Below are positions 1 to 64,000 of a DNA stretch of 64,000 bases, one piece after another. The DNA lies in contig LBWX01000001.1 of assembly GCA_000995065.1 (NCBI GenBank), positions 159,563 through 223,562 of the forward strand. Direction: 5' to 3'. The position numbers and the translations under genes are program-made. Source of the stretch: a candidate division CPR2 bacterium GW2011_GWC2_39_35. Its GTDB lineage: Bacteria; Patescibacteriota; CPR2. Position 1 is the first letter of the stretch; the number at the start of each line of letters is the position of its first letter. The notes under the pieces were generated by a model, which saw only the letters and a list, made by a program, of their open reading frames with translations, ran no database searches and had not been told where the DNA came from.

Positions 1-668
1 ATTACCTCGAAGTTGCAAAAGAAGATAGGGAAAAAATGTTTAAAGAAATTAAAAGCTTTATTTCCCAAATCACCGATCAAGACTTCTTAGGTCTTTTAGA
101 AAACTTATTCGAAGATAAAGAATTTGTAGAACTCTTTAAGAAAGCTCCGGCAGCCTGGACGATCCATCACTCCTATGTCGGGGGACTACTGGAACACGTC
201 TTGGATTGCCTACAAATTTCCGATTCTCTTTTAAGACGCTACCCTAAAATAAGAAAAGACATACTATTCACCGGTGCAATTCTTCACGACATCGGTAAAG
301 TTTTTGAACTTAATGTCGATACTACAATTACTCATTCAAACAGGGGAAAGCTTCTCGGTCATATTTATATAGGATGCGAATACCTTACTCAAAAAGCACC
401 CCAGGGTTTTCCAAAGGATAAATTAGACGAACTACTACATATGATTCTAAGCCACCATGGTGAAATAGAGTTCGGGTCGCCAATAAGGCCCAAAACCATT
501 GAGGCCGTTGCTTTATGGATGGCTGATTATTCATCTTTTAAGGTAAATATGGCATATAACTTTATATATGATAGTATAGATAATGACGATCAATCGTTTA
601 CAGGGTATCACCGCTATCTATCAACAGATATGTTTCTTGAGCCTTACCAGGATGCAAAGAATGAATAA
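1..668 (+). CDS. HD-domain phosphohydrolase, YhaM-like 3'-5' exoribonuclease family, 5'-truncated by window edge
   Basis: Frame is open from nt 3 with no upstream stop. HD signature motifs HHSYVGGLLEHVLD and ILHDIGKV, plus SHHGEIEFG. ORF track 36..668. Confidence 0.6.
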   Translation, partial: YLEVAKEDREKMFKEIKSFISQITDQDFLGLLENLFEDKEFVELFKKAPAAWTIHHSYVGGLLEHVLDCLQISDSLLRRYPKIRKDILFTGAILHDIGKVFELNVDTTITHSNRGKLLGHIYIGCEYLTQKAPQGFPKDKLDELLHMILSHHGEIEFGSPIRPKTIEAVALWMADYSSFKVNMAYNFIYDSIDNDDQSFTGYHRYLSTDMFLEPYQDAKNE

Positions 669-960
669 AAATCCAATTAATATCCAAATCCAGCCCGACA
701 AAATTAATGCTGTTTATACAGACGCTTTTAGCATTACCAGGTCTCTTGCAAATTTTACTTTGGATTTAGGACAGCAAGTTCCTCAGTTAAACATGGTAAA
801 CATATTTTCGAGGGTCGCGTTTTCTCCACAGCACGCAAAGCAATTGTCCGGCCTTATAAACGATGCTATAAAAGAATACGAAAAAGAATTTGGCGAAATT
901 AAGATAACTCCAGAAATGAGAGAAGACTTCTTAAAACAAGGGATGGGTTTTAAGCCTTAA
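661..960 (+). CDS. DUF3467-like small protein
   Basis: ATG at 661 overlaps the stop of the upstream gene. The C-terminal motif PQHAKQL...NDAIKEYEKEFGEI resembles the DUF3467 family. The track ORF 583..960 extends upstream in the same frame. Confidence 0.5.
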   Translation: MNKNPINIQIQPDKINAVYTDAFSITRSLANFTLDLGQQVPQLNMVNIFSRVAFSPQHAKQLSGLINDAIKEYEKEFGEIKITPEMREDFLKQGMGFKP

Positions 961-964
961 TTTT

Positions 965-988
965 AGCTTGGAGGGTAGCTTGGAGGGT
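965..988. repeat. tandem duplication of a 12-bp unit agcttggagggt x2 containing an SD-like GGAGG
   Basis: Direct reading of 961-990. Confidence 0.8.
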
Positions 989-2380
989 AAAATTACTTGT
1001 GATAATTGCGGTTCAGCATCTTTTATATTAATAAAAGGTGAGAATTATTGTACCGTTTGCGGTAAAAAAATAGAAGAAACGGCTGGAGATAATAAAGATG
1101 TCAGCTTTGACTCCCTAAATGCTGCCGAACTAATTAATAAAGAGAAAGAGCAAGGAAACAGCTTTGATTTTGCATCCGATAACAATATTTCTGAAATCCC
1201 TCAAACCTTAACCGCCGACGCATCTACGGTTAGCCTTGAATCACTACTTGAAATCATCTCTCCATCTCCCCAAATTAACCAAAGCACAAAGAGCACCGAA
1301 GGCCTGGAACAAAAACATGAAGATCGATTAACTCTTCAAGAAATTAAAAAAGAAATAGAAAACATCGAAAACAGAATTGCATCATCAGAGGAACTTTCGA
1401 AAGAAATTGACGCAGAGACTAAACCATTCGATGAAATCTCCTTATTTTCCAGAAAAATTTTTAAAGATATTAATCGCGAACTAAAAGATGAAAACAAAAA
1501 AGGAAGTCCCAAAAAAGAATTACCGGACAACCTTAAGAAAAACGCTGCAGAGATAATTAATAAACCGGTTCTTTTAAGAGGGGAAAAGGAATTAGAAAAT
1601 TTGGCTCATAATTTTATAGATAAAAGCGTGGTAAATGACAAGCCAATTCCTATGCCTAGCCCACTTTCTGAGAACGAAAAAGAGATAGGAAGTAAAAATA
1701 TCGATGGTGACACAGTTAAAAATCAGGACATTAATCATCATCACCATGTTTCCCAGTGGTTTAAGGCCGCTGAAACAAATCTAAGCATAAAGCCCGCTAA
1801 TAAAATCCCTCAAAAAAGCAAAAAGGAGAAAAAGAAGGGTGTTAGTAGACCCTTCATCATCTCTATTGCGATTATTTTTATTGCTCTTGCTGCCGGAGCA
1901 GCCTACTACTATCTACAAAATAAAGCTTCTCAAAATGAGCAAATTAATTACAATTTTACCGAAGATTTAAATAGTAACGCCAAATTTGTTGTCAATATCC
2001 CTCAATTTATTCCCGAAGGCTTTAAGCCTAGAAGCAGTAATATTACCGAGGGAAAAGTCGAGCTTCATTATTATTACGTACCAGAATTTAAAAACGAAAC
2101 ATATGATGTGATATATACTCAAGAAGTTGCCTCTTTAACTGCGGAAAAGTTTTCGAGCGAGATCAAAGAAAATGAAGATTGGAAATCCTTAACCGAAAAC
2201 GATACCGAATACTTTATAATGGGAAATAAGATAAGATGGATGTCTGACAAATTTAAGTACACCATCGATGGTCCAAATCTTTCCGAAGAGATGCTTTTCC
2301 AGATAGCTCTTTCGACAGCAGAGAGCGAATCTAAACCAAGCGAGATAACTCCCATCCCGGAAGAAAAATCAGCTCAATAA
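968..2380 (+). CDS. hypothetical membrane-anchored protein with N-terminal C4 zinc-ribbon (CDNCG...CTVCG), long acidic/low-complexity linker, one TM helix and a C-terminal globular domain
   Basis: 470-aa ORF. Non-ATG (TTG) start at 968 inside the tandem repeat. TM segment FIISIAIIFIALAAGAAYYY. Confidence 0.45.
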   Translation: MEGSLEGKITCDNCGSASFILIKGENYCTVCGKKIEETAGDNKDVSFDSLNAAELINKEKEQGNSFDFASDNNISEIPQTLTADASTVSLESLLEIISPSPQINQSTKSTEGLEQKHEDRLTLQEIKKEIENIENRIASSEELSKEIDAETKPFDEISLFSRKIFKDINRELKDENKKGSPKKELPDNLKKNAAEIINKPVLLRGEKELENLAHNFIDKSVVNDKPIPMPSPLSENEKEIGSKNIDGDTVKNQDINHHHHVSQWFKAAETNLSIKPANKIPQKSKKEKKKGVSRPFIISIAIIFIALAAGAAYYYLQNKASQNEQINYNFTEDLNSNAKFVVNIPQFIPEGFKPRSSNITEGKVELHYYYVPEFKNETYDVIYTQEVASLTAEKFSSEIKENEDWKSLTENDTEYFIMGNKIRWMSDKFKYTIDGPNLSEEMLFQIALSTAESESKPSEITPIPEEKSAQ

Positions 2381-2450
2381 TCATTTACGTACTAAAATTT
2401 CCTTTTTTTATGACTTTATGTTATTGTCATAAAAATAAACGAGGTGATTT

Positions 2451-2804
2451 ATGGTAGATGAAAAATGGTTTGATCTTCTAGACCTGATTGATGAAAAATT
2501 TGGTATCGACAAAAAAGAAAATGAGAATTTTACTTTTAAAGACGACGTTGGTAACGAGTTTAAGGGCACCATAAACAGAGTTTATTTTGATTCGCCATTT
2601 GGAAACATTAAGCTAGAAAGAACCAATAGACCCCTCATCCTTGATAAAAAAATTCATTATAATAGAACGTCCGGCACCGGAGCAAAGGTGGAATATCAGA
2701 CATCAGAGACCGAAACAACAAACAAGGTAACCGCTTATAAAGAAAATTCTGATACCGGAGAATGGGAAGAAGTAACTTTGCCCGCCGGCAATATTTCTTT
2801 TTAA
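2451..2804 (+). CDS. hypothetical protein
   Basis: 117-aa ORF in a co-directional gene string, tightly followed by the next ORF. Confidence 0.35.
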   Translation: MVDEKWFDLLDLIDEKFGIDKKENENFTFKDDVGNEFKGTINRVYFDSPFGNIKLERTNRPLILDKKIHYNRTSGTGAKVEYQTSETETTNKVTAYKENSDTGEWEEVTLPAGNISF

Positions 2805-3332
2805 ATGAAAATCGTTTATACAATTGTTGCTTTATTTACTGTAATTCTAGTCACTCTAGGAATTTTTGTTTTTTTTAAGGTCTCAAAAAACATTAAAAAC
2901 GAGGTTTTGATAAACGAACGAAGGGTTAATCTACCATTTGTCACAAAGCCAGGGGCCGATATCAACAAAGATATGGGATTTACGATGACTTTTACGGATG
3001 AAGAATTAGAAAAACAAATTGCACAAAATAGCAAAGGCGTTCTTCAAAACCCTAAAGTGTCGATTAGCTCTAGCGATATTACCCTCCGGGCCGAAGGAAA
3101 AAAAATAATCCCCTATAGCTTTGAGACCATAATTGTACCGGAAGTAAGGAACGAAAAAATCGATTTAAAGATTTCGGAAATTAAGATTTTCGGCCTCCCC
3201 GGAAACGTTATCAAAAAGGAGATAGAAAACATTTTAAATAAAGAAGTCTCCACAAAAATTAATGAGAATGCTAAGATAAAGAATATAGAATTAAAACCTA
3301 GTAAGTTACTCGTAAAGGGAGAAATGTTATGA
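2805..3332 (+). CDS. hypothetical protein with N-terminal TM anchor
   Basis: 175-aa ORF. N-terminal hydrophobic helix. Its stop overlaps the start of the next gene. Confidence 0.4.
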   Translation: MKIVYTIVALFTVILVTLGIFVFFKVSKNIKNEVLINERRVNLPFVTKPGADINKDMGFTMTFTDEELEKQIAQNSKGVLQNPKVSISSSDITLRAEGKKIIPYSFETIIVPEVRNEKIDLKISEIKIFGLPGNVIKKEIENILNKEVSTKINENAKIKNIELKPSKLLVKGEML

Positions 3333-3871
3333 AAAACCCAGCACAGAGAGTCGGAGTATTTATAGATGTCCAAAATCTTTATTATTCTGCAAAAGCGCTT
3401 TACGGCGCAAAAGTTAACTTCGGCGAAATTTTAAAAACTGCCGTTGCCGACAGACAACTCGTTAGGGCCATCGCCTATACTATTAAAGCGCAGATGCCGG
3501 AAGAGCAAAACTTTTTTGATGCTTTAACCAATATGGGAATCGAAGTTAAATCTAAAGAGCTTCAGGTATTTGTGTCCGGAGTTAAAAAAGGGGATTGGGA
3601 TGTTGGCATCGCTGTTGATATCCTTAAGATGGCACCAAAGCTAGATGCTATTATCTTATGCTCCGGCGATGGCGATTTCGAAATGCTCTTAGCTCACGCT
3701 AAGGCAGAGGGTGTCAGAGCCGAAGTTATTTCTTTTGGGCGCAGCACATCAGGAAGATTATTAGAAGAAGTTGATGATTTTGTCGATCTCGATCAGGACC
3801 CGGAAAGATTTTTAATCAAAGGCAGAACCGCACCAAAAACAAGTCAGAAGAAAAAGAGGCTATTTGGATAA
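3329..3871 (+). CDS. NYN / LabA-like domain protein (predicted RNase fold)
   Basis: VGVFIDVQNLYYSA ... ILCSGDGDFEMLL pattern typical of NYN/LabA (DUF88) proteins. Confidence 0.6.
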   Translation: MKNPAQRVGVFIDVQNLYYSAKALYGAKVNFGEILKTAVADRQLVRAIAYTIKAQMPEEQNFFDALTNMGIEVKSKELQVFVSGVKKGDWDVGIAVDILKMAPKLDAIILCSGDGDFEMLLAHAKAEGVRAEVISFGRSTSGRLLEEVDDFVDLDQDPERFLIKGRTAPKTSQKKKRLFG

Positions 3872-6621
3872 TGTCTTACTTAAAACCCATTGACGAGGTA
3901 TTAAAGGAATACAAAACAACCGAAGCCGGGCTCTCTAGCAATGAGGCCAGAAACCGCTTAATTAAATTTGGTCCGAATAAAATCGAAAACAAAAAGAAAC
4001 ATTCAGCACTAAAAAACTTTTTCTTGCAGTTTGTGGATTTCTTGGCCGTCATGCTTCTTATTGCAAGTACTTTGAGCTTTATATTAGGATCCTTAATAGA
4101 TGGGTTTGTAATTTTGGGTATCGTTATTCTAAACGCCACTATCTCATTTTTCCAAGAGTACAAAGCCGAAAAGGCAATTGAGGCATTGCAGAGGATGGTA
4201 CCTCAAAAAACCACCATTATTCGAAATAATTCCGAAGATATCATTGATGTTTCAGAGCTTGTTCCCGGAGACATCGTCGTTTTAGAGGAAGGGGGCAAAA
4301 TTCCGGCCGACATAAGGTTAATTGCCGCCAACAACCTTTACACAAACGATTTTGCCTTGACCGGCGAATCAGAGCCACAGGAAAAATTTGCCGGAGTAGA
4401 AAAGAGACCAAATCTCTCGATTACCGATATTAATAATATGGTATTTATGGGGATGAGTGTTTCTACCGGCAATGCTATTGGAGTAGTAGTTGGCGCCGGA
4501 ATGAATACCGAGTTTGGAAAAATCGCCAGCTTTACCACCGAAACCAAAAAAGAGTTAAGTCCTCTACAGCTAGAAATAATCAATATCGGCAAAATCGTGA
4601 GCCGACTTGTCTTTATTTTAGCTGTCGTTTTAGGAATCATTGGATTCTTTCTCGGATACGGACTACTAGAAAACATAAAGTTTACTATCGGGGTCGCAGC
4701 AGCCTTAGTTCCGGAAGGCCTACCAGCCACTATTTCCGTCGCCCTCGCCATTGCCGTTCAGAAAATGGCAAAAAGAAAAGCCATTATAAAGAAATTATCC
4801 GCGGTCGAAACCATGGGATGCATCAATGTAATTGCCACTGACAAAACTGGCACCTTAACAAAAAATGAGATGACCGTCAAAGATATTTACGCTCTCGGAA
4901 TGGATATTCACGTAAAGGGCGTAGGCTACCAGACGAACGGCAAATTTTTAGCGGGTGATAAAGAACTATCGGCTAAGGAGTTAGAAAAGTTAGACCTATT
5001 TTTTAAAGCTTGCGTTCTTTGCAATAATGCCCACCTAAAACATCACAAAGATAAAAAAGAGATAATTGGGGACCAAACCGAAGGCTCTCTTCTAGTACTT
5101 GCCGAGAAGGCCGGCATCAAAAAAGAGCCCTACGCCGTTAAATACAAAGAAATTTCAGAAATTGCCTTTACCTCCGAAAGAAAGAAGATGTCCACCGTCA
5201 ATCTTATAGATGGTAAAGCTCACGTTTTCTCAAAAGGCGCTCCCATCGAGGTTCTTTCTATTTGTAAGAAGGTTTTAATTGATGGCAAGGAACAAAACTT
5301 AACAGAAAACCTAAGAGAAGAAATTATAAACAAAAATAATGAATATGCCTCGAACGCCATGAGGGTCTTGGGCCTTGCCTATAAACCCATAGACATAAAG
5401 GATGAATATACCGAAAAAGAAGTGGAAAGCGATTTAATCTTCTTAGGACTTGCTGCCATCATCGATCCTCCGAGGGAAGAGGTAAAATTGGCTATAAATT
5501 TAGCTAAATCGGCCGGTATTAAGGTTTTTATGGTAACAGGTGATTATTCCCTTACAGGCCAAGCTATTGCCTTAAGAATCGGCCTTGGTGATAATTTAAA
5601 AGTCATAACCGGAACAGAACTTAATCATTTATCTGATAAAGAGCTATCCGAGATCTTAAAAATAAACGAATCGGCCATTTTTTCCCGCGTTGCTCCCGAA
5701 CATAAAATGCGAATTACCAAAATCTTGCAAAAAAATGGCCAAATTGTGGCTGTTACCGGAGACGGCGTTAATGATGCGCCTGCTCTTAAAAAAGCCAATG
5801 TTGGCGTGGCAATGGGAATTACCGGCACAGATGTTTCTAAAGAAGCGGCCGAAGTGATACTAACTGATGATAGCTTTGCTTCTATTATCTCGGCCATAAA
5901 AGAGGGCCGCATCATCTACGACAATATGAAAAAATTCATCAGGTACGTCTTCTCCTCGAACTTCGCTGAGTTAATTACCATTATTCTAGGCATCCCACTT
6001 GGCATTTCACCTTTATCGGCCATCCAAATTTTTGCAATCGATTTGGGCTCCGATATTGCACCTTCTTTAGCTTTAGCCGTTGACCCGGAAGACCCCGAGA
6101 TTATGTCTAGACAACCACGCAATCAGAAGCAAAAGATTTTTAACAAAGTAATGATTAGAGATCTAGTAATCGTAGGTTTTTTTGCTGCCTTCTTTGCTGT
6201 CCTCTCATTTATCTTTGTTATGGTAAACGGCGGTTGGCAATGGGGCGAAAGAATGACATCCAATGACTTTCTATATCGCCAGGGAAACGCCGCCACCGTC
6301 GCTGGCATTGCCTTAAGCCAAATAATCGTAACTTTCTATTGTCGAGCACCACATCTCTCTATAGTCAAAAGCTTTGGCCAGAATAAACGACTTGTGTACG
6401 CCAACTTATTTTCCGCTTTTTTACTCTTAAACGTAATTTACAATCCTTTGTTTAACAAAATGTATTCTACGGGACCACTAGAGCTAATTCATTGGCTGGT
6501 AATTCTATCTGGCATCTCGATTTTTGCACTCATGCTTGAGGGTTACAAAATCATCACTAGACCCAAAACTCCTACCCCCATAAACGATAAGGAGCCAGAG
6601 CTTCAACCAACTGCTAATTGA
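3871..6621 (+). CDS. P-type cation-transporting ATPase (type IIA, Ca2+/Mg2+-like)
   Basis: DKTGTLT phosphorylation motif, TGDGVNDAPAL hinge motif, TGES, ~10 TM segments, 916 aa. Confidence 0.85.
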   Translation: MSYLKPIDEVLKEYKTTEAGLSSNEARNRLIKFGPNKIENKKKHSALKNFFLQFVDFLAVMLLIASTLSFILGSLIDGFVILGIVILNATISFFQEYKAEKAIEALQRMVPQKTTIIRNNSEDIIDVSELVPGDIVVLEEGGKIPADIRLIAANNLYTNDFALTGESEPQEKFAGVEKRPNLSITDINNMVFMGMSVSTGNAIGVVVGAGMNTEFGKIASFTTETKKELSPLQLEIINIGKIVSRLVFILAVVLGIIGFFLGYGLLENIKFTIGVAAALVPEGLPATISVALAIAVQKMAKRKAIIKKLSAVETMGCINVIATDKTGTLTKNEMTVKDIYALGMDIHVKGVGYQTNGKFLAGDKELSAKELEKLDLFFKACVLCNNAHLKHHKDKKEIIGDQTEGSLLVLAEKAGIKKEPYAVKYKEISEIAFTSERKKMSTVNLIDGKAHVFSKGAPIEVLSICKKVLIDGKEQNLTENLREEIINKNNEYASNAMRVLGLAYKPIDIKDEYTEKEVESDLIFLGLAAIIDPPREEVKLAINLAKSAGIKVFMVTGDYSLTGQAIALRIGLGDNLKVITGTELNHLSDKELSEILKINESAIFSRVAPEHKMRITKILQKNGQIVAVTGDGVNDAPALKKANVGVAMGITGTDVSKEAAEVILTDDSFASIISAIKEGRIIYDNMKKFIRYVFSSNFAELITIILGIPLGISPLSAIQIFAIDLGSDIAPSLALAVDPEDPEIMSRQPRNQKQKIFNKVMIRDLVIVGFFAAFFAVLSFIFVMVNGGWQWGERMTSNDFLYRQGNAATVAGIALSQIIVTFYCRAPHLSIVKSFGQNKRLVYANLFSAFLLLNVIYNPLFNKMYSTGPLELIHWLVILSGISIFALMLEGYKIITRPKTPTPINDKEPELQPTAN

Positions 6622-6668
6622 CAAAACCCTTTCATAGAAGTAAAATTAAGCGTGTTTAAGAGGTTTTT

Positions 6669-8150
6669 ATGAATAACATAAGATTAAGATTCCCCCCATC
6701 TCCTACGGGAAAGTTCCATATCGGAAGCGCGAGAACCGCCCTTTTTAGTTATTTGTATGCCAGAAAAATGGGCGGCACGTTTGTTTTAAGATTAGAGGAC
6801 ACCGACCAATCAAGGTCCACCAAGGAATTTGAAGAGAACATAATGGAAGGAATGGAGTGGTTGGGACTCAATTGGGACGAAGGGCCAATTCCCGGCACCA
6901 ATAAGTACAAAGGTGATTTTGCTCCATATAGGCAAATAGAGAGATTTCGAGAAGGATTATACCAGCCTTATATCGATAAGCTATTTAAAGAAGACAGGGC
7001 TTATTATTGCTACTGCACCCCGGAAGAGCTGGAAGAAGAAAAGAAAGCTCAAGCCGAGAAAAAAGAAGCCCCTAAATACACCGGAAAATGCCGCGAATGC
7101 TCTAAGGAAAAAATCGAACAGTACGAAAAAGAGGGGAGAAGCAAGGTTGTACGGCTTAGATTGAATCCTGAAATTATTAAATACAAAGATATAATAAAAG
7201 GAGACATCGAATTTGACATGGCTTTATATGGCGATCCCGTCATCGTAAGGTCCGACGGTATGCCACTCTATAATTTTGTGGTCGTCGTTGACGACCTCAC
7301 CATGAAAATCACCCATGTTATAAGGGGGGAAGACCACATTTCTAATACGCCGATTCAAATTGCAATTTACAAAGCTTTGGGAGCCGGGGTACCCGAATTT
7401 GGTCATTTGCCTCTAACCTTAACACCCGACAAAAAGAAGATGAGTAAGCGTTTTGGTGATATTTCTATCGATAAGTACAAAAAAGAGGGCTACCTAAAAG
7501 AAGCCTTAATCAACTTTGCCGCCCTTCTCGGCTGGTCCTCCGGTACTGAACAAGAAATTTATTCAAAAGAAGAACTTGAAAAAGTCTTTAGCCTAGCTAG
7601 AGTCCAAAAGTCAAATGCGATATTTGATGTCGAAAGATTAAACTGGCTAAACGGTGTATGGATCAGAAAACTCTCCTTAGACAGAATTACCGCCGAATGC
7701 ATACCATATCTAAAAGAAGCCAAGCTGATTAATGACGATTTTGATAGAATTTACGTCGAAAAAGTAATCTCTCTAGTTAAAGAACGCTTAAAAATATTAT
7801 CAGAAGTAATTGATTTAACCGCATACTTTTTTAAAGATTTGGTTTTAAATCCAGAAAAATTAGTTTTTAGAAAGAGTACCATCGAAACCACTAAACAAGG
7901 GCTGGAAGATGTCATCATTCTCTTTGAAGATACTCCAATGTCTAAATGGCCGCTAAACGTGGATGAAATGAACAACCTCATGAATGAGGCCAAAAATATG
8001 CATAATTTATCAAATGGCGATGTTTTTTGGCCGGTAAGATATGCCTTATCTTTTTCCGAAGCCTCCCCAAGCCCCGCCGAGCTCTTAACGGTCCTGCCAA
8101 AAGAAGTGTCCTTAAAAAGACTTAAAGCCGCTTTAAAATCATTAAGTTGA
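6669..8150 (+). CDS. gltX: glutamate--tRNA ligase
   Basis: Class I HIGH-type motif HIGSARTALF, KMSKR motif, Cys-rich zinc-binding insertion, 493 aa. Confidence 0.9.
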   Translation: MNNIRLRFPPSPTGKFHIGSARTALFSYLYARKMGGTFVLRLEDTDQSRSTKEFEENIMEGMEWLGLNWDEGPIPGTNKYKGDFAPYRQIERFREGLYQPYIDKLFKEDRAYYCYCTPEELEEEKKAQAEKKEAPKYTGKCRECSKEKIEQYEKEGRSKVVRLRLNPEIIKYKDIIKGDIEFDMALYGDPVIVRSDGMPLYNFVVVVDDLTMKITHVIRGEDHISNTPIQIAIYKALGAGVPEFGHLPLTLTPDKKKMSKRFGDISIDKYKKEGYLKEALINFAALLGWSSGTEQEIYSKEELEKVFSLARVQKSNAIFDVERLNWLNGVWIRKLSLDRITAECIPYLKEAKLINDDFDRIYVEKVISLVKERLKILSEVIDLTAYFFKDLVLNPEKLVFRKSTIETTKQGLEDVIILFEDTPMSKWPLNVDEMNNLMNEAKNMHNLSNGDVFWPVRYALSFSEASPSPAELLTVLPKEVSLKRLKAALKSLS

Positions 8151-8249
8151 TGTAATGCACGAGGGTCATTCCCTTCAGAGGGTGCGACCCTTTCAAGGTT
8201 AATTAAAAGATAATCTTCATAACTCTTTTCGTTGCTTTCTTTTCTTGAA

Positions 8250-8285
8250 AAAATACTAATTTATGCTAAACTAAATTAGTATTTT
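8250..8285. repeat. perfect 14-bp AT-rich inverted repeat aaaatactaattta / taaattagtatttt with an 8-nt spacer
   Basis: Direct reading. Sits ~30 bp upstream of tRNA-Gln. Confidence 0.7.
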
Positions 8286-9900
8286 AAAGTTGTTTACTGT
8301 TTCCTGCTACCTGATTATGGGGAGTCGCCAAGCGGTAAGGCACTGGGTTCTGGTCCCAGCATTCGGGGGTTCGAATCCCTCCTCCCCAGCCAAAGGGGAC
8401 GCACCCCGGCTGAAAGTCGATAATTATGCAATAGAAAGGCGAAATCTCGGAGTTCGAATAACGTTCATCTTGCCATACCAGTCCGGATGGAAATATCGAA
8501 CTCAAGAGAATTCGTGTTTGATCCAGGTTGGAATTAGCAAAGGTCTGTGACAAGTTTTCGAACTTACTTCTTATAAAGTTAGTTATATCTTCAAGATTAT
8601 ATTTACCAATAAGCTCATCATTTTTAGTTACTTGAATATCTTTTATTTTCTCTTCTAACACCTTATTCTGCTCTTTAAACATCTCGTCGGAATAAACACC
8701 CGATAGATTCTTTTGTATAAGCGCTTGGCGTGTCCCATACAGCTTCTTTAACTCAATATCGGCATCCTCTCGTCTCTTTTGCAGCGTTGAGATCCTCTGA
8801 TAATACGTTTTCTTCAGAAAGGTATTAAATAGCTCTAAAGTCTCAACAGTGGGAGTTATTTGGGCTAAATAATCCATCGTTGCTAGATTTAGTTCGTCTA
8901 CAGAAAAAGACTTGCTACAGCGATTAGGGCAAAAATAATATGCATAGCGCTTTGTCTTGCCTTGAGTCCAGGCGCCCGTAAGGGGACTATCACAATGCTT
9001 GCATCTTACAATGCGTCTAAGAGGGAAGTCTGGATTGTCCTGATTCCTTCTCATAATCGGCGTAGAAATATTAGTATTCCGACCATCCAGGATAGCCTGG
9101 ACTTTGTAAAATAATTCCTCGGTGATCATGGCCGGATGTTGACCCTCAACTTCTTGGCCGTACTTTTTAGAAATAACTTTACCAGTATAGAACTTGTTAT
9201 GGAAAAGCCTGTTGATTGTTTGCGGCCTTATGGGTCCGCCTTTTTGTCTCTGAGTAACTCCTTGCTTGGTTAGGATATCCGCTATTTCCCTTAATGTTTT
9301 TGTGCCGGTAGCCACTAAATCCCAGGCTTCTTTTATCTTGTCAGAAGTTGCCGGATCTTTTATTGCATAGCCGTTTTGATTAATATACCCAAGCGGTACA
9401 TATGCTGCGAGTCCGGCCTGAAACCTTGCTCTAAGACCATTCCGGCTTCGTTCACCTCTAACATCATTATCCATTTGAGCAAACCCGGCCAGCATTGTTT
9501 CCACAAATTTCTCTGTGGGGCTATTACCTGTTGGTTCAGTTGCTGAAACTAATTTAATATCACATTCAGTCAGTTTTCTTCTTATTACTAAATAATCTGC
9601 CGTTTCCCTGGAAATGCGATCAAGACGATACACAATGACGGCTGCAATTTCTCTTTTTTGCTTCCTACAAAACTCTAGCATTTCAATGAGAGTCGGGCGG
9701 CCATTGATGGTTTTTGCTGACCGTCCTTCTTCTTTAAAAACCTGCAAAACATCAAAGCCTCTGTTTCTGGCATCTTTCCTGCATATGTCTTCTTGTGTAC
9801 CTAACGAATAATTCTCAACCTGGTCCTCACTTGATACCCGAACATAAATTACTGCCTTCTCAGGTCTTAATGCGGTTTTTCCAAAGTTTATTTGGCTCAT
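8284..9900 (-). CDS. large serine recombinase (resolvase N-domain + recombinase domain + zinc-ribbon/coiled-coil)
   Basis: N-terminal AVIYVRVSSEDQ catalytic-Ser motif. Recombinase domain and CxxC...C region. 538-aa ORF. The last ~45 codons run antisense through tRNA-Gln and the 24-bp repeat, so the true C-terminus is uncertain. Confidence 0.8.
   Translation of the reverse strand: MSQINFGKTALRPEKAVIYVRVSSEDQVENYSLGTQEDICRKDARNRGFDVLQVFKEEGRSAKTINGRPTLIEMLEFCRKQKREIAAVIVYRLDRISRETADYLVIRRKLTECDIKLVSATEPTGNSPTEKFVETMLAGFAQMDNDVRGERSRNGLRARFQAGLAAYVPLGYINQNGYAIKDPATSDKIKEAWDLVATGTKTLREIADILTKQGVTQRQKGGPIRPQTINRLFHNKFYTGKVISKKYGQEVEGQHPAMITEELFYKVQAILDGRNTNISTPIMRRNQDNPDFPLRRIVRCKHCDSPLTGAWTQGKTKRYAYYFCPNRCSKSFSVDELNLATMDYLAQITPTVETLELFNTFLKKTYYQRISTLQKRREDADIELKKLYGTRQALIQKNLSGVYSDEMFKEQNKVLEEKIKDIQVTKNDELIGKYNLEDITNFIRSKFENLSQTFANSNLDQTRILLSSIFPSGLVWQDERYSNSEISPFYCIIIDFQPGCVPFGWGGGIRTPECWDQNPVPYRLATPHNQVAGNSKQL
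8318..8392 (+). tRNA. tRNA-Gln (anticodon CTG)
   Basis: Manual cloverleaf fold. Acceptor UGGGGAG/CUCCCCA with U1:A72 as in bacterial tRNA-Gln. D-stem GCC/GGC. Anticodon stem CUGGG/CCCAG with loop UUCUGGU. T-arm GGGGG-UUCGAAU-CCCUC. Discriminator G. Encoded CCA. Confidence 0.8.
8392..8415. repeat. 24-bp direct repeat copy 1 (aaaggggacgcaccccggctgaaa), candidate att core
   Basis: Identical 24-mer at 19809-19832. Copy 1 begins at the last A of the tRNA-Gln CCA. Contains the GGGG-ACGCA-CCCC hairpin. Confidence 0.8.
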
Positions 9901-10048
9901 TTAACCCTCCCTTATTAGCTCCTTCAATGTTTTATTATTAAAAACCTGTCTTTCATATTCATTAAGCCAACATTCCAAGAGGTATTGAAATTCAGTAAGA
10001 AAGGAATCAAGATCTTCATCTGATAGCATACTAACGGCTTCTCCCATG
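9901..10048 (-). pseudogene. 3' remnant (49 codons) of a gene split by the IS481-like insertion; stop overlaps the recombinase ATG (TAAATG)
   Basis: Reading minus-strand 11139-11604 and 9901-10076 across one copy of the 12-bp duplication restores a continuous ~210-codon frame. Confidence 0.45.
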
Positions 10049-10076
10049 ATTGTCCGAGCCTTTTGAATCCGATTAT

Positions 10077-11126
10077 GGTACAGGGTCTAGACATTTAGGA
10101 CACTAAAATCTAAGTTTGCTTTCTCATAGCCCTCTAAACTTTTAAGGTATTCAAGTGGTGTTTTGTTAGACAAAGATTCATGGGGTCTGTAAATATTGTA
10201 CTTAACACAGTTTTCTGTGTTCAACTTCTGTAGCTTCAATATATCACTAAAGCTATCTAGTTTTGAATACACTTCCCTTTGATCGGTTCGGTGGCTTCTC
10301 TCAACTCGTCCATTGATGTTGGGACTAGCTGGAGGGATGAGGATGTGATCAATGCCTAGCTTCTGTAATAGCTCATCTAGCGGATGAGTTCTTTTAATCT
10401 TTAGGAAGTGATTGTAGGTAAACTCCGTACCATTGTCTGTTTGGATAATCTCTGGTACAAAAGCCGGTAAAAAGAACCGCCTAGCCTTAAGAACAAAATC
10501 AACTGTGTTTAAGGGAGTGATATTGTCATAGATATATTTAAATTTAATTCTGGTAGCACAATCGATGATGGAATATTGATAGGCTTCTCTTTTTAGGTGC
10601 TTTACATCCAATTGAAGCCTTTCCCCCGGATAGTAGGGATAATCCCAATAATTTCTACTTATGCGTTTCTTCTTGGGTTTTTTCTTAATTAACCCTAGCC
10701 TATGTAGGTTGTTGTTAATCCCTCGATCAGAAACCTTGATGCCATAATCTCTCTCCAGCACAAATTGGATCTTGGCTTTGCCCCAGTTATTCTCCTGTCT
10801 TAGTTTAATAATTAGTTCAATGATATCCTCATCATAGGACCTCGGGTTTGTTAAGGGTTTTTTGCTTTTGTCGTAGAGGCTCTTTTGACTTTTACCTGAT
10901 TCAACCCATCTTTTGTGCCAGTAGTAATATGTACTTCTTTCAATACCATAATATTTACAAGCTGCTTTAGCCGATCCTAATTCCTTGGCTTTTTCAAACC
11001 AAGCGAGCCGGAGCCTAGCTCCGTAAATGGTTAATTGTTTCTGGGTCATCTTGTATCTCACTTTTAGTCCTCTCTATTGTTTAATATTCTACTAAAAGTG
11101 TCCAACATGTCTGTACCCTGTATAAT
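10077..11126 (-). mobile_element. IS481-family insertion sequence (~1050 bp) with ~28-bp imperfect terminal inverted repeats and 12-bp target-site duplication
   Basis: TIRs GGTACAGGGTCTAGACATTTAGGACACT (left) versus the reverse complement of AGTGTCCAACATGTCTGTACCCTGTATA (right). Direct repeats gaatccgattat at 10065-10076 and 11127-11138. Confidence 0.7.
10087..11061 (-). CDS. DDE transposase, IS481 family (rve integrase core)
   Basis: N-terminal HTH region, QTDNGTEF and NGRVERSHRTDQRE motifs of the rve DDE domain, 324 aa. Confidence 0.8.
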   Translation of the reverse strand: MRYKMTQKQLTIYGARLRLAWFEKAKELGSAKAACKYYGIERSTYYYWHKRWVESGKSQKSLYDKSKKPLTNPRSYDEDIIELIIKLRQENNWGKAKIQFVLERDYGIKVSDRGINNNLHRLGLIKKKPKKKRISRNYWDYPYYPGERLQLDVKHLKREAYQYSIIDCATRIKFKYIYDNITPLNTVDFVLKARRFFLPAFVPEIIQTDNGTEFTYNHFLKIKRTHPLDELLQKLGIDHILIPPASPNINGRVERSHRTDQREVYSKLDSFSDILKLQKLNTENCVKYNIYRPHESLSNKTPLEYLKSLEGYEKANLDFSVLNV

Positions 11127-11604
11127 GAATCCGATTATCTACTTGACGTTCAGAAAAGGTTTGCACTAAAGAGTTAAATGACTGTCTAGGGCTAAAGGGG
11201 AGTTCAAAAGATCTTTTCCCAGTTGCAAATTCAGTGTTCTTTGGCACACTTGCACCATTTGTAAACACGCCTGGCCTGTCTAAAACATTTGTTGTACTTG
11301 TTTCCATTGCAAACTCCTTACTATGGTTATATTCATAGTCTACTATGGGTATATCCACAGTGTCAAGGGGATAATTTGAGATCGTTTTAGTCTCGTTTAC
11401 CTGTTTCTTTAGCCCTGTTTTTAGCCTTTCCTTTCCCATGTCTTTTTCCTTTCTTTTAAAAAATGCGTGCTTTTGATACCAGACACAAATAGGTGAGGAA
11501 GCAAGCGTAGTCAAAACTGGAGCTCCCCACCGGAAGAACGAGTTTGACGACGCTTTCCTCGCCGTATAATCCAAACCCAAAAGCACTTCTTTTAGAAATT
11601 CCAA
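11092..11604 (-). pseudogene. hypothetical gene, 3' end interrupted by the IS insertion (last 11 codons and the stop come from IS/TSD sequence)
   Basis: The ORF terminates inside the IS right end. See reconstruction with 9901-10048. Confidence 0.45.
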
Positions 11605-11650
11605 GTCTTAAAGAGTGTTATTAAAACGTTATGACTATGACCAAACTTAA

Positions 11651-11679
11651 TTGAATCTTAAGCGATTTAAGAGTATAAT
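11651..11679 (+). promoter_or_regulatory. sigma70-like promoter TTGAAT-17 bp-TATAAT for the cargo operon
   Basis: Direct reading ~40 bp upstream of the first cargo ORF. Confidence 0.45.
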
Positions 11680-11720
11680 GAAGCCAAAATTAAGCAATCG
11701 TTTTGGTTTAGGAGAATATA

Positions 11721-11954
11721 ATGGAAAAAGACGAAATCCTTGTTGCCGAGTTTACTGCTCCAGAATTAATGCTTGCTTGTCAGAAAGCTAAGGCAATTGT
11801 TACTGATATGGGCGGCGTACTTTCCCATGCTGCTATAGTTAGTAGAGAGTTAAAGATCCCTTGTGTTGTAGGTACTCATACAGCCACTAAAGCTTTAAAA
11901 AATGGCAATAAAATCTTAATTGACTTAAATTCTGGAACAGTTCAAAAGATTTAA
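11721..11954 (+). CDS. stand-alone PEP-utilizing-enzyme mobile (phosphohistidine swivel) domain protein
   Basis: TDMGGVLSHAAIVSRELKIPCVVG matches the swivel-domain signature with the conserved His. 77 aa. Confidence 0.6.
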   Translation: MEKDEILVAEFTAPELMLACQKAKAIVTDMGGVLSHAAIVSRELKIPCVVGTHTATKALKNGNKILIDLNSGTVQKI

Positions 11955-12016
11955 ATTAAGTAAAATATTAAGAATCTAATCTCGAAGTTACTTCATGAAT
12001 AAAAACGAGGAATGAA

Positions 12017-12688
12017 ATGAATACAAATCCATATGCAAAAAGAATATTAATTTTCGGAGACTCAAATGTCTGGGGCGATATTCCGCTTCAAGTCGGAACT
12101 AGGCTACCTGCCAATGTTCGCTGGACAGGGGTTTTACAGAATATGCTTGGAAATGATTATGAAGTCATTGAAGAAGGTTTAATAGGCCGAACAACAAATG
12201 TTGATGATCCATTTCCAGGTTTTGAAGACAAAAACGGAAAAGATTATCTTTTTCCTTGTTTAAGGTCTCAAATTCCGCTTGATTATGTTATTTTACTTTT
12301 AGGAAGTAATGATTTTAAGAAAGTTTTTAACCGAACAGCAAAAGATGTTGCTAAAGGTATTGATGAGCTCTTAACGCTTACAGAAAAATACGCTGAAAGA
12401 GACGGGGTTAAAGCAAAAATTCTTTTAATATCTCCTACCTATATCAAACCGAAAATCGAAGAAGTAAAACCTCATTTTTCAGGCTCTCCTGAAAAATCAC
12501 TTGAGTTGGGAAAAGAATTAGAACAAGTAGCCAAAAAACATCAATGCGGATTTATTAACTTGGCAGAATTTATTGAACCAAGTGATCTTGATAGTATTCA
12601 TTTGGAACCTGAATCACATAAAATAGTGGCCCAAAAGGTTTTTGAATTTTTAAAGAAGTCGAGGAATAAGCATGAAGCTAAAAGATAA
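12017..12688 (+). CDS. SGNH/GDSL-family hydrolase
   Basis: Block I GDS motif (IFGDSNVWG) and LLGSND block. Confidence 0.65.
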   Translation: MNTNPYAKRILIFGDSNVWGDIPLQVGTRLPANVRWTGVLQNMLGNDYEVIEEGLIGRTTNVDDPFPGFEDKNGKDYLFPCLRSQIPLDYVILLLGSNDFKKVFNRTAKDVAKGIDELLTLTEKYAERDGVKAKILLISPTYIKPKIEEVKPHFSGSPEKSLELGKELEQVAKKHQCGFINLAEFIEPSDLDSIHLEPESHKIVAQKVFEFLKKSRNKHEAKR

Positions 12689-13394
12689 ATATGCAATTGT
12701 AACAGGAGCCTCGACAGGAATTGGCAGGGCTATTGCTGTCCAATTTGCCAAAGAAGGGGCTTTTGTGGCTTTGGTAGCAAGAAGAGAAGATAGGCTGAGT
12801 GAAACCAAAAGAATGATTGAAGAAAATGGCGGCAAGGCTAAAGTTTTCATTACTGATTTAAGCAACATTGAATCTGTAAATAAAATGATAGGTGAAATTA
12901 AAAGCGATACTATAAGAATAGATATTTTAGCAAACATTGCCGGTATTTGGCATGGCGAGGATGAGGTTTATGCAGATACCGATTTTGAAAAATTTAGCCA
13001 AAACGTAATTTTAGACACTTATGATGTTGGCATTACTGCTCCAACACTTTTAGCACACGCATTTATTCCTTTAATGCCTAAAAGGGGTAAAATATTAAAT
13101 TTATCTGGCACTTTTGAATCCGGAGCTAAGGGATGGCTGCCTTATTATGTTTCTAAAAAAGCTATCGAAGATTTAACTGTTGGTTTATCTCAAGAATTAA
13201 CTGACAAAGACATCCAAGTAAATTGTATTTCTCCTTCTGATACGGCAACCGAGGAATATAAAAAATACTTTCCCCAATACATTAAAGATGCCATTGAACC
13301 AGAAGAAATAGCTAAAGAAGCCGTCAGATTTTGTTCTTCTGAGAGCGATGATATTACTGGCACCATTAAAGTAATTAAAAAGATGGGGGTTTAA
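12672..13394 (+). CDS. short-chain dehydrogenase/reductase (SDR)
   Basis: TGASTGIGRAIA Rossmann motif and YYVSKKA (YxxxK) catalytic motif. Confidence 0.8.
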   Translation: MKLKDKYAIVTGASTGIGRAIAVQFAKEGAFVALVARREDRLSETKRMIEENGGKAKVFITDLSNIESVNKMIGEIKSDTIRIDILANIAGIWHGEDEVYADTDFEKFSQNVILDTYDVGITAPTLLAHAFIPLMPKRGKILNLSGTFESGAKGWLPYYVSKKAIEDLTVGLSQELTDKDIQVNCISPSDTATEEYKKYFPQYIKDAIEPEEIAKEAVRFCSSESDDITGTIKVIKKMGV

Positions 13395-13395
13395 A

Positions 13396-14793
13396 ATGAA
13401 TAAACTAATCTCAACCAATCCTGCCGATAACTACACCAAAGTTGGTGAAGTAGAAATTTCAACCGATGAAGAAATTAAGGAAAAAGTTGCTAAAGCCAAT
13501 GCAGTTAAGACTATTTGGAAAGAACTTGGCGTTGATGGAAGGGTTAAACTACTAGAGCCAATTCGTGATGAATTTAAGACTCGAACTAATGAAATTGCTG
13601 AGCTAATTAGTTTAGAAACAGGCAAAGCAATCACAGAAAGTATATCCGAAGTAACTCGTTACGCTGAGGAGTTAACTTGGTTTTTAGAAAATGGTCCCAA
13701 AGCTTTAGCAGATGAAATAACACTAGAGGATAGTGAATCCTTGCATAGAATTAAGTACGAACCTTACGGCGTAGCAGCAGCCATTGCTCCTTGGAATTTT
13801 CCATTTGGAATGATGGTTTGGGGAGTTTTTCCAAATTTAGTTGCCGGTAATACTGTAGTTTTTAAAACCTCAGAGGAATCACCACTAACGGGTAAGTTAA
13901 TTGAAGAGATAATGTTAAGCCACAATCTACCGGAAGGTGTTTTTGCCGAAGTTTACGGTGCTGGTGATGTTGGCAAGAAACTCACAGAAAGTGATATTAA
14001 CTTAATTTGGTTTACGGGTAGCACCAGAACCGGAAAAGCGTTATACAAAACAGCAGCCGAGAAGTTTATCAAAGCTGTTCTTGAAATGGGAGGCTCCAAC
14101 CCTTGCGCTGTTTTTGAGGATGTTGATGTTTCCAAAACTGCTCCTGTCATATTCAATGGACGATACCGAAATAATGGTCAGGTATGCAGTGCTCTTAAAA
14201 GACTAATTGTACATGAAAACATTGCTGATGAACTTATATCTGAGCTTAAGAAAATCATTGAAAGCCAAAAGGTAGGAAATCCTCTTGATCCGCAGACTAA
14301 TTTAGGGAGTTTAGTCGCCAAAAGACAAAAAAACCTACTTGAAGAACAACTTAAAGATGCCTTAGACAAAGGCGCTAAAATAGCTGCCCAAACTAAACTC
14401 CCCGAAGGTTTAAAAGGTGCTTTCTTTGCTCCTACCTTACTGACTGATATTACTAAAGATATGAGAGTTTGGCATGAAGAAGTCTTTGGCCCCATTTTTC
14501 CATTAGTAACATTTAAGACAGAAGAAGAAGCCATAGAATTAGCTAATGATACTATCTATGGTCTCGGGGCAAGGGTAATGTCGGCTGATAAACATCGAGC
14601 TGACAGGGTGGCATCCAAAATAGATGCCGGTTCGGTAGCAATAAATACCGAATCAAGGTTTTGTCCTTGTGATCCTTTTGGTGGCTTTAAAAATTCTGGT
14701 CTAGGGCGTGAGCGTGGGTATGCCGGTCTTCAGGAGCTATGCCAGATTAAGGTTATTCAAGCATCAAATGATACTATATATACTGAGGCATAA
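13396..14793 (+). CDS. NAD(P)-dependent aldehyde dehydrogenase
   Basis: 465 aa. FTGSTRTGK, the EMGGSNP-type Glu region and the catalytic-Cys region (GQVCSA) typical of the ALDH superfamily. Confidence 0.85.
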   Translation: MNKLISTNPADNYTKVGEVEISTDEEIKEKVAKANAVKTIWKELGVDGRVKLLEPIRDEFKTRTNEIAELISLETGKAITESISEVTRYAEELTWFLENGPKALADEITLEDSESLHRIKYEPYGVAAAIAPWNFPFGMMVWGVFPNLVAGNTVVFKTSEESPLTGKLIEEIMLSHNLPEGVFAEVYGAGDVGKKLTESDINLIWFTGSTRTGKALYKTAAEKFIKAVLEMGGSNPCAVFEDVDVSKTAPVIFNGRYRNNGQVCSALKRLIVHENIADELISELKKIIESQKVGNPLDPQTNLGSLVAKRQKNLLEEQLKDALDKGAKIAAQTKLPEGLKGAFFAPTLLTDITKDMRVWHEEVFGPIFPLVTFKTEEEAIELANDTIYGLGARVMSADKHRADRVASKIDAGSVAINTESRFCPCDPFGGFKNSGLGRERGYAGLQELCQIKVIQASNDTIYTEA

Positions 14794-14795
14794 AT

Positions 14796-15554
14796 ATGGT
14801 AAACGCATCAAAAACTATCGGAATAATTGACTTTAATCCAGATCAAAACCCTGATCGAAGGCAATATGTAAAACGGATTAGTGCTTTACTTTCTGGCAAT
14901 GTAAGTGGTGAAGGCATATTCTTTAGGGAAGTAGACGATTTAAATAAATATGATGCTCTTATTCTATCGGGCTCTAAGCTTATCTCTAAACATTATCAAG
15001 AAATGGTTAGATCAGGGCAAGGATTGGAAGGTGATTATATTTGGATTGATAGGGCAGTTCAAGAAATAGCCAATTTTAAGGGGCCAATTTTTGGTATTTG
15101 CTTTGGTTCTCAAATCTTAGCACATATATTTGGTGGTGAAATCGGAAGGTTGGATAAAACCGAGGCTGGATATTTGCTTCACGAACTAACAGATGTAGGA
15201 TTAAATGATCCTATTTTTGGAAAGTTAGGTAAAACTTTCTGGGCTTCCCATTACCATATTAACTATGTCAAAACTTTACCTGATAATCCAAATTTAGCGT
15301 CAGATGTTCTTGCAACCAGAAATGGATATATCCATGCCTTTCGAATAAAAACTGCTTCTGGCGTAACTCACTATGGAACCCAACCCCATCCAGAAATGTC
15401 TAACCCAAAAGATGCTGTTTTCCTTGTCGAGGTAAATAAGGAACGGCTAATTGAAGATATTGGCGTTGAGGAATGTAATAAAGCTTTAGAAATTCCAAGT
15501 AATGCTAGTTTTGAATTTCAGAATGTAATTAAAGAGTTTGTAAAAAGAATATAA
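14796..15554 (+). CDS. class I glutamine amidotransferase-like protein
   Basis: GICFGSQ nucleophile-elbow Cys and downstream HPE consistent with the Cys-His-Glu triad. Confidence 0.65.
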   Translation: MVNASKTIGIIDFNPDQNPDRRQYVKRISALLSGNVSGEGIFFREVDDLNKYDALILSGSKLISKHYQEMVRSGQGLEGDYIWIDRAVQEIANFKGPIFGICFGSQILAHIFGGEIGRLDKTEAGYLLHELTDVGLNDPIFGKLGKTFWASHYHINYVKTLPDNPNLASDVLATRNGYIHAFRIKTASGVTHYGTQPHPEMSNPKDAVFLVEVNKERLIEDIGVEECNKALEIPSNASFEFQNVIKEFVKRI

Positions 15555-15563
15555 AGGAATAAT

Positions 15564-16151
15564 ATGGACGAAACACAAAGAATAATCGATTTTATACACT
15601 ATGCAGAGAAGCTGAAAACAGAACTAAGAAAAGCTTTTAAAAGTGATGAGAGCCGAGAAAGTGTAGCTGAACACACTTGGCGAGTTTCTTTAATGCTACT
15701 TTTGATAGTGCCTAAACTAAAAATAGAGGTTGATTTTCTAAAGATTCTTAAGATGGCGATTATTCATGACTTAGCTGAAATTGAAGCAAAGGATGTGCCA
15801 GTATTAGAATCTATAAACAACCATGAAAGGCTAAGCATAAAAGAAGAACAAGAGTTGGCAGCAATGAATAATATTAGAGCAATGCCGGGAGCTGATGGAC
15901 AAGAAATTTATGATCTATGGTCAGAGTATGAGGAACAAAAAACCAATGAAGCCAGGGCTTTAAAAGCTATTGATAGACTTGAAGGGCAGTTTCAATTCTT
16001 GAGCGAAAATGTAACTACTTTTACCGAACAAGACCAAGAAGCAATTAAGAAATTATTAGAAGAAACTACCAAACTATCTAAAATTGATCCATTTATCACT
16101 AGGCTAGACGAATTAACAATGGAAGATAGGCAAAATAGGATTAAATTCTAA
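15564..16151 (+). CDS. HD-domain phosphohydrolase, YfbR-like 5'-deoxynucleotidase family
   Basis: ESVAEHTWRVSLM ... IIHDLAEIEAKD HD motifs. Confidence 0.7.
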   Translation: MDETQRIIDFIHYAEKLKTELRKAFKSDESRESVAEHTWRVSLMLLLIVPKLKIEVDFLKILKMAIIHDLAEIEAKDVPVLESINNHERLSIKEEQELAAMNNIRAMPGADGQEIYDLWSEYEEQKTNEARALKAIDRLEGQFQFLSENVTTFTEQDQEAIKKLLEETTKLSKIDPFITRLDELTMEDRQNRIKF

Positions 16152-16153
16152 GA

Positions 16154-16903
16154 GTGGTAACGATGAAAGATGAAATTTCAACAAAAAAAGCTCTTGGCAT
16201 TTTGGCAAAAACTTTGCCACAAATTATTTATACTACTATTCTTGGCCTTACCCAAGTCAACCCTGTATGGTCAATTCTTTTTTACACCGGATTAGGAATG
16301 GTTAATGCCTGGGGATCCTTCGGCCAGGTTAGAATCAATGAGTTAGTTACATTTATAGATAAACATAGAGATCAGTTCCTTCCAGATATTATTAAGAGTG
16401 AGAAATTTAAATCTATCTTTCTAAATATCTTAGATGCTTATTTTAAAGAAACATTAGAAGAAAAAAGAAAGTTGCTAAGAAATTATTTATTAAATGTCGG
16501 AAAAGGTATAGAGAAAGACTTTGATTATCATACAAAATTAATGACCGTTTTGAATCAGATCACGTTTGATGAGCTTAAGGTTATCTCAATTTGGAACGGT
16601 AAATTGCAGGATAAGTTTGTTGAGAAAAATTCAGAAATTGGCTACACAAGGGATAATATTGAAGAAAAAATGACAAATCTTAATGCGGGACAAATCGCAT
16701 GGGCGTTAGGAAGAGAGGAAAAAGGTCAAAAAATTATGAGAAATATCAATTTTCTTGTGAAATCACTGGGTAATTACGGACTTTTAGATGTGAGAGAGTC
16801 TACACCAGTTATATTTGACAGTGAAAATAATAACTCTACTGTTGTTGTAGATGGAATAAGTGATTTCGGTAAAGCATTCCTAGGCTTTTTAAAGGAGGAC
16901 TAA
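16154..16903 (+). CDS. hypothetical protein
   Basis: 249-aa ORF in the operon. No recognisable motif. Confidence 0.4.
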   Translation: MVTMKDEISTKKALGILAKTLPQIIYTTILGLTQVNPVWSILFYTGLGMVNAWGSFGQVRINELVTFIDKHRDQFLPDIIKSEKFKSIFLNILDAYFKETLEEKRKLLRNYLLNVGKGIEKDFDYHTKLMTVLNQITFDELKVISIWNGKLQDKFVEKNSEIGYTRDNIEEKMTNLNAGQIAWALGREEKGQKIMRNINFLVKSLGNYGLLDVRESTPVIFDSENNNSTVVVDGISDFGKAFLGFLKED

Positions 16904-17263
16904 ATGGCAGAGATCGGAACAATTCAAAGATTTAGAGCTTCTCATGGGAAAGATAACCATGAGCATGATTTTAAAGTTGTAGTGGTTCTAGGTGGGCCAA
17001 TCGATAACGATACAGGGTATGTTTCTGGTGTTGATCATCATGACCTTATTGATAAATTAAAACAAATTCTGGGAAAGCTTGAGGATCAGAATTTAAATCA
17101 AATCCTCAAGGATGATGGTTCAAAATCCTCTGGTATGGAATCTATTGCTACTTATGTTCTTAAAAGATTGTTACCCGATTTACCCTCTTTAAAACTGGTA
17201 AAAGTTTGGGAAACAGATGATAGATATGCAATTATCTATCCAGGGGATATTGGAAATGTCTAA
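16904..17263 (+). CDS. 6-pyruvoyl-tetrahydropterin synthase / QueD-like fold protein
   Basis: His-containing N-terminal segment (HGKDNHEHDFKVVV), TGYVSGVDHHDLID, and ESIATYVLKRL...VKVWETDDRYAIIY resembling the PTPS C-terminal signature. 119 aa. Confidence 0.5.
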   Translation: MAEIGTIQRFRASHGKDNHEHDFKVVVVLGGPIDNDTGYVSGVDHHDLIDKLKQILGKLEDQNLNQILKDDGSKSSGMESIATYVLKRLLPDLPSLKLVKVWETDDRYAIIYPGDIGNV

Positions 17264-17705
17264 TCAAACTAAAAAGCAAACATCAATCATAATTGGATTA
17301 AAGGATAACAAAGTTCTCTTGGGTATGAAAAAGAGAGGTTTTGGCGAAGGTTATTGGAATGGTTTTGGCGGTAAAAGAAACAAAAGTGAAACCATGACCG
17401 AAGCTGCTCTTAGGGAAATTGAAGAAGAAGCAGGAATTATTCCCACCGACTTAAAAGAAGTTGGAATAATTGAATTTGATACTTTTACGACTCATATTTA
17501 TACCTTTTCCAACTATGAGGGAAAATTAACCGAATCCGAAGAAATGAAACCAAAGTGGTTTAATAATAATAGTCTCCCTTATGACAAAATGTGGGAAGGC
17601 GATAATATTTGGTTTCCCTTAGTTTTAGATGGCAAATGTTTTGATGCCGAATTTATATTTGAAGGTAAAAATTTAACCGAATGTCATATAAAGGTTAGGA
17701 AATAG
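17256..17705 (+). CDS. Nudix hydrolase, MTH1/NUDT1-like (oxidised purine dNTP pyrophosphatase type)
   Basis: Nudix box GGKRNKSETMTEAALREIEEEAGI. Overall resemblance to MTH1 (LGMKKRGFGEGYWNGFGG ... MKPKWF ... MWEGDNIWFPL). ATG overlaps the upstream stop (ATGTCTAA). Confidence 0.75.
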   Translation: MSNQTKKQTSIIIGLKDNKVLLGMKKRGFGEGYWNGFGGKRNKSETMTEAALREIEEEAGIIPTDLKEVGIIEFDTFTTHIYTFSNYEGKLTESEEMKPKWFNNNSLPYDKMWEGDNIWFPLVLDGKCFDAEFIFEGKNLTECHIKVRK

Positions 17706-17848
17706 AGATTGAACACAAATATTGTTCTAAATGACTTTAAATAAATCCTAAAGTTAGCATCAATTTTGACAGCCATAGATTATGGTCCGATAAAAAAGTT
17801 ACCCTTTTTTAAAAAGATAAGTTAAAATTAAGTGGTTTGGAGAACTAA

Positions 17849-18220
17849 ATGAAGTACAAATACACGGCTCAAGAAGCCAAACATATCAATAAATATGGTG
17901 CCGATTTAACTGTTTTCGGCCAAGTTGCGCCAACTGCAAGTATTGTTCGTATTTCGGTTGAAGAAGGGCATTTTGAAGAGTTTAAGCATGATGAAAGCAC
18001 TTTTATTTACTATGTTATCAAGGGTAATGGCATCTTTGTTCTTAATGATGAACAAGTGGAGGTTAAGGCTACGGACTTGATAGCAATCCCACCAAAAACC
18101 CGAATTCATTATTTTGGAAAAATGGAAATGCTGCTTGTGGTAACTCCTGCCTTTGACCCAAACAAAGAAGGCCACGTTCGGATGATCGGCAAAGAAGAAA
18201 ATCCATTAAAAAGAAGATAG
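17849..18220 (+). CDS. cupin-like small protein
   Basis: 123 aa. Beta-rich composition with a conserved His/Glu spacing. Weak call. Confidence 0.35.
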   Translation: MKYKYTAQEAKHINKYGADLTVFGQVAPTASIVRISVEEGHFEEFKHDESTFIYYVIKGNGIFVLNDEQVEVKATDLIAIPPKTRIHYFGKMEMLLVVTPAFDPNKEGHVRMIGKEENPLKRR

Positions 18221-18313
18221 TGCCCATTTTAACCCGAGCATCTTGTTCTAAGAAGTATAATTCGCTATTTTTGTTTTTATCGCTTAAAATAAAATTGATT
18301 AAGATTAGGATAT

Positions 18314-18835
18314 ATGAAATTTGTCGATACTAACCTCAAAGTACCTTTGGTACTGAAAACAGAAAGCTTTACTCTTAGGCCGTTGTCTCCGAAATATACA
18401 GAAATGGATTATAAGGCTATTATGTCTAACTTGGAACATCTGCAGGGCACCTTTGGTCCTTCCATAAAATGGCCGACAGCCGATCTTACGTTAGAAGAAA
18501 ACCAGTATGACTTGGAATTTCATCATGACCTTTTTATGAAGAGAGAAGAGTTTAGTTATATTGTTCTTGATCCGAAAGAGAAGTATTCAAAAGGTTGTGT
18601 GTACTTAGTTCCTTTGCTGCATCCGGATTATGACGTTTTAGTTTATTCTTGGGTTACCGCCAAAGAGGCAAAAAAGAATTTTCATCCTGTTCTAATTAAA
18701 ACTATTAAAGAGTGGTTACAAACATCCTGGCCGTTTAAAAAACCAGTTTTCCCCGGAATAACCATCTCTTGGGATGAATGGGATAAATGTCTGGGAGCAA
18801 ATGCAAATAATCCTACTCTCAAAACCCAAAATTAG
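18314..18835 (+). CDS. hypothetical protein (possible GNAT-like fold)
   Basis: 173-aa ORF. Weak resemblance only. Confidence 0.3.
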   Translation: MKFVDTNLKVPLVLKTESFTLRPLSPKYTEMDYKAIMSNLEHLQGTFGPSIKWPTADLTLEENQYDLEFHHDLFMKREEFSYIVLDPKEKYSKGCVYLVPLLHPDYDVLVYSWVTAKEAKKNFHPVLIKTIKEWLQTSWPFKKPVFPGITISWDEWDKCLGANANNPTLKTQN

Positions 18836-18941
18836 CAAAACCTAATTTTAATAAGAAATTACTCTAACTAGAAAACCAAGTGGTTTCGGACATTCTTTTC
18901 ATAAGTCTACTAATGCTATTATCCTGTTATTTAGTAGTGAA

Positions 18942-19190
18942 ATGTGGTATATTATCAGCAATATGACAAACGATAATAATGAGACAATCCGAAAAGAATT
19001 GGGTGAGAAAATAAAAAAGGCTAGAGAAAAAGCCGGACTAACCCAATCAGAAGTAGCTGCTGCCGCAGATATTAATGTTAGTTATTATGCTCAAATCGAA
19101 AGGGGGGAAGTAAACCCCTCATTTGAAAAACTTCACAGTATTACAAAAGTCCTTAAATTAAAGTCGTTTGATATTCTTAAAAAGAGTTGA
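18942..19190 (+). CDS. XRE-family helix-turn-helix transcriptional regulator
   Basis: LTQSEVAAAADINVSYYAQIERGE HTH_3 signature. The true start may be the internal ATG at 18963. Confidence 0.7.
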   Translation: MWYIISNMTNDNNETIRKELGEKIKKAREKAGLTQSEVAAAADINVSYYAQIERGEVNPSFEKLHSITKVLKLKSFDILKKS

Positions 19191-19191
19191 T

Positions 19192-19704
19192 ATGATTTGC
19201 AATAATGTTAACAATATTAGTTTTATTGGTATGGCTGGAGTCGGTAAAAGTTATTTCAGTAATAAGCTAATTAACTTCGGATATGAACACATTAAAGTAG
19301 ATGAACTTATTACCAATTTAGCCAACCTGAAGGGTGTCAACAAAGAAACGATTTCTGACAGTGAGTTTATAAAACTCGAGGAGCAAGCCATTCTTAACTT
19401 AAAAGAAGTATCCGAATCGGCAATTGATACCGGAGGCAGTGTTATATACTCTAATGAGGCTATGGAGTTACTTAAAGAAATTTCAGTTGTAGTATATCTT
19501 AAAGATTCCTTGGAAAACATTAAAAAGAGATTTGATGTCAGAGGCGAACCTCATTTGATCGGAATTGAAGGCAAGACCTTCGAAGAATTATTTCAAGAAA
19601 GATCTGAACAATACCAAAAATATGCAGACGTTATAATAGATGTTACAAAGATAAGCGATATTGAAGAAATTCTTTCAATAATCGGATCAAAGTCCCAAAA
19701 ATAG
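19192..19704 (+). CDS. P-loop kinase, shikimate-kinase-like fold
   Basis: Walker A GMAGVGKS. Overall collinearity with the AroK family (VDEL..., DTGGSVIYS, LID-like region). The track ORF starts at 19168, overlapping the regulator. Confidence 0.5.
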   Translation: MICNNVNNISFIGMAGVGKSYFSNKLINFGYEHIKVDELITNLANLKGVNKETISDSEFIKLEEQAILNLKEVSESAIDTGGSVIYSNEAMELLKEISVVVYLKDSLENIKKRFDVRGEPHLIGIEGKTFEELFQERSEQYQKYADVIIDVTKISDIEEILSIIGSKSQK

Positions 19705-19808
19705 AAATTCCACAGCTGCAACCACTAACTATGTAACTTCCTTAAAAGCTCTCATTATCCTATCAACCCACTCTAAAAAGAGTTCGAAAGAAAGTGCATC
19801 CAGGCAGC

Positions 19809-19832
19809 AAAGGGGACGCACCCCGGCTGAAA
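19809..19832. repeat. 24-bp direct repeat copy 2 (aaaggggacgcaccccggctgaaa)
   Basis: Identical to 8392-8415. Confidence 0.8.
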
Positions 19833-19836
19833 TATA

Positions 19837-19862
19837 AAAAGACCTTGAAATGGGTCTTTTTT
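19837..19862. terminator. bidirectional rho-independent terminator AAAAGACC-ttgaaatg-GGTCTTTTTT between convergent genes
   Basis: 8-bp stem, A-run and T-run on either side. Confidence 0.6.
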
Positions 19863-19981
19863 GAGCTCTATTAAATTTTATAAAATAGCAAAATTTGTTC
19901 TCAAAATATTTTGAGGAAAAGGGGATTCGAACTCTTAACCCCAACCAGCTATTGGAATTCAAAATACTAGCATTAAAGAGA

Positions 19982-20548
19982 TTATTGGGCTTTAGCTAAC
20001 TCCAGCGCAGCATCAATAACTTTCTCAAAATATTCTTTGGCTTGTACATATTCCTTATATTTCTCTGGATCATTGATTTCCATTCTAAAAACCTCCAGTG
20101 GTTTAAGCTCAAGCTTTTCAACCTCTTCTTCTTGCAGTTTAAAGTTGGATATAGAACCGTCATGCTTTAAGAGGTAAACATTTATAAACTCTCTATTTTG
20201 ATATGTTGCCTTTTTGTTATTAACAAAGGCGTCAACAATTCTTACATAAACAAATTTCAGATCTTCAACATTAGCCTTTAAACCTATTTCCTCCTTAAGT
20301 TCTCTTATGCCGCCTTCTTCAGGAGTTTCGCCTGCATCAATGTGGCCACCCCCGGACACATATAGCAACCCGGGATGGACATCTTTTATCTTTGATCGTT
20401 TTTGTAAGAGTATCTCCCCTTTAGAATTATAGAGCCAAATGTGCGTACAGCGATGCCACTTTCCTTGTTGGTGCACTTCCTTTTTTGGAAGAATCTCACC
20501 GGTTGGATTGCCATTTTCGTCTAGAACTTCTAATAAATCTTCTGCCAT
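19982..20548 (-). CDS. Nudix hydrolase
   Basis: Nudix box GGGHIDAGETPEEGGIRELKEEIGL. 188 aa. Confidence 0.75.
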   Translation of the reverse strand: MAEDLLEVLDENGNPTGEILPKKEVHQQGKWHRCTHIWLYNSKGEILLQKRSKIKDVHPGLLYVSGGGHIDAGETPEEGGIRELKEEIGLKANVEDLKFVYVRIVDAFVNNKKATYQNREFINVYLLKHDGSISNFKLQEEEVEKLELKPLEVFRMEINDPEKYKEYVQAKEYFEKVIDAALELAKAQ

Positions 20549-20686
20549 TTATTTCCTCCTCAGGGTGCATTATAGCAGAGAAGATATTACTAAAAAATAT
20601 ACTTATTTAGAGCAGATGGCGATAATGCTATCAAATCAAGATAACCAATTATTGTTAGCTTACAGAGTTTCAGTTAAAAAGGTCTG

Positions 20687-21043
20687 TTGATATTTACCAT
20701 TCAGTTTATCATATATTTTTTGAGCCGTTTGCTTGTCCGTTGGTTAAGCGAAAATGATGTTAAGGTTGGAAAAGTTATCCTTGTGGCCCCTTCTCTTGAC
20801 CCCGAAAGAACTGTTAATGGTTTTTATGATTTTAAAATAGACCTTGATTTAGCATCAAAGACTAAAGGATTAGTAATATTTGGTTCTGATAACGATGGTC
20901 AAAGTATCAAAAATAGTATTAAGAAGTTGCTATCCGTTATCAAGGACGTTAAATATAGGGAGTTTAGCGGATATGGACATTTTACCTTTGGTGATATGGG
21001 TAAAAGAGAATTTCCTGAACTTTTTGAAGAGGCTATGAAATGA
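20687..21043 (+). pseudogene. C-terminal fragment of a YdeN/RBBP9-like alpha/beta serine hydrolase (N-terminal half missing or disrupted)
   Basis: GYGHFTFGDMG and VILVAPS motifs. The upstream frame (20439-20690) is broken and carries no nucleophile-elbow region. Confidence 0.3.
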
Positions 21044-21169
21044 AAGTTGTAAAAAAATTACTACTAGGATATAATTTCATTCCATAGTAAGTAGCTTTAA
21101 AATTTTTCTGTACAGCCATGACTGCAAAAGCATAATTACAACATGCTATCTTTGTTAGAGAGGGGGTAA

Positions 21170-21439
21170 ATGATGATTGGCTACATACTCGTTGCTATAG
21201 TTGCATTTGTGTTGCTGGCTGCAGCAGTTTATCGCCTCTGGCTTCAGCTAACCGAACGAACGTGGGAGGTAACCCTTTTAGATTGGGAATCCGGCTATTC
21301 ATATGGGCTTAATCCTGCCCATCTCACAATCTCACGTCGAAAACGACTAACGGAAGCTAAAGCGATAAAGCTTAAAGAAAAGCTTCAAAAGAAGTATCCG
21401 ACGCCTAGGTATGAAATTCGACTACGCAGTAGTTCCTGA
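21170..21439 (+). CDS. hypothetical small membrane protein
   Basis: 89 aa with an N-terminal TM helix. SD AGAGAGGGGG upstream. Confidence 0.35.
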   Translation: MMIGYILVAIVAFVLLAAAVYRLWLQLTERTWEVTLLDWESGYSYGLNPAHLTISRRKRLTEAKAIKLKEKLQKKYPTPRYEIRLRSSS

Positions 21440-21491
21440 TTTCTTAACAAAAAATAAGCCGCGTATTTCGAACTAATAAACATTGGGCAAA

Positions 21492-21526
21492 TTGCCCTCA
21501 ACAACACCACGTTGAGGGCAATTTTC
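21492..21526 (+). terminator. rho-independent terminator (11-bp stem TTGCCCTCAAC/GTTGAGGGCAA + T-run) with an overlapping alternative upstream hairpin GGGCAA/TTGCCC
   Basis: Direct reading. The alternative pairing sequesters the 5' half of the terminator stem. Confidence 0.5.
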
Positions 21527-21622
21527 ATTTATATTCAGCAAAAAATACTCGACAAACCGGTTGAGCTATTTTTTTAAAGCTTAAAAAAACGACTATAATT
21601 TTATACTTAATACCGCTCCAAG

Positions 21623-21931
21623 ATGTATGACAAAAATCAGATTCGTTATGCCTGTCATCAAAGTGTAAGGAACATGGTATTTTCAGGTTCTCTTCCCTTT
21701 AGATCAGAAACTCTAGAAGATATTAAGGCTAAAGGCTACTTATGCCGCTCGTGCAACAGTTACGAGACTAATGCTCGTTGCGTCTGCGGCAACAAAGCCG
21801 TAAGAGAAGTGCACCTAGGTGAAGTAATTGTCGAAAAGGTCATAGCAGACGAAGGCGCTATCGAATTTACGGATAACAAAGAACTTAGAAAAGAAGGCGG
21901 TATCGGAGCTTTTTTGAGATTTAAAGGTTAA
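21623..21931 (+). CDS. hypothetical Cys-rich protein (CRSCNSY...CVCGNK)
   Basis: 102-aa ORF preceded by a TATAAT box at ~21593. Confidence 0.35.
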   Translation: MYDKNQIRYACHQSVRNMVFSGSLPFRSETLEDIKAKGYLCRSCNSYETNARCVCGNKAVREVHLGEVIVEKVIADEGAIEFTDNKELRKEGGIGAFLRFKG

Positions 21932-22060
21932 TTATTTCAAATTTTTCTTCTTTGTAAGACCAAAGGAACAATTAGCTTTTTTTGAGGTTAAAATCAACAA
22001 TAAGCAAATCAACGATTAACTATTTTTTTAGCTCAAGCTTTATGTTAATATATAAAGCAA

Positions 22061-23107
22061 ATGACAAGAAGAAAAACGCGGACAATTCAAATAGGCGGCA
22101 TTAAAATAGGTGGCGATAATCCGATTGCTATTCAATCTATGACCAACACGGATACCCGCGATGCCGCCTCAACCGTCAGTCAGATAAAAAAGCTGGAAGA
22201 GGCCGGGTGCGAGATAATCAGAGCAGCTGTCCCGGATATGAAGGCTGCCGAGGCTTTAAGGGAAATAAAAAAACAAATTTCCATTCCTTTAGTGGCCGAC
22301 ATTCATTTTGACTACAAACTTGCTCTAAAATCAATCGAGTCCGGCGTCGACAAGATTCGAATAAATCCGGGCAATATTGGCAATGAAGAAAAAGTAAAAG
22401 AAGTAGTCCGGGCTTGTAAAGACAAAAATATTCCGATTCGAATCGGAGTCAATATTGGCTCATTGGAAAAAGATATCGAACAAAAACACGGACGAACTGC
22501 CAAGGCCATGGTTGAAAGCGCCTTATTCCATATTCGCATTCTTGAAAAACTAGACTTTCATGACATTGCTGTTTCTCTTAAGGCTTCTGATGTTTTGCGA
22601 ACCGTTAAAGCTTATAGATTACTCTCCGAAAAAGTAGACTATCCTTTGCACTTAGGCATTACCGAAGCCGGCACCCCTAAAACGGGTACCATAAAAAGCT
22701 CTGTAGGGCTTGGGATTATGCTAGCCGAAGGCATTGGAGACACCATAAGAGTTTCTCTAACCAGTGATCCGACAGAAGAAATTCGAGTTGCTTGGGAGAT
22801 CCTTAAATCCTTGAATTTAAGAGAAAGGGGAGCAAACCTTATTTCTTGCCCGACCTGCGGCCGCACAGAAATCGACCTTATTAGTCTTGCAAATAAGGTA
22901 GAAGAAATAGTTCAGAAGATAGATAAACCGATTACTATCGCCGTTATGGGCTGCGTTGTAAACGGACCCGGAGAGGCAAAGGAAGCCGATGTCGGCGTTG
23001 CCGGCGGAAAAGGTGCCGGGGTAATATTTAAGAAGGGGAAAGTACTAAAAACCGTATCCGAAGCAGAACTTTTGCCGGAATTATTAAAAGAAATAGAAAA
23101 ATTGTGA
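22061..23107 (+). CDS. ispG: 4-hydroxy-3-methylbut-2-en-1-yl diphosphate synthase
   Basis: [14 protein letters not shown]-barrel signature and C-terminal [4Fe-4S] Cys region (CPTCGR...[10 protein letters not shown]). Confidence 0.9.
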
Positions 23108-23961
23108 CAGAGGATTTTATGGAAATCAAAATAGCTAAAGAGCTTGGATTTTGTTTCGGCGTCAAAAGAGCGGCTGATATGACTTTAGCCGAAGTTAATG
23201 GCGAGGTAATAAACACGCTTGGGCCTTTAATTCACAATCCCGAATTTACAAAATTTTTGGAAACAAGAAATGCCTATGTAGCAGACACGGTGGGCGATAT
23301 TAAGGGTAAGAAAGTTGTCATTAGAGCACACGGCATCCCAAAAGAAACGGAACAGGAAATCCAAGAAAACAACATAGAAATAATTGACGCTACTTGCCCT
23401 TACGTAAAGAGAGTTCAGCAACTCGCCGAAAAATATTACAATAAAGGCTACTCGGTTTTTATATTGGGAGAAAAAGACCATCCGGAAGTTATTGGCATCG
23501 AAAGCTACGCTCCAAATTCCATTGTACTAAAATACGAACATGATATTCCAGACCTGCCGCCAGAATCAAAAGTAGCCCTCATATCTCAAACAACCCAAAA
23601 ATTTAAGACCTTTGATAGCTTAGCATGTGCTCTTAAAAAACGCTTTAAAAACGTGGCAATTACAAATACTATTTGTGATGCCACCGAAAAAAGACAAAAG
23701 GCCGCCATGAAACTCGCTAAGGAGGTAGAAATAATGATTGTTATCGGCGGCAAGAACTCGTCAAATACCACAAAATTAAAAGAAATTTGCGGGCAAATTG
23801 TAAAAACCCATCATATTGAAACCGAAAAAGAGCTAAAGAAAGAGTGGCTTAAGGACATAAAAACAGTTGGGATAACAGCCGGAGCCTCTACCCCAGACTT
23901 TTCCATCGAAAAAGTTGTAGAAAAGATAAAAAGCATTAATACTCCCGCTCTCACCGCTTAA
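23104..23961 (+). CDS. ispH: 4-hydroxy-3-methylbut-2-enyl diphosphate reductase
   Basis: [15 protein letters not shown] and NSSNT motifs of LytB/IspH. Overlaps the ispG stop. Confidence 0.9.
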
Positions 23962-24028
23962 CAGATTAACTGTAACTCCAACTGTAAAGTTAATATGAGA
24001 TGGGAATGAATAGGAAAGAGGCATTAAT

Positions 24029-24949
24029 ATGAACAACATCAAAATTTTTTCCGGTAGTTCCGGAACGACTTTAGCTGAAAATGTTTGCAAGGAGCTTGGC
24101 ATTAAGCTCGGGAAGGCTCAAATAGAGACCTTTAATGATGGGGAAATTAACATCCAAATCCTAGAAGACATAAAAGATAAAGACATATATATCATAAATC
24201 CAACCAATCCGCCTACTGAGAATCTCTTTGAAATGGCTTTAATGTCTGATGCCGCCAAAAGAGCAGGAGCAAAGAGCATTACTCTTATTCCCACTTATCT
24301 TGGCTATAGTCGCCAAGACCGAAAAGATAAGCCAGGCAAACCCCTTAGCCTCAAAGTAATTACCGATATTTTATCCCTAAATGCCACTAGTATCCTATTA
24401 GTCGATATCCACGCCGAACAAACCACCGGTTTCTTTGCAAACAACATTGTAACCGATAATATTGCCGCTTTAACTATCTTTGCGCCTTATATCAAAGAAA
24501 ATATAAAAAACCATTTTGTGGTTGCCACTCCCGACGCCGGCGGGGTAAAAAGAGCTAAGCAGTTTGCCAAAGTGCTGGAAATTGATGATTATGTCATCTT
24601 TACTAAATATCGACCCGAAGCCGGAATTATCGAGAAGGAATCGACCAAGATAATCGGCGATGTTGAAGGCAAAGATGTTATCTTTATAGACGATATGATC
24701 GACACAGGAGGCACTATCATAAATGCCGCCAAACACGCCAAAAAATCCGGCGCTGGAGATATTTATGTACTTGCAACTCACGGTTTATTTTCCAAAAATG
24801 CCTTAGAAAAATTCGACAAGAGTGCCATAAAAGAAGTTATTGTTACTGACTCCATTTATCATGCACCGGAAGAATTAAAGACCAAAAGAGTAAAAATCAC
24901 TACAATTTCTATTGCCAAGCTCTTAGCCGAGACCCTTAATAAGAATTAA
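24029..24949 (+). CDS. prs: ribose-phosphate pyrophosphokinase
   Basis: IKIFSGSS N-terminus and PRPP-binding DDMIDTGGT motif. Confidence 0.9.
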   Translation: MNNIKIFSGSSGTTLAENVCKELGIKLGKAQIETFNDGEINIQILEDIKDKDIYIINPTNPPTENLFEMALMSDAAKRAGAKSITLIPTYLGYSRQDRKDKPGKPLSLKVITDILSLNATSILLVDIHAEQTTGFFANNIVTDNIAALTIFAPYIKENIKNHFVVATPDAGGVKRAKQFAKVLEIDDYVIFTKYRPEAGIIEKESTKIIGDVEGKDVIFIDDMIDTGGTIINAAKHAKKSGAGDIYVLATHGLFSKNALEKFDKSAIKEVIVTDSIYHAPEELKTKRVKITTISIAKLLAETLNKN

Positions 24950-24961
24950 TCAGAATAAGAA

Positions 24962-25618
24962 CTAACTCTCCAGGTCAGAAGAAACGGCAGATTGTTTTTT
25001 CTTTTTTGGCTTAGGAGTTCTAGTAAGTAAGTGATTTGAGGTAAATATAAAGGCAATAGAGGAAAGCCAGGCAACCGACACCACAATTGCAAGATTTAGC
25101 TCCCTCTTCTCAACTTCTTTTAAAGACCTGCCAACTAGAACATAGCCGGTACTTTGGCCGCTATAATGTTTAATAACTGTTGCCGCTCTTACTCCTTTTT
25201 TAGGCTTCCAAGTAAATCGAGTTTCTCCTTTTTTCTTTGCGTTGTCCAACACACCTCGAGGAAGGGTCGGGTCATTGCCATCAAGAGCAGCATTAGAATA
25301 AATACTGTTGCCGCTTGCGTCATACACTATTGTAAACACGGACATGCTTTTTGAAAAATCGACTTTATTTTCCGGCGATGGCGGCGGGGCCTGAATACTA
25401 CTTATCAAGGTATCCGCAATTTCTTCAGCATTCTGAATCTGAGGATCATTAGCTGCCTCGCGATAGCTCTGTTGAACCGCTACAAAAATAAGTCCCGACA
25501 TTAAAGTTGCAATTCCAATAAGGGGAATCAGATTCGAAAAACGCCTTAAGAAGCTAATTTGAGGTACTTTCGACAGATTTGGTAGTTTAGTTGGTTTTGG
25601 AATTTTTGGAAGTTTCAT
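24962..25618 (-). CDS. hypothetical membrane-anchored protein
   Basis: 218 aa with an N-terminal TM helix and a C-terminal TM helix plus Lys-rich tail. Confidence 0.4.
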   Translation of the reverse strand: MKLPKIPKPTKLPNLSKVPQISFLRRFSNLIPLIGIATLMSGLIFVAVQQSYREAANDPQIQNAEEIADTLISSIQAPPPSPENKVDFSKSMSVFTIVYDASGNSIYSNAALDGNDPTLPRGVLDNAKKKGETRFTWKPKKGVRAATVIKHYSGQSTGYVLVGRSLKEVEKRELNLAIVVSVAWLSSIAFIFTSNHLLTRTPKPKKKKQSAVSSDLES

Positions 25619-25844
25619 ATTCTCCTTTGTTTAGTAATTTAAGTATAACTGTTTTCTAAAAGTTAAGCTACTATTACGTCAATCTGCTTGCTCTTTTAGC
25701 GTCAGTTTAATTATTTTGTATGAACCTCTTTTTATGGTTCTTAACCTTTTTCGTAATCATCTCTACTTTTGAAAAACCAAAAGTAGCAAAAGTCTTCCGG
25801 CTGATCCTCGACAAAGTGTCGACATTGCGACTCATTCCTTCATA

Positions 25845-25905
25845 AAAACCTAACCGCTCCCTCGCTAAAGCTCAGATCGCGCCCTTAGGCGGGAGCAAGG
25901 TTTTT
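25845..25905. promoter_or_regulatory. GC-rich nested stem-loop element (outer AAAACCT/AGGTTTT, inner GCTCCC/GGGAGC) in a divergent intergenic region
   Basis: Direct reading. GC-rich island in otherwise AT-rich spacer. Confidence 0.35.
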
Positions 25906-26056
25906 ATCATAGTTATTTCGTTTATGTCTCTCTTTGCTTGCGGAGACCGGAGCAATTTTTGATTTTATTTATGGCAAATGAGGGATTTTTAGAGTATAAT
26001 CCACTAAATCAGAAATACTAAGAAAATTAACATTACATCCCTAGGGAGGGGCAAAT

Positions 26057-26821
26057 ATGAGGATTGGAACGATATGCATGAAAGGCATAAAAACCGTTAT
26101 GGAAGATGCCTTCTTTCTAGAATCGAACTTTATGGGACACAACTTGATTTTGGGCGGCGTCTTTGACGGACACTGCGGATCATTTGCTGCAAATTATGCT
26201 TCCCAAAAATTTACGACATATTTTAAATCATATCTTAATCAAGGTATCGAGAAGGCCTTTGAGAACAGTTATCAGCAAATAACTGATGAACTTGCTAGAA
26301 AGGATGCATTAGACTCCGGAACTACTGCTACCACCTTCCTTATTATGGACAACACAATTTATGGTGCCAATGTCGGCGATTCTGGAGCTATAGTTATAAC
26401 TAGCGAGGGCTTGTTAAAACTTACTAAAGATCATCGAATGACTAATCCCGATGAATTCGCAAGGGTGGCAGCTAAGAGCAGTATAATATTTCAGAAGATA
26501 AAAAGTCGCTCTATCTACGTTGCTGGCTACACAACGAAATATGGTTTAGAGCCCACAAGGTCACTAGGAGATAAAGATTACAGATCGGCCGGAATCATTC
26601 CAACACCCCACACTTTTACCCACCGCATTTCGGACCAAGATATTTATCTTATTGTTGCCACCGATGGTTTATGGGATTTTCTAAACGATACCCAAGTCGA
26701 AATTCTCGCAAGAGAAATTCCAGATCCAGCTGTTTTGGTAAAAGAAATATCAAAACATGTCTTCGGCAACTTTTGGGGAAATGACAACTTAACGATAATA
26801 GCAATCGGATTTAAAGAGTAG
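26057..26821 (+). CDS. PP2C-family Ser/Thr protein phosphatase
   Basis: GVFDGHCG, DSGA and ATDGLWD metal-binding motifs. Confidence 0.75.
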   Translation: MRIGTICMKGIKTVMEDAFFLESNFMGHNLILGGVFDGHCGSFAANYASQKFTTYFKSYLNQGIEKAFENSYQQITDELARKDALDSGTTATTFLIMDNTIYGANVGDSGAIVITSEGLLKLTKDHRMTNPDEFARVAAKSSIIFQKIKSRSIYVAGYTTKYGLEPTRSLGDKDYRSAGIIPTPHTFTHRISDQDIYLIVATDGLWDFLNDTQVEILAREIPDPAVLVKEISKHVFGNFWGNDNLTIIAIGFKE

Positions 26822-26855
26822 CTCTCATTTGGCTGCTCTTTTTTTATTTCAGTCT

Positions 26856-26880
26856 AAAAAGACTCCATAGGGGAGTCTTT
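26856..26880. terminator. bidirectional terminator AAAAAGACTCC-atag-GGGAGTCTTTTT
   Basis: 8-bp stem flanked by A/T runs. Confidence 0.6.
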
Positions 26881-27105
26881 TTACTTATCAAACAAGGCTA
26901 ATGTTTCGGGTTTTTGCCTGGACATCCAATCCATCAGTCTTTTTCTATGTTTATCTATGGACCACTCGGAATTTTTAAATTCATTCGGATGCTCATTTCG
27001 ATATTGCTCGCAAATAATCTCGTTTACTTTGTGATCAGGGGTATTGTAAAGCTGGTTATATTCTTCGATAAATTTACACATAAGGTCGCTATTTGTATTT
27101 TCCAT
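26881..27105 (-). CDS. hypothetical small protein
   Basis: 74-aa ORF, convergent with the phosphatase gene. Confidence 0.3.
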   Translation of the reverse strand: MENTNSDLMCKFIEEYNQLYNTPDHKVNEIICEQYRNEHPNEFKNSEWSIDKHRKRLMDWMSRQKPETLALFDK

Positions 27106-27241
27106 ATGTCTATTATATCACGGTTTTTACTAAAAATGAATAAAAAGCCAATCTTCGTTGACGATTACATAGAGGGTGGGGGATTCATCTGCCTCATCGT
27201 TAAGAACCTCTAAGCCTATTAATCTCAAAGCGATTACTAAA

Positions 27242-27640
27242 TTACTCAGAGGTAATGCCGTCAAACTCTTCTTTATTAGTCTCTGCATCTTCTTTTGTAG
27301 TCCCAACAATGCCGTCTTTATGATGAGCTGGAGAATAAATAGTGTATAGTTTTAAACCTTCGCTGTCAGAAATATTAATTACATTATGCTGGGCGCCTGC
27401 CGGCACCAAAACAGCATCGCCATCGCCAACTTCATATTCATTGCCATCTATTATTACTTTGCCTTTGCCAGCTTCGAATCTAAAAAACTGATCATTTTCT
27501 TCATGCACTTCCATACCAATTTCTTGTTTCGGCTTGAGACTCATTATTACCAATTGACTATGAGACCCCGTATACAAAACCTTTCTAAAGTTTTCATTTC
27601 CTAATGCTAATACTTCGATATTGTCTTTAAATCCTTTCAT
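27242..27640 (-). CDS. cupin-domain protein
   Basis: Conserved His-containing double-stranded beta-helix motifs (HEENDQFF..., HHKD). Confidence 0.55.
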   Translation of the reverse strand: MKGFKDNIEVLALGNENFRKVLYTGSHSQLVIMSLKPKQEIGMEVHEENDQFFRFEAGKGKVIIDGNEYEVGDGDAVLVPAGAQHNVINISDSEGLKLYTIYSPAHHKDGIVGTTKEDAETNKEEFDGITSE

Positions 27641-27822
27641 GTTTCCTCCTTTTTATAATATATAGGAATTATACTTGCATCCCCTCAAGGAAAAAATGGT
27701 GAAATTTATAATAGGAAAATTTTTGGCAGATTGAGTATGGGCAGTTTTGATATACCCTCTTTGTTCCTACAATATTATTTCCGTTTTGCTATTAACTATA
27801 AAATGCATTAGGATGGGGAGGT

Positions 27823-29175
27823 ATGAAAACTCCTGAATACATCCAAACCACGAATATCGAGCTAAATGATCAGTTTCAAAGAGCCTACAATCTTATGGAA
27901 AACAGCTTAAGGAATATTTTTATTACAGGAAAGGCCGGCACCGGAAAGTCAACCCTGCTTAACTATTTTAGAGAGAACACAAAGAAAAAGGTGGTTGTTT
28001 TAGCGCCTACGGGGGTGGCGGCCATAAATGTAAAAGGACAGACAATCCACTCCTTTTTTAAATTTAAACCGGATATTACATTAGCCAAGGTCAAAAAGCT
28101 AAAGGAAAAGAAGAATGAGAAGGCCAATCTCTACCAAAAAATAGACACCATAATCATTGACGAAATTTCCATGGTTAGAGCTGATCTTTTGGACTGTGTC
28201 GACAAGTTTTTGCGCCTGAACGGTAAAGAAACGGGCAAACCATTCGGCGGCATTCAGATGATATTTGTCGGCGACCTTTATCAGCTTCCGCCGGTAGTCA
28301 CAGCTCATGAAAAATCGATTTTTGAAGGTAGTTACAAAAGTGAATACTTTTTTGATGCCAAGGTTTTTGAAGGTTCTTTGTTTGAAGAACAATTTGATTT
28401 GGATTTTATTGAGCTAGAAAAAATATATCGTCAAAAAGATAACGAATTTATTAATTTACTCAGCACTATCAGAAATAATACAGCCACAAACACAGAACTA
28501 GAAGCCTTAAATAAGAGGCATAACCCGCACTTTAAACCTTCTTTTGAGGACTATTATATTTATCTTACGACAACCAATAAAATGGCTGCCGCAGTTAATG
28601 AAGAGCGATTAAACTTACTTGATGGAAAAAACCATCAATTTGAGGGCCAAGTAACCGGCAAATTTGACAATAAGTATTTACCAACGGACATAGGCCTTAA
28701 AATAAAAATGGGTTCCCAAGTGATGCTTCTAAATAATGATCCGGCCGGAAGGTGGGTAAACGGTAGTATCGGCAAAGTTGTCGATATTTTAGAAAATTTT
28801 GATAGCGAAGATGTGCTAAAGGTGGAGCTATCGTCCGGCAGGGTAGTGAACGTAACTCCTTTTACCTGGGAAGTCTTTAATTTTGAATTTGATGACATGA
28901 ACAATAGTTTAGTATCTAAAACCGTAGGGTCATTTACCCAGTATCCCTTAAAACTTGCTTGGGCTATAACCATCCACAAAAGCCAGGGCAAAACATTTGA
29001 AAAAATTATTGTTGATATCGGCTGGGGTACTTTTGCTCATGGCCAGATGTATGTCGCCTTAAGCAGATGCACCAGCCTAGACGGCATTGTACTTAAAAAA
29101 TCAATCCAACAGAAACACATAATAATGGACCAAAGAGTAGTGGATTTCGTAACCAACTACCGACAAGCGACTTAG
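27823..29175 (+). CDS. Pif1/RecD-family (SF1B) DNA helicase
   Basis: GKAGTGKSTLL Walker A, VLAPTGVAAINV, GQTIHSFF, DEISMV Walker B and the C-terminal IHKSQG motif. Confidence 0.75.
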   Translation: MKTPEYIQTTNIELNDQFQRAYNLMENSLRNIFITGKAGTGKSTLLNYFRENTKKKVVVLAPTGVAAINVKGQTIHSFFKFKPDITLAKVKKLKEKKNEKANLYQKIDTIIIDEISMVRADLLDCVDKFLRLNGKETGKPFGGIQMIFVGDLYQLPPVVTAHEKSIFEGSYKSEYFFDAKVFEGSLFEEQFDLDFIELEKIYRQKDNEFINLLSTIRNNTATNTELEALNKRHNPHFKPSFEDYYIYLTTTNKMAAAVNEERLNLLDGKNHQFEGQVTGKFDNKYLPTDIGLKIKMGSQVMLLNNDPAGRWVNGSIGKVVDILENFDSEDVLKVELSSGRVVNVTPFTWEVFNFEFDDMNNSLVSKTVGSFTQYPLKLAWAITIHKSQGKTFEKIIVDIGWGTFAHGQMYVALSRCTSLDGIVLKKSIQQKHIIMDQRVVDFVTNYRQAT

Positions 29176-29509
29176 TGCGCCAGAAGATGTGCTACATGTG
29201 CTATAAATATAATAATAAACTAGATTCTGAAATAAATTTATAATTATGAATCCGCCATGTAAGACTCGCCCTATCTAATTTAGCAAAAAAGGCGTATAAT
29301 ATATCTAACATATCAAATAGTTATACTATTTAGGCATCTAAAACCTCTAGTTATTTTTATGGAACTCAATCTTCTTAAGTGATTAGCAAATTTTATTTTC
29401 TATCTAGTTTACTTGCTAAGGTCTTTTTTAAATATTTAGGAAACTAATAAAAATTAAAGCAAAGAACCTTGGCCCAAGAGATCAACCAACAGATCGGAAA
29501 GAGAAATTT

Positions 29510-30713
29510 ATGAACATTTTATTTATTAGTCCAAATTCGCCCTTTGAAAGTATCGGCGGCGTCGAGCGTTATCTTGTCAATCTAATGGATTATTTTGAAA
29601 ATAAAAAGGAGTTTGAGATTATAGTTGTCTTGCCAACTTCCGGCAAAAGTTACTCTGAGAAAAAGAGTCATCTAACCATTTATTTTGATGAAAATCTAAA
29701 TTTGGCAAGTGGCTTGGGCGGCAAAAAAGCGATTCCCAACAAGGCTCTCTTATTTTCAAAAGAAATCGAAAATATTATCAAAAAACATGACATCGAAATA
29801 ATCTGCGCCGAAAATTTTCATCTTGGCTTGCCTCCTGCTTATAGCTTGCTTCTTAATATGGTGGCGGGATTAAATAATATCCCGTTGGTTTTAAGAGTTC
29901 ACTCGTTTGCAACTACTCCCTTGCAAGTAGAACTTATCAGTCAGCTAATGTGGAAACGCATCAGTTGTGTCAGTAAAAGCGTAACGGGCGACTGCTTTCA
30001 TAAAGGCGCGGATATAGATAGCTTGCTCACAGATTACCTGGGCGTAAACACTACCACTTTTAAAGACAATCCAAATATCTAGTCAGATAAGAAAAAAATT
30101 AAGCCTATCGTCCGAACATCAAATTGTTCTTACGGCTACCAGAATAATAACGGGTACAAAAAATATCCTTCAGGAAAAAGGGCTGATCAATTTGATTCAA
30201 GCATTTTCAAAAATATCTCCTCGTTATCCAAATTTAAGGCTGCTTATTGCAGTTGGGAAGCCGCCGGTAAGGCTTATTAATGAATTTAATCGAGCGCATG
30301 AGATGCTTATGGGTTATATTAAGCTTCATAATATTGAATCCAAAACAATTGTAAAAACATTTACGTTAGATGAAATGCCCCTGGTTTATAGAGAATCCGA
30401 TGTCTTTGTTTTGCCTTCCGAAAACGAAACATTTGGCCAGGTATTTATTGAGGCTATGGCCAGCGGTTTGCCGGTTATAGGCACCAAAGTTGGAGGTATA
30501 CCCGAGATTATCAGTGATTCATACAATGGCTATCTAATTCCACCGGATGATTCTAGCATGCTCGCACAAAGAATAGAGAAACTTATAACTGATAATGAAA
30601 CTAGAGATAAGTTTATTAAGGCCGGTATAAAAACGGTTAAAAATAAATTTGCCCTCGAAGAACAATTCCTTAATTTTACTAAAATGCTAGAAGCAACCAT
30701 CTCTGCTGGTTAA
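29510..30713 (+). pseudogene. family-4 glycosyltransferase split by a +1 frameshift at an A7 run (~30092-30098)
   Basis: N-terminal GT4 domain in frame 2 (29510..30082). C-terminal Glycos_transf_1 domain (EAMASGLPVIGTKVGGIPEII) in frame 0, which is open from ~30050. Manual translation across the junction is continuous apart from the shift. Confidence 0.6.
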
Positions 30714-30775
30714 TATTTTTTCAACTCGCAAGCAATAGCCCCAATTCTTTTTAAGGATGTGCAACATCGGGGTTA

Positions 30776-31609
30776 TTATTTTAAATCAAACAGTTGTTTC
30801 TTATGCTTAGAGATAGTTCTTCCACTTAAGGCAGCGATCATGAGTAGAAGACCAAGAATAAGAGTATAGACATAGGTTTTCTGAACTGTTGGTAATATAA
30901 GTGGCAATACGTTAGATAAAGCATAAGAAACAGAAGCTCCCAATCCTTCGCCGCTTGGAGTCTTAAGCGGGTGAGATTTTGCAGCCATATTGATAAAAGA
31001 AACGAAAACAGCCGGCAAAAAGCTAGCCAGAAAAAGAATGAATCCGGGCGCAAAAAGTCTACCGAACCTTTTGCTAAAATAGGCAACAAGGGAGATAGAA
31101 ACTAGAGAAATAACAAGAAAAACGAACGAAAATAGACTAAGAGTTTTATGATTCTTTGCACTGATAATTGTAAGTATTCCCGCTTCTTTTTTCATTTTTT
31201 TGACGAGCTCCGGATCATGAGATAATATATTTACCCCTTCAAGTCCATTATCATAAGCTGGCTCGACTATTTGTCTAAAAATATACATTCTTAGCTCGCG
31301 AGGAGTCCTGGTGTTTAAGTCTGTTTCACTGACATATATTTCTAAATTTGGGATGGGCTTAAACTTGCCATCCGGAGAGCTTTTAATCTTTTTCCTAACT
31401 TCGTCAAAATCCTTAGCATCATCCAATCCCTGACGACTAAAAGAAGTAGCTACAATTGTTGTCATAAGCTCGACACCAGGATTTTTGGCGGTAATGAATG
31501 ATAAATTAAAGAGAAGCAAAGTGACGCTTAACAAAAAAACCGATTTTATGCCAAAGATCCATTTTGCATCCACGTGCCAATATGACCTTGTTTTTTCTTT
31601 TTTCTCCAT
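30776..31609 (-). CDS. hypothetical polytopic membrane protein
   Basis: 277 aa with several hydrophobic helices. Confidence 0.4.
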   Translation of the reverse strand: MEKKEKTRSYWHVDAKWIFGIKSVFLLSVTLLLFNLSFITAKNPGVELMTTIVATSFSRQGLDDAKDFDEVRKKIKSSPDGKFKPIPNLEIYVSETDLNTRTPRELRMYIFRQIVEPAYDNGLEGVNILSHDPELVKKMKKEAGILTIISAKNHKTLSLFSFVFLVISLVSISLVAYFSKRFGRLFAPGFILFLASFLPAVFVSFINMAAKSHPLKTPSGEGLGASVSYALSNVLPLILPTVQKTYVYTLILGLLLMIAALSGRTISKHKKQLFDLK

Positions 31610-31731
31610 ATTAATATTCTAGCGTAAAATATTCGGTTTGACGATAAAGAAGGGGATATTAAGTAACTATTATTAGCCGAATAACCAAAGAAACAGTTAA
31701 AAGATAGCATAAAATAAAATTAGGAGGTTTT

Positions 31732-31986
31732 ATGTGTCCGTTTTGTCCGCATAATTTTGGTTTAGGATTTGGTCAAACAGCGTTTTGGGTTGGTACCGTG
31801 CTTAGTATTCTTTTTTGGTCGGCTTTTATCTACTTTATTTATTGGCTCATAAAAAGAGCTGGGTGGCTGGAGCGACCCGAAGCAAGAGGTCGGGAAAATG
31901 CCCTGAGAATTTTAGACGAGCGTTTTGCTAAAGGCGAGATCGATAAAAAAGAATACGAGGAAAGAAAAAGAGATCTACAAAAATAA
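31732..31986 (+). CDS. SHOCT-domain small membrane protein
   Basis: N-terminal TM plus the C-terminal ERFAKGEIDKKEYEERKRDL SHOCT signature. Confidence 0.55.
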   Translation: MCPFCPHNFGLGFGQTAFWVGTVLSILFWSAFIYFIYWLIKRAGWLERPEARGRENALRILDERFAKGEIDKKEYEERKRDLQK

Positions 31987-32903
31987 TGGAGCACGGTTAT
32001 CACGGAACCACAACTAACATTAAAGCCTTGCGTATCAGTGCTATCCTCATCTTTGTATATTTTATTTTTGAAATTATCGTTGCTTTTATAACCCATAGTT
32101 TAGCCTTATTGGCTGACGCCGCTCACGAATTATCAACTGTTGTGGCTATTGGAATCTCGCTAATTGCTATAGAGTTAGGCGCTAGAAAACCAACACCGGA
32201 AAGAACTTTTGGATTTTTAAGGCTAGAAGTCGTAGCCGCTTTTGTTAATGGCCTGCTTCTTTTGGGAATGGCAGGTTTTATCTTAACTCGCGGTTTTAAT
32301 AGGGTGATGCATCCCATCGAGATTCCATCTACACCAATGTTTATTGTTGGTATTGGTGGAATAGGGCTAGAAATTGCCGCTCTTTACATAATGTATCGCG
32401 GCCAAAAAGAGAACTTAAACATCAGGGGCGCTTTCTGGCATGTTGTTAATGCTTTTATGGGGAGCATTGCCGTAATCCTTGCTGCAACTTTTATCTTTTT
32501 TGGCCGTGTTTTTGTGGCTGATGCTTGGGCCGGCATCATCTTTGCTTTTGTATTAATTTGGGCTTCTTATGGGCTTATTAGGGATTCTTTTAATATCCTA
32601 ATCGATACCACCCCCAAAAACATATATCTAGTTGATATCGAAAGAGATCTAAAGAATATAAACGGCGTTATAGAAACTCACCATCTTCATGCCAGAGCGG
32701 TAGCCGAAAATATCAAAACCTTTAGCGGACACCTAATAGTTAAAGACCTAAAAGATTCTGAAAGAATTCTAAGAGAAGCAAAGGAAATTTTAGATATAAA
32801 ATATAAGTTTTCCTTGTCAACTATCCAGCTAGAAAACGAGGAGTTGGCGGAAAGTGACACAAAGGAGCTAGAATACGGGGAAAGAGATCACGTGGACCAC
32901 TGA
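31986..32903 (+). CDS. cation diffusion facilitator (CDF) family metal efflux transporter
   Basis: HSLALLADAAHELSTV TM2 signature, six TMs and a C-terminal cytoplasmic domain. Confidence 0.8.
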   Translation: MEHGYHGTTTNIKALRISAILIFVYFIFEIIVAFITHSLALLADAAHELSTVVAIGISLIAIELGARKPTPERTFGFLRLEVVAAFVNGLLLLGMAGFILTRGFNRVMHPIEIPSTPMFIVGIGGIGLEIAALYIMYRGQKENLNIRGAFWHVVNAFMGSIAVILAATFIFFGRVFVADAWAGIIFAFVLIWASYGLIRDSFNILIDTTPKNIYLVDIERDLKNINGVIETHHLHARAVAENIKTFSGHLIVKDLKDSERILREAKEILDIKYKFSLSTIQLENEELAESDTKELEYGERDHVDH

Positions 32904-33105
32904 CATCTTAAAGTAACCAATTTCAATTTGATAATAATAAAGGGCAGAAGATCTCCCCCCCCAACTGTCGTCCTGGCCGGACAGCGGGAGATTTTACAAC
33001 AAAAAAGGAATTCCGAGCCGAGCCAAACTTTAATAATATTTTGATAAACTATTTAAATTTTTTGGATTTACTTATATAATAGATGCTGTTAAAAAGAGGA
33101 TTACG

Positions 33106-33957
33106 ATGAATATATTAAAAACTTTTTTACTTCTAGGACTTCTCTCCGCCCTGATGGTACTTTTAGGAAAAACTTTTGGCGGCCAAACAGGAATGCTTAT
33201 CATGCTTGGCATATCCTTAGCTATGAACTTTTTCGGCTACTGGTTTTCGGATAAAATGGTACTTAAGATGACCAAGGCCAAACCGGTAAGCAAAGATAAA
33301 GAACGGGAATTGTATCATATGGTAGAAGAGATTTCCCATAGTGCCGGCATACCTGTTCCAAAAATTTACATGACAGACGATATGCAGCCCAATGCGTTTG
33401 CTACCGGCAGAAACCATAACCACGCAGTTGTTGCCGTAACTAGGGGGTTAATGGAGCTAGTCGATAAAAATGAGCTTAAGGGAGTAATTGCGCACGAGAT
33501 TGCGCACGTAAAAAATCGAGATATTTTAATAGGGTCCGTTGCCGCAATGATGGCCGGCGTAATCTCATACCTTGCCCAGATTGCCCAATGGGGCGCTATG
33601 TTCGGTGGTTTTGGCGGAGATGACGAAGAAGATGGGGGAAATATCGTTGGCACGCTAGTTTTAGCAATTGTCGCTCCCATTGCCGCCATGCTGGTGCAGA
33701 TGGCTATTTCCAGATCCAGGGAGTTTCATGCTGATGCCACTGGCGCCAGCTTTGCAAAAGATACCCAGGGATTATCCAGTGCCCTAGAGAAACTAGAAGT
33801 AGCCTCCAAGCGAATTCCAATGCGTCACGCCAATCCGTCTACGGCCCATATGTATATCTCCAATCCTTTAAGGGGTAGGGGAATGTTATCACTTTTTAGC
33901 ACCCACCCGACAACAAAAGCCCGGGTAGAAAAGCTTAGAGCTCTTAAAATCACTTAA
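33106..33957 (+). CDS. htpX: M48 zinc metalloprotease HtpX
   Basis: HEIAHV zinc-binding motif, membrane topology, 283 aa. Confidence 0.85.
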   Translation: MNILKTFLLLGLLSALMVLLGKTFGGQTGMLIMLGISLAMNFFGYWFSDKMVLKMTKAKPVSKDKERELYHMVEEISHSAGIPVPKIYMTDDMQPNAFATGRNHNHAVVAVTRGLMELVDKNELKGVIAHEIAHVKNRDILIGSVAAMMAGVISYLAQIAQWGAMFGGFGGDDEEDGGNIVGTLVLAIVAPIAAMLVQMAISRSREFHADATGASFAKDTQGLSSALEKLEVASKRIPMRHANPSTAHMYISNPLRGRGMLSLFSTHPTTKARVEKLRALKIT

Positions 33958-33994
33958 GCGAGAACAGGGATAAAAAAAGCATCTTGTTTTCGGG

Positions 33995-34030
33995 TTCGGT
34001 AACCGGAATTTTTGTTTTCCGGTTACCGGA
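33995..34030 (+). terminator. hairpin TTCGGTAACCGGAA-tttttgtttt-CCGGTTACCGGA downstream of htpX
   Basis: 12-13-bp stem with a T-rich loop. Confidence 0.45.
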
Positions 34031-34244
34031 GACCCTTTTACAAAATGCCATTTGCGTTATCTTTTTGCAGTACACTATTTGATCATGCGTCATACGTGCC
34101 TTCATGAATCCCGCAACCGCCTATTATGGTTACCGGCCCACTCATGTCTAATGGAATATTATTGTCAGCGTTCTCAGACATTACACACCTCCTTTCGTGA
34201 ATCGATGCCTAACTTTCTGACTTTGCTTCTACAAAGAATTACCG

Positions 34245-35060
34245 CTACCAGCTCCACTTCCTCAATATATCTCCGATTACAAAACCAGATCCTTGTTTGC
34301 CAACCGTAAAGCCGCTTTCACCCTGTAATTTCTGCTGGTTCTTACTAAGCAGTTGATCCAAGAGGTCATGCATGATTTTTGGATTTATCGTCTGTGCTAC
34401 AACACATCTCTTAAATAGATCATTCTCGTAGAAAGCTAGGACAAGAAACCCGTTCCTGTAAATAGTGTAGGAGAAATGCGTTCCCCTTGTCGAGTCCTTG
34501 CACTCGGAAAGATAACAATCCACCATCGCAACAATTGGACAATTTGACAGATCTTCTTCAACCACCTTCGACAACCGCAAGCATTTTTTCATTGCCTGAT
34601 GCACAGTATGCAGCTGTTTTTTGTCGGTTATCGGTATGCTAGCGCCATCCGAAATTCGATCAATCCAAATACGCTTAACGCCGTAAAAACAGACTTCTTC
34701 TGGGCTTGCCGGCACTTCTCTTAGAAAGGTCATTAACATGGAAGTATCGGCCGCTCGATAAGTATCGTACGAGAACATGTCAATCGGATTCGTATTATAG
34801 CAAATTAGCCCTTCGGAAATTTCGATGTCTACACCTCTACAACAACCATCGTCATAAACGCCGATTCGAAATCCTGGCCCCGACGTATCCGGAAAATATG
34901 TACTACCCGATGTTTCTAATGATTCCAGAAGCAGACCTTTAAATTTGGCTAACAATTCCGGAATGTATACCTGCTTTTCTTTTTCTTCTCTACCTGCTTC
35001 TCTTTCCTCAATTTTAAGACATGTTACTTCTTCTAATAAACTACCGAGTTCATAATCCAT
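34245..35060 (-). CDS. hypothetical Cys-rich protein, compositionally atypical (GC-richer than neighbours)
   Basis: 271-aa ORF on the opposite strand to its neighbours. No recognisable motif. Confidence 0.4.
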   Translation of the reverse strand: MDYELGSLLEEVTCLKIEEREAGREEKEKQVYIPELLAKFKGLLLESLETSGSTYFPDTSGPGFRIGVYDDGCCRGVDIEISEGLICYNTNPIDMFSYDTYRAADTSMLMTFLREVPASPEEVCFYGVKRIWIDRISDGASIPITDKKQLHTVHQAMKKCLRLSKVVEEDLSNCPIVAMVDCYLSECKDSTRGTHFSYTIYRNGFLVLAFYENDLFKRCVVAQTINPKIMHDLLDQLLSKNQQKLQGESGFTVGKQGSGFVIGDILRKWSW

Positions 35061-35190
35061 CCGCTGTCACCCCGATTCCTTATTGTTTTTTTATCATAAG
35101 ACCAAGTTATAAAGGCACAATCAATCGCCGTTTTAGATATGGATTATATCAGAGATATGGCCATCTCTCAAGAAAAACGAGGCAAAATTA

Positions 35191-35219
35191 TTGACAAAAG
35201 CATAAAATTAGCGTAGAAT
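35191..35219 (+). promoter_or_regulatory. sigma70-like promoter TTGACA-17 bp-TAGAAT upstream of typA
   Basis: Direct reading. Confidence 0.4.
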
Positions 35220-35373
35220 AATGAGGTTGTTAATTACTAAATTTTTCCACTAGACTCGCCTTCGAAATAACCTTCGAACAGGCAGGTATACCTAGAGAAA
35301 TGCCAACAGAAAAGGCTTTTTTTATCCGTTGGAGCCGGATTTCGCATTAAATAATAAAGGATTGGTACTCAAT

Positions 35374-37185
35374 ATGAATTTAAGAAACGTTGCCATTATT
35401 GCTCACGTAGACCACGGAAAAACCACTCTAGTCGATGGTTTACTCAAACAATCTAAAACTTTTAGAGAAAACGAGGCGGCTTTTAGTCAGACTCTTATTA
35501 TGGACTCCAACGATCAGGAGCGCGAAAGAGGCATTACTATTTTATCCAAAAATACAGCCGTTAAATATGGGGAAACCAAAATTAATATTATTGACACCCC
35601 GGGACACGCCGATTTTGGCGGAGAAGTAGAAAGAATTTTAAATATGGCAGACGGCGCCATCCTCGTAGTTGATGCCCAGGAAGGCCCAATGCCGCAAACC
35701 AAATTTGTATTGAAAAAAGCCTTAGAGATTGGCCTAAAGCCGATTGTAGTCATAAATAAAATTGATAAGCCTAATTCTAGAATTGATGAAGTAATTTCTA
35801 AGACTAGCGATTTGTTTTTAGACTTAGCTACCAATACCGACCAGTTAGACTTTCCTGTTTATTATGCCGTTGGACGTGATGGAAAAGCCTGGAATGAAAT
35901 GCCGGAAAATTCTGACGAAATAGCCGACCTTACACCTGTTTTTGATGCTATTTTAAATCATGTTCCGGCTCCGGACGTAGCGCATGACGAACCTTTTCAG
36001 ATGCTTGTTACCTCGCTAGACCGAGACAGTTTTCAGGGCAAACACGTAATTGGCCGCATTAAGCGCGGCTTCATTAAGCCTGGAACCACCATCACCTTGA
36101 TTAAAAAAGATGGTACTACCGAGCAATCTAGAATCGATAAGGTTTACGTTTCTCAAGGATTAAAAAAGATCGAAATCGAAGAGGCTAACGCCGGAGAGAT
36201 TGTATCTCTAACCGGTGTAAGAAACGCAAGCATCGGCGATACTATAGCCGATAGCCAGAACCCGGAAGCCTTGCCAACCATCGAAATCGAAGAACCTACC
36301 TTAAAAATGTCTGTTGGCGCAAATACATCTCCGTTTGCCGGCAAAGAAGGTCAATTTGTAACCAGCCGTCAGATCTTGGAAAGAATCAATAAAGAGCTAG
36401 AAACCAATGTTTCTCTAAAAATGGAGATGGGAGGAGAGGGGAACTATATTCTTTCCGGACGTGGCGAGCTTCATTTGTCGGTATTCATCGAAAACTTGAG
36501 ACGCGAAGGTTTTGAGCTTCAGGTTGGAAAACCTCAGGTAATTACTAAGATTGTTAGTGGCAAGGAGAATGAACCAATAGAGGAATTAACGATAGATGTT
36601 GCTACCGAGCATGTCGGAGCGGTAACCTCAGAAGTTGGCCGTCGTAAAGGCAACTTGCTAGCCCAAGAAGAGAATGCCGATAGCACTACAAGGCTTATGT
36701 TTGAAATCTCAACTAGAGGTTTGTTAGGCCTTAGAAACCAGCTTTTAACTTTGTCGCGCGGCACAGCCATCATGAACTCTCTATTTCTAAGATTCCAGCC
36801 GGTTGGCGCACCTATTCCACGTCTCCGAAATGGCGCCCTAATTGCCAGCGAGCCGGGCAAAGCCGTGGCTTATGGTCTTAATAACGCCCAAGCGAGAGGA
36901 ACAGTCTTTATTAATCCCCAGACACAAGTGTACGAGGGAATGATTGTAGGCCTAAATGCCCGTGAAGGCGACCTAGAAATAAATGTAACTAAAGAAAAGA
37001 AGCTTACCAATGTCAGGGCTTCTAGTTCCGATGAGGCCATTGCCCTAACTCCGCCAACAGTTTTATCCCTAGAACAGTCCTTGGACTTCTTGGAAGATGA
37101 CGAACTCTTAGAAGTAACTCCGAAATACTTAAGACTCAGAAAGAGGCTCTTAAATGCAACAGCGAGATCTAGAGCAAGGAAATAA
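35374..37185 (+). CDS. typA: translational GTPase TypA/BipA
   Basis: AIIAHVDHGKTTL G1 motif, DTPGHADF and NKIDK motifs, BipA-type C-terminal domains. ATG at 35374 preferred over the track start at 35329. Confidence 0.85.
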   Translation: MNLRNVAIIAHVDHGKTTLVDGLLKQSKTFRENEAAFSQTLIMDSNDQERERGITILSKNTAVKYGETKINIIDTPGHADFGGEVERILNMADGAILVVDAQEGPMPQTKFVLKKALEIGLKPIVVINKIDKPNSRIDEVISKTSDLFLDLATNTDQLDFPVYYAVGRDGKAWNEMPENSDEIADLTPVFDAILNHVPAPDVAHDEPFQMLVTSLDRDSFQGKHVIGRIKRGFIKPGTTITLIKKDGTTEQSRIDKVYVSQGLKKIEIEEANAGEIVSLTGVRNASIGDTIADSQNPEALPTIEIEEPTLKMSVGANTSPFAGKEGQFVTSRQILERINKELETNVSLKMEMGGEGNYILSGRGELHLSVFIENLRREGFELQVGKPQVITKIVSGKENEPIEELTIDVATEHVGAVTSEVGRRKGNLLAQEENADSTTRLMFEISTRGLLGLRNQLLTLSRGTAIMNSLFLRFQPVGAPIPRLRNGALIASEPGKAVAYGLNNAQARGTVFINPQTQVYEGMIVGLNAREGDLEINVTKEKKLTNVRASSSDEAIALTPPTVLSLEQSLDFLEDDELLEVTPKYLRLRKRLLNATARSRARK

Positions 37186-37307
37186 ATAGGCGAATAGGTT
37201 AATTGGTTGATGGGCTAATAGGGAAATAAGATGTCTTGTTGTTTGAGCGAAGAGCTACCTTGACCAGAATTAAGAGTCAAGAATTATGAATAGAGAAAAG
37301 ACGAAAG

Positions 37308-37331
37308 AGGCCCCTTAAACCGGGGCTTTTT
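37308..37331 (+). terminator. rho-independent terminator AGGCCCC-ttaaac-CGGGGCTTTTT
   Basis: Direct reading downstream of typA. Confidence 0.6.
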
Positions 37332-37665
37332 AATGCAAAAATCCCCTAGGCCAACCCAGGTCTTCTCGGCAGGAAAATATCAAGAAAAATGTCATTCCCG
37401 ACTAGACCATTAAAAAATATAATCCGTTGATCAGGAATCTAGAACTTTTTATTGAATTGTTCTATTTAGGAAAAGGGCGCACAGAGCTTTTGAAATTACT
37501 TAGGATCAGTTATAACCTTCGAGCACCTTTTCCGGTTGTGTGTTTGTTCTCTTTTTGCGATGTGCTACTTTCACAGGACGGTATTCCACCAGCGACTCCA
37601 CGAAAACTGGCGCCTTCGTTTCTTTGTCTCCCGTCTATCCTTTACTTATGAAAGCTACTTCTCCA

Positions 37666-37794
37666 GCCAGCAGGTAGGACTTGAACCTAACCATTGGTCC
37701 CTTAGTTATAGATTTATCAATTGAGGCATTTAACTAAGCAACTGTTTTATCTGTGCGCTGCTGGTATTATAACAATAAATTCCATATTTGGCAA
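37666..37794 (-). ncRNA. candidate small RNA with tRNA-like 3' module (T-arm GGUUCAAGUCC, 7-bp terminal helix CCAGCAG/CUGCUGG) driven by a TTGCCA-17 bp-TATAAT promoter (37766-37794)
   Basis: Manual reverse-complement reading. Does not fold into a canonical cloverleaf: ~99 nt, internal 8-bp hairpin CUUAGUUA/UAACUAAG, and no GG D-loop. Confidence 0.3.
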
Positions 37795-37873
37795 AGGAGA
37801 ATTAAGATAACTTCTCCATAAAATCGAAGAATAATATTGAGTGCTTGATGCGTTAAATATGTAAGTCGCGAAT

Positions 37874-39226
37874 TTACTTCACAAAAGTTAGAGCGACGCC
37901 GCGATTGTTGGCGCGGCCGGTTCGGCCAATTCTATGAATATAGTCGTCAAAGCTTTCGGGGAGATCGTAATTAATAACGTGGGTCACGCCATCAATGTCT
38001 AAGCCTCTAGCGGCTACGTCAGTAGCCACCAAAATATTTAGTTCATCTTGCTTAAACGACCTCAAGGCTCTTTCTCTTTTGTTTTGAGGCTTGTCGCCAT
38101 GAATAGAAGTTGATTTAAACCCTCTAACGGCTAGTTCTCTGGATAACTCCTCAACACCTCTTTTGGTTTTGCCAAAGATCAACACTTTCTCGAATTCTTC
38201 CTGAATCAGAAGTTCATGTAAAACTTCAATTTTCTGCTGGTCCCTTGGTACTTTTACGATATCTTGTTCGACATTATCGGATGTTTGAGACGCCTTAACA
38301 GAAACCGTAATCGGATTTGTAAGGAACGTCTGGATAAGACTGTTTATTCTTGGCGAAATTGTAGCGGAAAAAAACAAGGATTGTCTTTTTTGAGGTAGGT
38401 AAGACATAATTTTCTGAATATCCTCGATAAAACCCATATCTACCATTCTATCTACCTCGTCCAAAACAATATTCTGGAAGCCAGGTAGTCTTAATTTGCC
38501 TCTCTTTATAAGGTCGTTGATTCTGCCCGGCGTTCCAATAACAAATTGGGGTTGTCTTTGGAGGTTAGAGATCTGCCTTCCGATATTAGCACCACCAATA
38601 ACCTGAACCGAAAAGAGTCTCATTCCTCTGGAAAATTCTCTAAACTCGGCGTCAATCTGACTGGCAAGCTCTCTGGTTGGAGTAACAATAAGAACTCTCT
38701 GACTCTTGTCTTTAAAAATCTTATCAATAAGAGGAACTATGAAAGCTCCTGTCTTACCGGTACCGGTACTAGCAATACCAATAACATCTCTACCTTCTAA
38801 AAGATGGGGGATGGATTGATCCTGAATAGGGGTCGGGGTTGTATAATTTTTTTGTTCAATATTTTTCTTTAGCTCTGCCGAGATATCAAAATCAGCAAAC
38901 CGATGTTCTGAAACATATTCTTCGGACTCGCTCACGGGAGCCGCCTTTTTGATATACCTAGAGTAATCTTCGGCCTGCCTAAAATTACCTCTTCGAGGCT
39001 TACTAGACCAATTTTTTCTATAACCGGAACTAGTAAAAGAACTTTGGCTTCTGCTAGCACTTCCATAAGGCACGAAATTACCTCGTGATCCCTGAAAAGT
39101 ACTAGTTTGACCTCCGCTATTATTAGAATTACTTGAAGCAAAATTATATTTGCTTTTTGGTTTAGACGAGTTGAAGCCGCCTTTACCTCTGCCTTTTGAA
39201 ACAGAATTAAAAGATTTTTGATACAT
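37874..39226 (-). CDS. DEAD-box ATP-dependent RNA helicase (DEVD variant) with RG/S-rich N-terminal tail
   Basis: ASTGTGKT motif I, PTRELA, LDEVDRM (motif II), SAT, VATDVAARGLD and HRIGRTGR motifs. Confidence 0.85.
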   Translation of the reverse strand: MYQKSFNSVSKGRGKGGFNSSKPKSKYNFASSNSNNSGGQTSTFQGSRGNFVPYGSASRSQSSFTSSGYRKNWSSKPRRGNFRQAEDYSRYIKKAAPVSESEEYVSEHRFADFDISAELKKNIEQKNYTTPTPIQDQSIPHLLEGRDVIGIASTGTGKTGAFIVPLIDKIFKDKSQRVLIVTPTRELASQIDAEFREFSRGMRLFSVQVIGGANIGRQISNLQRQPQFVIGTPGRINDLIKRGKLRLPGFQNIVLDEVDRMVDMGFIEDIQKIMSYLPQKRQSLFFSATISPRINSLIQTFLTNPITVSVKASQTSDNVEQDIVKVPRDQQKIEVLHELLIQEEFEKVLIFGKTKRGVEELSRELAVRGFKSTSIHGDKPQNKRERALRSFKQDELNILVATDVAARGLDIDGVTHVINYDLPESFDDYIHRIGRTGRANNRGVALTFVK

Positions 39227-39521
39227 AACACTCTTTCCTGCCCGCCTTATTTTGGCTGGGCTGTCCGCCTAAGTTTTCTTCAAAAATCTTGACGGATCGT
39301 TCTCGCATACAGCGAACTTAAATTTATTTACGTCGCTAGTATGAAATCCCGAGTATTTGTATTAAACATCCTTTTTAAAAAAGGCTCGCATCCATAAAAA
39401 CAACTTGTTTACTATATCACATAACAATATATTTGTCCAGTCTTAATTCAAAAATTTGCTGGCAACTGCTAGCATTTTTCCTTACAATTAAATCATAATC
39501 TATAAATAAGCAGGGATAGAA

Positions 39522-39734
39522 ATGAAAGATAACCAAAAACGTTTTTTTATTACATCACTTTTAATATTAGTTGTCATTGTAGCTAGCTACTTTGCTCTTA
39601 AGAATGCGACCGAGAATCAGGAGAAAGAAAGGCAGGATAGGGAACAATTCATCGAAAAAATGAAAAAAGATATTGAAAAAGAAAATAGAGAAAAGGCAGA
39701 GAGCAGCAACTTACATAGCCTAAAGGTCTTATAA
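39522..39734 (+). CDS. hypothetical small membrane/coiled-coil protein
   Basis: 70 aa with an N-terminal TM helix. Directly precedes the Nudix gene. Confidence 0.35.
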   Translation: MKDNQKRFFITSLLILVVIVASYFALKNATENQEKERQDREQFIEKMKKDIEKENREKAESSNLHSLKVL

Positions 39735-39735
39735 G

Positions 39736-40224
39736 ATGAAAAACGACAGCGAAACAACTAAGAGAGTAACCACTCTTTGTACGGTTCTTAAAGATGATCA
39801 GATTCTTTTAGGCTTAAAGAAAAAAGGATTCGGCAAAGGTAAATGGAATGGTTTTGGCGGAAAAGTAGAAAAAGGGGAGAGTGTTTATGAAGCCGCCAAA
39901 CGAGAGTTAGAAGAAGAAATCTGCATAAAGGCTCGCGACATGACTAAGAGAGGCATTATTATTTTTGACGGCATGGACGAAGAAATTATTGAGGTTCACT
40001 TTTTTAGCCTGACAAAATTCGAAGGAACGCCCACCGAAACAAATGAAATGAAGCCAAAATGGTTTAACTTGAGCGACATTCCTGACAACAAAATGTGGCT
40101 AGGTGACCAATACTGGCTGCCAATGTTGCTCGAGGGAAAAAATTTTATAGGTATATTCTATTTCGACGGTCCGGATAAACTAATTGATTATAAACTGGAA
40201 GAAATAATAGACAAAGCTTCTTAA
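39736..40224 (+). CDS. Nudix hydrolase, MTH1/NUDT1-like (paralog of 17256-17705)
   Basis: GGKVEKGESVYEAAKRELEEEICI Nudix box. LGLKKKGFGKGKWNGFGG and MKPKWF...MWLGDQYWLP collinear with the other copy. Confidence 0.75.
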   Translation: MKNDSETTKRVTTLCTVLKDDQILLGLKKKGFGKGKWNGFGGKVEKGESVYEAAKRELEEEICIKARDMTKRGIIIFDGMDEEIIEVHFFSLTKFEGTPTETNEMKPKWFNLSDIPDNKMWLGDQYWLPMLLEGKNFIGIFYFDGPDKLIDYKLEEIIDKAS

Positions 40225-40423
40225 CCAGACCTTAACCTAACGCATGTCTAAATGGACATGCTGTTTTAAGCATAAGTTTTTCTTGACGTGGTTTAGGATT
40301 TTGACTAAACTATATGCTTGCAAAGAGGATATTCTAGAATTTTAACTGTAAAACAACTTTAACTGTTGCTGTAAATTCCTCCAAAATTTCAAAGGATTAT
40401 TTTCTTTTTTTCATAAAAATATA

Positions 40424-40452
40424 TTGACAAATAAACGAGAATAATGTACAAT
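40424..40452 (+). promoter_or_regulatory. near-consensus sigma70 promoter TTGACA-17 bp-TACAAT
   Basis: Direct reading. Confidence 0.5.
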
Positions 40453-40606
40453 ATTGGCTTTGAACGAGATGAAATGTTATAGAAATAGGCACTTTAAAAA
40501 ATAATGATCCCGAAAGTTAGGATTCAAACAAGCATAAGCCACTGTCATTGAAAAGGAGGCAAGAGACGCTACTAAGTACCACGCTCATCGCAATGTATAC
40601 AGTCTA

Positions 40607-40942
40607 TTGGAACAGGAGAATACAGTGTCAGTACTGAATAAAAATAAGAGCATTTTGATGGATCCGTACAGTAACTTGTTTTTGTATGCAAGCGCGCTGG
40701 CAACCACGGACCCCGTGAACAACACAATAAGAAATACTACACAAGTAGCGTTGGAAATTTTGGAAGATCGCAATCTTGACCCAAAAGGTCATGACATCTT
40801 CGAAGGTCCATTTTCGAAGGCGAGAAGAAACAGAAACAACGCCTTCGAAGCTACGATCGTTTATGTAGAAGCATTGGCTTCTCCAACGATCGTCACATAC
40901 GAGATGACAGCAATTGACAACCGCCGCCTCGTATTAGCATAG
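40607..40942 (+). CDS. hypothetical protein (TTG start, no convincing SD-start pair)
   Basis: 111-aa ORF ~150 nt downstream of the promoter. The GGAGG at 40553 is not followed by a start codon. Confidence 0.3.
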   Translation: MEQENTVSVLNKNKSILMDPYSNLFLYASALATTDPVNNTIRNTTQVALEILEDRNLDPKGHDIFEGPFSKARRNRNNAFEATIVYVEALASPTIVTYEMTAIDNRRLVLA

Positions 40943-40957
40943 ACAGACAAAAGTCCA

Positions 40958-41056
40958 GGGGATGATGAGAAGAAAAATAAAAAAGAATTTGCAATCGCAT
41001 ATTGATTGTAGAAAGTTCGTTCTTTCTTTATCTTCTCGTCCCCTGGCAATACCCTT
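40958..41056. repeat. long imperfect inverted repeat (CCAGGGGATGATGAGAAGAAA ... TTTCTTTATCTTCTCGTCCCCTGG) forming a ~25-bp-stem hairpin
   Basis: Direct reading downstream of the 111-aa ORF. Confidence 0.5.
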
Positions 41057-41129
41057 CAAGACACCGTTAAAGCGGGCTTTTTTTATTTATAAAGAAATGT
41101 TATTTTAAACTTAAGAAAGCGGTAAGAAT

Positions 41130-41591
41130 ATGCTCATCAAATTGAAAAATCTAAAACAACTTCAGGACGATAAGACTATTTTTACCTCCGGCGCTTTTGA
41201 TATTTTACATGTCGGACATATCGCTCACTTTAGATACATCAAAGAATGTTGCCCAAATCATAAGTTGGTTGTCGGTGTCCTATCCGATAAGAGAATAAGA
41301 GTTAAAAAAGGAGCAAAGAGGCCAATCATGAGCGAGAGTCAAAGGCTTGCCATGATTGACGCTATAAAATATGTCGATTACTCTTTTATTGTACCGACTA
41401 CAAAAAAGGGGGGAGACAATACCCTAAGAATAGTTAATTTACTAAAACCAGAATACGTAGCCGTGTTACCATACTGGAAAAAAAGAGAAAAAAAACTTAT
41501 AAACACCAATACCAAACTCATAATAAGCAAAATTGGCCCAAGACAATCATCCACAAAAATAATAGAAAAGATTGTAAAGCTTTTTGCCTGA
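41130..41591 (+). CDS. HxGH-type nucleotidyltransferase (cytidylyl/adenylyltransferase-like)
   Basis: FTSGAFDILHVGHIAHF motif. 153 aa. Confidence 0.6.
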   Translation: MLIKLKNLKQLQDDKTIFTSGAFDILHVGHIAHFRYIKECCPNHKLVVGVLSDKRIRVKKGAKRPIMSESQRLAMIDAIKYVDYSFIVPTTKKGGDNTLRIVNLLKPEYVAVLPYWKKREKKLINTNTKLIISKIGPRQSSTKIIEKIVKLFA

Positions 41592-41835
41592 ACCGCCCTC
41601 ACTTTTAAAATAAAGAACCCATAATCGTCATCCTGAACTTGTTTCATGCCTCCTGTTCTACAACTGGGGAGACTCTGAAACGAGTTCAGAATGACGGCGG
41701 TAAGAGTGGTAAAGCTTTTTTGCTAGAAATAACAAACATTAGAGTTTAATTTATCTAAATATTTGGTAAAAGCATAAGGCAAATTATAATCCCAAGGCTT
41801 AAGATGTGTCTAGGATTCTTTAATTTGGAGAACTT

Positions 41836-42273
41836 ATGAATAGAAAAATGACTTTAATCGTAATCGGAGGATTATTTATTCTTGGAGTATTTATTTATAT
41901 AAATAATCTGAAGTCTAAAAAATACCCTGACCTAAATCTTGGTAGTGGAGCCGAAGAACAAGAAAAAACGTCAGCTCCATCAGAGACACCAAGGCATACC
42001 GAAGAACCTAAAACATCTAGAGGAGGCACTACTAAAGTAAAGCTCTCCTTGTCGCCAAATCAAAATACTAAAATTTCGATAACTACAAATGGCGAACTAA
42101 CCTTAAACAACAATGATGGAGAGCAACATTCCATAATTTCAGATCATCCTAAGCTAAATGGCAATGTTATAAATCCTGGCGACTCCCTAAAAGTGGTTTT
42201 TAGCGAAACGGGAGAGTTTGAGTATTACTGCAAGAACCATCCAGAAGAAAATGGCAAGATAATAGTCAAATAA
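41836..42273 (+). CDS. hypothetical secreted/anchored protein with cupredoxin-like C-terminal motif (YYCKNHPEENGK)
   Basis: N-terminal TM/signal segment. C-terminal Cys-x2-His motif. Confidence 0.35.
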   Translation: MNRKMTLIVIGGLFILGVFIYINNLKSKKYPDLNLGSGAEEQEKTSAPSETPRHTEEPKTSRGGTTKVKLSLSPNQNTKISITTNGELTLNNNDGEQHSIISDHPKLNGNVINPGDSLKVVFSETGEFEYYCKNHPEENGKIIVK

Positions 42274-42648
42274 TACTCCCAACCCGTTATAATAGAGTTG
42301 TTATCTAGGATCATTTATGAAGAAAGCGCCGCTTTTGTTTTTTTCCAAAACCGACTGGACGCTTATTGTCTTAAGCTTTGCGGTTTCCCTATATTTGTAT
42401 CCTTCGCTTTCAGACATTGGAATATAGAAAGCGAAACCGACGCTTGGGGCCCTAAACTTTATTCTTTAATCTCAATGCCAATTATTGCCACCGTTATTTT
42501 GACTCTGATAGCATATTTACCCAAGCCAAACCCTTTTTATTCTTATCAAGTTTGGAAAAAGGATAAGAAAAAATAAGCATGTAAATAACATCGGCACCAT
42601 TATTATCATATTTGGCATACTGATTAGGATAATATATAATACTATTCA

Positions 42649-43584
42649 ATGGTAACAGAGGACATTATGAATACAGTAATCAAAGTAGAAAAGCTAGTTA
42701 AAGAGTACAAAGGCCTAACTGCAGTAAAGGGGATTTCTTTTGAGGTTAAAAAGGGCGAAATCTTTGGCTTGCTTGGAGAAAATGGCGCCGGCAAGACCAC
42801 CACTTTGGAAATGATAGAGGGCCTTAGAAAACCTACCTCCGGGGAAATCTCGGTTTTGGGACATAACGTTAGAAATGAGATTTCTGAGATTAAAGAGAGA
42901 ATTGGCGTCCAGCTTCAATCATCAGCTTATTACAACTATCTAACCTTAAAAGAGATTTTAAGCCTCTTTGGAAGTTTTTACACTGAAAGCCTAGACCCGG
43001 ATGATCTTTTAAAAATGGTAGATCTTGAGGAAAAAGCTGGAGCAACCGTAAACAACCTCTCCGGCGGCCAAAAACAAAGGTTTTCTATTGTTGCAAGCTT
43101 AGTGAATGACCCCGAAATTGTCTTCTTAGACGAGCCAACAACCGGCCTGGACCCCATGGCCAGAAGAAATCTTTGGGATATTATTACAAAGATTAAAGCC
43201 AAAGGAAAAACTATTATCCTAACTACTCATTACCTAGAAGAGGCCGAGATGCTTTGCGATAGAATTGCCATCATGGAAAAGGGTGAAATTTTGATGATGG
43301 GCAAAACGCACGAACTTATAGAGAGCACCAAAAATCCCTTCAAAACAACTTTTATCGCCACAAGCCTCTCAAAAGAAACTCTAAAAGAGCTGGAAGGGCT
43401 AGGAGAAGTTAATGAGCTCGCCGGGAAGTCGCACCACTTTGAGATGATGCTAAAGACTCAGGTCAACCTAAATAAAGCTATAAAGATCGTCCAGAAACTA
43501 GAACCCGAAAGTATAACAGTGGGGAGATCTACCTTAGAAGATTTGTTTATAGAATTAACCGGTAAAAGAATAGGTGGGGAATAA
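42649..43584 (+). CDS. ABC transporter ATP-binding protein
   Basis: Walker A GENGAGKTT, signature LSGGQKQR, Walker B FLDEPT. Confidence 0.85.
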   Translation: MVTEDIMNTVIKVEKLVKEYKGLTAVKGISFEVKKGEIFGLLGENGAGKTTTLEMIEGLRKPTSGEISVLGHNVRNEISEIKERIGVQLQSSAYYNYLTLKEILSLFGSFYTESLDPDDLLKMVDLEEKAGATVNNLSGGQKQRFSIVASLVNDPEIVFLDEPTTGLDPMARRNLWDIITKIKAKGKTIILTTHYLEEAEMLCDRIAIMEKGEILMMGKTHELIESTKNPFKTTFIATSLSKETLKELEGLGEVNELAGKSHHFEMMLKTQVNLNKAIKIVQKLEPESITVGRSTLEDLFIELTGKRIGGE

Positions 43585-44665
43585 TATGAAAAAACTACTA
43601 CTTGCCGATATCAAAATGCTTCTTAGAAGCAAGCAAACTCTTTTTTGGTCTCTTATGTTTCCCCTGATGTTTACTTTTATATTCGGTTCCTTCTTTGGAA
43701 AGGGTAATAACAGCGTCGGAACTGTTGCCTTAATTAACGAGTCAAACACAGAACTGGCTAAAAGTTTTGATAAAGCCGCTAGGGATTCGGGGATATTCAC
43801 AATTAAAGATGATATTAACGTTGAAGAAGCAAAAAAACTAATTGGGAAAGATCAGCTTTCCGGAGCTATAGTTATTCCAAAAGGATTCGGTGAACAAAAG
43901 CCAGATGCTCCAAAAAATATAAAGGTTGTCTACGATCCAGCCGGCCAAGCCGGAAGAACACTCATCGGCTTTACGAACCAATTTTTAACGGCCGCTAATC
44001 TTGAGATCCAACAGGCTAAACCTATATTTTCGGTAGAGGAAGAGAAAACCAACACGAAACAATTTGGATATTTCGACTTTATCCTAATGGGTCTTATCGG
44101 CATGGCCCTAATGAATTCCTCCATTCAAGGAATGTCTATTGCTATGAGCAAATATAGGGAAGACAAAATCTTAAAGCGACTTACTACTACACCGCTAAAG
44201 GTTTGGCATTTTATTGCGGCCGAAGTAACATCTAGGCTTCTAGTAAATGTGATCCAAGTAACACTTATTTTGCTTGTTGGTTTTTATATGTTTGACGCCC
44301 ATATAAACGGAAGTATTTTTCTTATTTATGTTTTAGCGCTGCTTGGCGCTCTACTGTTTCAGTCCATCGGATTTGTTATTGCCGGACTCTCCAAGACAAC
44401 AAATGCAGCCGAAGGCATGTCTACTGCCATCGCCATTCCGATGATGTTTTTATCCGGCGTCTTTTTTCCGATAGATCAGCTGCCTAAATGGCTATATTCT
44501 ATTGTTCAGTATCTACCATTAGCGCCGCTCCTTCGAACAATGAGATCAGTCGCCCTAGAAGACGCTTCGCCATTTGCAAATCCCAGCAATCTTATACTAG
44601 TAATTGTCTGGGTTGTAGCCGCTTTAATAATTGCTGCATACAAATTTCGCTTAGCTGACGAGTAA
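43574..44665 (+). CDS. ABC-2 family transporter permease
   Basis: Six TM segments. Overlaps the ATPase stop. Confidence 0.75.
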   Translation: MGNNMKKLLLADIKMLLRSKQTLFWSLMFPLMFTFIFGSFFGKGNNSVGTVALINESNTELAKSFDKAARDSGIFTIKDDINVEEAKKLIGKDQLSGAIVIPKGFGEQKPDAPKNIKVVYDPAGQAGRTLIGFTNQFLTAANLEIQQAKPIFSVEEEKTNTKQFGYFDFILMGLIGMALMNSSIQGMSIAMSKYREDKILKRLTTTPLKVWHFIAAEVTSRLLVNVIQVTLILLVGFYMFDAHINGSIFLIYVLALLGALLFQSIGFVIAGLSKTTNAAEGMSTAIAIPMMFLSGVFFPIDQLPKWLYSIVQYLPLAPLLRTMRSVALEDASPFANPSNLILVIVWVVAALIIAAYKFRLADE

Positions 44666-44671
44666 ACAAAA

Positions 44672-44752
44672 AGAAAAACAGTTTCATTCTTACTGAGACA
44701 TTGTAATAAATTACAATATTAAAGTCTCAGTAAGATAAAAACTGCTTTACTT
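44672..44752 (+). terminator. large hairpin (stem TTACTGAGAC/GTCTCAGTAA, palindromic loop ATTGTAAT..ATTACAAT) after the ABC operon
   Basis: Direct reading. Confidence 0.45.
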
Positions 44753-45748
44753 GTCGTGGGTGGATTTAATAACAGGCTACGACAAAGCCACTCCTGTGTG
44801 CCTGATCTTAAAATCGCCATGCTTCCCTTTTCTTTTGATGGCTCTTGCCATAGAAATATTCGTTTCAACAGGTTTTTTTTGAGAGTTTAAGAGGATACAA
44901 TCTCTCTTTGGTTCGCCTATGCCTCGTCTGTCTTTACCCATAAAACCATCCCTCTAAGTCCAGAGATTCTTATATTATTAGTTAGTCATCATTGCACGTA
45001 CCCTAAGCTTTTTACTTCTGTTTCGGCTGTCATTTCTTCAAAATGCCAATTGACACAAGATCTAGATCTTCTCTTCGCCTCGTTTTTCGTTATATTAGCC
45101 TTAATTACTCTGCCCGAGCCATTGACCACTTGCCAATTACCTTTTCGTCTACTCCTAGGTTCTCCTGCCAAAACACACCTCCGCTTTCTGCCAATACCGA
45201 CATTACAATTTCTAGCTAAACTGTGTTTGATAAATATGACTTGCTGCGAATTTAAAAGGTGCTCTTTCTCTTTTTTGTAAGTTAAGGGAATTTTAGATCA
45301 TAAGCGGTTTTCAGTCAAGCGAAATATAACCTCAAAACAATTAAAAAAACTACCAGAACCTTTATGCTAAAAAACATGAGCATCGCAATGCTCGTTCTGG
45401 TAGTCCTTCTATCGTCGATTCTTAAATTCCTCATTTGCAAGTGATTATGCCCGGTAATGGCAACCATGATCTTTTAAGGATTCGATCCCATTTCTTGCGC
45501 AGTAATTCTATAAGCTCTCTAACTCCGCCCGGCATAAAATGTGGCACCTCCTTTAGCAAATATACATTTTTTTGAATCGATCTCCTCAATCCGATTAATC
45601 TATCAAGCCTCCAACAGAAACGGTTTTACTCAAATTTTAAGTTACACTACAACCGATAAGTAGTCAACTTTAAATAAAGTCTATAAAAAACACTCTTTTC
45701 AAAATTTTTCACCTATGTATAATCAACCAAGATAACTTAGGAGAACGT

Positions 45749-46192
45749 ATGAAAATTGGTCTTTTGGTCGTAGGCGTAGCTTTGGTTTTAGGAATGATTT
45801 TCGTCTTCCAAAGCCAGACAAAAAATACAAAAAAAGCTCACAACAACAGCGAAAAAGAGGAGAAAACGGTGTCTAATTACAAAAATGTAAATACTAAAGA
45901 ATTTGATGAACTTTTAAAGGATGGCAACGTCCTAATAGTCGATGTCAGGACTCAAACGGAATATGATTCCGGCCGCATTAGAGATGCTAAATTGATACCG
46001 ATAGATGCATTTGATAAAACGTTGGATAAAGAACCTTTAGCTAAAGGTAAAAAGATTCTTATATATTGTCATAGCGGCAACCGAAGCCGAACTGCCGCCG
46101 CCAGCTTAGTTTTAAGAGGCTATGAGGAAGTCTATAACCTTCAATACGGCATCACGGAATGGGAACAAGCCGGAATGACGGTGGAAAAATAG
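45749..46192 (+). CDS. membrane-anchored rhodanese-domain sulfurtransferase
   Basis: N-terminal TM helix. Rhodanese active-site loop CHSGNRS. Confidence 0.7.
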   Translation: MKIGLLVVGVALVLGMIFVFQSQTKNTKKAHNNSEKEEKTVSNYKNVNTKEFDELLKDGNVLIVDVRTQTEYDSGRIRDAKLIPIDAFDKTLDKEPLAKGKKILIYCHSGNRSRTAAASLVLRGYEEVYNLQYGITEWEQAGMTVEK

Positions 46193-46366
46193 GCAACTAA
46201 TATCTTATTTTTAATTGACTTAATTGATCTAAAAAATCCCAATTCATACAATGACTAAAAGTTAGAATTAGAAACTTAGACATTAGACATTGATTAGAAA
46301 TTAGTAATTAGAGCAATTAGAAATTCCTATATTCTAAAGCTATGGTTTTGGTTTTAGACTTAGGGC

Positions 46367-46702
46367 TTAGCTTACTCTCTCAAAAGTAATAATCGAGACC
46401 AGGCTTCTGTCGCCGAGATAATTCGGATACTCTCTTTCGAGATACTCTTCGATCTCGTCAATCTTCTCGAAACCAATATCAACCAGGTCTTCTTTTTTTA
46501 GTTCCTCGGAGCGCTTAACTATCACTTCTAAAACCTGAAGAGAGCCAACTTTATCCCTCGAAATATCATCTAGCAGATCAGTTGTAGCGCACATCTCGCA
46601 AACTCGATAACCCTTTTTAATAACTGTCATCTGGTCGCCAACTTTTAAGTTCGCCGGATTTTTAATACCAATTCCATAATTAAATTCAACCTTTTGGGCC
46701 AT
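46367..46702 (-). CDS. hypothetical protein (possible PUA/ASCH-like beta-barrel)
   Basis: 111-aa ORF. Weak resemblance only. Confidence 0.35.
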   Translation of the reverse strand: MAQKVEFNYGIGIKNPANLKVGDQMTVIKKGYRVCEMCATTDLLDDISRDKVGSLQVLEVIVKRSEELKKEDLVDIGFEKIDEIEEYLEREYPNYLGDRSLVSIITFERVS

Positions 46703-46888
46703 TTTTACTCCTGTTACTAGGAATTAATTTATCACTCAACGGTTGCCAATGCAAGAGTTCGAATTTTCTTAAAGCAAGAACTCCTCCAAAAAAATCTATA
46801 TTTTAAACACTTTTTTTATTACTAAACAATGAGGCATCAAAAAAACAATCATACTAAAATAAAAGAAGCGTAAATAAAGGCAACATAA

Positions 46889-47077
46889 ATGATTTCTTCT
46901 TCAGAAATTGCTGGAATTTTAGAAAGAACAGATTTTCCAAAATCAAGGAGCGAGATTATTAAAATTGCAAAAGACAAAAAAGCAAGCAATGAAATAATAA
47001 ACGTTCTAAATACCTTGCCGAACAAACAGTATAATTCACTGGCAGGCATTTGGGACGCAATAGGGGAGGTAGAATAA
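46889..47077 (+). CDS. DUF2795-like small protein
   Basis: DFPKSRSEII..A...AS.EIINVLNTLPNKQYNS pattern typical of DUF2795. Confidence 0.5.
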   Translation: MISSSEIAGILERTDFPKSRSEIIKIAKDKKASNEIINVLNTLPNKQYNSLAGIWDAIGEVE

Positions 47078-47412
47078 TGGCTGAAAAAGTGCTTAAAAAA
47101 GAAGAGTGGAAAGAATATCTATCGGATTTTTCATCCAACTACCAAACTCGTTATTCAACCTTGAGCGTAGAGGAGCCAGGATTAGAGGAAACCGTCATTT
47201 TCGAAGCCTTGCCGCTAATAGCTATTGAACCGGACCTAAAAAATCGAACGCCCCATATCGAAATAATCGCAGGCGACCTAGCCGGAGAAAATCCGGATAA
47301 TATTACTCATACGATTAATAATCCTCAGGAAATAACGGTTGATGAAAATGATGGAGTGGAAAATATCATTATAATAACGGAAGAGGGAAGAATTACATTA
47401 GAAATTATTTAG
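47077..47412 (+). CDS. hypothetical acidic protein
   Basis: ATG at 47077 overlaps the previous stop. The track ORF from 47050 is probably over-extended. Confidence 0.4.
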   Translation: MAEKVLKKEEWKEYLSDFSSNYQTRYSTLSVEEPGLEETVIFEALPLIAIEPDLKNRTPHIEIIAGDLAGENPDNITHTINNPQEITVDENDGVENIIIITEEGRITLEII

Positions 47413-47419
47413 AAAGGGG

Positions 47420-47689
47420 GTGAAAAATATGTTAAATCTTCTTGCTTGGATGTTGCTTGGCTTAATTGCCGGCTGGATTGCTGACTTGATTGTTCCGGGA
47501 GAGGCTCCTGGTGGACTCATTGGAACAATAATTATCGGTATCGTCGGTGCTGTGCTTGGCGGCTTTATCTTTCAGGCCCTAGGAGGGCCCGGCATAACTG
47601 GACCATTAAGTCTAACAAGCATTCTTGTGGCTGCGCTTGGTGCAATAATCCTGCTCTTTATCGTAAGATACTTTACAAAAGCAACGTAA
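47420..47689 (+). CDS. GlsB/YeaQ/YmgE-family stress-response membrane protein
   Basis: LLGLIAGWIADLIVPG ... IIGIVGAVLGGFIF glycine-zipper TM signature. Confidence 0.7.
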   Translation: MKNMLNLLAWMLLGLIAGWIADLIVPGEAPGGLIGTIIIGIVGAVLGGFIFQALGGPGITGPLSLTSILVAALGAIILLFIVRYFTKAT

Positions 47690-47760
47690 AGTATAAGAAA
47701 AGAAAGTGCTCCGCAGATTCCGATGTGGGGCACTTTGATAATAACTAATGAATAAAAAAT

Positions 47761-48390
47761 ATGTTCAAAAATAGAGTTGAGGCCGGCAAAGAACTGGCCT
47801 CTCATTTACTTAAATATAAAAGTGAAAATGGTATAGTCTTGGGGCTTCCTCGAGGTGGGGTAGTACCGGCCTGCAAAGTTGCCAAGGCTTTAAATTGGCC
47901 TTTAGATGTTTTTATTTCCCGAAAAATTACGGCTCCTCTTAATCCTGAATATGCCATTGGCGCCATAACCGAAAATGGCTTACTAGAATTAAACGACGAG
48001 TTAATTTCTGAATTGCCGGACATCGATGCGGAATATATCGCTCATGAGATTAAACATCAGAAAGAAGAAATAGCCCGCAGAAAGGAATTGTTTAGAAATG
48101 GGCGAGATCTACCAGATTTAAAGAAAAAAACCGTTATCTTGGTAGATGATGGCGTGGCTACCGGCTTTACTCTGCTTGCCGCCATCAACTCTCTTAGGAA
48201 GTTAGGAGCAAAAAAGATAATAGCCGCCGTTCCGATAGTTCCAAAGGAGATAAAAAAGGCTTTTAACGAAAAAGTCGATCAATTTATTGCCCTAAAAACG
48301 CCGGAAGTTTTTTTTGCTGTCGGGGAGTTTTATGAAGAATTTCCTCAAGTAGAAGATGAGGAAGTTATAAAAATCCTTCAAAAAAAATAA
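47761..48390 (+). CDS. phosphoribosyltransferase-domain protein
   Basis: PRPP-binding motif VILVDDGVATGFT. Confidence 0.7.
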   Translation: MFKNRVEAGKELASHLLKYKSENGIVLGLPRGGVVPACKVAKALNWPLDVFISRKITAPLNPEYAIGAITENGLLELNDELISELPDIDAEYIAHEIKHQKEEIARRKELFRNGRDLPDLKKKTVILVDDGVATGFTLLAAINSLRKLGAKKIIAAVPIVPKEIKKAFNEKVDQFIALKTPEVFFAVGEFYEEFPQVEDEEVIKILQKK

Positions 48391-48403
48391 ACGTTTTGCT
48401 AAG

Positions 48404-49564
48404 ATGGTAATGCTTATGAAAAAAATAACACCATCTTGGCTTATCTCGATATTTTTGATAATTGGCTGCCTCGCAGCCACAACTTTTCTTATAAAAAAAG
48501 AACTCACCAAACCAAATGCTTCTAAGCTAATGGGGTCTATTTCAGCCGAAGAACTAAAGGCTAAAATCGACCGTAAGGATTTTTTCTACCTAATTGACGG
48601 GAGAGGTACTACCGAATACACCTTGGAGCATATTCCCGGCGCCGTGAATATAACACCAAATGAGGTCCCCGAAAAAACAAAGGCTTTTACTAAAGACAGC
48701 GAGATTGTAGTATATTGCGAATTTAGATGCGGCATTGCTAAAGAGATAAAGGATAAACTAGCCAGTTTGGATTTTAATAACGTAAGAATTTATAATGAGG
48801 GTGTGCCCGGCTGGCAAGAAAAAGGCTACAAAACCGCAAAGGGTGACGAAAAAAGTCTCATAAATTTATCTGCCAGATATTCGACCGCGCCCTTAATACT
48901 TATCGCCGGACTTACGGACGGCATTAATCCTTGCGCTATCGGAATGCTTCTTTTTTTGTTGGGTTATTTAATTATCTTTGCCGAAAGGCCAGAAAAAAGC
49001 CTTGGCATCGGTGTTTCTTACATTGCGACTACTTACATAGCATATTTCCTCTTGGGACTAGTTTTGCTCAACTCCCTATATAGCATTACAGGATCAACCG
49101 GATTCACTTTAATCTCCAAACTGATCAACTTTTTAATTATTGGCATCCTTTTCGGAGCCGCCGTTATAAATATTAAAGATTATTTTGCTTACGGAAAGGG
49201 GCTTAGCCTTCAGATACCTAAATCAGTCAGGGGCAAGCTTCAAAAGGTGGTGGAAATGGCCACGATTCCCTCAACTATCATCTTAGCCTTTTTAGTCACT
49301 TTTTTTGAATCTCCCTGCTCGCTGCCGGTGTATGTTGGCACCTTAAAAATACTAAGAGAAACTTATTCTTCAGTTGAAGCATTAATATATCTGGGTCTTT
49401 ATAATTTTATGTTCGTTCTGCCGCTCATCATCCTCTTAATTGTAGTTTTAAGAGGCGAACAGATGGTTTTTATCAAGGAATGGGAACACAAGAATAAGAA
49501 AAAAATGAAGCTTGCTATGGGAATAGCACAGTTAATTATTGCCGGATGGATATTGGTGATGTAA
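48404..49564 (+). CDS. fusion of a periplasmic-type rhodanese domain with a DsbD/CcdA-like thiol-disulfide transmembrane domain
   Basis: Rhodanese loop YCEFRCG. Membrane-embedded Cys motifs GINPCAIG and ESPCSLPVY in TM helices. Confidence 0.55.
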   Translation: MVMLMKKITPSWLISIFLIIGCLAATTFLIKKELTKPNASKLMGSISAEELKAKIDRKDFFYLIDGRGTTEYTLEHIPGAVNITPNEVPEKTKAFTKDSEIVVYCEFRCGIAKEIKDKLASLDFNNVRIYNEGVPGWQEKGYKTAKGDEKSLINLSARYSTAPLILIAGLTDGINPCAIGMLLFLLGYLIIFAERPEKSLGIGVSYIATTYIAYFLLGLVLLNSLYSITGSTGFTLISKLINFLIIGILFGAAVINIKDYFAYGKGLSLQIPKSVRGKLQKVVEMATIPSTIILAFLVTFFESPCSLPVYVGTLKILRETYSSVEALIYLGLYNFMFVLPLIILLIVVLRGEQMVFIKEWEHKNKKKMKLAMGIAQLIIAGWILVM

Positions 49565-49640
49565 TGGAAGGAAATTATTTTTCTGCTCTCCAGCCTAATA
49601 ATCTTGATTTGAAATCATCCTTATGCTAGCGTAAGACTAC

Positions 49641-50462
49641 ATGAAAAAAATCATCCGCAAGCTATTTATTCCTCATCCTAATAATCTTTTTAGGCCTCAT
49701 GCCATGAGACATAAGGCTATTTCTATTTACTCGATTGGCCTCATGCTTAGCCACTTAGCTTTTGGGATCGGATTTGATACTGTCTCGGTGTCAGCCCAGG
49801 TAGGAGAAAGCATGACTCATCAAATAGTATCTCTTACTAATTCGGAAAGGCAAAAAGTAAATTTGCCGGCACTAAAAGAAAACAGTCAACTCCAGGGAGC
49901 CGCTATCGCTCGAGCTAAGGATATGTTTGCCAAGGATTATTGGGATCATTTTGCTCCGGATGGAAAAGAGCCTTGGGAGGCCATCAAGGAAGCAGGCTAT
50001 AATTATTCTTACGCCGGAGAAAACTTGGCAAAAGGATTTTCAGATGCAAATTCGACCGTTAATGCCTGGATGAACAGCCAAACCCACAAGGATAATCTTT
50101 TAAACAGCAATTATGAAGATATTGGTATTGCCGTAGTCTCCGATAGTTTTAAGGGAAGAAATACCACAATTATCGTTCAGCTTTTTGCCGCGCCTTTTGA
50201 GAGGGGAGTAAAACCGGTAACCGTTCTTGGCGCCAAATCAGAGACAAAACAGCTAAATTTAGCCAGCATGACAAGCTCTCAAAATATTCCATATACTGCG
50301 GCCTGGGCTATGATCGCTTTAATGCTTTTAGCTGATGGCTGGATGCTTTACAAGCAGGGTCATCACAAAGACAAACATCATAGGTTCCACTTTGGTCTAG
50401 CTTCGATTCTGATGGCCGCCTTATTTAGCTTACTTACCGTACAAGTTTCAAATATACTTTAA
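49641..50462 (+). CDS. CAP/SCP/PR-1 (YkwD-like) domain protein with C-terminal membrane anchor
   Basis: LTNSERQK...GENLAKG...WMNSQTHKDNLL CAP signatures. C-terminal TM helices. Confidence 0.7.
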   Translation: MKKIIRKLFIPHPNNLFRPHAMRHKAISIYSIGLMLSHLAFGIGFDTVSVSAQVGESMTHQIVSLTNSERQKVNLPALKENSQLQGAAIARAKDMFAKDYWDHFAPDGKEPWEAIKEAGYNYSYAGENLAKGFSDANSTVNAWMNSQTHKDNLLNSNYEDIGIAVVSDSFKGRNTTIIVQLFAAPFERGVKPVTVLGAKSETKQLNLASMTSSQNIPYTAAWAMIALMLLADGWMLYKQGHHKDKHHRFHFGLASILMAALFSLLTVQVSNIL

Positions 50463-50477
50463 ACTTTTGGAGGAAAA

Positions 50478-51428
50478 ATGCTCGATTTGGCAATAATTGG
50501 TACCGGACCGGCAGGACTGTCTGCTGCAATTTATGCTGCAAGATATCTAATTAATTTTAAAATCTATGGCCAAATACCCGGCGGTCAAATAAACGAAGCT
50601 CATTTAGTCGATAATTATCCCGGCATTCCGGGTGTTACAGGAGAAGAGCTGGTTACGAGGTTTAATGAACACCTTAAACACCTCGAGGTTAAAACAGAAA
50701 ACATCCTGATAAAAGGCATCAAAAAAGAAAATGGAATTTTTAACATCATCCTAGATTCAAGCGACCTCGAAAAGGCATCGGTTGAGGCTAAAAACATCCT
50801 CCTTACCATCGGAACGGAAAGAATAAAATTAGCCATCCCCGGCGAAGCCGAATTTATGGGGAAGGGCGTGTCGTACTGCGCTACTTGCGATGCTTTTTTT
50901 TATAGGCATAAGTCGGTTGCGGTAGTTGGCGGGTCCGATTCGGCGCTAACCTCCGCCTTATATCTTGCAGACGTTGCGAAGGAAGTTTATCTTATTTACA
51001 GAGGAAAAGACCTTAAAGCTATGCCCGTCTGGATCGAAAAAGCCAAAGCCAACTCGAAAATCAAAATTGTTTTGGAAAGAAACATAACTAAGGTAAGCGG
51101 CACAAATTTTGTAGAAGAGATAGAGCTTGACAAAGAATTTGATGGCGAAAAGAACCTCAAGGTTGACGGCGTGTTTGTAGAAATCGGTACCACCCCGAAC
51201 GTCGCCCTTATTAAATCCTTGGAGATTAAGACTGATGATAGAGGGTTTATCGAAACCGACACCGCCCAAAAAACAAACGTTCCCGGCGTTTGGGCGGCAG
51301 GAGATATTACCACCGGATCAAATAAATTTAGACAGATTGTAACAGCGGCATCAGAGGGAGCCGTCGCGGTTCACGATATATACAAGAATCTTAAAGCAGC
51401 GGAAAAAGAAACTGGGAAATTAGGCTAG
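50478..51428 (+). CDS. trxB: thioredoxin-disulfide reductase
   Basis: GTGPAGLSAAIYAAR FAD motif, redox-active CATCD, second Rossmann GGSDSAL. Confidence 0.85.
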   Translation: MLDLAIIGTGPAGLSAAIYAARYLINFKIYGQIPGGQINEAHLVDNYPGIPGVTGEELVTRFNEHLKHLEVKTENILIKGIKKENGIFNIILDSSDLEKASVEAKNILLTIGTERIKLAIPGEAEFMGKGVSYCATCDAFFYRHKSVAVVGGSDSALTSALYLADVAKEVYLIYRGKDLKAMPVWIEKAKANSKIKIVLERNITKVSGTNFVEEIELDKEFDGEKNLKVDGVFVEIGTTPNVALIKSLEIKTDDRGFIETDTAQKTNVPGVWAAGDITTGSNKFRQIVTAASEGAVAVHDIYKNLKAAEKETGKLG

Positions 51429-51550
51429 CAGAGCAAAAAGGCTTGACAAGGAATTCAGGTTCGATAGAATTTTAAGCGTAAATGGCTTGACTTCATAAGA
51501 AGCAAGCGTTATGTTAATAAAAAATTTATCCCGAAAGGAGGTGAAGACAA

Positions 51551-51694
51551 ATGGCAACAGTAGGTTATTGCGTAAAGTGTAAAGCTAAGCAAGAAATGAA
51601 AGACGAAGAGAAGGTTACCCTAAAAAACGGTAAGCCTGCAACCAAGGGCACTTGTCCTGTTTGCGGCACCAAAATGTTTAAAATTGGTGGCTAG
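51551..51694 (+). CDS. small zinc-ribbon protein (47 aa; resembles DUF5679)
   Basis: SD AAAGGAGGTGA 7 nt upstream. CVKCKAK...CPVCGTKMFK. Not in the ORF track because it is under 60 aa. Confidence 0.5.
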   Translation: MATVGYCVKCKAKQEMKDEEKVTLKNGKPATKGTCPVCGTKMFKIGG

Positions 51695-51794
51695 TAGTTA
51701 AAAGTTTGAGGGGGATTTTAAATAGCCCCGAGCCCGCAGTCCCAAGGATCGTCCGAAGGATTCAGGTTCGGGACTATTTTTATCTCAGAAATTA

Positions 51795-51903
51795 CGAATG
51801 TCAAAGCTCAAATGTCAAATGAAATCCAAAGAACAAAGGTCAAAAATTAAACATTAGTTATTTATCATTGATTTGTCATTCGAACTTTGAATTTTGACAT
51901 TCG
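51795..51903. repeat. pair of ~27-bp imperfect inverted repeats (cgaatgtcaaagctcaaatgtcaaatg / cattcgaactttgaattttgacattcg) with reiterated TGTCAAA motifs
   Basis: Direct reading. Sits ~75 bp upstream of tRNA-Glu. Confidence 0.5.
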
Positions 51904-51978
51904 CAACGTGCTGATAAACCATTATTTCGTTGAAAACCGTATGATTTTATGATAAAATTTTCACGTCATGGAGACTAT

Positions 51979-52054
51979 GGCCCCATCGTCTAGAGGTCTA
52001 GGACGCCACCCTCTCAAGGTGGTAACACGGGTTCGAATCCCGTTGGGGCTGCCA
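51979..52054 (+). tRNA. tRNA-Glu (anticodon CTC)
   Basis: Manual fold. Acceptor GGCCCCA/UGGGGCU (G1:U72 wobble). D-arm UCGUCUAGAGGUCUAGGACG. Anticodon stem CCACC/GGUGG with loop CUCUCAA. T-arm ACGGG-UUCGAAU-CCCGU. Discriminator G. Encoded CCA. Confidence 0.85.
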
Positions 52055-52180
52055 GAGAAAAATCAAAAATCTTTAATGATAGCTTTTGACTAATAGCATG
52101 ATGACTCTTTAAGAGCCGTTTTTTATTTTAAATACTTCGGATTATCAATCTGAGTAATAATAAGAACAAGACTAAATGAA

Positions 52181-52220
52181 AACCGGCTTTGAGTTTATGG
52201 CTCGCTGCCGGTTCCTTTTT
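52181..52220. terminator. hairpin AACCGGC-...-GCCGGTT + T-run between tRNA-Glu and the convergent radical SAM gene
   Basis: Direct reading. Confidence 0.45.
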
Positions 52221-52249
52221 CGCTATTCACTTTGATAGATGTCTCTGGA

Positions 52250-53704
52250 CTAAGACGGATAAAGAAACCGTCTTGTTGTCCTCATGGCTTTGGAGATGAT
52301 CAATCCAAAACTATCACGCTGATTGTAAAATCCAACTGGTGGATTCACGCTAGGTATGCTCTTGGATTGCTCGTAGAGCTTCTTATACACTGGGTTCACA
52401 GCTCCGAGCACTCCGATGGAGTTGTATAATGAAGGCAAATACTTTCTCGATCTACTAATTCGTTGTAATATTGCCTTCTTGCTGTAAACTCGATCCCCAA
52501 GCCATTGATATCCTTCCAAAAGCGCATCAAGAGTCATCCCTTTTGGATAATGCGTTGGGCGCACGATGTCGTAACACTCCCAACGGTTTTCCATGCCGGA
52601 AATCAGACGCCCTTCAGCCTCTATGTTGGCTCGCAGTTTGGAGCCTGGATAAGCCGTGGCTACTGTAAGTTGAGGGATATCTGCGTTTGTTTCTCGAATA
52701 AACCTATCCACCAGCTCGAAGATGTCATCCTTCTGGTCATCTAGCCCCGAGATAAAACAGGCCACAGTTGCAATGCCGCGACTATGAAGCTTCTCGATTA
52801 CATAACCATAGTAATCATACAGGCTTGAAAAGCCGTGATTTTTTGCTTTCTTCAAGTCTGTCCCATCACCTGTAAGCGTCTCGAAGCCCATTAGAAGAGC
52901 CACACAGCCGCTTTTGGGGAGTAATTCCATTAGCTCTTGATCATGAACCACACCCACCGAGCTTTGTGCAAACCATTTTTTGTTCAATGGCACTAATGCA
53001 CGGCAAACATCTTTGGCATATCCTGGACCAGCCGCCATAATATCGTTTGCCGACAAAAAAGCAAATCTGGACGGCAATTCCCGGAATTCCTGGGCCAGAA
53101 GCTCAGGACTTCTTCTGTGTACCCTGTCGCCAAAAACTATGTTGGCAGTGCAAAAGTCGCAGTCGAAAGCGCAACCATGAATATGCTCCAACGAATGCGT
53201 GTTATTGTACTTGTTCCGCTGAAGCAAATCGTAAGCCGGCCTTGGCAGCTCATCAAGGTCGGTTCTGCCAACCCTCTCATAGACATCCTTAAGCTTTCCT
53301 TTGGCAAGATCTGCCATTAGCTGCGGCAAAGTTGGCTCAATTTCACCGATTACCACCGCACCATACGATGACGCTTCTTCCGGCATGACTGTCGGATGCA
53401 CACCACCTAATACCACCTTAACACCTCGAATGGCAAATTTCTGTGCCAGAACATATGCCCGCGCCGCTTCGTAAGTCATGCAAGAGATAAAGACGACATC
53501 AGGAAGTTCTTTAAAGGAAATCTCTTCGACATTCTCGTCGACGATTCTCACATCTACCTCTAAAATATCCTGGCTTCTTACAGCCCCAGCCACAACCGCG
53601 GGCGTCGATGGCAACATATACTTTCTACCAAACAGATTGATACTGCCTTGATTACTCCAAGGCTTTATGACCCAAACAATCATTTTCCTAATCAATAAAC
53701 CCAC
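52250..53704 (-). CDS. B12-binding-domain radical SAM protein
   Basis: N-terminal cobalamin-binding Rossmann-like region. CAFDCDFC (CxxxCxxC) radical SAM cluster motif. GC-richer than surroundings. Start codon ambiguous: GTG 53704, TTG 53695 or ATG 53683. Confidence 0.8.
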   Translation of the reverse strand: MGLLIRKMIVWVIKPWSNQGSINLFGRKYMLPSTPAVVAGAVRSQDILEVDVRIVDENVEEISFKELPDVVFISCMTYEAARAYVLAQKFAIRGVKVVLGGVHPTVMPEEASSYGAVVIGEIEPTLPQLMADLAKGKLKDVYERVGRTDLDELPRPAYDLLQRNKYNNTHSLEHIHGCAFDCDFCTANIVFGDRVHRRSPELLAQEFRELPSRFAFLSANDIMAAGPGYAKDVCRALVPLNKKWFAQSSVGVVHDQELMELLPKSGCVALLMGFETLTGDGTDLKKAKNHGFSSLYDYYGYVIEKLHSRGIATVACFISGLDDQKDDIFELVDRFIRETNADIPQLTVATAYPGSKLRANIEAEGRLISGMENRWECYDIVRPTHYPKGMTLDALLEGYQWLGDRVYSKKAILQRISRSRKYLPSLYNSIGVLGAVNPVYKKLYEQSKSIPSVNPPVGFYNQRDSFGLIISKAMRTTRRFLYPS

Positions 53705-53952
53705 CTCCGAAGATTTTCCAATGTTTATAATTTTGCGTCTATCTTAAAAATGCTATCTATCATTAAGCATTTAATATAAATTATCCAAAGAACTTACCTT
53801 TAAAACGTCGACTTATTGTAACACAATTTAGGAATTAGTCTAGAATCTGCGTCACAACTGACGTTTGATTACCGACAGTCTTTACAGGCATGTGGAAGAC
53901 CCGTTTTCCAGATGCCAGTAATTTCTTTTGTTTTTTAATTTTGCCCAAAACA

Positions 53953-53976
53953 AAAAAGCCCGATCGGGGTTTTTTG
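53953..53976. terminator. bidirectional terminator AAAAAGCCCGATCGGGGTTTTTT
   Basis: Palindromic GC stem flanked by A- and T-runs. Confidence 0.55.
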
Positions 53977-54048
53977 TTTATTTGCCTCGTGAAATACCTT
54001 TTTATCTGAGCTAAACTATCATCATAAACCAAACTATAAAAAGAGGAG

Positions 54049-54282
54049 GTGAATGAAGTGGGAAAGTTAAATTGGCTCGATTGGCTTGCATATACGTTAG
54101 TTATTGTCGGCGCCATTAACTGGGGCTTAATCGGGTTTTTTGGCTTCGATTTGGTGGCGGCAATCTTTGGCGGAGGCGCGACAAATACGTTTTCGGTCCT
54201 TCCAAGGGTAATATATGCTGTTGTCGGTCTTGCCGGACTTTACTTAATTTATGTATTATTCGTAAAAGAGACGGCAAGGTAA
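54049..54282 (+). CDS. DUF378-like small membrane protein
   Basis: LVIVGAINWGLIGFFGFDLVAAIFGG signature. The start is more likely GTG at 54058, 9 nt after the GGAGG. Confidence 0.55.
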   Translation: MNEVGKLNWLDWLAYTLVIVGAINWGLIGFFGFDLVAAIFGGGATNTFSVLPRVIYAVVGLAGLYLIYVLFVKETAR

Positions 54283-54285
54283 AAT

Positions 54286-56622
54286 ATGGCCGAGACTTTT
54301 TTCCAAAGACTTGTTAAAAAAGAAGAAAAAAAGCTTCCCATTATACCAGTTAAAGATATGGTGCTATTTGCTCATGTCATAACACCGATATTTTTTGAGA
54401 GAGAAAATTCCAAGATAGCGGTTAACACAGCCATGAAAAGCAATCATCAAGTTATAATACTCACTCAAAGAGACAAAAACATTCTCGACCCGGAGCCAAA
54501 AGACCTTTACGAAGTAGGGACGCTAGCCAATATTGCTCAGGTAAGACAATTACCTGAGGGGTTTTTAGTTGTCGTTGCCGACGGGATATCTACCGTTAGG
54601 GTAAAAAGGATAAATCCCGGAGATCATTTTCTTAAGGGCACATTTGAGGAGCTGAAAGAAACGTACAATCCATCCAGGCAAAACGATGCTTTATTTAGGT
54701 CGGTAATAGATCAGTTTAAGCAGGTAATACAGCTGGGAAAAACCGTTGCCTTAGAGGGTTTGGTCTCTCTATTCGATCTCTCCGACCCGATTAGGACTAC
54801 AAATGTTATTACCTTTGCCCTGGATATCACCACCAAGGATAAACAAAAGTTGTTGGAAATGACAGATATCGCAAGCAGGCTCGAGTTGCTTTCCACTTAT
54901 TTAGCCAAAGAAATTGCCGTCCTCCAAACATCGCAAAGAATACAGCACCGCACAAGCGAGGAGATAGGTAAAATGCAAAGAGAGGTTTACTTAAGAGAGC
55001 AGCTTAGATCTATCGAGAAAGAACTCGGCATCAGCGAAGAAAATGGGGGACTTGCGGAGGTTAAGAAAAAGATTGAGGATGCAAGGATGCCGGATTATGC
55101 TTTTAAAACCGCCCTCGCCGAATACGACCGGCTTAAAAAAATGCCAGCTTTTTCGCCTGAAGTTTCTTGGATTAGAACATACCTCGATTGGCTAACGGAT
55201 CTGCCCTGGTCTAATAAATCCTCCGACAGAATAGACCTTAAACAAGCCGAGGCTATCTTAAACGAAGACCATTACGGCCTCGAGAAAGTAAAGCAGATGG
55301 TCTTAGAATACCTGGCCGTCATCAAGCTGGTTGGCAAGATAAGAGGTCCCATATTGTTATTCGTCGGGCCGCCCGGAACGGGCAAAACTTCGATCGGCCA
55401 ATCCATTGCAAGAGCCATGAACCGAAAATTTACCCGAATGTCTCTGGGTGGCATCCGCGACGAAGCCGAAATAAAAGGCTTTAGAAGAACTTATGTGGGC
55501 GCACAACCCGGAAGAATCATTCAGGGCATTAAATCGGCCGGAACCAAAAATCCGGTATTCATGTTAGATGAGATTGATAAAGTAGGAGTTGATTTTAGAG
55601 GTGATCCATCAGCAGCCTTATTAGAAGCCTTGGACCCGGCCCAAAACAATAATTTTCAAGACCATTACATCGAAATTCCCTTTGATCTTTCGGACACCAT
55701 GTTTATTACAACTGCCAATATTTTAGATACCATTCCACCCCCCTTAAGAGACAGGATGGAGATGATTCCTTTTTCGGGCTATACAGTTAAAGAGAAGCTG
55801 GAGATTGCCAAACGTTATTTGATTCCAAAACTCGAAAACACACATGGCTTTAAAAAAAATGACATTGCTTTTCCAGACTCCGTTATTAAAAAGATCATAA
55901 ATGCTTATACCAAAGAAGCCGGCGTTAGAAATTTAGAAAGAGAAATCGCTTCTATTTTTAGAAAAGTTGCCAGAAAAATTGCAGAAAATAGCAAGAAGCC
56001 GCCATTCGAACTAAATGAGAAAAATTTAGAGAAGCACTTGGGGGCGCCAAGGTTTCATACCGATATTAAAGAAAGAAAGGATGAAACCGGAGTAACGCCG
56101 GCATTGGCCTGGAGCGAAACCGGAGGAGTAGTGTTATTTGTTGAAGCCCAGCCGGTGGAAGGAAAGGGGCATCTAATTCTTACCGGAAAACTTGGCGACG
56201 TTATGAAAGAATCGGCGGAAGCCGCTCTAACCTACGCTAGAGCTCACGCTAAAGAATACGGTTACGAACCGAGTTTTTATGAGAAAGCGGATATTCATAT
56301 TCATGTACCAGAAGGAGCAATCCCAAAAGACGGGCCTTCGGCTGGAATCGCCATTGCAACAGCGATAATTTCCGCCTTATCAAAAAGAGCAGTAAAAAAA
56401 GAAGTGGGAATGACGGGAGAGATAACACTTAGAGGCAGAGTTCTACCAATCGGCGGAGTTAAAGAAAAAGTTTTAGCCGGCGAAACTATGGGACTTAAAA
56501 CAATTATCTTACCCAAAGAAAACATGCGAGATATAGACGAAGTTCCCGAAGAAGTAAAGCAAAAACTAAACTTTATCTTTGTTGATGAAATGCGGGAAGT
56601 GCTTAAAGAAGCGTTAAGATAG
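54286..56622 (+). CDS. lon: ATP-dependent Lon protease
   Basis: LON N-domain, AAA+ GPPGTGKTS Walker A, S16 protease domain with PKDGPSAGIA catalytic Ser. Confidence 0.9.
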   Translation: MAETFFQRLVKKEEKKLPIIPVKDMVLFAHVITPIFFERENSKIAVNTAMKSNHQVIILTQRDKNILDPEPKDLYEVGTLANIAQVRQLPEGFLVVVADGISTVRVKRINPGDHFLKGTFEELKETYNPSRQNDALFRSVIDQFKQVIQLGKTVALEGLVSLFDLSDPIRTTNVITFALDITTKDKQKLLEMTDIASRLELLSTYLAKEIAVLQTSQRIQHRTSEEIGKMQREVYLREQLRSIEKELGISEENGGLAEVKKKIEDARMPDYAFKTALAEYDRLKKMPAFSPEVSWIRTYLDWLTDLPWSNKSSDRIDLKQAEAILNEDHYGLEKVKQMVLEYLAVIKLVGKIRGPILLFVGPPGTGKTSIGQSIARAMNRKFTRMSLGGIRDEAEIKGFRRTYVGAQPGRIIQGIKSAGTKNPVFMLDEIDKVGVDFRGDPSAALLEALDPAQNNNFQDHYIEIPFDLSDTMFITTANILDTIPPPLRDRMEMIPFSGYTVKEKLEIAKRYLIPKLENTHGFKKNDIAFPDSVIKKIINAYTKEAGVRNLEREIASIFRKVARKIAENSKKPPFELNEKNLEKHLGAPRFHTDIKERKDETGVTPALAWSETGGVVLFVEAQPVEGKGHLILTGKLGDVMKESAEAALTYARAHAKEYGYEPSFYEKADIHIHVPEGAIPKDGPSAGIAIATAIISALSKRAVKKEVGMTGEITLRGRVLPIGGVKEKVLAGETMGLKTIILPKENMRDIDEVPEEVKQKLNFIFVDEMREVLKEALR

Positions 56623-56669
56623 AATTTATTCCACTTGCTAATCCCAAAGCCATTGATTAAAATGGGTCT

Positions 56670-58316
56670 GTGGACGATGCGAATTTCAAACTTATGCGAA
56701 TATTATCAATGGTCGGCGGTTTAGTAGTAATCTTTACTTACACCCTCATTTATTTTGCATACCCGGAATCAGATTCAACCCCTTATTTAATAATTTATAT
56801 TGTCACTTTAGCTCTGACTCTATATAATATTGCTCTTGCCGGGATCTTTAAGAAAAATAGCAATAGACTGTTTCTTAGAACAGAAGTGGCACTATACGGC
56901 ATAATTGGATTTTTGTTTCTTGATTTGACTGGAGGCATAGGCAGTCCTTATCTATTTATAGTTTATTTTGCCATAGTTTTTGCATTTCTAAATTCTCGAA
57001 TTTCCGGCTATCTCACTGCCGGATCCACTGTTTTCTATCTGATTTTTATTTCATTAATTGAAAACCAGCCCATTTCCGTAAACAACGTAAAAATAGTTAT
57101 CCCGCAAATTGTCGGCATCGGTTTTGCTTCTGTAATTTCTTCTTATTATGGCGGCTTCCTAAAGAATACATTAAGCGAGAAGTCTCAGATGCAAGGCATG
57201 GTTCAAAAATTAACGGCCGATAAAAGTAAAGATGATGCGATACTTTCCTGTATGGCAGATGGTGTTTATGCAGTAGATGAAGATCGAAAAATTATAATTT
57301 TTAATAAAGCTGCAGAAGACTTAACCGGTTGGAAAGCAGAAGACGCAATCGGTCTAAACTGCTCGACGGTTATGAAATTAAAAGATGACCAGGATCTGAA
57401 CATCTGCGAAAAAAGCTGTCCGATGCTTATATCTTGGAGCAGCGGTGAAAGTGTCGTAAAAAACGATATGTGCTTTATTAATAAATACAAAAAGACTATT
57501 CAAGTTTCAGGCTCATATGCACCAATAAAAAACCTCTCCGGCAATACAACTGGCGGCCTATGCGTTTTTAGAGACGTTACAAAACAAAAGCAATTAGAGC
57601 GACAAAAAGATGAATTTATATCTACGGCCTCTCACGAAATGAGAACTCCGTTAACGGCCATGGAGGGCTATATCGATCTTGCCACGAACCCAAAAATTGC
57701 TAAAATTGACGAAAAAGCTAAAGAATACCTTGATAAGGCCCACTCTCAGGTATTGGGCATGTCCAGACTCATGAAAGACCTTTTAAATATCTCAAAAATA
57801 GAAGAAGGCAAGTTCGAATTAAGCAAACAATCCTTTGAGATTAAAGATTTAATTTCTTCAGTCATCGAGACACTTAACAAGATGGCAACAGAAAAGGGTT
57901 TAAAATTAAAATTTAACGAATCCAATATTAGTTTTGCCGGAAAAAAGGCGATAGGAGTTTCTACAAAAATAATGGCAGATCCCGACAAAGCACGCGAGGT
58001 TTTAAATAACTTGACCGAAAACGCTATCAAATATACTAAGGAAGGACACATAGAAGTATCGGTAACTTATGACCAAGATTTTGCCACCATTTGCGTAGCT
58101 GACACTGGAATCGGTATTTCGCCCGACGACCAAAAACATATTTTCCAAAAATTTTATCAAGTCGCCGACTACGAAACTAGAGAAGTGGGTGGCACCGGTC
58201 TTGGTTTGTATATCACCAGATCGATGGTCGAAATGAACGGCGGGAAAATATGGGTAGAAAGCAAAAAAGGCCAGGGCTCAAAATTTTTCTTTACAATCCC
58301 TAGGTCAATTGATTAA
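56670..58316 (+). CDS. membrane-associated PAS-domain sensor histidine kinase
   Basis: N-terminal multi-TM domain, PAS region, HisKA H-box SHEMRTPL, and HATPase N/G boxes (NAIKYT, GTGLGL). Confidence 0.8.
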   Translation: MDDANFKLMRILSMVGGLVVIFTYTLIYFAYPESDSTPYLIIYIVTLALTLYNIALAGIFKKNSNRLFLRTEVALYGIIGFLFLDLTGGIGSPYLFIVYFAIVFAFLNSRISGYLTAGSTVFYLIFISLIENQPISVNNVKIVIPQIVGIGFASVISSYYGGFLKNTLSEKSQMQGMVQKLTADKSKDDAILSCMADGVYAVDEDRKIIIFNKAAEDLTGWKAEDAIGLNCSTVMKLKDDQDLNICEKSCPMLISWSSGESVVKNDMCFINKYKKTIQVSGSYAPIKNLSGNTTGGLCVFRDVTKQKQLERQKDEFISTASHEMRTPLTAMEGYIDLATNPKIAKIDEKAKEYLDKAHSQVLGMSRLMKDLLNISKIEEGKFELSKQSFEIKDLISSVIETLNKMATEKGLKLKFNESNISFAGKKAIGVSTKIMADPDKAREVLNNLTENAIKYTKEGHIEVSVTYDQDFATICVADTGIGISPDDQKHIFQKFYQVADYETREVGGTGLGLYITRSMVEMNGGKIWVESKKGQGSKFFFTIPRSID

Positions 58317-58377
58317 AATTAACATGTGTCTTGACTAAATAATAGTTTGACTCCATAATTGTAACAAGGAGAGATAA

Positions 58378-58749
58378 ATGCCAAAAATACTACTAGTTGA
58401 AGATGATGTTGCTTTAAGAGATATTTATTCTGCTCGCTTCGGAGCCGAAAGCTATACCGTTTCTGTAGCTTCCGATGGCGAAGAAGCTTTATCCGTAGCT
58501 GTAAAGGACAAACCGGATATTATTCTTCTTGATATTATGATGCCAAAAATTAGTGGCTTTGATGTTTTAGACATCTTAAGAGCGACTCCGGAAACCAAAG
58601 TTACTAAAATTATTGTGATGTCAGCCTTGTCCCAACCTTCGGACATCGAAAAGGGTAAAATGCTAGGCGCCGACGAATACCTTGTAAAATCTCAGGTCAC
58701 TCTATCTGAAGTGGTTGATAAAGTAAAAGAAGTATTAGGCAGAAATTAA
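58378..58749 (+). CDS. single-domain response regulator (CheY-like receiver)
   Basis: LLVEDD and DIILLDIMMP (phospho-acceptor Asp). No output domain. Confidence 0.8.
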   Translation: MPKILLVEDDVALRDIYSARFGAESYTVSVASDGEEALSVAVKDKPDIILLDIMMPKISGFDVLDILRATPETKVTKIIVMSALSQPSDIEKGKMLGADEYLVKSQVTLSEVVDKVKEVLGRN

Positions 58750-58840
58750 AAAAATAGACAAGCCAAACAGGATAGAGTAACTTGAAGGCTTGTTTTATTT
58801 TATCTAGAAATTAAGGGAAAAAAGAGGTATAATTAAGCTC

Positions 58841-60142
58841 ATGAAAAGAACACTATCATCTCAAGTTCCAAAATCTATCGGTAAAGAAGTTTTAGTCGAG
58901 GGCTGGATTCACAAAATCCGGAAGCTGGGCGGCATAAATTTCCTGGTAATCCGCGATCGATCCGGACTAGTGCAAGCTATTGTAGGGGGCGAGGAGGCCA
59001 TAGAAAAGCTAAAGGATTTAACAACCGAAACTGTGGTTAAAATTATTGGTAACGTCGTTAAAGAAGACAGGGCTCCTGGTGGGGCAGAAATTCACGTAAC
59101 AACCGTAGAGGTTTTATCGCCGGTAAAAGAAGATCTGCCAGTAGAAATCAATAAGAAAGACCTTAATGTTAATCTGGATACTTTATTCGATTGGCGGCCA
59201 ATTACTTTAAGAGCCCCCAAGCAAAGAGCAATATTTAAGGTCCAAGCCGAGATTCTTTCGGCTTGGAGAGATTTCTTTAAGGAAAACGACTTTACCGAAA
59301 TTAACACTCCGAAAATAGTTGAAGCAGGCGCCGAAACGGGTGGCGCCGAAATGTTCGAGATAAAATATTTTAAGAAGAAAGCATTTCTTGCGCAAAGCCC
59401 ACAACTATATAAGGAGATAATGGCCGGCGTATTTGAACGAGTTTTTGAAACGGCTTATGCCTACAGAGCCGAGCCTCATTCTACATCGAGACATATAAAC
59501 GAATACCTAAGCCTTGATATGGAAATGGGCTTTATAGATAGTTGGATGGATCTTATAAACATTCATCAGGAGTTAATTAAGTTTATTCTAGAAAGCCTCA
59601 AGAAAAATGCCAAAGCCGAATTTGAGCTTTTGGGAGCAACATTGCCCGAATATGTAAAAATTCCGGTAATTAAGCTTCGAGAAGCTCAGGAAATTCTAGA
59701 AAAAGAATATGGGGAAAAATGCGTTGGCGAACCGGATTTAGAACCCCGGCACGAAAAGCAAATCTGTGAGTATTCAAATAAGAAATGGGGAACCGAGTTT
59801 ATCTTTATTACTCACTATCCAAGCAAAAAGCGGCCTTTTTATACAATGGATGATCCGGAAAGCCCCGAAGAAACTTTAAGCTTCGATCTTTTATTTAGAG
59901 GCCTCGAAGTAACAACCGGAAGCCAAAGAATTCATAGATATGAAGATCATTTAGAAAAAATGAGGAAGAGAGGCATGAGCACAAAGGGATTTGAAGATTA
60001 TTTAAACGTCTTTAAATACGGTATGCCGCCTCATGGTGGCTTCTGCCAAGGACTGGAGAGACTAACAGCTCGTTTTCTGGAATTAGATAACGTGAAAGAA
60101 GCCAGCCTATTCCCTAGAGATATGAATAGATTGAGACCATAA
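58841..60142 (+). CDS. aspS: aspartate--tRNA ligase, archaeal/short type (possibly non-discriminating)
   Basis: OB anticodon-binding N-domain and class II motifs (FRAE, GGFCQGLERL). ~430-aa length typical of the archaeal-type enzyme. Confidence 0.75.
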   Translation: MKRTLSSQVPKSIGKEVLVEGWIHKIRKLGGINFLVIRDRSGLVQAIVGGEEAIEKLKDLTTETVVKIIGNVVKEDRAPGGAEIHVTTVEVLSPVKEDLPVEINKKDLNVNLDTLFDWRPITLRAPKQRAIFKVQAEILSAWRDFFKENDFTEINTPKIVEAGAETGGAEMFEIKYFKKKAFLAQSPQLYKEIMAGVFERVFETAYAYRAEPHSTSRHINEYLSLDMEMGFIDSWMDLINIHQELIKFILESLKKNAKAEFELLGATLPEYVKIPVIKLREAQEILEKEYGEKCVGEPDLEPRHEKQICEYSNKKWGTEFIFITHYPSKKRPFYTMDDPESPEETLSFDLLFRGLEVTTGSQRIHRYEDHLEKMRKRGMSTKGFEDYLNVFKYGMPPHGGFCQGLERLTARFLELDNVKEASLFPRDMNRLRP

Positions 60143-60317
60143 GAATCCAGAGAAAGAATTAGAATTATGAGTAAAGAATAAAGTATAGGAATAAAAACAA
60201 GCACTCTCAAGCTTAACTCTGCATTTCATGTTCATTATTCTAAATACTTTATACTCAATTCTTTATTCTAGTTTCATTGGTCACATTTTAGCTTATTAAA
60301 CATTTTGCCTGTATAAT

Positions 60318-61019
60318 ATGATTATGACCTACACCATAAAAATATTACAATTCGAAGGTCCTCTAGACCTTTTGCTTCAGCTCACCCTGAAAGAAAAGTT
60401 AGAGATTACCGAAGTTTCGCTTTCAAAAATTACCGAGGAGTACTTAACTTATATCGATAAATTTAAAGTAAACGCCGGCCAGCTTGCCGAATTCTTAAAT
60501 ATTTCAAGTAAACTTTTATATTTAAAATCAAGAGCTCTCTTGCCCTCAGTTAAAACCGAGGAAGAGGAAGAAGATATCGAGAAGCTAAAAGATCAGCTCG
60601 AAGAATATAAAAGGTATAAAGAAGCTGCTAAAAAACTGCACGAAATCTTAAATAAAAAAGAAGTTAGTTTTGCCACAAGAGGAAAATCCAAATTTAAGAA
60701 TGATTTTTTTGAACCGCCGTCTGCAGATGCCAAAATTCTCTTAGAAATTTTTAAAAGCGTTTTAAATAAAATGCCCGACCCCGAAAAACTCCCGGAGAAA
60801 AGCGTTATAAAGCAGGTAACTTTAGAAGAAAAGTACGCTGAAATTGAATCAATTCTTAAAAAGAACAAAACCATTGAACTATCGGCTATACTAAAAGAGA
60901 TGAAATCGAAAATAGAAATTGTTATAACTTTCCTTGCAATTCTAGAAATGGTTAAGCAGAAAGTAGTGGTAGTAAAACAAAGTTCAAATTTTTCTGAAGT
61001 AAGTATCATAAAGGTGTAA
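60318..61019 (+). CDS. scpA: segregation and condensation protein A (kleisin)
   Basis: FEGPLDLLLQL N-terminal signature. Extended -10 TGTATAAT at 60306. Confidence 0.8.
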   Translation: MIMTYTIKILQFEGPLDLLLQLTLKEKLEITEVSLSKITEEYLTYIDKFKVNAGQLAEFLNISSKLLYLKSRALLPSVKTEEEEEDIEKLKDQLEEYKRYKEAAKKLHEILNKKEVSFATRGKSKFKNDFFEPPSADAKILLEIFKSVLNKMPDPEKLPEKSVIKQVTLEEKYAEIESILKKNKTIELSAILKEMKSKIEIVITFLAILEMVKQKVVVVKQSSNFSEVSIIKV

Positions 61020-61022
61020 AGT

Positions 61023-61529
61023 ATGGAATTAAAACAAATCTTAGAAAGCCTGCTTCTAGTAGCCGAGAAACCGGTTTCTCTTGAAGAACTGTGTGTGACG
61101 CTAGAACAAGACAAAGAAACCGTTCTAGAGGCCTTAAATGACCTCACGGAGGAGTTTTCCAGTAAAGGTATCAACATCATCTGCAGCAATGATGAGTTTG
61201 AGATGGTCTCCAGTCCCAAAAACGCTAATTGGGTTATGCGATTTTTAAATCAGGAGTTAAAAAATGACTTAGCTCAATCGGCTTTAGAGGTCTTAGCCAT
61301 TATCCTTTACAAACAACCGATAACCAGAGGCGAAATCGAGCAAATTCGAGGCGTAAATTCGGATCAATCGGTAAGAAATTTGCTTATTAGGGGACTTATC
61401 GAAGAAAAAGGCCGAAAAGATACCCCCGGAAAGCCGATCCTATTCGGCACAAGCATTAATCTTCTAAAACATTTTGGTTTTTCGTCCAAAGAAGACATCC
61501 CGAAACTAGAGGAAATTACTAATGATTAA
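61023..61529 (+). CDS. scpB: segregation and condensation protein B
   Basis: Tandem winged-helix signatures (PITRGEIEQIRGV). Confidence 0.8.
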   Translation: MELKQILESLLLVAEKPVSLEELCVTLEQDKETVLEALNDLTEEFSSKGINIICSNDEFEMVSSPKNANWVMRFLNQELKNDLAQSALEVLAIILYKQPITRGEIEQIRGVNSDQSVRNLLIRGLIEEKGRKDTPGKPILFGTSINLLKHFGFSSKEDIPKLEEITND

Positions 61530-62124
61530 GGCCATCGTTTTTGATTTCGGCGATGTTTTAGCTGATGACGGTTTTAAAATGGCCCGCGAAGCAATCTTGG
61601 ATACCCGTAAGTACCCGCAAGAACTTGTAGATCACGCTTTCGAAAATAACCTATGGCACGATTGGGATAAAGGGCTTGTTCCCTCCAAAGAGTACTGGGA
61701 TGAATTCGCAAAGATTTTAGGCAAAAGAAATATGAGGAAAGTAAAAAAATTCATGGTCAAAAACACTAAGCTAAGACCTAGAATGATTGATTTAGTTAAA
61801 TCTTTAAAAGCCCATTACAAAGTCGGCCTTTTAAGTAACACCGTGCCGGAGTTAAAAAAAGAAGTGAATAAGCTAAACGGTTTGTTCGATGAATTCATCT
61901 TGTCTTATAAAGTGCACATGAGAAAACCTGATAAAGAAATATATCTTTTAACAGCCGAGAAACTAGACTTAAAGCCAGAAGAGTGCCTGTTTATAGATGA
62001 TAGGGAATATGTGTTAGATGCTGCCCTAGAATGTGGATTCGAAGGGATTTTGTTTAAATCCGAAAAGGGGCTTACCCAGGAGCTTAAGGAAAGACAGCTA
62101 TGGAACGAATTAATAAATATTTAG
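61522..62124 (+). CDS. HAD-superfamily hydrolase
   Basis: Motif I FDFGDVL and motif IV-type DD near the C-terminus. Confidence 0.65.
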   Translation: MIKAIVFDFGDVLADDGFKMAREAILDTRKYPQELVDHAFENNLWHDWDKGLVPSKEYWDEFAKILGKRNMRKVKKFMVKNTKLRPRMIDLVKSLKAHYKVGLLSNTVPELKKEVNKLNGLFDEFILSYKVHMRKPDKEIYLLTAEKLDLKPEECLFIDDREYVLDAALECGFEGILFKSEKGLTQELKERQLWNELINI

Positions 62125-62786
62125 CAAGAGCAGGGCTCGGATCTAGAAGAAACGTTGAGGAATTAATTCAAAAAGGTATGGTTAAAATTGATGGCGAAAC
62201 GGCCACTTTAACGAGCAAGGTAGCAGAAAACAGCACTGTTGCCGTAAATGATGAAAAAATATCGCCAAAGGAATTAGTTTACTTAGTAATCAACAAGCCC
62301 AAAGGGTACATTACAACCCTTAAAGATCCGTATGCTAAGAAAAAAATAACAGATATTTTGCCGGAAGAATTTAACAATCTCTCTCCGGTAGGAAGACTCG
62401 ATAAAGATACAACCGGACTTTTAATCCTAACAAATGACGGAGACTTAGCTTATAGATTGACTCATCCTAAACATGAAAAAGAGAAGGAATACGTTGTTAA
62501 GGCGATTCCGGAACCAAAAGAAGTAGACTTAGACAAATTAAGAAAAGGGATTTTGCTAGAAGATGGCAAAACAAAACCGGCTAAAATAGCAAAAGAAGAC
62601 AATAAAATAAGCATTATTATTACCGAAGGAAGAAAAAGGCAGATAAGAAGAATGTTTGAGGCAATTGGCTATAAAGTGACAGAATTAAAAAGAATAAGAA
62701 TAGGAAGCTTACTTATTGGTAAGTTAGAAGAAGGGGAGTTTCGTTTTTTAAATAATAAAGAAATTTGCGACCTAAAAAATGACTAA
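62100..62786 (+). CDS. rRNA pseudouridine synthase (RsuA/RluB family) with N-terminal S4 domain
   Basis: S4 RINKYLARAGLGSRR and catalytic VGRLDKDTTGLLILTNDG. Confidence 0.8.
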   Translation: MERINKYLARAGLGSRRNVEELIQKGMVKIDGETATLTSKVAENSTVAVNDEKISPKELVYLVINKPKGYITTLKDPYAKKKITDILPEEFNNLSPVGRLDKDTTGLLILTNDGDLAYRLTHPKHEKEKEYVVKAIPEPKEVDLDKLRKGILLEDGKTKPAKIAKEDNKISIIITEGRKRQIRRMFEAIGYKVTELKRIRIGSLLIGKLEEGEFRFLNNKEICDLKND

Positions 62787-63702
62787 AGCCGTAATCATAA
62801 TTTTAATAATCTCAGATTTAATTCTCCCCAAATCCTTAGCTTTAAAAATTGAGGATCATTTTATTAAAAATAATCCGGAGAATGGACAAAAAATCGCTGT
62901 GACTTTAACAAATCAGGTAAAAGGCAAGCCCATCTCTATACACAAAACACCATCAAAGGTTAATGAACAATCTATTTATTCAGGAAGTTCCGAAATTATC
63001 TACGCTATCGATCTGAACACAAATTTTGTTCTGACCGATAAAAATGGGCAACAGAAGTTTCCCATGGCAAGCCTTACCAAATTAATGACAGCTCATATTG
63101 CGTTTAACGAATTAGATCTAAATAAAATCGTCACCGTGCCAAATTACAATCTGAACTCCAAAGATTCCAGAATGGGCCTTATTCCGGGAGAAAAAATGAG
63201 CGTCCGAGATCTGTTATACGGCCTTTTGGTCCAGTCTGCCGGAGATGCTGCCCTTACCTTAGCAAAAGAGATTTCCGGGAATGATACCGAATTTGCAAAA
63301 CTTATGAATGCTAAAGCAAAAGAGATCGACCTCACGGACACCAACTTTACAAATTCAATCGGCATAGATGACTTCAACCATCATTCTACTGCGAAGGATC
63401 TTGCCGGTTTAACACGAACTTTGATCTTAAAAACAGATTTTAGAAACATGGTTAGCTCAAAGAGTTATATTGCAAAAAGCGAGAGCGGATTAACACATGC
63501 TCTTGAAAATACGAACAAACTGTTAGATAATAAGCTCGTTTTTGGGGTAAAGACCGGAAAAACAGATGCCGCCGGCGAATGCTTAATCTCACTCGCAAAA
63601 GTTGGGGATCACGAAATATTAACGGTGGTTATGGGAAGCGCAAATAGATTTACAGAAACCCAAAACCTTATTAACTGGATAAAGGTAAATTACAAATGGT
63701 AG
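62779..63702 (+). CDS. serine-type D-Ala-D-Ala carboxypeptidase (PBP5/DacA-like)
   Basis: SLTK (SxxK), SAGD (SxN-like) and KTG motifs. Confidence 0.75.
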
Positions 63703-64000
63703 AAGAAATATCTTACAAACCAATCGTCACAATCGTTGGCAGGCCTAATGTAGGCAAGTCAACTTTATTTAACAGAATTTCCGGCAAAAGAACTGCCATA
63801 ACTTCAGAAGAACCCGGCACCACCAGAGATCGCCTTTATGATGCCGTTACTTGGAATAAAAAAGAATTTATCTTGGTGGATACGGCCGGAATCGAAACCG
63901 AGCTTGAAGACGAATTAGCTGAAGACATTAGAATGCAAATTGATGTCGCCTTAGACGAAGCAGATTATTTTGTATTTGCTGTAGATGCCCAAACCGGTAT
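63696..64000 (+). CDS. der: ribosome-biogenesis GTPase Der/EngA, N-terminal part (runs off window)
   Basis: [13 protein letters not shown]1 and DTAG G3. ATG overlaps the previous stop (ATGGTAG). No stop before the window end. Confidence 0.8.

Follow-up and report, generated by a model that had tools for sequence, protein, structure and literature searches.

The window discussed here, a stretch of 64,000 nt (64 kb) from a candidate division CPR2 bacterium, contains convergent genes for BipA and a DEAD-box helicase, separated by a gap of 688 nt (37186-37873). CPR genomes are compact; with a small ORF and tRNA-Glu accounting for an 821-nt gap, no other gap in the 64 kb that lacks a credible gene is as large as this one. 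The initial annotation had described a 690-bp region lacking credible ORFs, and this description holds, since the minus strand encodes no more than 31 aa, the plus strand offers only a 74-aa ORF with a TTG start, and none of the ten stop-to-stop fragments of the gap matches Pfam. A hidden small protein was rejected, there being no candidate with a convincing start and ribosome-binding site; by contrast, a 47-aa gene was found at 51553-51696.

On its minus strand, at 37336-37794, the gap appears to hold an independently transcribed, lineage-specific non-coding RNA (ncRNA) gene that looks like an inserted cassette (Table 1). A strong sigma-70-type promoter would drive an RNA of ~420 nt ending at a hairpin and U-run just short of the BipA terminator, and this RNA would carry, in order, a variable 5' part, a tRNA-derived hairpin with a canonical T-loop, ~12 nt, and a complete, self-closing L1 stalk, the domain formed by helices 76, 77 and 78 (H76-H78) of 23S rRNA; I regard this anatomy with considerable confidence. 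No second copy of the element lies within the 64-kb window, no other rRNA match was obtained there at Rfam gathering thresholds, and tblastn with E. coli L1 and L11 detected no uL1 or uL11 gene in it.

Table 1. Features in and around the candidate ncRNA gene (positions are those of the window).
Feature	Position	Strand	Remarks
Direct repeat, copy 1	37266..37275	.	10 nt, perfect, AGAATTAAGA; brackets whole cassette
GC-rich hairpin, then TTTTT	37310..37331	+	GCCCC-ttaaacc-GGGGC; BipA terminator
Terminator-like hairpin, then U-run	37336..37360	-	CCUGGGUUGGCCUAGG; predicted 3' end of the ncRNA
3' part of predicted transcript	37361..37566	-	A-rich; no family match or conserved counterpart
Free-standing 23S rRNA helices 76-77-78 (L1 stalk)	37567..37655	-	Own AU-rich closing helix; Rfam
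T-arm hairpin	37667..37700	-	T-stem UUAGG/CCUAC, T-loop UUCAAGU, 3' strand CUGCUGG, 5' flank GGACCAAUGG
8-bp hairpin, 22-nt loop	37701..37738	-	CUUAGUUA/UAACUAAG; lineage-specific
5' heptamer CCAGCAG, distal acceptor-like strand	37758..37764	-	Perfect complement of CTGCTGG 37673-37667
Sigma-70-type promoter	37766..37794	-	-35 TTGCCA 37794-37789, 17-nt spacer, extended -10 TGtTATAAT 37774-37766
Direct repeat, copy 2	37798..37807	.	AGAATTAAGA; brackets whole cassette

The promoter had already been recognized in the initial annotation, as TTGCCA and TATAAT boxes 17 bp apart and 1 nt before CCAGCAG, and it is well beyond chance: it scores 11/12 plus TG, a quality seen in 0.13% of shuffles of the gap (chance 0.0013). 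Across the window there are nine matches of at least 11/12 where 2.0 are expected (4.5-fold), almost all of them upstream of genes, tRNA-Glu included, and the element's promoter is one of the two strongest. At the other end of the predicted transcript, the A-rich part gave no Rfam match, no unusual folding stability and no homology in relatives, and, read along the minus strand, the hairpin assigned to BipA looks like a terminator as well. Compared with shuffles, the folding stability of the candidate RNA is unremarkable (z = -0.6 to -1.1) and the whole transcript is no more stable, values on which a stable structured RNA was rejected as far as thermodynamics is concerned. Judged by its sequence, a promoter-driven non-coding RNA gene is very probably present, as had been proposed, while the accompanying label "antisense" has to be dropped because the opposite strand holds nothing annotated or plausible and the term has no object.

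Transcription is expected to start ~5-9 nt beyond a -10 box, and the predicted transcript should begin inside or after CCAGCAG. Because this heptamer lies 2-8 nt after the -10 box, which ends 1 nt ahead of it, the promoter-initiated RNA probably lacks most of a 5' acceptor strand, and promoter and acceptor helix could hardly serve one and the same transcript. The acceptor-like CCAGCAG/CUGCUGG helix of the original description is borne out as perfect pairing, but by promoter geometry the transcript probably lacks it, and L099, the homologous locus on a metagenome contig that is Falkowbacteria-like by its L10 protein, has no equivalent of the 5' heptamer. The interior hairpin described there, CTTAGTTA/TAACTAAG, indeed forms 8 perfect pairs around a 22-nt loop on the minus strand (37738-37731 with 37708-37701) and is likewise absent from L099. 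The T-arm, described as a textbook example directly 5' of CUGCUGG, is also there: TTAGG/TTCAAGT/CCTAC at 37690-37674 has four good pairs and a U.C mismatch, and GG-UUCAAGU-CC at 37687-37677 shows T54 Psi55 C56 R57 A58 with the G53-C61 closing pair. The T-stem is weak and the local hairpin is not the minimum free energy (MFE) fold. Shuffling gives a T-arm with a 7-bp closing helix in ~0.04 of 64-kb windows, or roughly 0.006-0.02 per T-arm, a rarity that is suggestive and not decisive alone.

Several familiar identities for such a structure were examined, among them the aberrant or intron-containing tRNA proposed initially, for which there is no support. Run under its default, intron, tmRNA and default mitochondrial settings, and also with introns at a 90% threshold, ARAGORN produced no call. 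Calls that share the element's 3' end emerge only once the threshold is lowered to 70-80%; they start at 37744 and not 37764, and the 80% setting also returns an obviously spurious call. The relaxed mitochondrial mode gives five calls, one overlapping the element in part. The comparison with Rfam families that had been recommended produced no tRNA or tmRNA match for a 231-nt query at E<=10, where matches of 14 bits were listed and the tRNA gathering score is 29. A tRNA (RF00005) was rejected, a cloverleaf with D-arm and anticodon arm being undetected by ARAGORN or the Rfam covariance models. The element does share with tRNA and tmRNA a canonical T-loop, G53-C61, and a 7-nt 3' strand that directly follows the T-stem and has a perfect distal complement, giving it the layout of acceptor and T-arm, although the 5' strand of this 7-bp complementarity begins 2 nt after the -10 box and has no L099 counterpart; it differs from tRNA in lacking a D-arm, an anticodon arm, U8, G18G19 and an encoded CCA, its 3' end reading ...CUGCUGG-C-UGG whereas the window's tRNA-Gln and tRNA-Glu both encode CCA. 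A tmRNA, standard or permuted, was rejected on the silence of ARAGORN and Rfam and on A3-U70 in place of G3-U70, and the element also lacks a tag-coding part. Finally, the proposed mobile-element attachment mimic fails, at least as the 3' half of a tRNA left behind at a phage attachment site, since searches of viral and metagenome contigs gave no match to the 21-mer GGTTCAAGTCCTACCTGCTGG, which also resembles neither the tRNAs of the window nor 17 tRNAs taken from relatives.

What the initial annotation missed lies 12 nt downstream of the interval it had flagged. There, the sequence 37655-37567 matches positions 2126-2215 of the Rfam bacterial LSU rRNA family (LSU_rRNA_bacteria, RF02541) with 47.8 bits (E 1.7e-13), which is exactly H76-H78; the alignment stops precisely at the ends of H76, and H76 itself is fully re-paired and AU-rich. 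All 26 L1-stalk pairs form in the CPR2 sequence, my own covariance model of the L1 stalk (R2) gives the element 85.6 bits compared with 90.2 for E. coli 23S rRNA, and the L1-stalk motif pattern has 0 matches in shuffles; this copy cannot be chance. A part of a 23S rRNA gene was rejected, as flanking rRNA is missing and the alignment is confined to the H76 ends, and so was a cis-acting leader of rplKA, the window containing no L1 or L11 gene and the neighbors being BipA and the DEAD-box helicase. Among ten aligned sequences, pairing reaches 97.5-100% in H77, the inner helix and H78, with double changes at 10 of 16 pairs, a structural conservation with compensatory changes; in eight of nine copies (L093 is the exception) the MFE fold has a terminal helix, unrelated in sequence, that closes the module. 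The match is easily lost in routine screening: the Rfam LSU gathering score is 50, the hit appeared only for queries of up to 501 nt and was absent with a 1001-nt query, and in one run the L099 copy went unreported by the Rfam LSU model, probably owing to filters. Because default Rfam thresholds miss such elements, free L1 stalks may be escaping notice systematically, or being set aside as partial rRNA hits.

The arrangement is not confined to one genome. L099, which was found by a pattern without a T-arm component, runs promoter, T-loop hairpin, ~17 nt, L1 stalk and terminator, the spacing across both CPR cases being ~17-19 nt. Its T-arm, UGCGG/UUCGAAU/CCGUA, stands as far from the L1 stalk as that of the CPR2 element, relative to which its pairing is compensated, its T-loop hairpin folds with z = -3.5, and the helix beneath the T-stem is closed locally with no distal acceptor helix; from the measured shuffle frequency, a T-arm would fall by chance within 60 nt of an L1 stalk at ~1e-3. 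Isolated L1 stalks also occur on ~10 distinct large-phage contigs of 43-263 kb, in six of which tRNA genes lie on the same strand at 33-1626 nt, and on the 263-kb contig L100 a real tRNA-Ile lies 33 nt upstream of the L1 stalk, in the T-arm's position. Among the cultured phages of INPHARED the CPR2 query had no match and the phage-copy query retrieved only rRNA-type records. The layout of a tRNA or T-arm followed by an L1 stalk thus recurs in another CPR bacterium and in large phages, and because a compensated T-arm in L099 and a real tRNA-Ile in L100 occupy the same position, the T-arm of the CPR2 element is probably real and tRNA-derived.

At the CPR2 locus itself, the distribution is sporadic. 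In 80 BipA loci from GTDB species representatives, neither the gap nor the tRNA-like element found a counterpart, whether by nucleotide comparison or by covariance model, and the closest relatives of the helicase (75% and 68% identity) have an HI0933-like flavoprotein gene at the element's position, of which, or of any other family, tblastn and Pfam found no remnant in the gap. It could be argued that the tRNA resemblance is pure chance beside the relic promoter of a lost flavoprotein gene, given that about 4% of shuffled windows hold a T-arm with a 7-bp helix, that the tRNA programs do not call it, and that in L085 the flavoprotein gene is preceded by its own terminator and a weak promoter. 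This is very improbable: an independent homologue (L099) has a T-arm, and L100 a real tRNA, at the same place, the flavoprotein remnant is undetectable, and the L1-stalk copy, which chance cannot produce, already contradicts the idea.

A more substantial objection is that the element is non-functional debris, a scrap of mobile or phage DNA in which a decayed tRNA and a captured 23S fragment came to rest at the flavoprotein site of sister lineages, with a promoter that is incidental or a relic. Sporadic distribution would fit, and applies to both CPR lineages: the L099 element, upstream of rplJ-rplL, is absent from seven loci of its close relatives (in two more the flank is too short to tell), including the same locus in relatives of 94-96% L10 identity. 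Direct repeats surround both cassettes, 36 nt long in L099 and 10 nt in CPR2, the latter not significant alone; the D and anticodon portions of the tRNA-like piece are unrecognizable, folding stability is ordinary, and selection cannot be read from polymorphism because contigs of the same species do not differ within the element. The only two bacterial examples, no more than ~55% identical in unconstrained columns, could likewise be separate, non-functional captures of an rRNA segment that is highly conserved. However, the rRNA piece is always the exact and complete H76-H78 with its own closing helix and never ragged, the L1-stalk helices have accumulated many compensatory changes, T-arm pairing is compensated between the CPR2 element and L099, one of the window's two strongest promoters lies directly upstream with terminators downstream, and all of this sits in the largest gene-free gap of 64 kb in a compact genome. 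I therefore consider debris unlikely, and an element that is functional somewhat the better bet.

If so, what might a free-standing L1 stalk do? In ribosomes, the GGGAG...GGAG...AUACC core binds uL1, and uL1 recognizes the same core in autoregulatory mRNA sites. Because the CPR2 copy retains this invariant core, the free domain would most likely serve in trans as a decoy or buffer for uL1, and might bind tRNA elbows as well; uL1 binding as the main activity is nonetheless a proposal that I make with distinct reserve. Against it, neither a uL1 nor a uL11 gene lies in the window, and some Parcubacteria lack uL1 entirely. The T-arm helix would be a relic of an upstream tRNA, maybe kept as a tRNA-type processing or stabilizing handle for RNase P, RNase Z or T-loop enzymes, or else it may serve as an internal partner docking on the L1-stalk head like an E-site tRNA. 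T-loop motifs are what the L1 stalk, RNase P and T-box stem I use to dock onto tRNA elbows, and with phage L1 stalks located in or beside same-strand tRNA arrays and a T-loop hairpin tethered 17-19 nt upstream in both CPR cases, one can imagine elbow binding instead of or besides uL1 binding, the RNA being a free "E-site" module that captures, chaperones or senses tRNAs and the T-loop hairpin its internal pseudo-substrate. I find this improbable, since the T-hairpins form no true elbow because the D-loop partner is lacking, tRNA adjacency could reflect mere co-transcription and shared processing, and the purine pair on which tRNA elbows stack, G2112-A2169 in E. coli, varies among the copies as I read the alignments (A/G in the CPR2 element, G/C in L099, G/G in L089).

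The reduced ribosomes of CPR bacteria raise one further idea, namely that the RNA is a trans-encoded ribosomal part supplying the L1 stalk to ribosomes with a truncated 23S stalk. Helix 78 is deleted from the 23S rRNA of Falkowbacteria, the group that L099 resembles, and of several other CPR groups, and some CPR ribosomes have an incomplete L1 stalk or none (bioRxiv 10.1101/2022.01.07.475337). Yet nothing would base-pair the element to 23S rRNA because H76 is closed within it, relatives of L099 do without the element at the same locus, and phages carry L1-stalk copies too, making this hardly credible.

Taken as a whole, the best explanation is still a cassette-like ncRNA with a tRNA-derived T-arm handle and a free L1 stalk, an RNA that would bind uL1 and/or tRNA elbows, a reading that I advance as nearly, but not quite, an even proposition on the sequence evidence. 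Complete, self-closed H76-H78 outside an rRNA gene, often beside a tRNA or T-arm, is what the CPR2 element, L099 and the ~10 phage contigs have in common, and these provisionally form a family. It is conceivable, though I say so cautiously, that free-standing L1-stalk RNAs represent an undescribed class of trans-acting, rRNA-domain-derived RNAs, carried as small cassettes in CPR bacteria, whose ribosomal L1 stalk or uL1 is often reduced, and in large phages, where the copies lie among tRNA arrays; these RNAs would bind uL1 and/or tRNA elbows outside the ribosome, and their T-loop hairpin would mimic the E-site contact or act as a processing handle. Full-text searches of one literature library yielded no description of free-standing L1-stalk RNAs, an absence that is not proof of novelty. 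Provided that the RNA is expressed and does bind uL1 or tRNA, it would represent the re-use of an entire functional rRNA domain as an independent small RNA, whereas known ribosomal-protein regulators are short cis-acting mRNA mimics and not complete stand-alone domains. Were this so, the copies in phage tRNA arrays would suggest that phages have a new means of interfering with host translation or supplementing it, and the CPR copies would bear on how reduced CPR ribosomes work, given that some lineages have no helix 78 or no uL1. In practical terms, default Rfam thresholds miss free L1 stalks, the CPR2 copy scoring 47.8 bits against 50 and dropping out through the filters on longer queries.

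How does the element compare with known systems? With the L1 stalk of 23S rRNA (RF02541) it shares the secondary structure, the kept motifs AGGAUAG, GGGAG, GGAG and UGnAAUACC, and an R2 score like that of the E. coli stalk, but it stands without flanking 23S sequence and has its own promoter and terminator, and the free copies are found between protein genes (CPR2), by rplJL (L099) or in phage tRNA arrays. uL1 represses its own operon through an rRNA mimic (PMC13157829), and the autoregulatory sites of the bacterial L11-operon leader and the Methanococcus L1 operon resemble the element as extra-ribosomal rRNA mimics that keep the uL1-recognition core, with a logic that is likely the same, a predicted competition with 23S rRNA for free uL1. 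These sites are, however, short partial H77/H78 mimics acting in cis from the 5' region of the regulated mRNA, while the element comprises the entire stalk, with the tip of H78 and both T-loop motifs, on its own predicted transcript with no rplK or rplA nearby. A further parallel is offered by sRNAs made from tRNA precursors, such as the E. coli 3'ETS-leuZ sponge, and by tRNA-like handles such as the MALAT1 mascRNA: a single transcript places a tRNA or tRNA-like piece immediately ahead of another functional RNA, whose ends tRNA-processing enzymes could set (putatively so here). The difference is that the two CPR cases retain no more of the tRNA than a T-arm helix and have an rRNA domain as passenger. 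YrlA, a bacterial Y-RNA-like ncRNA, is modular too, combining a protein-binding module with a tRNA-like one of T-arm and acceptor, as is predicted here, except that the element has no Rfam match to it and its second module is an L1 stalk in place of a Ro-binding stem.

The region that the initial annotation had proposed as a promoter-driven antisense small RNA with a tRNA-like T-arm (37666-37794, minus strand) belongs to an ORF-free unit that has a tRNA-derived T-arm and a complete, free-standing copy of the L1-stalk domain of 23S rRNA, and this adjacent module is the important feature of the locus. Its start lies 12 nt beyond the closing CUGCUGG of the element, and with a short Rfam query 37655-37567 of the minus strand aligns to positions 2126-2215 of LSU_rRNA_bacteria (47.8 bits, E about 2e-13), a span of exactly helices 76, 77 and 78, that is, the L1 stalk. 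The invariant segments AGGAUAG, GGGAG, GGAG and UGGAAUACC are kept, H76 has a wholly different AU-rich sequence with its pairing preserved (GCUUUCAU/GUGAAAGU), 26 of 26 module pairs are formed, and a covariance model of isolated copies gives the window 85.6 bits versus 90.2 bits for the real E. coli stalk. Since 47.8 bits falls below the gathering threshold of 50, the whole-window Rfam scan missed the copy; the filters are laxer with a short query, and the match was reported for queries of up to 501 nt and not for 1001 nt or the whole window, an example of how easily isolated rRNA-domain copies are missed by routine annotation. Apart from this copy Rfam finds no rRNA in the window, and genes for uL1 and uL11 are both missing from its 64 kb.

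Coordinates of the features discussed (window positions unless a contig is named)
Feature	Position	Strand	Remark
BipA/TypA gene	35374-37185	plus	left flank of gap, convergent with helicase gene
Intergenic gap	37186-37873		688 nt, between convergent BipA/TypA and DEAD-box helicase genes; houses the flagged interval
DEAD-box RNA helicase gene	37874-39226	minus	right flank of gap
Promoter TTGCCA, 17 nt, TGtTATAAT	37794-37766	minus	
Heptamer CCAGCAG	37764-37758	minus	
8-bp hairpin, 22-nt loop	37738-37701	minus	
T-arm UUAGG/UUCAAGU/CCUAC	37690-37674	minus	
Heptamer CUGCUGG	37673-37667	minus	
Hairpin and U-run, predicted unit end	37360-37336	minus	abuts BipA terminator
BipA terminator	37310-37331		
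Flavoprotein gene in the two closest helicase relatives	L085:2083-3303; L086:4408-5628		same place as the ncRNA cassette of the window, 37186-37873
Isolated complete H76-H78 copies, large-phage contigs	L088-L096, L100, L113, L114		IMG/VR

The gap is the longest stretch without a credible gene in these 64 kb of a candidate division CPR2 (Patescibacteria) bacterium once the 821-nt gap before tRNA-Glu, which contains a small ORF, is set aside. (That ORF, at 51553-51696 on the plus strand, encodes a zinc-ribbon-like protein of 47 aa with two CxxC pairs, has a strong ribosome-binding site, AAAGGAGG, and is preceded by a promoter at 51443-51470.) Every motif listed in the initial annotation is present on the minus strand, and the best supported is the promoter, statistically credible and strong: it scores 11/12 with an extended -10 TG, a match that 0.13% of dinucleotide-shuffled versions of the gap produce by chance, and the window holds nine matches of at least 11/12 versus 2.0 expected, nearly all just upstream of genes, tRNA-Glu included. 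A TTGGCA-17-TATAAT promoter at 42612-42649 (plus strand) stops 8 nt short of the ATG of an ORF at 42649-43584, a spacing that suggests a leaderless mRNA. Less secure than the promoter is the T-arm with its perfect 7-bp closing helix, a combination that shuffling alone yields in about 4% of 64-kb windows, and folding energies are ordinary (z between -0.6 and -1.1). Bacterial RNA polymerase usually starts about 5-9 nt beyond the -10 box; since that box ends 1 nt before CCAGCAG and a start is expected near A37759, the supposed acceptor helix would have most of its 5' strand missing from the transcript.

Identity as a tRNA or tmRNA is ruled out by ARAGORN, Rfam, missing cloverleaf parts and the absence of an encoded CCA. 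Across the window ARAGORN calls tRNA-Gln and tRNA-Glu only, both of which do encode CCA, and over 37300-37900 its default, intron, mitochondrial-default and tmRNA modes yield no call, nor does an intron search at a 90% threshold; Rfam gives no tRNA or tmRNA match even when a query of 231 nt is run at E<=10, a setting lax enough to list matches of 14 bits; and U8, G18G19, the D-stem and the anticodon arm are all missing from the element. At thresholds of 70-80% ARAGORN returns a call that shares the element's 3' end and begins at 37744, not 37764, accompanied at 80% by an obviously spurious intron-containing 'tRNA-His', and one of the five calls in relaxed mitochondrial mode partly overlaps the element.

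When the gap was compared with 80 BipA loci from GTDB species representatives (protein identity to the window BipA at most 83%), there were zero nucleotide or covariance-model matches, and a 21-mer spanning the T-loop and 3' strand had no match in viral or metagenome collections. The element is identical among same-species contigs; GW2011_GWC1_41_48 encodes a helicase protein identical to that of the window, contig DPXD01000002.1 of GCA_003526405.1 matches the locus, and no helicase relative lies between 100% and 75% identity. In the two closest, L085 and L086, a gene for a 406-aa HI0933-like FAD flavoprotein sits between the helicase and BipA genes, and the window gap shows no detectable trace of that gene or of a Pfam family. 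In several Saccharibacteria, Berkelbacteria and WWE3 relatives (L016, L017, L028 and L030) a tRNA-His(GTG) gene follows BipA on the other strand, in the same relative position as the window cassette (the predicted ncRNA gene), with dissimilar sequence. An orphan promoter with a chance resemblance to tRNA was the most economical reading until the L1-stalk copy was recognised, and is now very unlikely.

A metagenome scan with a pattern of the window's H77 variant, from which the T-arm was left out, returned a single contig, L099, judged Falkowbacteria-like by its L10 protein, which carries in order promoter-like sites, a hairpin with T-loop UUCGAAU (stem UGCGG/CCGUA), about 17 nt, a complete L1 stalk, a hairpin and a terminator, and beyond these a promoter, the L10 leader and rplJ-rplL. 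No Rfam LSU match was reported for this stalk, module detection being filter-dependent. The chance of a T-arm-like motif within 60 nt is about 1e-3, from its frequency in shuffled windows; one pair of the T-stem is A-U in the window and C-G in L099, a compensated change, and H78 is almost wholly re-paired between the two. Neither the distal 5' strand nor the 8-bp hairpin is present in L099, where the helix beneath the T-stem is closed locally by adjoining sequence (-17.7 kcal/mol, z = -3.5), and the window sequence allows an analogous, weaker pairing; from this comparison the conserved unit is an L1 stalk preceded by a helix with a T-loop cap, and not the three-way tRNA-like fold. The original interpretation is upheld in part: the promoter statistics and the L099 T-arm support an ncRNA that has its own promoter and a T-arm of tRNA origin, the acceptor helix is doubtful given the start-site spacing and the missing distal strand, and tRNA identity is lost together with the antisense label, the RNA being antisense to nothing.

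The association of a T-arm or tRNA with an L1 stalk recurs: a second CPR bacterium has it, and so do large phages, where the tRNAs are real ones. Scanning IMG/VR viral contigs with a pattern of L1-stalk invariants returned 16, of which four carry genuine or longer stretches of 23S (one full-length, three cut at contig ends), and about ten distinct contigs of 43-263 kb hold the L1-stalk segment alone, roughly E. coli 23S positions 2105-2180; blastn found no isolated L1 stalk among INPHARED cultured phages. Same-strand tRNA genes lie within 33-1626 nt of the copy in six of ten phage contigs, and in the 263-kb contig L100 a genuine tRNA-Ile ends 33 nt ahead of it, with a U-run after the copy's H76. 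About 190 nt downstream of the copy in another phage contig, L089:880-1010 (the same sequence is in L092) places a T-arm, ACCGG-TTCAAAT-CCGGT, and CTGGCTC about 30 nt before GAGCCGG and a canonical D-arm, 3' half before 5' half, like a circularly permuted tRNA or two-piece tmRNA gene, and ARAGORN makes no call there.

The cassette is missing at every other BipA or helicase locus examined, and upstream of rplJ it is absent in seven loci with L10 72-95% identical to that of L099 (in two more, with L10 96% identical, the upstream sequence is too short to judge). It is bracketed in the window by a perfect 10-nt direct repeat (37266-37275 and 37798-37807) and in L099 by a 36-nt, 86%-identical one (12207-12242 and 12517-12552) that duplicates the rplJ promoter; such repeats at both places suggest that insertions or duplications took place. 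The last BipA codons (GAAAGAGGCTCTTAAATGCAA, 37139-37159) are echoed at both sides of the BipA terminator hairpin, within 37303-37338, possibly because the hairpin entered a gene end that had been duplicated, or else by chance. That mobile DNA captured a highly conserved stretch of rRNA to no function is a less likely but real alternative for the stalk copies. Across them pairing reaches 97.5-100% in the three helices H77, inner helix and H78, whose 16 pairs include 10 with double (compensatory) changes, slid-partner controls dropping to about 40%, and in MFE folds a terminal helix of unrelated sequence closes the module in 8 of 9 copies; at about 40-65% mutual identity in unconstrained columns (one phage pair, at 95%, is the exception), they are not recent duplicates of one another.

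In the ribosome the L1 stalk binds the uL1 protein and touches the E-site tRNA at its elbow. Binding of the tRNA elbow by the free RNA is the main alternative as to function, but the purine pair that stacks on tRNA in E. coli, G2112-A2169, is variable among copies in alignments read by eye. Ribosome-assembly factors include BipA and DEAD-box helicases, and the neighbouring genes, these two at the window and rplJL beside the L099 element, may be relevant to the cassette. The T-arm helix is best explained as the leftover of an upstream tRNA and, more speculatively, might persist because enzymes that process tRNAs or recognise T-loops use it as a handle, or because it serves the stalk head as an internal ligand. 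Most simply, a separately transcribed full stalk with an invariant core would be a trans-acting uL1-binding RNA, a decoy or buffer; free uL1 represses its own operon via an mRNA mimic of its rRNA site (PMC13157829). The known bacterial members are two, the window and L099, and the deletion of 23S helix 78 in Falkowbacteria and other CPR groups and the absence of uL1 from a Parcubacteria subgroup, both reported in a preprint (10.1101/2022.01.07.475337), make an extraribosomal stalk in CPR intriguing, and mean that uL1 may not always be available. Full-text literature searches, whose incomplete coverage is no proof of novelty, found no earlier description of free-standing L1-stalk RNAs. Set against the known rRNA mimics of ribosomal-protein binding sites, the predicted window RNA is of the same kind, yet it is complete, stand-alone and common to phages too.
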